The notes under the pieces were generated by a model. That model was not told the DNA's origin, made no database searches, and was given only the letters and a program-made list of their open reading frames with translations. From assembly GCA_013115125.1 (NCBI GenBank), contig JABANN010000384.1, positions 1-33,743 on the forward strand: a stretch of 33,743 nt of DNA. The letters run 5' to 3'. The position numbers and the translations under genes are program-made. The DNA is from Perkinsus olseni (taxonomy: Eukaryota). Below are positions 1 through 33,743 of this stretch, piece by piece; positions within the stretch are counted from its first letter, which is position 1; the number at the start of each line of letters is the position of its first letter.

Positions 1-9
1 GAGTATTCA

Positions 10-82
10 GTGTACGAGCCGTGTACGAAGCGATAGTGTACGAGTTTTCGGTGTACGAATCGTAATACACCCGCGTGCAACC
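10..82. repeat. Cluster of GTGTACGA direct repeats ending in CGTAATACACCCGCGTGCAACC; possible subterminal/terminal region of a DNA transposon extending left of the window
   Basis: Four GTGTACGA copies within the first 60 nt. The ending resembles the element end at 5294-5319 (CGTATTACACAACGGTGGTGCATCTCC). The transposon interpretation is inference. Confidence 0.35.
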
Positions 83-421
83 AGTACTTATGGCGCTTCA
101 CCTAGCGATAAACTGGTTCAAAATTCTTCCCAATATTCCAAACGCTTACGATATTGAAGCCTTCACCGAGAGTGCTTTTATTGTCTTTCAGGTTTTTGGT
201 TAAGTGGAAGTAACAACGTGCTGACAGTCGGAAGTTAAATAACCCTCAGGTTCAGATTGAGCTTACCATTCCTCACGCTTGGGAGGACCTCGCGGCATGC
301 TTTGAGAGCACCTTGATGGGCGTCGTGAACACAGAGGTTCACGACACTTTGCAGTGTACTCTCACCCAACGTCAAGGCTTTGACCAACGTGTCTAGGTGT
401 ACCAACAGATGATAGTACACG

Positions 422-1060
422 TCATAGCACTCCTCGTTGATGATAGCCAGATGACTTCAATTGTCCCTTGGCGTCCGCGGCCTCCGCCTGCGCACGATCT
501 CTTGAAGCGGTAAGTTCTGTGATTTGCTCCTGAGAAGTGTTATAATTCCGTATGAACAACGCCTCGAGGAGATATAGAATCACTCGTACTACCTCAGCAG
601 ACTTCAATTGTCCCTTGGCTTCCGCGGCCTCCGCCTGCGCACGATCTCTTGAAGCGGTAAGTTCTGTGATTTTCTCCTGAGAAGTGTAATAATTCCGTAT
701 GAGCAACGCCATGAGGAAGTATAGAAACCACAAATACCACCTCAGCAGACTTCAATTGTCCCTTGGCTTCCGTGGCCTCCGCCTGCGCACGATCTCTTGA
801 ACGGTAAGTTGTGGGATTTGCTCCTGAGAAGTGTAATAATTCTGTATGAACAACGCCTTGAGGAAGTATAGAAACCACAAATACCACCTCAGCAGACTTC
901 AATTGTCCCTTGGCGTCCGCGGCCTCCGCCTGCGCACGATCTCTTGACAAAGCTAGTTCTGTGATCTGCCCCTGAGAAGTATTATAATTCCGTATGAACG
1001 ACGACAAGGAGATATAGAAACCACAAATACCACCTCAGCTGCTGAGGCCTCGACCCCTGC
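422..1060 (-). CDS. Coiled-coil protein (3' part) encoded by tandemly repeated 84-nt exons
   Basis: Exons 1034-1060 (AGVEASAAE), 888-971, 741-823, 593-676 and 422-529 are separated by phase-0 GT..CTCAG introns 972-1033, 824-887, 677-740 and 530-592. Each repeat exon encodes ~EQITELTASRDRAQAEAADAKGQLKSAE (28 aa). Exon 741-823 is 83 nt (1-nt deletion). 5' exons were not resolved. Confidence 0.65.
452..1039. repeat. ~147-bp tandem repeat, 4 units (exon+intron module)
   Basis: GACTTCAATTGTCCCTTGGC...GCCTCCGCCTGCGCACGATCTCTTGA...CCTGAGAAGT recurs four times at ~147-bp spacing. Confidence 0.95.
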
Positions 1061-1440
1061 CTGATACAATTGGTTTCTCGTCTTCCTGGCCCGCTCCCGA
1101 CGCATTGCAGACGACGTTTTCTTAACCATAATATTATGACTGATAATATATCAGGCTCTGCTACACAGCTCCGAACCCGCGAATCCACATAGACCCAAAC
1201 GAGGAGTCCTCCTTTGCATCCATAGGGTAGCCCCCACCTCATATTGTCGCGGCCCCTCCTCCCGAATCGGGAGTCCCGATTGACGATGACTACAAAACCT
1301 GAGCCAAAAGGCATGGAAACAATCACTATGCCCTCAGTCCTTTTGCGTGATTCATGCATGTCCTTTACAGTTAGACAGTCATATGATCGACCAGGCTGAT
1401 GAATCTGAGAAGCAAAGTAAGATAGACAACCGGAAAATTG

Positions 1441-1692
1441 AGACGACAGGTCTGACTCAGTGAAGAGGTCAGACTCAGGTCGCCAGAAGGAAGGTTAGAC
1501 GCTCCGTAGTGGCCTAACACTATCCCAGAGACGACAGGTCTGACTCAGCGAAGAGGTCAGACTCAGGTCGCCAGAGCCTAACACTATCCCAGAGACGACA
1601 GGTCTGACTCAGTGAAGAGGTCAGACTCAGGTCGCCAGAAGGAAGGTTAGACGCTCTGTAGTAGCATAGCACTATCCCAGAGACGACAGGTC
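1441..1692. repeat. 88-bp tandem repeat (88 + 64 + 88 + partial)
   Basis: Units start AGACGACAGGTC at 1441, 1529, 1593 and 1681. Unit 2 lacks a 24-nt internal segment. Each full unit has an internal inverted repeat GTCTGAC...GTCAGAC. Confidence 0.92.
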
Positions 1693-2959
1693 AAGCTCAA
1701 ACTATCAGAAGAATTGTTATATGGTACTAATCCTTGGACACCCTAATCCGGAAGAGCCTCTTCCGAAGAGGATAAGCCACACAGGTATTATAGTTGTGAA
1801 ATAGCGAAGCGCCAATCCCTCCCATGATGGCCAGTAATCCCTCCGTTACTACGTCCCCGGAAAGTGGTTCCCCTTACTACAATCCACTAGAAGTACGGCA
1901 ATAACCACAGCAATAACACTATGACTCGTGGTCCATGATATCCTGAGAGAACCATAAGTCGAGAATGCAGGATGCGTACGGCGTACGCCGTCGTCCGTGG
2001 CCATACTTAACAACGCAATCCAGATGAGCATCTCCCACTGCATGATTCCCATTTCAGATCATCGCTTGCTGCAGCTGAACTATCCATTGAACATGCGCAG
2101 TAGGAGACAAGCGCGTGCCACGGCGATCGATTCGGAGGCTGATGTGAGCGCAACTTGTATGCGCCAACCAATTACTTGCTAGTTTCTCAACTCGCGTTCC
2201 AGCCACATATAACGGATTGCCTATGAAGGCATTCGATTGAAATTTGTAGACTGTGGTTCGTGTCCCGACTCAGGGTCCATCGGGTTCAAAGTGTCGTCTT
2301 GAAACCGACGCTCACCCCGTGCTGCCAAGCGAAATAGAGCTTCCATGTAAGGCCAGTTAAACTGTCTGAAGGCACAACGCAGTTTGCGTGGGAGGCTTCC
2401 ACTGGAACACTACTCTCGGAGTACACTCGAGGCGGCCTCCGCTAGCCCCAGTCTGGGGCCCCCAGAGGAGCCAACATTATCGACCCGACAAGCGTTTCAA
2501 TGTGCTGTGCGATACCGCAGTGGCATTCTTTCAACGTTGAGGATCCTTAAGTGTGTAAGTGCGCGGGACATTGTGTCTGCGTGCAGCTAGTGTGCTTTTG
2601 CGCGTTGGTGAGGTTTTGAAGCTGTGTGTTGCGGTATATTGCTGCAACTGTTGGACTGTTGCGGTAGCTAGGTTTACCTAAACTCTGGACCGCTACAGAG
2701 TTCCTGGTTCACTTACTGCACTGTTGAGGTTCGCAACTGACGTCTAGTTACGGTGCACGCACGTTACGTTGGTCAGAAGGTAGCTTGTATATCCAGTAGT
2801 TCAGACCTTGAGTTGATAGTAGTCATGGTTCTAACGCGAAGTGGAGTACGTAGTGAGGCCGCTCATATGTCAGAGGGTGTTCGCCGTTCTCCGAGACTTA
2901 TTCACAAGTGCACTGAGGATACGTCGCGCGTCAGTACAAGACAGAGTCCGTCGGTTCGA

Positions 2960-3255
2960 TCAACTAATACTTGGGGTTGTAAGGCTCGCGGTATCAACGC
3001 AGCCGGCCGTGGCAAGGGTTCGGTTGTGGTTACACCATCCACAAATTCTATTCCTTCGGGTAATAGTGCCGTCCCTACTCGCCCACGCGCTCAGTGCCTT
3101 GCAAGTTCGATGGATGGAATCCAACCCTCCCCTCGACTTGGGAGTCGGAATGATTCCGACGGAATCCCGCAGCGGAATCGTTAAAGGTAACATGACGTAC
3201 TCAGTACGTACACCACGTACAAACCCTGAATTGGTCCACCGAGAGTCTCCAGGGG
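2960..3255 (-). pseudogene. Possible decayed retrotransposon integrase core fragment
   Basis: Minus-strand frames give RLSVDQ / SGFV followed ~35 codons later by PKSRGGLDSIHRT. This resembles the rve core pattern (SDxG..F ... P.SNG..ER.HRT). It is frameshifted and the catalytic Glu is not conserved; weak pattern only. Confidence 0.3.
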
Positions 3256-3595
3256 CTGTTGTTCAGCCACGGTTGTAGAAACCTCGAACTTGAAACTATC
3301 AGGAAAAAGGAACAACGAGCTTTGTACAGTACACCGATAGTAAAGCACACATTCACATTTATCAGGACACCTCAGGTGTCACACCTGATGCATGTCATGC
3401 ATGGTCATGCATTGCATGACCGTATCTGTATATTACACAGTACAACACTCCTGCCACCCTGGAAAGTATATGACGTTCCACAGACACAACCCTCTGATTA
3501 TTTTCTTGCGAGCTCGCTTCGCTCGCTCGCCTAATCTAAGCATTAGGTGCATGGCTTAAACGACGCAGTTCATTGCATAGATTAGCAAGGATTGC

Positions 3596-4129
3596 TTAGA
3601 TTTCAGGGGTTGGCTTGGATTTGTATGATTTGCATAGATTAGATAAGCTTGCATAGATTAGACCAATTTTGCCATCAACCACACCTTCCACCTTTTTAGG
3701 TGTCGCAGGCGGGACGCTTTGTCCAGTACTGGAAGCTGGCAGCGGGTGAACCTCTGCCGATCCCGAATCGTCATCAACCGCCTCAGAGATATCATAGTCA
3801 AATAGGTAGATAACCCTGAAGTACCGTGTCTTGGCATACCGCACGAATCATATTATTTTTCTGGGTCTTTCGGGTTGCCGGATCGGCCGACGGGGCCTTG
3901 TTCTCCAACTGGAGGATGCTATCATAGGTCACCGCGTACTTCATCCATCTGAATATCAAGATCCAACAAGGAGGCAACCTCGAGAAACTTACACCCGGTG
4001 GAAGTTCTCTCTCTTCCAGACGGCCAAAGCCGCGACGTGTCTTTTGGTCACAAACCCGGTGATGTGTGACAATTGAATCTTGTCAACCGAGTCCGGCAAC
4101 GACTCCTTCAGCAGGGAAGAGAGTGGCAT
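3596..4129 (-). CDS. Spliced hypothetical protein, divergent from the transposase (candidate transposon second gene)
   Basis: Exons 3993-4129, 3840-3948 and 3596-3781. Introns are 3949-3992 (GTAAGT..TTCAG) and 3782-3839 (GTATGC..CTGAG). The frame is maintained, giving ~143 aa starting MPLSSLLKESLPDSVDKIQLSHITGFVTKRHVAALAVWKRENFHRVWMKYAV. Confidence 0.5.
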
Positions 4130-4262
4130 GGTTTGAAGAAAGCCTACAGGGCGACACCCGTGCGTTTTTCGATACCCCAAGGGAGGGTGCTGCAAGCAGC
4201 CGGCGCGCATCTCGCGCGCCGCGAGAGCACACCAACATCATCACGACGGCATCTCTGTGAGC

Positions 4263-5110
4263 ATGTTTCGCTATATATACGGGTATACCGAACCCTTCAC
4301 AAATTGGTTATGGGATAAACTTCGTGAAGATATTAACTTGGAGTCCAAGTCTTGGACATCCGCTACAAGAAGAAGCATCTATTAGAACTGCTGCGCACCC
4401 ACAAACAGAATCCAGACTATCGGGAAACCCGTAGCAGATGCGGTGGAAGAGACGCCTCCATCATGGCAGACTTGGAGGTGCTCATCAGCAACCACTTAGA
4501 TGCTCATCCGTATATTCCACAAAGCCTGGACAACCTCCCACGTATAGGAGGAGAGGGCCCATTCAGGAACGTCATCGGTTACGTCGACGTGTTCCCCATT
4601 CGGATATGCCGGCCGAAGGTTGACCAGAATTGCTACTACCAGCCCAAGTATAAATCGCACGTCATTAAGGTCCAGGCAGTCGTGGACACCCAGGGTCGCA
4701 TCATCCACGTGAGCCTACCATGGATTGGAGCTCGTCATGACCTGCACATACACCGAGAGACGTTGCGTCTTGGACAGCTCAGGGTCCCACCCAGCAGAAG
4801 GCTTATGGCAGACCTGGGGTATGCTACAGGGAATAACCGGGCACTCCGTCTGATAACCCCTCACAAAAGAAGGCCTGGTATCGATTTGACCCGAGCACGC
4901 ATGCTTTTCAACAGCAGGCATGCTAGCATAAGAAGTATCGTCGAAAGGGCCTTCGGGTTTCTAAAGAGGTTCGATATTCTATACACCCGCAGTAGGTGTC
5001 GCATGTCTCGAAGAGATAGCCTCCCTTGCAGAGCGGTCTGTGCTTGTCGAATTCTCATTAATTTTGATTTTTTGTATCACCAGGAGACGGGAATCGGAGT
5101 AGCAGCATAA
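4263..5110 (+). CDS. PIF/Harbinger/IS5-like DDE transposase (DDE_Tnp_4 type), frameshifted near the N-terminus
   Basis: ORF 4352-5110 has the family motifs GYVD.FPIRICRP, YY..KYKSH.IK.Q.VVD..G.I, GARHD, LMADLGY, LITPHK and FN..HASIRSIVERAFGFLKRF.IL. A plausible N-terminus MFRYIYGYTEPFTNWLWDKL starts at ATG 4263 in another frame, implying a shift near 4340-4360. Confidence 0.88.
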
Positions 5111-5319
5111 CCTCTTTCTATCTCAACAGCACTTTGTGTTATTGAAAGTTGGGGCACTACCGGTTTACGCGAAGCGCGTAAAAAGTACGGGCACTGGCTA
5201 CAGCTGTGCAATACACTCCACGCGTTTTACGCGTAGTGTGCGTAAAATATAGCCATTACGCGTTGTGTAATGCGTAATGCGTATTACGCTAGCGTATTAC
5301 ACAACGGTGGTGCATCTCC

Positions 5320-6313
5320 AATGTGTTAATGTGTGTTGTTATGTGAACCTTTCGGTTAGTGTCAAGTCAGCAGGGGGCTGTACACCAATCATCCCCTCGT
5401 CCAGAATTGTCGCGCTTCACCTCTCTACGGTCCCTCTCATCTCCTTCGACAGCAATCATTGCTGGAGAAATATTCGCGGAATTGAATTCCGTATCCGAGG
5501 CCCTCGGCTAGAGTGACTTCTTTATTCGCCAACTTGAAGTCCCTATTTCTACCCTTCTCCTCGACCACTGGCATAGCGGCCTCACCCTAGGCCGAATACA
5601 CTTCTCTATGGTATGGTCCGCCTGCCTCCGATCAATGCTGCTGTCTTTCGTATGATCCGAGCCAGGCTTGAGTACGAGACTCATACTATGAGTGAGCGAA
5701 GTCTTCGACCGTGTGTGATTCAATCTCAGTGTGCATGCGTGCCCCCGCTTTCGCTACGGAAACACTGCTTGATCGTTGTGCGATCAGCAACGATGGGTGT
5801 GAGCAAGTGAGAAGCCAGCTCGGCTCAAGTCCTGAAATCATCGGGTTCATTCTGTGCGTGACAGCCCCTCAAGGGAGCGGAACGCCGGCCATAAAACACG
5901 TTTCCTTGCCAGTGCATCGTGTAATGGCCTTCCAACTCCCCCATCATTTTGAGGCCCTTCGTTGTATAGCCATCGAAAGGCTATGGGATGGTCAACACGG
6001 CAGAGAGCCGATGCATGACCTTATGGGTGATATCTTAGAGTATTGTAGGAAGCCAGCATTAACCTTGGATTGCTATCAAGAAGAGATACTCATCGATAAA
6101 TGGCCTTTGAATGACTTTGCATTTGTCGACTGCGGGGTATTGTATCAGGTTTCTGGTAAAAACAGAGGAATTATATTATACCGAATGTGTGCTGTTGAGG
6201 ACGGTGTACCGAAAATTACTGAGGTATTGACTCTCTGTTCGTCGACACTCTATGACGAAGTTTGGGAATGCTACTATGATCATCATAGTATGATGGCGAT
6301 ACCCGCAGGCTGT
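5320..6313 (+). repeat. Local segmental duplication, copy 1 (copy 2 at 11800-12735)
   Basis: Near-identical from AATGTGTTAATGTGTGTTGT through GATGGCGATACCCG..GCTGTA, with small indels. Confidence 0.95.
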
Positions 6314-6892
6314 ATTTGCTGTATCGTGAGAGTGATCGTTACTGTACCGCGTCATCCTCACGCTGTGTGTTGCTGAAGCACGACATGGCCAGAGAGAAAA
6401 CAGAGGCCCCCATCGTATTTCCTCACCTGAGTTCATGTGATGGTAGCCTGGCCGGTATTATTGTTGTCGGTGGTGATTGGCTGTGCGTGGGGGTCGAGTA
6501 CGAGCTCCAAAATTCAAACCTATCACAGACCTAACATATCTGTGTCTGTTCATTCGACTCATATGAAGGTGTTTTCACTGCGGCTGAGCGTGAGCAATAG
6601 GGTGCGGTTTATCTGTACCGTGCCCGCTGTGGTAGGAGAAAACGGCAGACTCCTCCGTTTCGCTCCGGTCCCCGGAAGCCCTCACGCTGTCGATCTCTTC
6701 TATACGAAGTCCGATTCGACATGGCACTCTGTTCGCATTGATGTGATTAGAACTGATTACCCAACACTATTCGACGTCCGAAGTGATGCAGGGGCGGTGT
6801 CTCAAAAACTGACAGGCGATCTCGTGAGAAACACACAGGGGCTAATAGCGAAGCTCTGTTGGGACGGAGTTCAATTGAGGGTAGCCGTCTGA
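5924..6892 (+). pseudogene. Intronless lineage-specific multicopy-family gene, broken by at least two frameshifts
   Basis: ATG 5924 begins MAFQLPHHFEALRCIAIERLW...LMGDILEYCRKPALTLDC. Coding-like sequence continues in a second frame from ~6288 (DGDTRRLYLLYRESD...GGDWLCVGVEYE) and a third frame to the stop at 6892. A paralogue starts at 12368. Confidence 0.6.
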
Positions 6893-7689
6893 TGTCGTCG
6901 ACTACGTCCTAGCTTCATAACTGGGGTTCCAATGCGGGCATCGCCCGTCATGCTGATGACCTCGACGAGTTCGAACTTTCGCGGCGTCAATCATGCTGCT
7001 GTTTGATCTTGTTGAGCGCCAGGAGCGCATCAGCCATGCATGCCCCTGCTGCTGGTGCAAAAACTACTCCACTACGTCGGGCACACCGTATGACTGAAGA
7101 AGCTGTGAGGCCGGAGAGAATCTTCCCGAGCCGGAAAGAACACCACTCCCAATAGGTTCTGCCGCCCAGAACTGAACGCATGAATACATTGAGGTCTCCA
7201 AAAAGAACCGATAGCGGTGGTAACCGGAGTCAGCAAATCAGAACCAATTCACTGTCGAGTATAGTCCGTTATTGAACTGACTGGGACTAGATGAACCAAA
7301 AAGAATGACCCGAGGGAGAAGAACACGCTACACGCCGCGCGCGCTTCTTGCGACCCACCATGCGAGTCCAAGGATCATTCGACATATCCATATTCGCAGA
7401 AGTCTGACACAATTTTACACCCAAGTAGTGATGAGGACCTCATACCACGCCGAAGCTTGAGAGAAAATACTCTCACCATCAACCTCAGACTACAAAGATA
7501 TGAGCATTGATGGCGAGCGGCCGAAAAGACAATGTTGTGTGTGGCCGTAGAGCTCGAAACACAGACTCGAAGACTCGCATAAACTACCCCGAACGGCCGA
7601 CAATGAATAGGCCGATGAGTGCACGGCAAATCGGAGCTTCATGCTGCAAGACCTCGTCCTGCGATAACATACTAGCAAGCAATCTCTCT

Positions 7690-8157
7690 TTACCCAACAA
7701 CGGAGCACCCCTCGTAAAGTAAGCCTTGCGGGACCCCCAGAAGTCCGCTATACACAATAGCGAATATTCCCCTGAGAATTCTCTGGTCGTAGTAGCCTCC
7801 AGAGTCCTTGATCAGGGCCTCGCACGCATCTCGGAGATTGAGCCTCCAAAGTACGAGTTCCAAATAAGCCGTGAACTCACAGCCATAGCTAGGTTTGGGC
7901 AAGCTGTCGTTGGACTTCCTGAAGAATGTGATGTAATCCTCGGGAGTGTCCTCGACCCTGATTCTGCCAATTTTAGCCGATTTACAGAGGTATTCACCAG
8001 CGAACGGATAAGACTTCTTTACTGACCAACCTGGGTAGGCAGCGTCGAGAGATACCCTCGACACGTTGTGGCGTTGAAGAGGAATAAGAGCCTCAGGAGC
8101 TGCTACACTGAGAACAGCGAGCAGAAGAATATCAAGGAGCGGTTTGCCGGATACCAT
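7690..8157 (-). CDS. Small secreted protein, paralogue 1 of a 3-member local family
   Basis: Signal-peptide-like start MVSGKPLLDILLLAVLSVAA. Shares YPF.G...C, YITF..KS...LPKPSYGC.FTA and L.DAC.ALIKDS.GYYDQ with 9132-9614 and 15548-15969. Confidence 0.8.
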   Translation of the reverse strand: MVSGKPLLDILLLAVLSVAAPEALIPLQRHNVSRVSLDAAYPGWSVKKSYPFAGEYLCKSAKIGRIRVEDTPEDYITFFRKSNDSLPKPSYGCEFTAYLELVLWRLNLRDACEALIKDSGGYYDQRILRGIFAIVYSGLLGVPQGLLYEGCSVVG

Positions 8158-9131
8158 TATAGGGAACACGCTGAGAGCCTACATTAGTATGGCCACTCCA
8201 GAATATGATTCCCCACTTACTGGACTAAGATGAAAATACTTTTCTAAAAAAATAAAGTAATAGAAATAAAAAGTCATCATAAATTCGTAATTTCTGACGA
8301 GAAATTCTGACGTCAAGCGCTGACACAATTACTCACTAGAGTGACGATTCTAGACATCAGGACGAATACAAGAAGAACCCATACCACTCTACTGATGCGA
8401 TGCCACCCTTAGGCTGATACTGTTAGCAGTAGTTTGCTGATAGAGCTGTGCTATGAATGAGTTCACCAGAAGCAAACTCTCCCCGATCATCCAACGTGCT
8501 TAAGATTCATGAATCGAATCTTATTGCACCGTGCCCAGGTGGTCTAGAAAGTGCCTAAAGATCAATGACCATATGGCTGCTGCAGTAGCAACTTACCCCA
8601 AGAGGTTAGTATACTAAAGGGCTTCTCTCACCTCCCACTGTGTAGGGTTAAGCCACTCGGGACTGAACTCAGGGTCACTCAGATCTTGAAGAAGAGCTAA
8701 CTTGAATAGTAGGGGCATCAAAGCCCGCCGTAGGCTAATCTACCCCGGCCCTTCTACGACCAGTGACTGAACACCAAAGCGAGTCAATAAGAACGGCCAG
8801 TCTCAAGCCCGAGTGAGGTACGCATGCTGCTATGAGCATGTGACCGCACTCAAGTACGGTGTAAGACGGATTAATACTTATCGTGATCATCACTGGAGTC
8901 CACGCTGACCGTGCACGATTATGCCAAAAACTATCACGGATGACAATCTGGTGCAATGGTATACGCATAACAAAATACATATATTTAGCACATACTAAAG
9001 CGACCTTATACTCCGACAAAAATCATCCCGCCACCAATTTAAGTTGAAGACCCACAACTTACCACAAAATACGCTAGGAGCCGAGACCAGTAGGAGGTAT
9101 AAGGTTGAGTAAGACTACCGCAACAATAGGA

Positions 9132-9614
9132 TCACCCGATGTGTTTATTGACGAGATGGCAAGCCTGAATAACCCTTCTAGTGTTCGGGACGACAAGCCA
9201 GCCTTTCTTCACGAAGGCGTAGGTAGTGGTGAGGATATCCTGGTCGTAGTAGCCATGTGAGTCCTTTATCAGAGCCTTGCACGCATCTTGGAGGTCGAGG
9301 AACCATATCACCCACTCAGGGTGAGCGGTGAACGCGCAGCCGTAGCTAGGTTTGGGCAAGAAGTACTTTGACTTCCTGTAGAATGTGATGTACCCGCCAG
9401 ACTTGTCCTGCTCGACGCTGATCGTGGCGATCATACCCACTCTACAAGAGTAGTTGCCTGTGAAAGGATACTGCACTCCCGCTGCCCTATGAGAATTGCC
9501 GCTGCCGAAGTGCACATCGGGCAGAGGTTCAAGCAGATGACCAGAACTCACGAGGGTCGCTTCACTGCCGACAAAAAGCAGCAAGAGACGAACCAGCTGT
9601 TTGCTAGATACCAT
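9132..9614 (-). CDS. Small secreted protein, paralogue 2
   Basis: Signal-like start MVSSKQLVRLLLLFVGSEA. Same Cys-anchored motifs (LPKPSYGCAFTAH, LQDACKALIKDSHGYYDQ). Confidence 0.8.
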   Translation of the reverse strand: MVSSKQLVRLLLLFVGSEATLVSSGHLLEPLPDVHFGSGNSHRAAGVQYPFTGNYSCRVGMIATISVEQDKSGGYITFYRKSKYFLPKPSYGCAFTAHPEWVIWFLDLQDACKALIKDSHGYYDQDILTTTYAFVKKGWLVVPNTRRVIQACHLVNKHIG

Positions 9615-10998
9615 ATCAGACAAGAAGCGGGAACTTATCTATAGAATAATGATGGCCGCCTTCGACGACGCTTCTCTCTTCCCTGTCATGGTACGGAGGC
9701 CTAATGATCACAGCAGGGGATCTGCTTTGCATATGCGTACAGTGACGCGTGAGCATGCGTGCCACCTAAAGGTAATCGTGTCATGCACAGGTCCTCACTG
9801 AGGTCCAAAGTTTAGGAGCTCAGGAACCCTCCCACGACTCGTGAAAGAGGTTACAAGTAGTAGATCGCGACTCGAGAGACGTTTCAAGATTCTACAGACC
9901 TCAGTTTTCAAGATTCTCGTCTACCCACTGTCATCTATGGGTACGGCGATGGCAACGCAATAGTGACACTAGATGACTACTGTGTCCCAATGTATGGCGA
10001 TCGGAGTATCACCTGCTGTTTGGGAGACCTGCAACAGGTGAGCGGCACAACAGTGCATGGTCAATCACTATCAGGCTGCGTTCGAACCGTCAGGCTACGG
10101 TTAAAAGTTCCACCTTGCATGGCTCGACGATGTAAGTGCTCCCGAGGAGAGTTTTTGGCGACGGAAGAGTTTCTGAAGACCGCCGTTGTGTAAAATTGGC
10201 GTGACAGCCGGTGGCGCCCTTCGTGCTGAGAGACGTGGCGATTATAACATGTACAGCACGATGTATAAGGAAAGCTTCAATCAGAACCAGGCTACGTGAT
10301 GACAACCAGTAACCAAAACTAGTGATCATCAAACGGACGAGGGTCGGAGCCTGCGCGAAAACGCTCGTATACAGAAGTTGAGAGACTCGCGATAGAAATT
10401 CATTTTTTTCGGCGTCAGCCTGTTGAGTCGAGCTTGGGGGGAACCATTCGTAAGGACGACGCATCGGGAATTTTAAGTGCCCCTCGTTTCTCCTTGCTCT
10501 CGTTACTCTCGGAAATCTCCCGAATCGTGCACAAGTTCCTCTGACAAGTCTGCACCGACCAGCCACACCGCGATTTTCCCGTGGATACCCACTTTCCTGT
10601 AGCTCACATGCTAGAGCTCGCGAAAGCCAGTGGACTTAGTCCACAGGCCCGCATCGGTCAAGACGATGTCTCTCCATGTGAGCGACGAGGCTGGCTTCAT
10701 CACGTAGGCGGGCGCCACTCAGTTCTGCCTATCGCTCGCCATCATTATGGACTGTGTGGTGTCTCGTCTCCTGCTGTTAGTGGGGTGCTGAATAGAATGA
10801 TTCCGAAACTCAGAATTAATTTTGATCTTTGAAGTCCGAAGTTGGAAGCCTCATTTGACGATGAACGTCAATTCCAGAATTGATTCTGAGTTCCAGAATT
10901 ATTTCACTGAACAGGGAGTGTCTCGATACTGGTAGGCCAGCAGTCTGCTTTCACGTCCATGTACCAGTTGCATCACAGGCTGCCTCCAACCTCATCCA

Positions 10999-11775
10999 AT
11001 GGTCGTTCCCCTCCTCCTTGCCCTCCTGTCACTAACCTTTCACCCACAGGAAGTCGTCGGCAGTATCCTGCATAGAAGGACTTCCCAGTACGAGCCCGTC
11101 CTGTGTGACAAGGATCGCGGCAAAGCTGGCGAGCCGTCCAATGAGGAGCTTTGTCTGGTGAAAAGCCCCGAGCATGATAGAGAGGTAGGAGGCTAGACTG
11201 TGGCTAACGAATGTACTTTCCTTCGTCAGATACTGATCACCAGTGGACTGGCTGGGCGCCATATTTCAGGAACAGTCATGGGTTTGAAAATCGACAAGCG
11301 TTGTCGTCAAGGGAAAAACTCCAAGGACTTCACCTTAGCGTCCCCGAACAAGAACTTCACCTACCGCGGCGTAGAGTACAAAGGCGGACACTCTCAAGGA
11401 GATCACACAGAGAAAAAAGTGTTCCTATCGGGCATCCGTGCGAATGGTTATGGCGTAACGCTGACCCCGATCAAGCCCATCAGTCCCACTGATGAGAGAA
11501 TCTTGGAAGGTCGCAGTTTTACATCCCTCGACGGCAAAGTGAGGCTTACTCGAGGGTTGGATGAGGATGGAGAATTCAACTGGCGCATCTGCTACGAACA
11601 GATGGAGGGCGATTACTGTAAACCATCCTCCGTTAAGAATAACGACTTCATCATCAGGAGCCAGCTAGATAACTTCAAGGGCACGTTCTACGACCTAAAC
11701 CCTGGCCGCGACGACCATATCATCATGTTGGCAAATTTCCTGGATAAGACTGTCCTACTAGTGAGAGAGAAGTGA
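10999..11775 (+). CDS. Secreted hypothetical protein, 2 exons (~243 aa)
   Basis: Signal-like MVVPLLLALLSLTFHPQEVVG. A phase-0 45-nt intron 11185-11229 (GTAGGA..GCTAAC..TTCGTCAG) removes the in-frame TAG and joins ORFs 10999 and 11200. Confidence 0.8.
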
Positions 11776-11799
11776 GATAGAACGATGCATGCTGTTAAT

Positions 11800-12735
11800 A
11801 ATGTGTTAATGTGTGTTGTCATGTGAACCTTTCGGTTTGTGTCAAGTCAGCAGGTGGCTGTACACCAATCATCCCCTCTTTCTGAAATATCGTGCTTGGC
11901 CTCTCCACGATTCCTCTCGTCTCCTTCGACTGCAATCATTGCTGGAGAAATATTCGCGGAATTGAATTCCGTATCCGAGGCCCTCGGCTAGAGTGACTTC
12001 TTTATTCGCCAACTTGAAGTCCCTATTTCTACCCTTCTCCTCGACCACTGGCATAGCGGCCTCACCCTAGGCCGAATACACTTCTCAATGGTATGGCCCG
12101 CATGCCCACGATCAATGCTGCTGTCTTTCGTATGGCACGAGCCAGCCTTGAGTGAGCGAAGCCTTCGATTGTGTGTGCATGGGTGCACTCGGTTTCGCTA
12201 CGGAAATACTACTTGATCGTTGTGCGATCAGTAACGATTGGTGTGAGCTAGTGAGAAGCCAGCTCGGCTCAAGTCCTGCAATTATCGGGTTCATTCTATG
12301 CCTGACAGCCCCCCAAGGGAGCGGAACGCCGGCCGTAAAACGCTTTTCCTTGCCAGTGCATCGTGTAATGGCCTTACAACTCCCCCATCATTATGAGGCC
12401 CTCCGTTGTATGGCCATCGAAAGTCTATGGGATGGTCAACACGGCAGAGAGCCGATGCATAACCTTATGGGGGATATCTTAGAGTATTGTAGGAAGCCAG
12501 CATTAACCTTGGATTGCTACCAGGAAGAGATACTCATCGATAAATGGCCTTCGAATGACTTCGCATTTGTCGACTGCGGCGTTATGTACCAGGTTTCTGC
12601 TAAGAACAGAGGAATTACATTATACCGAACTTGTGATGTTGAGGACGGTGTGCCGGAGAATACCTGAACCTCGACTCTGTACTTCCACACTCCATGAAGC
12701 GAATGCTACTGTGATGGCGATACCCGAAAGCTGTA
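11800..12735 (+). repeat. Local segmental duplication, copy 2
   Basis: Matches 5320-6313. Confidence 0.95.
12368..12735 (+). pseudogene. Truncated paralogue of the 5924 gene
   Basis: Begins MALQLPHHYEALRCMAIESLWDGQHGREPMHNLMGDILEYCRKPALTLDC, stops at 12667 after indels, and homology ends at ~12735. Confidence 0.65.
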
Positions 12736-13496
12736 CCGCGCACAATGACGGGATGAGACGGTGAGCTCATCCGTTTTGCTTCAGCGACGGGACTCCCGTC
12801 ACGGGAGGCGGCGCTTCCGGGACGCTGACATCGTCACACTAGCGTTTATTCTCGTTAATAAAAAGACTTCGCATGGTAGCTCAAGCGTTATAGTAATGAC
12901 TATCGTCCAACGGTGGACTCTTCTTCACAGAACGGGATGGAGGACTGTTGAGCCTTAGTCTTAGCAACCTTAGTAGGGACCTTGCTTCTTTCAAGCGTCG
13001 TTACAGCTCCTGAGGTACTTCTTATCCATCAGTCGAAAATCGACGTCTCAGCCCCGTTACGCGACGTTACGCCATACTACGGGAAAATCGCGGCATGTGC
13101 TCTCTCCATTGGAGAGTCACCAAGGTATGCTTAGTTCTGTCGAGCGGTTCGCGAAGCAATCATCAATAAAATCGGGTTGACGAGTGTGAGCTGCATAAAA
13201 CTAAACTGTATAAAAGATTTCCGATATATCGTACTTGTTTAGAATTGTCTGAGAAAACTACCCTAAAGTGATATGTGGCGAGCGCGACATCGGTCACGTG
13301 GTGACGTGACATCAACCTTTGCACACAGTAACGTTGGTTCATTACGTAGTCGCGAGATTCGACATCCAGAGCCCTGAGGATACCTGTTCCTCGGCGACAT
13401 TCCATCGTCAAATCTCAATGCTGCCCCAACCTTTGGCTCCACGATGAGAGATTTCTCCTCTTGCAGTTTCTTCCGAGACACAGCAGCCATCCCCCA

Positions 13497-14294
13497 ATGA
13501 TTAATCGCTTCTCGATTTGGTTTCTTTGCGCTGGAACCCTGGTCATTAGCACGGCCCAAGATGTTGGCAGGTTTGCCTTCGAGTATCCCTTCGTCAAAAT
13601 ATTTTACGATGTGAACGAAGAGAAAGAAGTTACCTTGACGTTCGACGTCCCTAGACGTATACTTGATGCACACAGAGTTGGCGAACTCGTAAGTGGTCAT
13701 CACGAGCTCGGGCCTTACCCCCTACGCAAAAAGGAGGGCTCCACCTATACAATCGACTTCGACAATTCCGGGATAACAAGCGGTGATTGGGATCAGTCCG
13801 TCGAGAATTTTTGGCGAAACACCGGAATACTCCCCTTTGACTCACCCTACTACCCTGGTGATCTGACCACTCTGACCTACGTCTCTGGTGATTCTTTCTC
13901 TGTTAACTTCCATCGCGAAGAGCAACTCTTCCTGAGACTGGGACGCCGGTTGACGCCAGGTGAATACATATACAAGGAGCCTGTGTCCCCCCATATGAGG
14001 ATAAGTTACAAAATTTACGAAAATGGATTAGGTGGTGTACTGGTTAAGTGCAGAAGGCGTAGCACTGCCCGCTTACCCCAGATGCTTTCTCCCCGCGATC
14101 GTGGTCTACCATACCTTTCCTATGCTGTGGAGTCAGCTGGACAAGGTACTTTGGATCAGTTCCTCTACCAAGTGAGATATGTGTGCCGACACAAACATGT
14201 GTTTCCCAATGACTTCTCAAGAGTGGTATTTGCCACTGAGAGGACAATCTACGTGGAGTTCGAAAGAGGTCGCCTGGCTCTCACTAAGGTCTAA
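13497..14294 (+). CDS. Intronless secreted hypothetical protein (265 aa), apparently two related beta-rich halves
   Basis: Signal-like MINRFSIWFLCAGTLVISTAQ. The halves begin VGRFAFEYP / PGEYIYKEP and end PGDLTTLTYVSGDSFSVNFHREEQLFLR / PNDFSRVVFATERTIYVEFERGRLALTK. Confidence 0.8.
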   Translation: MINRFSIWFLCAGTLVISTAQDVGRFAFEYPFVKIFYDVNEEKEVTLTFDVPRRILDAHRVGELVSGHHELGPYPLRKKEGSTYTIDFDNSGITSGDWDQSVENFWRNTGILPFDSPYYPGDLTTLTYVSGDSFSVNFHREEQLFLRLGRRLTPGEYIYKEPVSPHMRISYKIYENGLGGVLVKCRRRSTARLPQMLSPRDRGLPYLSYAVESAGQGTLDQFLYQVRYVCRHKHVFPNDFSRVVFATERTIYVEFERGRLALTKV

Positions 14295-15547
14295 GCAGTC
14301 CGTGTTGTGATACATCCGGCATCGTGCAATAGACTGTTGATAGATGATGTTTGGCCGTTGGAGCTACTGTTACTCGAAAAGTTACGGTAACAATCTACGC
14401 GCTCTGGTGCGCTGCCACCCCTATTTATTATCGTGAAGGGACTACGAATGGCGAGACGGGGCGAGTGATGTCCTCGTCTACAGGACTTGTATTGGTGAAG
14501 ATGGTGGTGGCATCTTGGCAGAGGATTGCAACAGATTCTGACTTTTTGGACTAGAGAATTGTTTCTAATGCTACCGATCACGTGTCTGGTAGTCTGTAAG
14601 AGTGAGTGAGGGGCGTCTCACGACATTCAACCTCACATCTCGTGACATCTTCTGTCACACAGTGAGTGACATTCGTCTCACGACGGTTCAACCTCTTTAA
14701 TGGTTGTGAACTGTAAGCTGATTGTGAACCACGATACATGTGAGGCGATGAGTGCATGCTACAGAAATTGCTTGTCTGATCTTCTGTAAAGGTGGCAGTC
14801 CCGATGCCAGGCGAAATGCGGAAACGGCGAACCATAATTGCGCTATTCGTTGTGGAATTTGGTTCTCAGAAAGAGATGGACAATGACGCACGATCTTATT
14901 CCAGTGGCTGACCTTTTCTGAGTTACTCGTATGCACTCCTGACCATCCTCTTGAAAGATCTCATGCGGCCTACTGCTTCATCCTAACCCGCTGTGTTACG
15001 CTACACAGAACTGAACGCGGTGCCATCAGCTTTTCAGGAGAGGGCTAACTTGATGGTTGACCATCTCCATTAGGGATATGGAAATATAGTATTTTTAAAA
15101 TACTGATATCGACTCTATTCTGGGTCTCCGAAGACCCGTGTACAGAGCGAACTGATCAAGATGGCCATAGCTCGGCCCGAGCAAACTGGGCATACTGAGA
15201 ACAACATACCGCCGCACTATAGTGCGGAGGACACCGACTGTTTTCGAGTATTATCCTCATCGCCGTCGCTTCACCGCACGTGTTTTTGAGGATTATTGAC
15301 TCTTAGATTCAGCACTTATGATCGTTAAACACGGAGAAAATGATACACGAAAGCGAGATCCCCGACCCTCCAAAGAACGTCCTTCACGAACGGGAACTCA
15401 GGCAGTCTGTTTCCCTCAGTCTGTATACTTCTTCCCCTCAGGCGAGGGGACATCAAATCCTGATCGACTAAGAAGGCACTAAGCATAATACTCGACGAAG
15501 CAATCTCAACCGGCTGCTAGTATTCACACGAGGGGAAGGCACAAGTC

Positions 15548-15969
15548 CTAGACTTCATATTGGGAAGTCTGGAGCACCAGGAATGCCCCATCCGGATAGT
15601 AAAAGCTATCCACCATCAGCTTGTGGTTGTAGTAGCCTTTCGAGTCCTCGACCAGAGCCTCGCACGCATAACCGAGAGTGAGGTCCCAAACATACTCGCT
15701 GAAATGAGCCCTGAACCCACAGCCATATGTAGGTTCCGGCAAGCTCTCGTTAGATTTGCTGTAGAATGCGACGTACCCTCCAGACGAATCCTCAATTTTC
15801 ACCTTGCCGACCTTCTGCGACGCACAGCCAAACGTACCGACGAACGGGTATGGCTCGCTCGTAGTTGAACTAGCGGAGGTGGCATTATGACCTTCGTAAG
15901 GACCTCCGAGAGCAGCTCTACTGGCAGCGAAGAACAGGCAGAGACGAATGAGCTGTCGGTGGATACCAT
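15548..15969 (-). pseudogene. Small secreted protein, paralogue 3, with a 1-nt deletion in the signal peptide
   Basis: ATG GTA TCC ACC GA-CAG CTC ATT CGT versus paralogue 2 ATG GTA TCT AGC AAA CAG CTG GTT CGT. The downstream frame has YPFVGTFGC, LPEPTYGCGFRAH and LGYACEALVEDSKGYYNH. Confidence 0.7.
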
Positions 15970-17037
15970 CGGAGATACCACGCTTAGAATCACTAAGACA
16001 TATACCACACATAACAGCGGTCACATCCGAGAGTGCATTCAATGCGATGTTCGCGGCCTGCCACGCTGCACTTAGACGGGAGACCAAGAATGCATGTGTG
16101 CACTTGGACGTATGGACGCACAAGTTACGAAGGCGCACATCAGGAGTAGGACGGGAAGCAAGGTTTGGTGGCCAGCAGCCATGATTGACGTAACGAAAAC
16201 GTGATAAGAGACTTCTCAGTAGTGCGTCAACGAGCATCTTCTTGATAGCTGGTCTACACTGGTCACTATAGTGCTCTGCTTGACACATGCCAGTAGTCAG
16301 TGCGTTGTGAGCGGGAGAGACGCCAATGAACATGTACATGTGCCCTATTGGCCCGTATGGGTACGCGAATATCCCGCACAGGGCTCAAAGAGCGGCCAAC
16401 CTGCACTCGGGGAGGGTTCAGGGAGGACGGGTGTTCACTACCGCTCGCTCCCAGGTGTCCTGGAGGTACCGCGATAGAGGGACTCGAAGAGAGGCCAGGA
16501 GATGTGGTTCGTATGAGACACAGTAGCAATGCAGTTGCTGCTATAATACAGTGCATTGCATGAACGGCTATTCGGCCGGTGAACTCCTGTCGACGAAATA
16601 ATCACTACTTAGTTGAGTCTTCGTAACCCGTGCCTTGGATGGTGGTTCTGTTCTGTCTTCGGACAGGTCAGAGAATTTCGAGTCGCAAGCTGACAATCTC
16701 CCTTTGCGGAATGACGGCCTCAAACTCGGGATAATATTAAGGTCATCGTGTGCCTAGTGATAGTGCTGCATGAGATCCAGACTTGCTGTTGGTCAGTACT
16801 GTTTAACAGGATTACTCGCGGTGGGTGGGCCAGCAGCAGTCCACCGGCACCATACTCCCATTACAGCCTTCATCAGTATTCGTGCGAGTAGCGGTACGTC
16901 ATGACCAACACAAAAGCAGCGTCCTTGCCGACTTCATTGCTACAAAAACTCAAAGCAGACGAAATGTGTAATAAAAATGCTATCTTGCTATCATCATTAT
17001 ATAGGTTCATTGATCACCCTGTTCTTGAAGGCTGCCG

Positions 17038-17727
17038 TTACCAACAACCCAATGTGTTTTCGCTGCTGTACGTGACATACCTGACCAGAGAGCATCAGAG
17101 CCGACCAACAGGCTTACACCAATAATTACAGGAAACCATCTTCGTCTTTGAACTTCTCGTAGAGTTCGTTCATGGTCTCACCTGCAACGATCATCTTCAA
17201 ATCAGGAGACCGATCAGAGGGCCGTTGGACTTACCAGTTTTTGGCACAACATTCTTACCGACGAAAATGTATATCGTCTCGTTCGAAGAGTGCTTCATCG
17301 CCGTATCTAAGCCCAGGTAGAGTCTTGAGCAGGGCAAAAGGTGCTAATCCCGAGAACATCGAGATCGCCTACCCTCGCCACTCTCATCTGGCTGAGAATC
17401 CGTATCGGGCCTGAAGATGCTCTTGTGCACTATGTACTTGAATTCACCACAGAGCATGTTGCCCGGCACCAAAAACTTTTGCTTCTCGATATCGGGCAAC
17501 TCACTCCTCTCGTGCCTAAGGTGCACCACATCTGAACCGGACTGAAGGCGAGGACGTCGGCCGACTTCTCCGCAATCACGGGGATTCTCTCAGGGTATTT
17601 TTGCAGAATTTTTCGCGACTCATTTCGACGCTTTTCTGAAGGAAAAAAGATCATCTCCACTCAAGCACTCAGCCGACCTACCCAAGGAGTGCTTATTACG
17701 ATAGCAGCTCGACCTAGGAGTTGTCAT
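17038..17727 (-). CDS. ATG8: Autophagy-related protein 8 (ATG8/GABARAP family), 6 exons, 141 aa
   Basis: Exons 17682-17727, 17566-17635, 17373-17515, 17235-17306, 17130-17181 and 17038-17080, all GT-AG. Protein: ...EKRRNESRKILQKYPERIPVIAEK...LPDIEKQKFLVPGNMLCGEFKYIVHK...TIYIFVG...[28 protein letters not shown]. Confidence 0.96.
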
Positions 17728-17999
17728 GCTAGCAAAACTTGCCGTCTACCGGAAAAAATTTATCACCCTCTCCCCGATAAGCGAATTGATCAACTCAACA
17801 GAGCAGCAGAGTTCGTTTGCGCGCAAAATTCCTCTTTCCGATCCCCTATGTCTATCATCATCCAGAGCTTGATGACGATGATCATACTGACGTCGTCTTC
17901 GCCTAGCTGTGGCTCTACCACTGAAGAATAGTAGCAGGAACAGCACTCGGACAACGGGTTGCCATCAGTGCTGTTGCCCTACGAGAAATTACCATACAA

Positions 18000-19215
18000 A
18001 TAACGAAGCAGCAGCAGCAGTGGATTAAGCAGCAGCAGGCGACGCTGGCAGCAATCACGACAAGCATCGGACGATGGGCGACATGAAGCGGACGACGATA
18101 AGGACAGCTGGTGGGTTACACAGTAACCCAAGGACTTCATCACGATGATGATCAAACATACCCGAGACGTGAAGAGTCAGCGTAGTTGGAAACATCATAT
18201 CCGACGCGAGAGGCCGTCAAGCGAGACGACCAGGTCAAGCACGGATAATAAGACGGCGCCAAAGGATACGCCAAAACTTAGAGAACGCCTTCAGGCAGTT
18301 GTTGTTGTTGTTGTTATCAGGGCGGCGGCGGCGGCGTGAGTAGCGGCAAGGATGCTTGGGGAGAACCTCTTGGATCTTGCCACTAGTTGATCATACAGTT
18401 CTTGATGATGTTTATGGGGAGGAGAAGAAAATACAGATAGTTGTTAAGACGAATAAGGAGATGACGATAGTGATGACGAGAACAGCAGCAGCAGCAGCAG
18501 CAGTAGCAACGATGATGATAGCGAAGACAGTTGTAGTACAGAAGTCGAAGTAGACAGTACTCACCAAACCAGCAGCATCGCTTCGACGATGCCTGAGTAG
18601 ATCGTGACGATCAGAAGCTGGCGAGGCGAGCTAAGATTTAGCAATGGAGTGGTATCAGTAGTAGTAAATCTGCACGCATGCACAGAATAAAAGGACTCAT
18701 ATTCGCAGCAATAGTACGTTGAGAATGCTGACCAGCCATGACAGTGCCTCGCCTAGAGTTTTATCATTATAGCTGCTATTACGGCCAATTATCATTATTT
18801 TTCCACACTCCTCGTTGCAGTAATCAATGAAAAGGATACGGCACTGGGCGGTAATAACAACAACAGCAGCAGCGGTGACGACGACGTTAATGACAACTAC
18901 TACTACGACAACAACAACAACTACATCAACTTCGCGATGATCAAAGCGGCTGATAGGACGGCGAGTACAAGCCGAGAATAGCAACAGTAGCAGGACGACA
19001 ATATTGGGATAGTGATATTATTACACGTTAATGGAGCTGCTGTCATGTTCCAAGACGAACCGAGCGCATCCAAATTTACTGTCACCACCATCAGACATGA
19101 CTATTTTATCGTATAATAATAGGGGGATAAGCATCAGGGATTGAGTGCTCGCATCGTCAACGAAGACGATGATAATGATGATCAGGAATGAAGGGGAGCT
19201 GCTACTGCTGCTACG
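18000..19215. repeat. Low-complexity intergenic/UTR tract with short trinucleotide microsatellites (GCA, GTT, GCG, ACA, GAT)
   Basis: Examples are (GTT)n(GCG)n at ~18298-18336, (GCA)n at ~18484-18503 and the ACA/ACT runs at ~18855-18925. No convincing ORF. Confidence 0.6.
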
Positions 19216-19245
19216 CTTGGCTGTATGATGCCGCCAGAGGTCTGC

Positions 19246-21256
19246 TTAGAAGTACTGGCAACCAGTATGCTTCATCACTTGTCGAGCGCAGTATCTGAAA
19301 TGATGGCCAATGCTACCCGCAAGCGCGGACAGGTCTGCGTACATGCCCTCCTCGACACCATCCATAATCATTTGTCTCGTGATCGAGTGCCATGCATTGG
19401 ACCGAGAACCTGCATAGGGAGGCACCAATGAGCCCAACCAGCAAACCTCGCGTGGAGCAACAACTCGAGGGAAGGGAAAAGCTCTCCGGGACACATAAAC
19501 TTGTAACTCAATTACCGTCATCAGGAAGCACCTCGCTTGAATCGTCGTCACTCAGGCTCGAGAGTGAGCTCTCGACCGGGGATGGAACACTACGTGGGGT
19601 TAGATCGCGGGCCAGTAACCTACCGCCAAGACCCCGTACAGACCATGCAGGCATCAGCAGCCCTTCTTACCTGGCGTAGATCGCAGCAATGAAGCCACCG
19701 ACAAATCCGTCTCCAGCGCCGATGTCGTCAGAGATGGCCAGGGGATCGAGATCCCGAACGGTGTGAGCGAACGCATCGCAAGTATCCGTCAGATTGCTAC
19801 AACATATAACCGGGTCGGGACCTGCGGTAAAAAAATCACCCCCTTCCTCGACGGCCGATACGCCCACCTTGAGTCATGATGGCCCAAGCCCCGGGCTTCA
19901 TGAAAGCTGACACAGCCTCAGCGATCTCACGCGGACTCATTTTAGATATTCCCGCGATACCTGACCAAGATGAAGATAATGCCAACGCGGATGGGAGCTG
20001 TAGAGTGCTCACCGAGATGCTCGGCGAACGCCGTGAACTCCACCTCGTTGCCGAAAACAACGTCACAAGCATGTTTTGCCATGTACGTCTGCAGAGAGTG
20101 GGAGTGCTGTGGGGACGCGAGGGAGGACTAGACTTACGAAATCATCGTTCTTGCAGGCCCAGGCAGCACTGAGACCAGCAAACAACTTCGTGTAACCAGA
20201 TTTGATCTGGGGATGGTTAGGAATGTATCTAACAGCAACATGCTTGCGACTCCGACTCCACAGGAGTTGGTGGAAGTATGGTACGTACTCTCTGCATGCA
20301 TATCCGTCCCCACAAGCGTAAAACGCAGTCGTATACAATATCCTGCAATCGGTGGGAATGCCCCTATCAGGGCCGGCTCGGAAATCTGGAGCCACTCCCA
20401 AATCCGTGATCATCGTCCCTGAAAAGAAGGAAAGAAAATTACAAATCTTAGCGGAGCGAAGTTCCTTCTACGTTTCTTATCCTTGAGAAGCGCACAGCAC
20501 TTTCCAGTGCGGCCGCCAGGGAACACCTACCAACAGCCAGGGGCGTTTCCGAGGAGCCCGCCGACTGAGGTTGAGGTTGATTACCTCAAAGTCCGTCTCA
20601 AGGCCAGCCTCGGCGCAGGCTTCTCGCAATACGTTGCCATATTCATCATCGCCGACACTACCGACGATCCGAACCGACGTGTTGGCGAAGCTCACATCCT
20701 GAGAAACACTAGCGCTCGCCCAGGTGATCGATTTGATGAGCACTCCTTACATTGTATTCCGGATCGGTCTCGTGGCGGTCGAACCACCACTTAACGCCTC
20801 TCAAGGAGTTCATCGCCTGCCCTCCCGCAATGCGCTGAGATCGAGCAACAAAGATACTCCACGGTTCCCACAGACGACCGAAAGCAGCCTTACATGCACT
20901 GTCAATTCCCCGTCTCCCAACATTCGCGCAAACAGCTTCTTGTCTTCGTCACTTCCTGAATAACAAAGAACAATCATAAGTAAAAGACGGATGGAGAACG
21001 GGAAATTGCGGGAAAAAATAATACCATCCGTGAGCCTCTGAGTGTTGACTTTCAAACCGAAGCCATTGGCATCATCAACAGTAGCCACCAAATCCAATAT
21101 AGGGTGGTCGTATGATACAACGCTGAAGCTCTCAGCAGCAACACCCAAGGGACAAGGACAAGGACACGCAGCGTTGGTCGTCATAGGAGTCGAAGTCCTT
21201 GCCAATAACGATGTTGATGATGACACATCGTCGGTGGCCGCGGCAGATTCAGCCAT
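19246..21256 (-). CDS. Adenosine kinase-like PfkB/ribokinase-family protein, multi-exon (isoform using proximal first exon 21025-21256)
   Basis: Spliced exons 21025-21256, 20894-20955, 20751-20834, 20585-20698, 20472-20526, 20418 onward. They give HPILDL, GGQAMNS, VGSVGDDEYG, TGKCCALL..K.RTMITDLG, FGNEVE (NxxE), IMTQGPDP, DDIGAGDGFVGGF (PfkB anion hole) and a C-terminal QVMKHTGCQYF*. Confidence 0.9.
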
Positions 21257-21546
21257 ACTACGGAGGGGCTTAGGAAAGAAGGGCTGACACCGCGATAGTA
21301 GTGAAACCAGTAATAATAATGAGAAACAATCCCTATTGAAAAGTTGCCATTTTTAGGTCATCAAGCAGCTCTACGTGTCAGCCCGACAACCAGCCCCTAC
21401 CATAGCAGACCAGAATTACCGCGCGCCACGAAATTCACACCCTGTCCCTTGGGTGATGCTGCTGCTCATATTCCAATGCCGGGCTGACACGAGAGCCCCC
21501 CACAAACGACAGCGAAAATTCCGAAACGAGCCTCGCGCCACCCCAC

Positions 21547-21805
21547 CCTTCGCAAGCCGCTGCGTCGCCGGTTCAAGTCCATACGTCTCGAAGTCGTCGA
21601 TGGTCGCCACGAGGTCCAGCAGAGGGTGGCAGAGCCCCACAATGCTGGCGAACTCGTTAGACAGACCATCAAGGTGCTGCCGGGCCGACGAAGCATCCTC
21701 CGACTCATCGAAGGTGCTCAAGGTGGCGGACGACGAATAATCGTGGTCACACGACCCGTCGGCCACGACGACGGCTGGACTTGACGACGAGGCGACTATC
21801 GCCAT
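21547..21805 (-). CDS. Alternative (distal) first coding exon of the adenosine kinase-like gene
   Basis: 86 codons + 1 nt ending SIVGLCHPLLDLVATIDDFETYGLEPATQRLAKG|GT. Homologous to the proximal exon (SVVSYDHPILDLVATVDDANGFGLKVNTQRLTDG|GT), with the same phase-1 donor position. Confidence 0.78.
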
Positions 21806-21927
21806 ATGGGTAAAGGAGGAAAATTGCTACAGGAAAGAACATGAAAGATCATGCGGGGCTTGCAACGATGTGAGAGGAGCTGAACGCAAAAATAATAGGA
21901 GGACTTTGTCAAATAGTAAAATAGTAA

Positions 21928-22442
21928 TCAACCGAGATTGTGTTCTCGTTTAAGCCGTTCGATCTCTTCTTTCTGTCCCTCGGCATCAAGTTTCTTCTGG
22001 AGGCGAGTCGGGCTATAGTACAGGCATACCAGGTATCGACCTGATCACCATTATCAATACCACACCAATCGCAACTCCTGATCAATGACGTCCTACCGGC
22101 AACATTGAAGCCACTAAGGTGATCGACTGCGTTCTTAGCGTCATAGATGTCATCGTAAATAACGAAGGCCGTACCCTGCAACGATCACGGGGTGCCGAGT
22201 CGTCAAAAACACCGCTGCTGCTGTTGTTTGTATTACCTTCGTGCCGGGAGCATTCCCCTTCCTTATCTGCCGGATCGACCCGAACTTGCCAAAGACATCA
22301 TACAGTTCATCTGGCTTGATCTTGTACGGTAGATTCCGTACCTGCAGGAGAAGCGCTAAGATACGCCCTAGGTTGAAGCTCGACCTACATAGATGATCCT
22401 GTTCACCTCGGGAGGTAGCCGTACTCGACCGCGAGCAGCCAT
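21928..22442 (-). CDS. SF3B6: Pre-mRNA branch site protein p14 (SF3b subunit 6), 4 exons, 116 aa
   Basis: Exons 22389-22442, 22237-22341, 22097-22175 and 21928-22040 give [88 protein letters not shown]..., the characteristic p14 RRM. Confidence 0.97.
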
Positions 22443-23385
22443 CGATGACAAGCGATAAAATGCTGCTGAAAAGTCATCAACGACCCCGCACCTCCAACCA
22501 AAGGCTAAGTAAGGATGTCCAAGATGCTCACGCTTTTATCTACACGCACAACGTATTCCCAGATAGGAGAGGGAGGGTCGACTGACCACGCAACAGGCAG
22601 GCCCAGGCACCGGTACTACGGCGGCGACCGAGATCTGCGTCATGCGGTAGATGACATCACCATCAAATTACGAGGAGTCCAGCAAGGGTAGCCGGCCTCA
22701 GTCGATCATCTATTCACCATAGCATGGACGAAGTCAGGTCCAGTGGTTAGAATGTAAGAATGTTTGGGGAAGCGAGGACCTCCTAAGGAGCCACCAGCAG
22801 GGGACTTGATCTCAATGAAAGGCGGTGAATGGGCACTCGAGTGGTAGTAGCTTTCACCAAGCAACTTTCGCAGGCTTGTCGTACAACCGATATGAGGCAT
22901 CAGCAGCAGCATCAGGCGATACCCTCACCCCTCGAGGGATGACATCGAGTAGAGGGGCATCGAGGATGGGTGGTAGACGTGGATGAGGGAGGGGCTTCCC
23001 AGCCACCAGACCGAAGGCTGCCGTAGTAACAGCAGTAGTATCATGCGGTTAGACTACCACTGTTGGTTGTGGCAAAGTGGAGGGTCGGGTGCCCACCAAA
23101 ACTGAGGGGGCAGCACCGTGGCAGCTAGGGTCAAGACGGGAAGCGGGGAAATGTTGGTAGTAGTATCATTATTATCGTCAATGGTAACAACAGTATATCA
23201 GAGAAGAAGAGACAGTCTTGTTGAAGTGGCTGTTGACAGAGCAGTGGCAACAGGCACCGGAAAGCAGACAAACACGAGTCGGTACAGCAAGGGGCGAAGA
23301 GTGGTCAGTCATCTTTGCAGATACCTGAAACATCGACCAACTCATCTACATAAACAGCAGCCACCATCGTCTTACAGAGACCACT

Positions 23386-24065
23386 TTAAGGAGTGTTGAC
23401 ACCAGAAGAAGCAAGAGGGGAGATTGGGTTAGGGCCGCCAAAACGTCCGCCACGACGCAGGGCCGGAATGCTCGGACGCTCGGGCTCTTTCTTGTCCTCT
23501 AAAAGTAGCGACAGTTCCCTTTATCGGCCGAGAGGCGCCCAAGACGACTACCTTCTAATTCAACCCACACCTCATCGTCGTTTTTGAGCTGTTCACAAAT
23601 TTTAGCTCCCATATCAAGATAAGTGCCGTCCTCGAAACGGACTCCTGAAAACGACGGCCTCAAAGGACCACCCCTCCCCTACCCACAAACCTGAAGGAGT
23701 TCCGGAACGGATGGTAGAGCCACGCTTGCTGTAGACCGGGCAATAACGAGCAATCCCCATGTTGGCTGAGGAAAAAAAGATACTCCACTACTGCGACGGT
23801 GGAGGGCCTCACCAAGCCATCTGATATGTTGACTGCCCGGACCACAACGAATGACGAAGCTTCTGTCACGAACGTGGACCTAGGCAGCAGAAAGACGACA
23901 AAATCGATCAAAAGAGGCGAGTGAAAATCATCTCACCAAAAGCCTCATGTTATCTTCTTCCACTTTCGCAGAAGTCCGGGGGCTCTCGGAAGGCGAGCAG
24001 TCAGTAGTGCTTGCGTGGGAGTCATCTATGGCGGTGGTAGTGCTGACCTGTGGGGCTAACGACAT
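23386..24065 (-). CDS. Small protein with Par3/HAL N-terminal-like (ubiquitin-like fold) domain, multi-exon; start uncertain (ATG 23948 or 24065, possibly further 5' exons)
   Basis: Spliced read: MRLL|VHVRDRSFVIRCGPGSQHIRWL|ANMGIARY...S|GVRFEDGTYLDMGAKICEQLKNDDEVWVELE|EDKKEPERP...GVNTP*, with GT-AG introns (e.g. 23880-23936). The V.V....F...CG.G...I.WL....RY...L.ND..V.V pattern recalls the HAL N-terminal domain. Confidence 0.7.
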
Positions 24066-25068
24066 TGCTGTGAAGGGAGAGGGGGAAAGCAATCGGGATA
24101 TTAGCTGATGATGGTAACACAGCAGAACCCAGAAGCAGGAAGCACAACACGGCATGGACTGCGAAACTGACCTCACTTCCTCGAACACTCTTTAATGGAG
24201 CAATCATGCTGCCATGGCCATCACCACTGGACTTCTTCTCGGAAGCCCTACCACTGCAGCTGGCGCTACAACCAAGATCATCAGGCATCAGCTCGATATC
24301 ACCATGCCTTATCTCCTGACTCTTACAGACACTATGAGGCATAGATCACCTTCATTGACCTCGTCGTCTGAGGCACGGGAGGCTCGTCCCGGTAAGACGT
24401 CCCGGCGACTCCGGCAGCGAGAGCCAACTTGAGCACAGCAGATAGTGCATCACCACCGGCAGCCCAAAGACGTCGAAGGCACAAAGACCAGAGCCCCGAC
24501 TTGCCTTCCACCTGAAGAGGACAATTTGTGTGACAAAGAAGTCCAGCACGAGAACTGACCGGTCGCAACGACCACGACGACGCGCGACCGTCTTCATTAC
24601 CACGGAATTTGACTACCTTCACGTCACACCGGTTCCCAGCAGAAGGGAGCGTCACTGGACGCAGCAGCAGGCATTATAGCGATGGTCCTCCAATCAGTCG
24701 ACCGGTCGCGGGCTGGTCGTTCACGATGACCCACAGAGCTCGCGCAAACCCGGAAAATAAGTTAGGTAAATTACGGTAGACGACCATGTTAAAGAAAGCC
24801 TTCAAACGGACGGCTTTCTCAGCACGCTTGAATGGTCCGAAGCTGCCGATCATAGAGGATGAGTAGACACAAGGGATGGTTTAATGCAAAGCGCTTCGCT
24901 CCGCCGTTTCCCGACACTGATCATCACAACCACAAGCTGGTGCGGATGAAAATCTCGCTACGCCATTCTAATCGATGTACTTAGCTCACTTTGCAAACAA
25001 GGCGACAGTATTAGCGTCACGCTACGCCGTCAGGCAGGCAAACATAGACACTTCCGCACACACAAGAG

Positions 25069-25983
25069 TTAAGCTAACTGGACCGGTCTATGGCCCTCGC
25101 TGGTGTCACCGTCATTGGCCTTGAAGTAGAGGGAGATACTGAGGAGGCCTAGCATGGCCATATAAACGCCGACGACGACGTACAGGAAGGTCAGGTGCAT
25201 CAGAGCTATCGAGGCCTGACGGAAAATCAGAGCTACGATAATTGGGAATCTAAGGTCGACCATAGCACATGACAAAATCTCATCCTTACCTGGAACACGT
25301 AAAAGAAGCCTCTACCCCAAAGCTGAGTGAGGAAATGGGCGTACTCGTGTATTTTCTGTTGGACTTCGTACCTGCTGGGAAGACGTCTTAGAGTACGACC
25401 GAGCTCGAGGACTTGTGAAGATATTTGGGGTCGGCTTCCAGTAGGCACGTAACAACACCGAATACAGTCTGATAGGCATTCAGTAGGTAGATGACGGGAG
25501 CATGTATCGCCTGTGCTGGTGACAGGACCTGGTGACACGGGTGTTGTGAGGTGGGGCGAGCCTCCCTCCCCCTACGTTAAGGGCGCCGGTGATCGTGACA
25601 GCAAGGCCTCCAAGGAATGCTAGTAGCCTCAGACTGTCGGGTCCAGCATGAATGTAGTCGTCAATCGCGTTGGCTGCGGCAGAGACACGATCGCTGAGAA
25701 CAACAACGGCCCGGTAATTCAGACTAAGCGCTATTAATAGGGCCTGCCTGGCTGCTCTGAAGCCTCTAGTGGCCATCTCACTAGCAAAGACCGAGCCGAT
25801 CAAAGGTTGATTAACTTGCACCTGAGACTGATGGCGATGCTGTCGCATGCAGAGTGTCCGACGCACCTCATCATCATCATGAGGGGTATCGTGGTGGGAG
25901 GCCACCGGTTTTGAAGCCATGGAGATCATGGACAGCGGTATGGGAGAAGACACGGTGTAGGGGCTCTCGTTCACTCTTGGCAT
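25069..25983 (-). CDS. COPI-associated / TVP15-like multi-pass membrane protein, multi-exon
   Basis: Spliced segments GPDSLRLLAFLGGLAVTITGALN, VIYLLNAYQTVFGVV, YAHFLTQLWGRGFFYVFQ and LYVVVGVYMAMLGLLSI. FL....GRG.FY.F is the family hallmark. Confidence 0.8.
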
Positions 25984-26088
25984 GGTAGGGCACTACGAAG
26001 CCTCAGGGGATCCCGTGGTGGCCTCCTCGTAACGCAACTCACCGCTTCGACACGTCTGGGTTAAGAATATCGACGTGGAAGCTTCGCG

Positions 26089-26340
26089 CCGGTGACACGT
26101 CCATAGTCCCGACTGAAGCGCCCGACTCAACGACGTTCTAAGTTAGGTCTGCAACAGTCAGCTCATGCGAGATTTCAGAATGTCGTCTCTCGGAGAGCTG
26201 ACGATGATGGCTGTAGTGCCTACTTTGCCGGTGACACTTCTATAGCCCTGATGCATGGCGTTCAAAGTTAGAACTGCAACAGGCAGCTGATATTAAATTT
26301 CTGAGTAGTGTCTTCCCGAGAGCTGACGATGATGCCGGCA
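26089..26340. repeat. Diverged two-copy tandem repeat (~125-140 bp)
   Basis: CCGGTGACAC..ATAG, GTTAG..CTGCAACAG.CAGCT and GAGAGCTGACGATGATG each occur twice in the same order. Confidence 0.75.
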
Positions 26341-27541
26341 ATGCCCAATTGACCGCGGTAGGGATGATTTCAACATTTAGAAGTGTCTTTCGGTCACCGG
26401 TCAAGATCAGGTCGATCATCAGATGTGCGGGCAGGGTTGGTCACAGCCGAGCTCATGCCGTGGGTACGATCTGATGGAAGGGCCGTAGAAGAGCGAAACA
26501 TGTCGAACCGTCATGGGGTGCTAAAACACTCCGTCCGTGAGATCGCTCCTTCGCCGATCGGTTGCGTTAACGATAACCTTTCAATTGTGATTCATGGGCC
26601 ACTACGCTGCTGGTCACGGGCAGTGAATTGTACAGCTGTGAGGCAAGGAAGGGGATACTGACTTCGCCTTGAACCGTGGAACACCAGCAGCAGCATCATC
26701 ATCATACACTGATCGGCTCGCTGAACACTAATTGACGAACCGAGCAGAAGTTGACAATATGAGAACGGCGATCTCACGTGGCGCGAGAATGGCGGTAGAA
26801 GTATCACATTATAATAATACAGTCTACAACGAGATGAATCCTCCGACCTGCAAACGTGAGACCGCTCGACTACGTGGCAGCATCCCCAGCTGGCGCTGTC
26901 GAGAATCGAGGCAGCGCTCAGCCCTTCAACGCTGAGTCAATCGCTCGACCGCAGTTCTCGCGCATCGTGCTATACTGACCTCAGTTGCACACGTCGAAGT
27001 TTCTTCGTGACAGACTGCAAATTAACAAGAACGTTTTGTGACCGGGAAAGTAACTTCTCAGTCATAGAATGCAACTTCCCCACGATAAGACAGCTGCTAA
27101 ACCCATTACACACAGCATGTTGAGTAGCGACCACTCAATCGTCATCTGCCCGAGTGTCTCGTGTTTCATACCCACTAACCTTCCTGTCCGAATACTGCTT
27201 GACACCGTATTGCCAACAAGATTACCCCCGTCAATGACGACGAATATTGAGGGAAAACACAAGACAAATTGAAAGATGGAGAGAAATTCCCGTCCAAATA
27301 GGACGCAGATCGAACAACTAGAGCAAGGTCTTGCGGTTTTAAAGCCGATCGTGAACATGCGAGTAGAGGCTCTCCTAGAGAGCTTGATCGGCTGGGTGGT
27401 ATGCCGTCCAAAACTACTCACGAAAACAGTGGTATGTGGTTGTGTCAAGCACAACTTCGGTAGTAAAAGAGGTACATAACGTAATAATGTCCATGAAAGA
27501 TTCTTGGGCAAATTACGGTAACAAATAGCAGTGCTTATCGA

Positions 27542-29428
27542 TTAATCGCACTGGCAAGGAAGGTTAGTTGACGAGCAAACGCTGGGAGTTGACCAATATT
27601 TGCAGTAACTTCCTTCGTAGGTGGAGTTACAGAAAGCATCACATTTCAAGACCGACGGCTCCGAAGTGGTGAAGCTCATGGTGGGAGAGGCGGTCGACGG
27701 CGGCGGATGGGCTGTAGTCTGCCCGCATGAACAGAGAATATCAGTACCCGAGCAAATACTGGGAACTTGCCAGTACTTGCAGAAGCTACCACTACTCATC
27801 TGGTCGCAATAAGCATCACATGTAGCATTTTCGATGGTGGTCGTTCTCACATCAGTGGTCGTACTGGCACCGGTGGTCGTGGAAGATGGAGTCGACGTTC
27901 TCACCGCGGGGGTAGTCGATGTGACAGGCGCCTCGCACGAACAAGGAATGTCGGTCCCCGAACAGACTTGAGGGTAAAGCCAAGTCTTGCAGTAACTGCC
28001 CTTATAGAACGAGTCACACATGGCATTAGCAGCCCTACAGTCACCGGGACTGGTCGTGGAAGTAGTAGACGGTGCGCGATTAGTGCTAGGGGCAGAGGTG
28101 GTACTGGTAGTGCGGGTACATGTGGACCTTTCAGCGGTAGTAGTGCTGGTGCTAGTAGTGCAACTGATAGTGGTAGTAGAGCGCATAGTACTGGTAGTCG
28201 TGCTAGTGGTAGTAGAGGGCGTAGTACTAGTAGTCGTGCTAGTGGTAGTAGAGGGCGTAGTACTAGTAGTCGTGCTAGTGGTAGTAGAGGGCGTAGTACT
28301 GGTAGTCGTGCTAGTGGTAGTAGAAGTACTAGTAGTAGAGGGGGTGGTACTAGAGGTAGTGGTAGTAGTCCTGGTAGTAGAAGCAGCGGTGGTAGTTGAA
28401 GGAGTGGTAGTAGTCAAGGGATCACAGTGAATCTCGGGGCATTGCATATCCCTATTAGCCCAGTGAACAAATCTTTCACCATCAAAATCCCATACAAGCA
28501 ACTTGCCACTGTAGTCCATTTCCAATGCTCCACTGCCGGCATTGACGATTTGATTTCTATCATGACCGGCACCGCAACCACCAGCGATGATGATGGGCTC
28601 ATTGCAAGGTGAGTTAACACAGTCCTTGTACACTGAGTTATCAGAGGTCCTGTAGTAGATGAAATCTTCAGTAACATCCGCAACGTCGAAGCCCAGTCGG
28701 CCATTGACGAGGAAATCGTAGACGAACTTTCGCTCACTTTTACCAGGAGTCCACCTCACGATATGTCCACCTTCAGACGACCCTTGAAGGATGTACAATT
28801 CACCGTTGGCGAACTTGACTCCTTCTGGGTGATCAAGATGAGTGGCATCATCAGCAGGACGACCATCAGGATTACCGGCGACCATCTTCCGAGGATAGCC
28901 GGGGGAAGTCGGGTCGAAGCGGTACACTTGATTCATCTTCCTGTCAGTTACATACAAGAACTTGGCGGAGGTATCGAAAACGAGGCCCCTCCACTCGTGA
29001 TTATCGTCGGCCTTCTGAATGATGACGAAGTCTCCTTCGAGAGGTGATCGGCGATTGCCGGGGGTACCATACATACGCACCTCGTTGCTGACAATGGCAA
29101 ATACGTAAGTAGAACCGTAGGAGGAATAAACATCAATAGACGAGGCATCAGCGACGAAGATTTCTTCGGTCTTGTCCAGAGTGTAGGGGATCCTCCAGAC
29201 CTTATGCGATCCGGTGGATTTCTCCTCGCCAGCGATATACCAATATCCGAAGTTATCGAATGTGTAGTCCACCATATTTATTCCACCAGACGGCAGGAAG
29301 TTTCCACCGAGGAACTCCGACGAGTAGATGTCGTCTGCAGCGTGACTGCTACACCAGTCTGACTCCGACAACGCTTTGGTAGTCGAAACAAATAGGAACG
29401 CAAGAAGAACAGAGGTCGGGAGGAACAT
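27542..29428 (-). CDS. Intronless secreted protein (628 aa): beta-propeller-like (NHL/SMP-30-like) domain, Thr/Ser mucin stalk, three Cys-rich repeats
   Basis: Signal-like MFLPTSVLLAFLFVSTTKA. Propeller-like motifs WRGLVFD..FLYVTDR, LDHPEGV, IIAGGCGAG and LLVWDFD. Stalk of STTTSTTTSTTP repeats. Three copies of CD..C.....GS(Y/F)CK.W..P.(V/I)CS.T...C.C. Confidence 0.88.
   Translation of the reverse strand: MFLPTSVLLAFLFVSTTKALSESDWCSSHAADDIYSSEFLGGNFLPSGGINMVDYTFDNFGYWYIAGEEKSTGSHKVWRIPYTLDKTEEIFVADASSIDVYSSYGSTYVFAIVSNEVRMYGTPGNRRSPLEGDFVIIQKADDNHEWRGLVFDTSAKFLYVTDRKMNQVYRFDPTSPGYPRKMVAGNPDGRPADDATHLDHPEGVKFANGELYILQGSSEGGHIVRWTPGKSERKFVYDFLVNGRLGFDVADVTEDFIYYRTSDNSVYKDCVNSPCNEPIIIAGGCGAGHDRNQIVNAGSGALEMDYSGKLLVWDFDGERFVHWANRDMQCPEIHCDPLTTTTPSTTTAASTTRTTTTTSSTTPSTTSTSTTTSTTTSTTPSTTTSTTTSTTPSTTTSTTTSTTPSTTTSTTTSTMRSTTTISCTTSTSTTTAERSTCTRTTSTTSAPSTNRAPSTTSTTSPGDCRAANAMCDSFYKGSYCKTWLYPQVCSGTDIPCSCEAPVTSTTPAVRTSTPSSTTTGASTTTDVRTTTIENATCDAYCDQMSSGSFCKYWQVPSICSGTDILCSCGQTTAHPPPSTASPTMSFTTSEPSVLKCDAFCNSTYEGSYCKYWSTPSVCSSTNLPCQCD
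28185..28330. repeat. 36-bp coding tandem repeat (12-aa Thr-rich unit)
   Basis: GTAGTACT(A/G)GTAGTCGTGCTAGTGGTAGTAGAGGGC repeated ~4 times. Confidence 0.9.
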
Positions 29429-29835
29429 CTCGGGGAACAATAGTGAGTGGTGGACGAGAGACAAGCGTAAACACCATAGCGCAATCGTAGCGAGATGGAG
29501 GGGGGGGGGGCAGATTGCACAACTCCACCGGACGGCTCGGCTCTGGACCCTCGAGGAACTCCTTCTTGAGTGGCAGCCATAACGCTACGGCGAGGCAGGC
29601 CATCGATGAGCTTATCCCTCAGACGCTGAGCAGGGAACAGCTTCACCTCCACGGAGAACGCCCGAAGGGGCACTCGTGAACACCCGTGCAATCGATCGAG
29701 CCCGAGACTTGAACCGAGTCACGACGATGATGATGATCACAACAAAACAATAATGCATTATGAGCCACAACTACAATAACAAACAACAGCTTGCAACATG
29801 CGAATGGGGAGGGGCGTGACTGTGGCGAAGAGCCT

Positions 29836-30834
29836 TCACGACGTGAAGGTGGCTTCAGTAAGTCTAGATCTCACCGTTACTCCGCGAGAGCGTACGGTGA
29901 AGCCTGGCTTGAATATGCTGTCCCATCGCATAATATTGCTACTGTGGAACTTCCCTACTTCACTGTCCGAGTTGAAGTGACAAGAGGGTTGGGCAGGGGG
30001 CCTGGAACGACTCCGTTCGAGTTTGACCAGATCGTACGACCTGACCTCCTCGTTGCACACAGTCCCAGCCGGCGGACCGGGGAGGCTAGGAGTAAGCACG
30101 ACGCGGAAGTAGTAAGATCTTCCGCTTTTCCGGAATACTGGATTCACGATGAGGAAGTTGCAGATGTTATGGTAAACCACTTTGCGCAGCAGGCCCAGCT
30201 CCCCTGGTTCGCATTCCTGTATTCTAAGATCAGGAGGGGCGTCTCGGGACAGCGTCAGCTGCATGCTAAACTTCCCCTTGTAGGCTCCACTGTAAGTACC
30301 GATGATGCGGTCCTGATCGCCTCGCTGTGGTCTAATCGGCGTAAGACCGTCCCTGCAGACACTCCACAGTTCACTCAGGACTTCGACTCTAGCTTCCTCC
30401 ATAGTGAACAAGAGCGGGCTAACAGCATCTGACCTCCCCGGGAGGCTCATCACTTTTGGGGTTGATGTGCGCACGTCGGCAAAGCATCTTCCATCATCGC
30501 CCTGTCCCACGGACCCAACGAACTCCTCGGTAAAGCCGTGCTGATCGACACGTAATATCGTAGCTCCATCCACCGGGTCGATATTGTCATCCACCTTTAC
30601 TATGTAAGAGTTTGCCTGGAGGAACTTCACGCCTTCGACACTGTACTCTGACCGAATCAAGCCCTTGCTGCGGAGATGAGGGAGAACTCGTTCCGCCCAA
30701 TTGCGTGGGTCCGGTATAAAGACGTAATGGATTCTGTCTTCGGTAGCAGCATAGAGGAACTGCAGCTCGCGGTACTTGTCCCCAACGACAACCAGGGAGA
30801 GGGCGGACACCACCGTGAGGACAGAGAAGGCCAT
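29836..30834 (-). CDS. Secreted hypothetical protein (332 aa)
   Basis: Long uninterrupted ORF with a signal-like MAFSVLTVVSALSLVVVG at ATG 30834. No family confidently recognised. Confidence 0.7.
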   Translation of the reverse strand: MAFSVLTVVSALSLVVVGDKYRELQFLYAATEDRIHYVFIPDPRNWAERVLPHLRSKGLIRSEYSVEGVKFLQANSYIVKVDDNIDPVDGATILRVDQHGFTEEFVGSVGQGDDGRCFADVRTSTPKVMSLPGRSDAVSPLLFTMEEARVEVLSELWSVCRDGLTPIRPQRGDQDRIIGTYSGAYKGKFSMQLTLSRDAPPDLRIQECEPGELGLLRKVVYHNICNFLIVNPVFRKSGRSYYFRVVLTPSLPGPPAGTVCNEEVRSYDLVKLERSRSRPPAQPSCHFNSDSEVGKFHSSNIMRWDSIFKPGFTVRSRGVTVRSRLTEATFTS

Positions 30835-32304
30835 TCTGGATGGTGCAGCAACAAGAGGTGAACTGAGAGACAGTGGCCAAGGGCAACAACACCTGGATCG
30901 GGAAAGGGCCGCGGTCTCGAAGCGAAGCCTGGACGTGCCACTGTGAAACACTGGGAAATAATCGTTAGCTCGGCCTGGCACTGGCAAGGAAAATGATTCT
31001 CTCGTGCACCGGTCCATGTCTCGCTTTCGCCCCTTTCTCTGAGTCTCGCGCGCGCTCAAGTCCCCTTCCTTGAGCGCGTGCCTCTATCAACTCCACACAA
31101 CAGCAGCAACATGAGTTACGCTTTCATAGCAACCCTCCGGTATACAGGAGTGAGCCCAACGAGGAGCGGCCTGATACCAAGCATCCGATCGACATGGGCC
31201 TGTCGGGCACATAAAAGAGGAAGCCTCCTGGAGGGCACTTATGTTCCTCCGGACGACTCTCAGTAATGATCCTACGCACGGGAACCCAACGGCACTCCTG
31301 AACCTCCTAGTTCCCAACGCAGCGATCTGTAGGCCAACAACAGCAGCAGCAGCAGAACAAGTACGATAGCACGCATGCACATCGTCGGCAGAAACATCAT
31401 TCTCAAAGGAACTCAACTTGTCACCTCGACTCAATCTCTCGCCAACGTATACCCAGCCAAAGCATCAGGCCATCCAGTGAGGTACCCGAGTGCGAGGAGG
31501 ACAGTGCTCTGAGCTCTCGCCTCGATAGGAGCATCTTCCACCCACCCTAGCTTCAACGCTTCAGCGCGCGCCCGCGACTTTCTCAGAATAACTTGCCCGT
31601 ACCGCGATAGATTCTTTACAGCTGTCCCTCTGTCCGGCTGCCCTCCAGAAGGAACTCTGACCCCTCCCAGAAGCTCCTTGAGGCCAGCCGTATCGGACGT
31701 GCGTGAAAGATACACTCCGGACCTGAGGCCGTGGAACAGCACGATCTGCTCGGACATGGAAGAGGTGTCCTCACATGGGAGCATATTCCTCTTCGATCAT
31801 CGTGATGTCGTATCTCCCTCGTCGAGGTGCCCAGGACAGCAACAGCGTCACAGAGGGGAGGTCCTGACGGAGAAGTCCTCGCTCAATGAAGTCTGCTGCC
31901 TCGCGATCTCACTAAGTCAGCTTCACCCCGGAAAAGGTCCGGCTCCGGTGGAGCATCACGAAAGTGCTGCTGGCCATCCCTCGGCCACGTCCCGATTTTC
32001 AGCATGATCTCCGGCACTATGCCGATGAGCAGCGGAGCGAAGCCAGCCGAATCTTCCTCGAAGTGAGTCTCCAGGTCGCCTCCAACGAGACCACTCACTA
32101 TACGCTTGTCGTGAATGTACTTGCCCCACGCCACGAGTTGCTCACAACAGGTTGTCTTTCTAGGGGCGCCGCCGTGGAGGTGATGCCGATGAAGAGGGGC
32201 CAAATCGAAGAAGTGTCGGACGCGATGGACCCCGATCCTGAGCAAGAGTCCTCACAGTGCCAACTTATAATCTCGCATACCGACGCTGGCATAAGGATTT
32301 CTGT

Positions 32305-32517
32305 ATTTTCAGATTTCTTTGATTTCTCAGATTTTTCTGATTTTCCTGATTTTTCTGATTTTTCTGATTTTTCTGATTTTTCTGATTTTTCTGATTTTTC
32401 TGATTTTTCTGATTTTTCTGATTTTCTGATTTTCTGATTTTCTGATTTTCTGATTTTTCTGATTTTCTCATTTTCTCATTTTCTGATTTTTCTGATTTTC
32501 TCATTTTCTCATTTTCA
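32305..32517. repeat. TTTTTCTGA (8-9 bp) minisatellite grading into TTTTCTCA
   Basis: More than 20 tandem units directly visible. Confidence 0.95.
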
Positions 32518-33600
32518 TAGGGATTTCAGTCCGACCAATTGCTGTGCGTTAAAGCGGACATCAGTAACGGCAGCCTTCGGAACGAAATCGGAAGACCATT
32601 ACTGATCTTTTCATCGCACATCTCTAAGCCTTTTACAGAGTACAGCAATTGTTGGACGAGGGAACTTGTTAAGTTCAACTGAGGCAGCCTAGCGACTGAC
32701 CCAACGGCCAGCTTCATGCCTGGCTTAGCTCCTCGAGACGCAAGTACTCATCCTCACTCCAGCTGCGATGAGAACCGCAACGTCAGTGCGCGTTTCAGTA
32801 CTTAGCACAGGGATGCGCGGTACAGGGAGGACGTGTCAGGGGGCCAATGAGGATTCCCCCCCTCCCCCCCCCCCCTGGTCTCACCCTCCCCAGCGGGTCC
32901 ATGAGGTGATCGTTTCCAGCTCGTATTCACCCTCGTCATTCCTGCTAGCTGTAACATTGAATCTGTCCTGCAGACGACAGCCTGACGGCAGCAGTGGGCC
33001 CTTCCGACTCTTACTGGCATCATCAGAGAGCCTCCCAAGCGGAGGCGAACCTCGGAAGATGCTTCCCATGATAGCGTACAGGAATCTTCCCCTCCCGTAA
33101 CCTGAGCTCAGTTCGCGAGCATTAGACCTCGTAACCGCTACATCAGCCCGGCGGGACGACCGACTACGAGCTAGCAGTTGATAACCAACAGAAATTCGAC
33201 CGAGGGAGTCTCTCGTGGTCCACCACACGACGCTACAGCGTAGCAGGTCTCGGTACTGTTGTGGTCGTCAGAGTCTGCCAGTGGCCGTCAATGCCCTCTT
33301 ACCTCGGTCGCTGAAGATGCCTTCCTTACGTGCGAGCCCTGCAGTCCTATGGCCTTGATCGATACAAACTGTAACGGGAGGAGGGCATATCGTCTCATCA
33401 ATCAGTTACCAACGGACCCAGTGACGCTAGTGTCCCTGCCTCAACACAACAACCATCTCATGAGAAAATCAATCAGCCAAAAGTGCTGGAAGAACTGTAG
33501 TAATTCGACCCATGTGACCCTGCAGTAGCAGAACCAGCGACAGGTAGTACTCCGCACAGACCTGCCATAACAACCACGACTAGCAGGACGACAGTGAGCG

Positions 33601-33672
33601 CCCCCCCCCCCCCCCCCCCGCCCCCGGGGGGGGGGGGGGGTTTTTGTGGGGGGGGGCCCCCTCGGGCCCCCC
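33601..33672. repeat. Poly-C followed by poly-G (self-complementary), then further G/C runs
   Basis: A long C run is immediately followed by a long G run, then GGGGGGGGGCCCCCCTCGGGCCCCCC. Confidence 0.8.
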
Positions 33673-33743
33673 TGAGTCGGGTTTCGGGTTGATGGGGGTT
33701 ACGGTCAGTACTCCACTAGGTCTTGGTCAACTTTTTTAAGGCA

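Follow-up and report, generated by a model that had tools for sequence, protein, structure and literature searches.

Two homologous first coding exons, each with a spliced-leader acceptor, in a probable adenosine kinase gene of Perkinsus olseni, and a predicted hairpin that may take part in the choice between them

Tandem-duplicated, mutually exclusive exons occur in the exon clusters of Drosophila Dscam, where the choice is made via competing RNA pairings, and paralogous first exons spliced to shared constant exons occur in the protocadherin and UGT1A clusters, in which every exon has a promoter of its own and no spliced leader (SL) is involved. The alternative parts of mammalian adenosine kinase (ADK) are short leaders outside the fold. 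Its isoforms, ADK-L and ADK-S, are described in PMC3118340 as differing in their first exons and promoters. Alternative SL trans-splicing that yields N-terminal variants is described in PMC3273800 and PMC2904332 for the isoleucyl-tRNA synthetase of Trypanosoma brucei and for sma-9 of C. elegans. In these cases, the longer form only adds or drops sequence.

We analysed a window of 33,743 nucleotides, which is an entire contig of Perkinsus olseni and carries a pfkB/adenosine kinase gene on the (-) strand. The locus is most probably explained by one gene with two tandem-duplicated first coding exons, 1a and 1b, each of which is capped by the SL and spliced to the single acceptor of exon 2. This arrangement resembles that of ADK-L and ADK-S, in that the same enzyme family acquires two N-terminal variants through alternative first exons; unlike the mammalian exons, however, the Perkinsus first exons are mutual paralogues that each receive the SL, and in the AF2 models they also encode b1, b2, a1 and b3 with the adenosine-contact motif. 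As in the cases of T. brucei isoleucyl-tRNA synthetase and sma-9, the choice of an SL acceptor within one gene sets the N-terminus, whereas in Perkinsus a transcript with the leader on the upstream exon must also skip the downstream one by cis-splicing, and the two exons are homologous building blocks of the catalytic fold. With Dscam the locus shares tandem homologous exons of the same phase, here probably one per mRNA, and it also has, in P. olseni, an intronic element complementary to sequence at an alternative exon, the pairing role of which is a prediction here. Dscam-type cases, in contrast, concern internal exons and cis-splicing in animals, while the present exons are first coding exons of an alveolate and the site predicted to be masked is a trans-splice acceptor. 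The paralogous first exons each join common exons, as in the protocadherin and UGT1A clusters, but the Perkinsus array has two members and uses the SL.

The RNA evidence consisted of assembled contigs, from which rare forms drop out, of four runs (X1–X4) from four studies among 24 listed runs; the RNA nature of X1 and X3 is a guess only. Translation through the exon joints of these contigs gave exactly the public proteins of 444 aa (KAF4660576.1, 1a isoform) and 435 aa (KAF4660575.1, 1b isoform), as expected from the original prediction of two protein versions from one gene. Both proteins are already in GenBank for this locus, so the bare observation of an isoform pair is not new; our search found no paper on these Perkinsus isoforms, nor any mentioning Perkinsus together with adenosine kinase. 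The two first exons, their donors and the exon 2 acceptor, which had been predicted on the (-) strand, were all present there (Table 1), and both first exons are 3n+1 bases long and therefore of phase 1. An artefact of assembly or annotation, through the collapse of haplotypes or the wrong joining of a tandem gene copy, is hardly credible as the source of this structure: the assemblies of P. olseni are in fragments with multiple copies, and one of them holds an odd fused model, FOZ61_007442, but the same architecture is found in independent assemblies of two species, and the RNA contigs of the four runs match the window with 0 other letters.

Table 1. Features of the locus, listed in the direction of transcription
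Feature	Position	Strand	Detail
Upstream neighbour, small RRM-domain gene	21907..22473	(-)	Pfam RRM_1 matches; three spliced introns in RNA contigs
SL acceptor of exon 1a (pyrimidine tract + AG)	21827..21840 (AG 21828-21827)	(-)	RNA contigs and SL letters; leader joined at 21826
5' UTR of 1a mRNA	21806..21826	(-)	21 nt; covered by 1a contigs (21546..21828) in 4/4 runs
Exon 1a, coding part	21547..21805	(-)	259 nt, 86 codons + 1 base; ATG 21805-21803, last base 21547
Donor of exon 1a	21541..21546	(-)	GT 21546-21545, phase 1
Intron between exons 1a and 2	GT 21546-21545 to 20956	(-)	591 nt; joint inferred from contig geometry
Conserved intron block	21477..21493	(-)	First copy of GTGTCAGCCC, recurring at the 1b acceptor; direct repeat D10, inverted repeat I3
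Outer 5' arm (predicted)	21440..21464	(-)	Intron, 82 nt downstream of 1a donor; 25 nt, 92% complementary to 21133-21157
Inner 5' arm (predicted)	21375..21429	(-)	Intron; pairs with 21290-21234 in seven helices, 45 bp (MFE fold of 931-nt precursor)
Hairpin loop (predicted)	21374-21291	(-)	AU-rich, 84 nt
Inner 3' arm (predicted)	21234..21290	(-)	Holds 1b SL acceptor, 27-nt 5' UTR, AUG of 1b and first codons
SL acceptor of exon 1b	AG 21285-21284	(-)	RNA contigs and SL letters; leader joined at 21283
5' UTR of 1b mRNA	21283-21257	(-)	27 nt
Exon 1b, coding part	21025..21256	(-)	232 nt, 77 codons + 1 base; ATG 21256-21254, last base 21025
Outer 3' arm (predicted)	21133..21157	(-)	Within exon 1b, codons for ..PCPLGVAA..
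Donor of exon 1b	GT 21024-21023	(-)	Phase 1
Intron between exons 1b and 2	20956..21024	(-)	69 nt; joint listed as 20954->21024 in 4/4 runs
Exon 2, common to both isoforms	20894..20955	(-)	Acceptor AG 20957-20956; starts helix a2 of small domain
Intron between exons 2 and 3	20835-20893	(-)	Eleventh shared intron
Common coding exons 3-13	19246..20834	(-)	Ten introns of 46-106 nt between them; all joints in 4/4 runs; stop codon ends at 19246

At the level of the RNA contigs, both first exons are SL trans-spliced, each at its own AG acceptor. The 1a contigs stop at 21828 and continue with 9 loose letters that, once reverse-complemented, give the 3' part of the L-type SL of Perkinsus (X1, X2 and X3); in X4 the contig extends 7 letters beyond 21828. 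The 1b contigs stop at 21285 and are followed by the same 9 SL letters in X1, X2 and X4, and the X3 contig runs 5 letters past 21285. Leader addition upstream of each ATG, a check of which had been suggested together with the original prediction, was visible as the 3' end of the SL in three of the four runs per site. At either first exon, the 9 loose letters and the genomic AG together give the final 11 nt of PmaSL1 (L type); since the contigs end at this point, 9–11 of the 22 SL letters, the 3' half of the leader, are visible; the 22-nt sequence of this leader was taken from PMC3101222. A search of both strands of the 33.7-kb contig for the 11-nt SL 3' end gave 0 matches, and the leader is thus not encoded beside the gene. 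A pyrimidine tract with AG had been noted before both ATGs. Both sites exist, and the one before 1a is used, but the site by the ATG of 1b is not the dominant one: the contigs put the leader 27 nt upstream, at AG 21285-21284, which overturns the assignment of the 1b acceptor to the CCGTAG adjoining the ATG. The supposed choice between cis-splicing for 1a and trans-splicing for 1b stood in its second half, since 1b is trans-spliced; exon 1a itself, however, is trans-spliced too, so that the choice lies between two SL acceptors and not simply between cis and trans.

Exon 1b, which carries SL sequence, was joined to exon 2 in the RNA contigs of all four runs, which also answers an earlier call to look for the 21025-to-20955 junction. 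For exon 1a, we infer the joint to exon 2 from contig geometry: each 1a contig extends 28 letters beyond 21546, and these do not figure among the loose ends and correspond to the exon 2 side, likewise of 28 letters, in the 1b contigs. As each first exon has its own SL acceptor and its own phase-1 donor, a mature mRNA would probably hold 1a or 1b and not both. No 1a-1b joint was listed in the contigs of the four runs, which rare forms (1a-1b-2) could escape. Splicing of the 1a donor to acceptors upstream of 1b, with exon starts at 21283, 21269 and 21257, leads to a premature stop at codon 90, 115 and 111, respectively, as anticipated by the claim that 1a spliced into the 1b acceptor gives no full frame. 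A search for the peptide across the junction of 1a and exon 2 (47–151 aa) returned three matches, all of them genomic read-through ORFs and none spanning the junction. In the interval between 1a and 1b (bins 21309-21530) the depth was 0 in X2, X4 and X3, although such bins prove no absence of a precursor, and X1 contained a low-depth contig at 21405-21556. The word depths of 1b and 1a contigs were 2028/772, 81.3/24.4, 32.7/10.8 and 30.3/21, values that cannot rank gene parts or give an isoform ratio. The fused model FOZ61_007442 (514 aa) is in frame, but would require splicing from a donor after 21585 within 1a to an acceptor at 21258-21257; this joint was unlisted in the contigs of the four runs, which may miss rare forms, and we regard the model as a probable prediction artefact.

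Analysis of the encoded proteins by sequence and by structural models indicated that the gene most likely specifies one adenosine kinase of the pfkB fold. PF00294 (pfkB) is precomputed for both full proteins, and the single exon pieces scored 18.3 and 20.8 bits against the pfkB profile, below the cut-off of 25.8. Adenosine kinases made up 18 of the 19 PDB sequence matches (best E 3.5e-21 and 1.2e-20) and all Foldseek matches listed down to rank 38 (TM on target 0.77–0.83). Residues D64, G111, G112, D353, G358 and D359 were invariant in alignment A3, with D64, G111-G112 and G358-D359 unchanged in 76 relatives. G111-G112 is the Gly-Gly hinge, and the C-terminal phosphate/catalytic motif, which PMC12369479 names D-T-N-G-A-G-D in adenosine kinases, has the local sequence DDIGAGD. 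In the N-P-L-L-D motif of ZmADK3, Asn is directed to purine N1, Leu lies in the pocket, and Asp is directed to ribose O2'/O3' (PMC12369479). The motif Asp was invariant in 76/76 aligned sequences, and Pro and Leu were kept. Both exons have His in place of Asn, as do 10 of 71 relatives, and exon 1b has Ile in place of the pocket Leu, as do 3 of 71; the substrate-contact residues are thus nearly alike between the isoforms (His, Leu/Ile, Asp, Leu). In UniRef, the name 'adenosine kinase' was assigned automatically.

The two isoforms have 358 residues in common, and the isoform-specific part comprises an acidic leader rich in Ser, Thr and Ala, strands b1–b3 and helix a1. The small (lid) domain begins within the swapped segment, which also contains the H-P-[L/I]-L-D adenosine-contact motif and the first hinge, in agreement with the proposal that the swap covers part of the substrate site. 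The order b1-b2-a1-b3 is the same in both AF2 models, with strands at 53–58, 62–68 and 82–84 in 1a and at 45–49, 53–59 and 73–75 in 1b. Residues 1–48 of 1a and 1–37 of 1b had pLDDT<50, and both leaders are predicted to be disordered; they are acidic, with 9 (1a) and 4 (1b) D+E and one K+R each.

Comparison of the two first exons bore out their predicted homology and shared phase: BLASTP aligned the peptides with 20/38 identities (E = 4e-12). Over 40 aligned codons, 20 of 40 residues and 64 of 120 bases were alike, and pS was 0.71 versus a pN of 0.39, with synonymous sites near saturation and replacement sites not. The isoform pair is annotated at all five loci with two models (this locus, the second P. 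olseni assembly and three P. marinus loci), and within each of the five pairs the 358-aa tails are identical. Differences in the 33-residue core and in the tails were counted by eye from aligned rows. Between P. olseni and P. marinus, the 1a core differed at 3/33 and 2/33 residues, the 1b core at 0/33, 2/33 and 2/33, and the tails at 17/358 and 27/358; the 1b core of P. chesapeaki differed at 1/33, and the cores of 1a and 1b differed from each other at 15/33. The cross-species conservation of the folded parts of both first exons thus equals that of the rest of the protein. Similarity of read-through ORFs collapses immediately past the 1a donor, and C[PS]LG is the sole leader motif kept in all seven 1b-type sequences. 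These data suggest that the first coding exon most probably underwent tandem duplication before the divergence of P. olseni and P. marinus, and the sequence comparisons support the view, also held in the original prediction, that both first exons are maintained. That one isoform alone matters, with the other mRNA tolerated as a side product that arises at a cryptic SL acceptor of an exon copy in decay, appears very unlikely. P. chesapeaki, which has only a 1b-type protein model among its annotated proteins, would fit such decay, but both exons are open, their folded parts match the rest of the protein in conservation, their synonymous but not their replacement sites are near saturation, and both forms were assembled as SL-bearing contigs in the runs used; moreover, all three allelic differences in the FOZ63 copy of 1a affect the leader, while its 33-residue core has none.

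Folding of the pre-mRNA predicted a long-range hairpin of 69 bp, in which the intron downstream of 1a pairs with the 1b acceptor, 5' UTR, AUG and leader codons (Table 1). None of 500 shuffles reached the ungapped inverted-repeat score of the outer arm (25 nt), part of which is a CAG/CTG run. The 401-nt fold had an MFE of -172.7, compared with -129.3 +/- 5.6 for shuffles (z -7.76; 0/100 shuffles). The predicted probability of being paired was 1.00 for the 1b acceptor AG, whereas the AGs of 1a and exon 2 had values of 0.17 and 0.00, respectively. RNAduplex between the intron and exon 1b was rejected as non-discriminating: the value of -153.2 compared with a shuffle mean of -134.8, and 5/300 and 1/300 shuffles were as good, but other gene parts reached -152 as whole-length pseudo-duplexes. 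A scan of 20800-22000 against Rfam gave one match, at 18.3 bits versus a threshold of 49, and hence no known RNA family.

The intronic arm of the hairpin appears to be conserved in P. marinus, judging from read-through ORFs. The outer-arm core and two neighbouring intron blocks are kept in P. olseni and two diverged P. marinus-like contigs, while the flanking intron shows indels and frame changes; the core lies in three different reading frames across these three, one of them with a stop. The block at 21477..21493 is seen as GLSCQPG, GLTCQPG or GLSCQ in the read-through ORFs of P. marinus-like contigs. We consider it unlikely, although worth weighing, that the inverted repeat is an evolutionary relic without a role in the choice, left by an origin of the 5' region of 1b partly from an inverted duplication of the nearby intron. 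Such a relic would account for the antisense strand, which also folds far better than shuffles (z -5.86), as expected of any DNA-level inverted repeat, and for the inner-arm partner codons, whose protein is not conserved in the 1b leaders of P. marinus. It fits less well with the conservation of the intronic core and the two adjacent blocks, with the position of the helix exactly over the 1b acceptor AG, and with the gain of 25 kcal/mol of the sense over the antisense strand via G-U pairs, which make up 11 of the 89 long-range pairs.

We tentatively propose, as a plausible reading of the fold that falls short of being probable, that the long-range pre-mRNA hairpin helps choose between 1a and 1b. 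On a precursor that includes the upstream arm, the folded hairpin would hide the 1b acceptor, effectively shorten the 591-nt intron and favour splicing of 1a to exon 2; on a precursor without the arm, or with the arm unfolded, the leader would go onto 1b. In a stronger form, which we think doubtful, the conserved hairpin would be a selector that hides the internal SL acceptor, with SL on 1a and cis-splicing of 1a over the buried 1b when folded, and SL on 1b when open or absent. It is also possible, but not what we expect, that two transcription starts decide the isoform, one upstream of 1a and one in the 1a-1b interval, for example in the AU-rich loop at 21374-21291. Short precursors without the upstream donor and the masking arm would then receive the SL on 1b, and the hairpin, formed on long precursors alone, would merely stop a non-productive 1a-to-1b splice. 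Mammalian adenosine kinase, with isoforms that differ in first exons and promoters according to PMC3118340, offers a precedent for two starts. As transcription reaches the masking arm earlier than the acceptor, the latter would pair on a long precursor once made; the absence of the 1a-1b joint from the listed contig joints agrees with this as well. The contigs show no internal start, but SL trans-splicing removes primary 5' ends, and RNA contigs therefore cannot show one. Two starts are, moreover, compatible with most of the explanation by a single gene with two SL-capped first exons, and the deciding step alone differs.

Adenosine kinase acts in purine salvage, which is central to parasites related to Perkinsus, and the presence of two conserved versions encoded by a single gene points to a possible division of labour. 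In this compact, conserved locus, an SL acceptor lies downstream of a functional cis donor but is unused for cis-splicing in assembled transcripts. The locus thereby makes testable how cells tell trans- from cis-splice acceptors, for which the predicted masking hairpin is a concrete handle, and whether trans-splicing diversifies proteins. If the selector hairpin were true, RNA structure would switch between mutually exclusive exons via trans-splicing in an alveolate, and the two resulting adenosine kinases would differ in their lid and substrate-entry strands.

A metagenome scan with the 1a isoform found one weak locus, with 38% identity over 47 residues. The RNA contigs of the neighbouring RRM gene end at 21912-21926, about 85–100 nt before the SL acceptor of 1a.

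Both alternative first coding exons of the adenosine kinase gene, 1a and 1b, were found at the positions and in the phase originally predicted; their lengths are 3n+1 bases each, so that each ends in phase 1. Alignment of the two peptides revealed 20 identities in 38 positions (E = 4e-12), and across 40 aligned codons the exons have 20/40 residues and 64/120 bases in common. Because of this peptide homology and of synonymous sites near saturation (synonymous differences 0.71, replacement differences 0.39 in the same codons), the pair is, as judged from sequence, an old duplication and not a chance resemblance. Third-position G+C differed markedly between the two exons (1a, 0.76; 1b, 0.49), with 0.59 for the coding sequence common to both isoforms. 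The intron between 1a and exon 2 is unusually long (591 nt); the remaining introns measure 46–106 nt.

Features of the kinase gene, predicted pairing probability of each acceptor AG, and amino acid differences from P. olseni, counted per P. marinus or P. chesapeaki sequence (core: last 33 residues before the junction)
Feature	Coordinates	Strand	Splice site	P(paired) of acceptor AG	P. marinus differences	P. chesapeaki differences
Exon 1a, coding part	ATG 21805 to 21547	minus	donor GT 21546-21545	0.17	3 and 2 (core)	no 1a model
Exon 1b, coding part	ATG 21256 to 21025	minus	donor GT 21024-21023	1.00	0, 2 and 2 (core)	1 (core)
Exon 2	start 20955	minus	acceptor AG 20957-20956	0.00
Shared tail					17/358 and 27/358

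Assembled RNA contigs, which cannot reveal transcript starts, levels or rare forms, were taken from four runs of four studies, chosen from 24 holding part of the stretch; X2 and X4 are recorded as RNA, and X1 and X3 were guessed to be RNA. All four runs contained 12 spliced kinase-gene introns with GT..AG ends, the exon 1b–exon 2 joint (20954 to 21024) among them. Joining the exons at the contig splice positions reproduced one public isoform protein, P0001, exactly, and adding the 591-nt intron 21546-20956 to the gene model reproduced the other, P0002. We infer the 1a-to-exon-2 joint from contig geometry, since each 1a contig carried 28 letters past 21546, none listed as a loose end, and since their counterpart in the 1b contigs is an exon 2 side, likewise of 28 letters, a pattern to be expected at the meeting point of two assembly-graph paths. 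The 60-nt intron 20229-20288, which is in frame and without a stop, was spliced out in 4/4 runs; the gene model FOZ61_007442 reads through it and omits adjacent coding sequence.

The 1a contigs (21546..21828) and 1b contigs (21024..21285) each carried nine extra letters on the transcript 5′ side, whose reverse complement, together with the genomic AG, equals the last 11 nt of the spliced leader (SL) PmaSL1, a 22-nt L-type leader with its sequence in PMC3101222. The nine-letter end was listed beyond 21828 in X1, X2 and X3 and beyond 21285 in X1, X2 and X4, the fourth run overhanging by seven and five letters, respectively. This 11-mer had no match within the window, and thus the leader is added in trans. 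Because the SL letters begin beyond 21828 and 21285, the SL acceptors are AG 21828-21827 for 1a and AG 21285-21284 for 1b; the former agrees with the acceptor proposed before ATG 1a, whereas the latter lies 27 nt upstream of the CCGTAG motif proposed for 1b and replaces it. Splicing of the 1a donor to any of three acceptors upstream of 1b would lead to an early stop (3/3), in line with the predicted loss of reading frame.

Both isoforms are already deposited publicly under the P. olseni locus FOL46_006086: P0002 (444 aa; KAF4660576.1) begins with exon 1a, and P0001 (435 aa; KAF4660575.1) with exon 1b. The pair was also found in the P. olseni assembly FOZ60 and at three P. marinus ATCC 50983 loci under consecutive accessions (EER05508/09, EER12063/64 and EEQ99264/65); the one model from P. 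chesapeaki is 1b-type. Tandem gene copies were ruled out as the source of these protein pairs, since the 358-residue tail from GSDEDKK on is identical within all five, which makes them isoforms. The 1a core differs from the 1b core at 15/33 positions (counted by eye from alignment rows), and across species each core showed only 0–3 differences, as anticipated for two maintained exons. These few differences, the end of similarity at the 1a donor in read-through ORFs of genomic contigs, and the confinement of all three differences of the FOZ63 1a allele to the leader indicate, at the level of sequence comparison, that purifying selection on both exons predates the split of P. olseni and P. marinus.

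Eighteen of 19 PDB sequence matches of the two isoforms were adenosine kinases, as were all Foldseek matches listed down to rank 38 (TM about 0.8 on target). AlphaFold models of the isoforms (pLDDT 84 and 86) begin with a leader that is disordered up to residue 48 (1a form) or residue 37 (1b form), followed by the same b1, b2, short a1 and b3, with helix a2 opening exon 2. According to PMC12369479, the small domain of plant ADK2 is built from residues 17-61 and 120-134 and hinged at Leu15-Leu16, and the ZmADK3 contacts are Asn15 to purine N1, Asp19 to the ribose hydroxyls, Leu17 in the pocket lining and Leu41 beside N6 substituents. The contact motif reads H-P-L-L-D in 1a and H-P-I-L-D in 1b, and T-Q-R-L is kept in both; the Asp is invariant among 76 relatives, and 3/71 have Ile in place of the Leu. 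The largest differences between the types flank the contacts (G-L-C vs S-Y-D before the His; F-E-T-Y vs A-N-G-F in a1), so the swap is predicted to alter the leader, the first half of the lid and the surroundings of the nucleoside site, but hardly the contact residues. The two isoforms may differ in function. His replaces the purine-N1-binding Asn at P0002 residue 60/P0001 residue 51, as in 10/71 relatives; this may bear on the substrate preference of the whole Perkinsus clade rather than on isoform difference. Before the last helix, the Perkinsus kinases have a Ser/Asp-rich insertion (P0002 residues about 373-417; exons within 19619-19343) with predicted disorder (pLDDT<50 at 380-410); in alignment with an Anopheles kinase it falls between two matched stretches, and P0020, a 44%-identical relative, has a similar one.

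A repeat scan revealed a 25-nt inverted repeat (92% complementary) whose arms lie at 21440-21464, an intronic position 82 nt past the 1a donor, and at 21133-21157, inside exon 1b. Its ungapped score of 20.0 was reached in 0/500 dinucleotide shuffles (mean 9.8, maximum 14.5), and the window as a whole has 13 inverted pairs of at least 18 nt within 800 nt, of which this is the sole one of at least 25 nt at ≥90%. On the sense strand, the fold of the 401-nt segment 21500-21100 reached -172.7 kcal/mol, compared with -129.3 ± 5.6 in shuffles (z -7.76, 0/100); the antisense strand gave -147.3 (z -5.86), and 11/89 long-range pairs were G-U. The predicted fold of the 931-nt precursor retained a 24 bp outer stem and seven inner helices (45 bp) pairing 21429-21375 with 21290-21234, a segment that holds the 1b acceptor, the entire 1b 5′ UTR and the AUG together with the first codons.

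Conservation of the hairpin was judged indirectly, via intron read-through ORFs of P. marinus-like contigs. One (P0019) aligned with window 21549-21415 in a stop-containing frame, keeping the blocks GL[ST]CQPG, PKGQG and FVARGN with gaps between them; in a second contig (P0018) these nucleotides are read in a further frame (HPRDR, EFRGAR). Of the three blocks, the middle one corresponds to the core of the intronic outer arm; the partner of this arm codes C-P-L-G in 1b, the sole leader part kept in all seven 1b-type sequences (C-S-L-G in P. chesapeaki). Rfam yielded no family matches. From these models we regard it as possible, though somewhat short of probable, that the hairpin hides the 1b acceptor on precursors with the upstream arm and shortens the 591-nt intron. 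The 10-nt motif of the 1b acceptor (21281-21290) has a second copy 200 nt upstream (21481-21490), with its exact complement between the two copies (21375-21384); the upstream copy has two candidate partners, this complement (15 nt, 93%) and the 1a donor region, which allows for alternative pairings.

The data show or strongly imply an SL acceptor and a donor for each first exon and a single exon 2 acceptor, with both first exons conserved and probably one of them per mRNA. The choice of 1a or 1b would be set by accessibility of the 1b acceptor, which in turn might depend on hairpin folding of a precursor common to both forms or on an additional transcription start located 3′ of the masking arm; contigs cannot tell these apart. 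Thus the original observation was confirmed and its interpretation supported in part, with corrections. Two mechanistic parallels are nearest, one being tandem-duplicated mutually exclusive exons of insects, which are picked via RNA pairings. The other is alternative SL trans-splicing in trypanosomes and nematodes, which alters N-termini (PMC3273800, PMC2904332); within the enzyme family, the nearest parallel comes from mammals, whose long and short adenosine kinases differ in first exons and promoters (PMC3118340). The Perkinsus locus merges these known systems in an alveolate: its first coding exons are paralogues, and an SL acceptor belongs to each. A full-text literature search found no paper naming Perkinsus together with adenosine kinase, and the matches listed for alternative or mutually exclusive splicing in Perkinsus held nothing on this gene; the isoform pair is undescribed in the literature searched, and the SL acceptors and hairpin are new here.

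The upstream neighbour (21907-22473, minus strand), a small gene with an RRM domain (Pfam RRM_1), has three spliced introns; its RNA contigs stop at 21912-21926, which leaves only about 85-100 nt to the first SL acceptor of the kinase gene. In X2, X4 and X3 a contig diverges from the genomic sequence at 22237 (255 other letters), which suggests an alternative continuation. Downstream of the kinase gene lie long GTT/AAC-type trinucleotide runs (18290-18930), and a poly-C/poly-G palindrome is located at the contig end (33600-33657).
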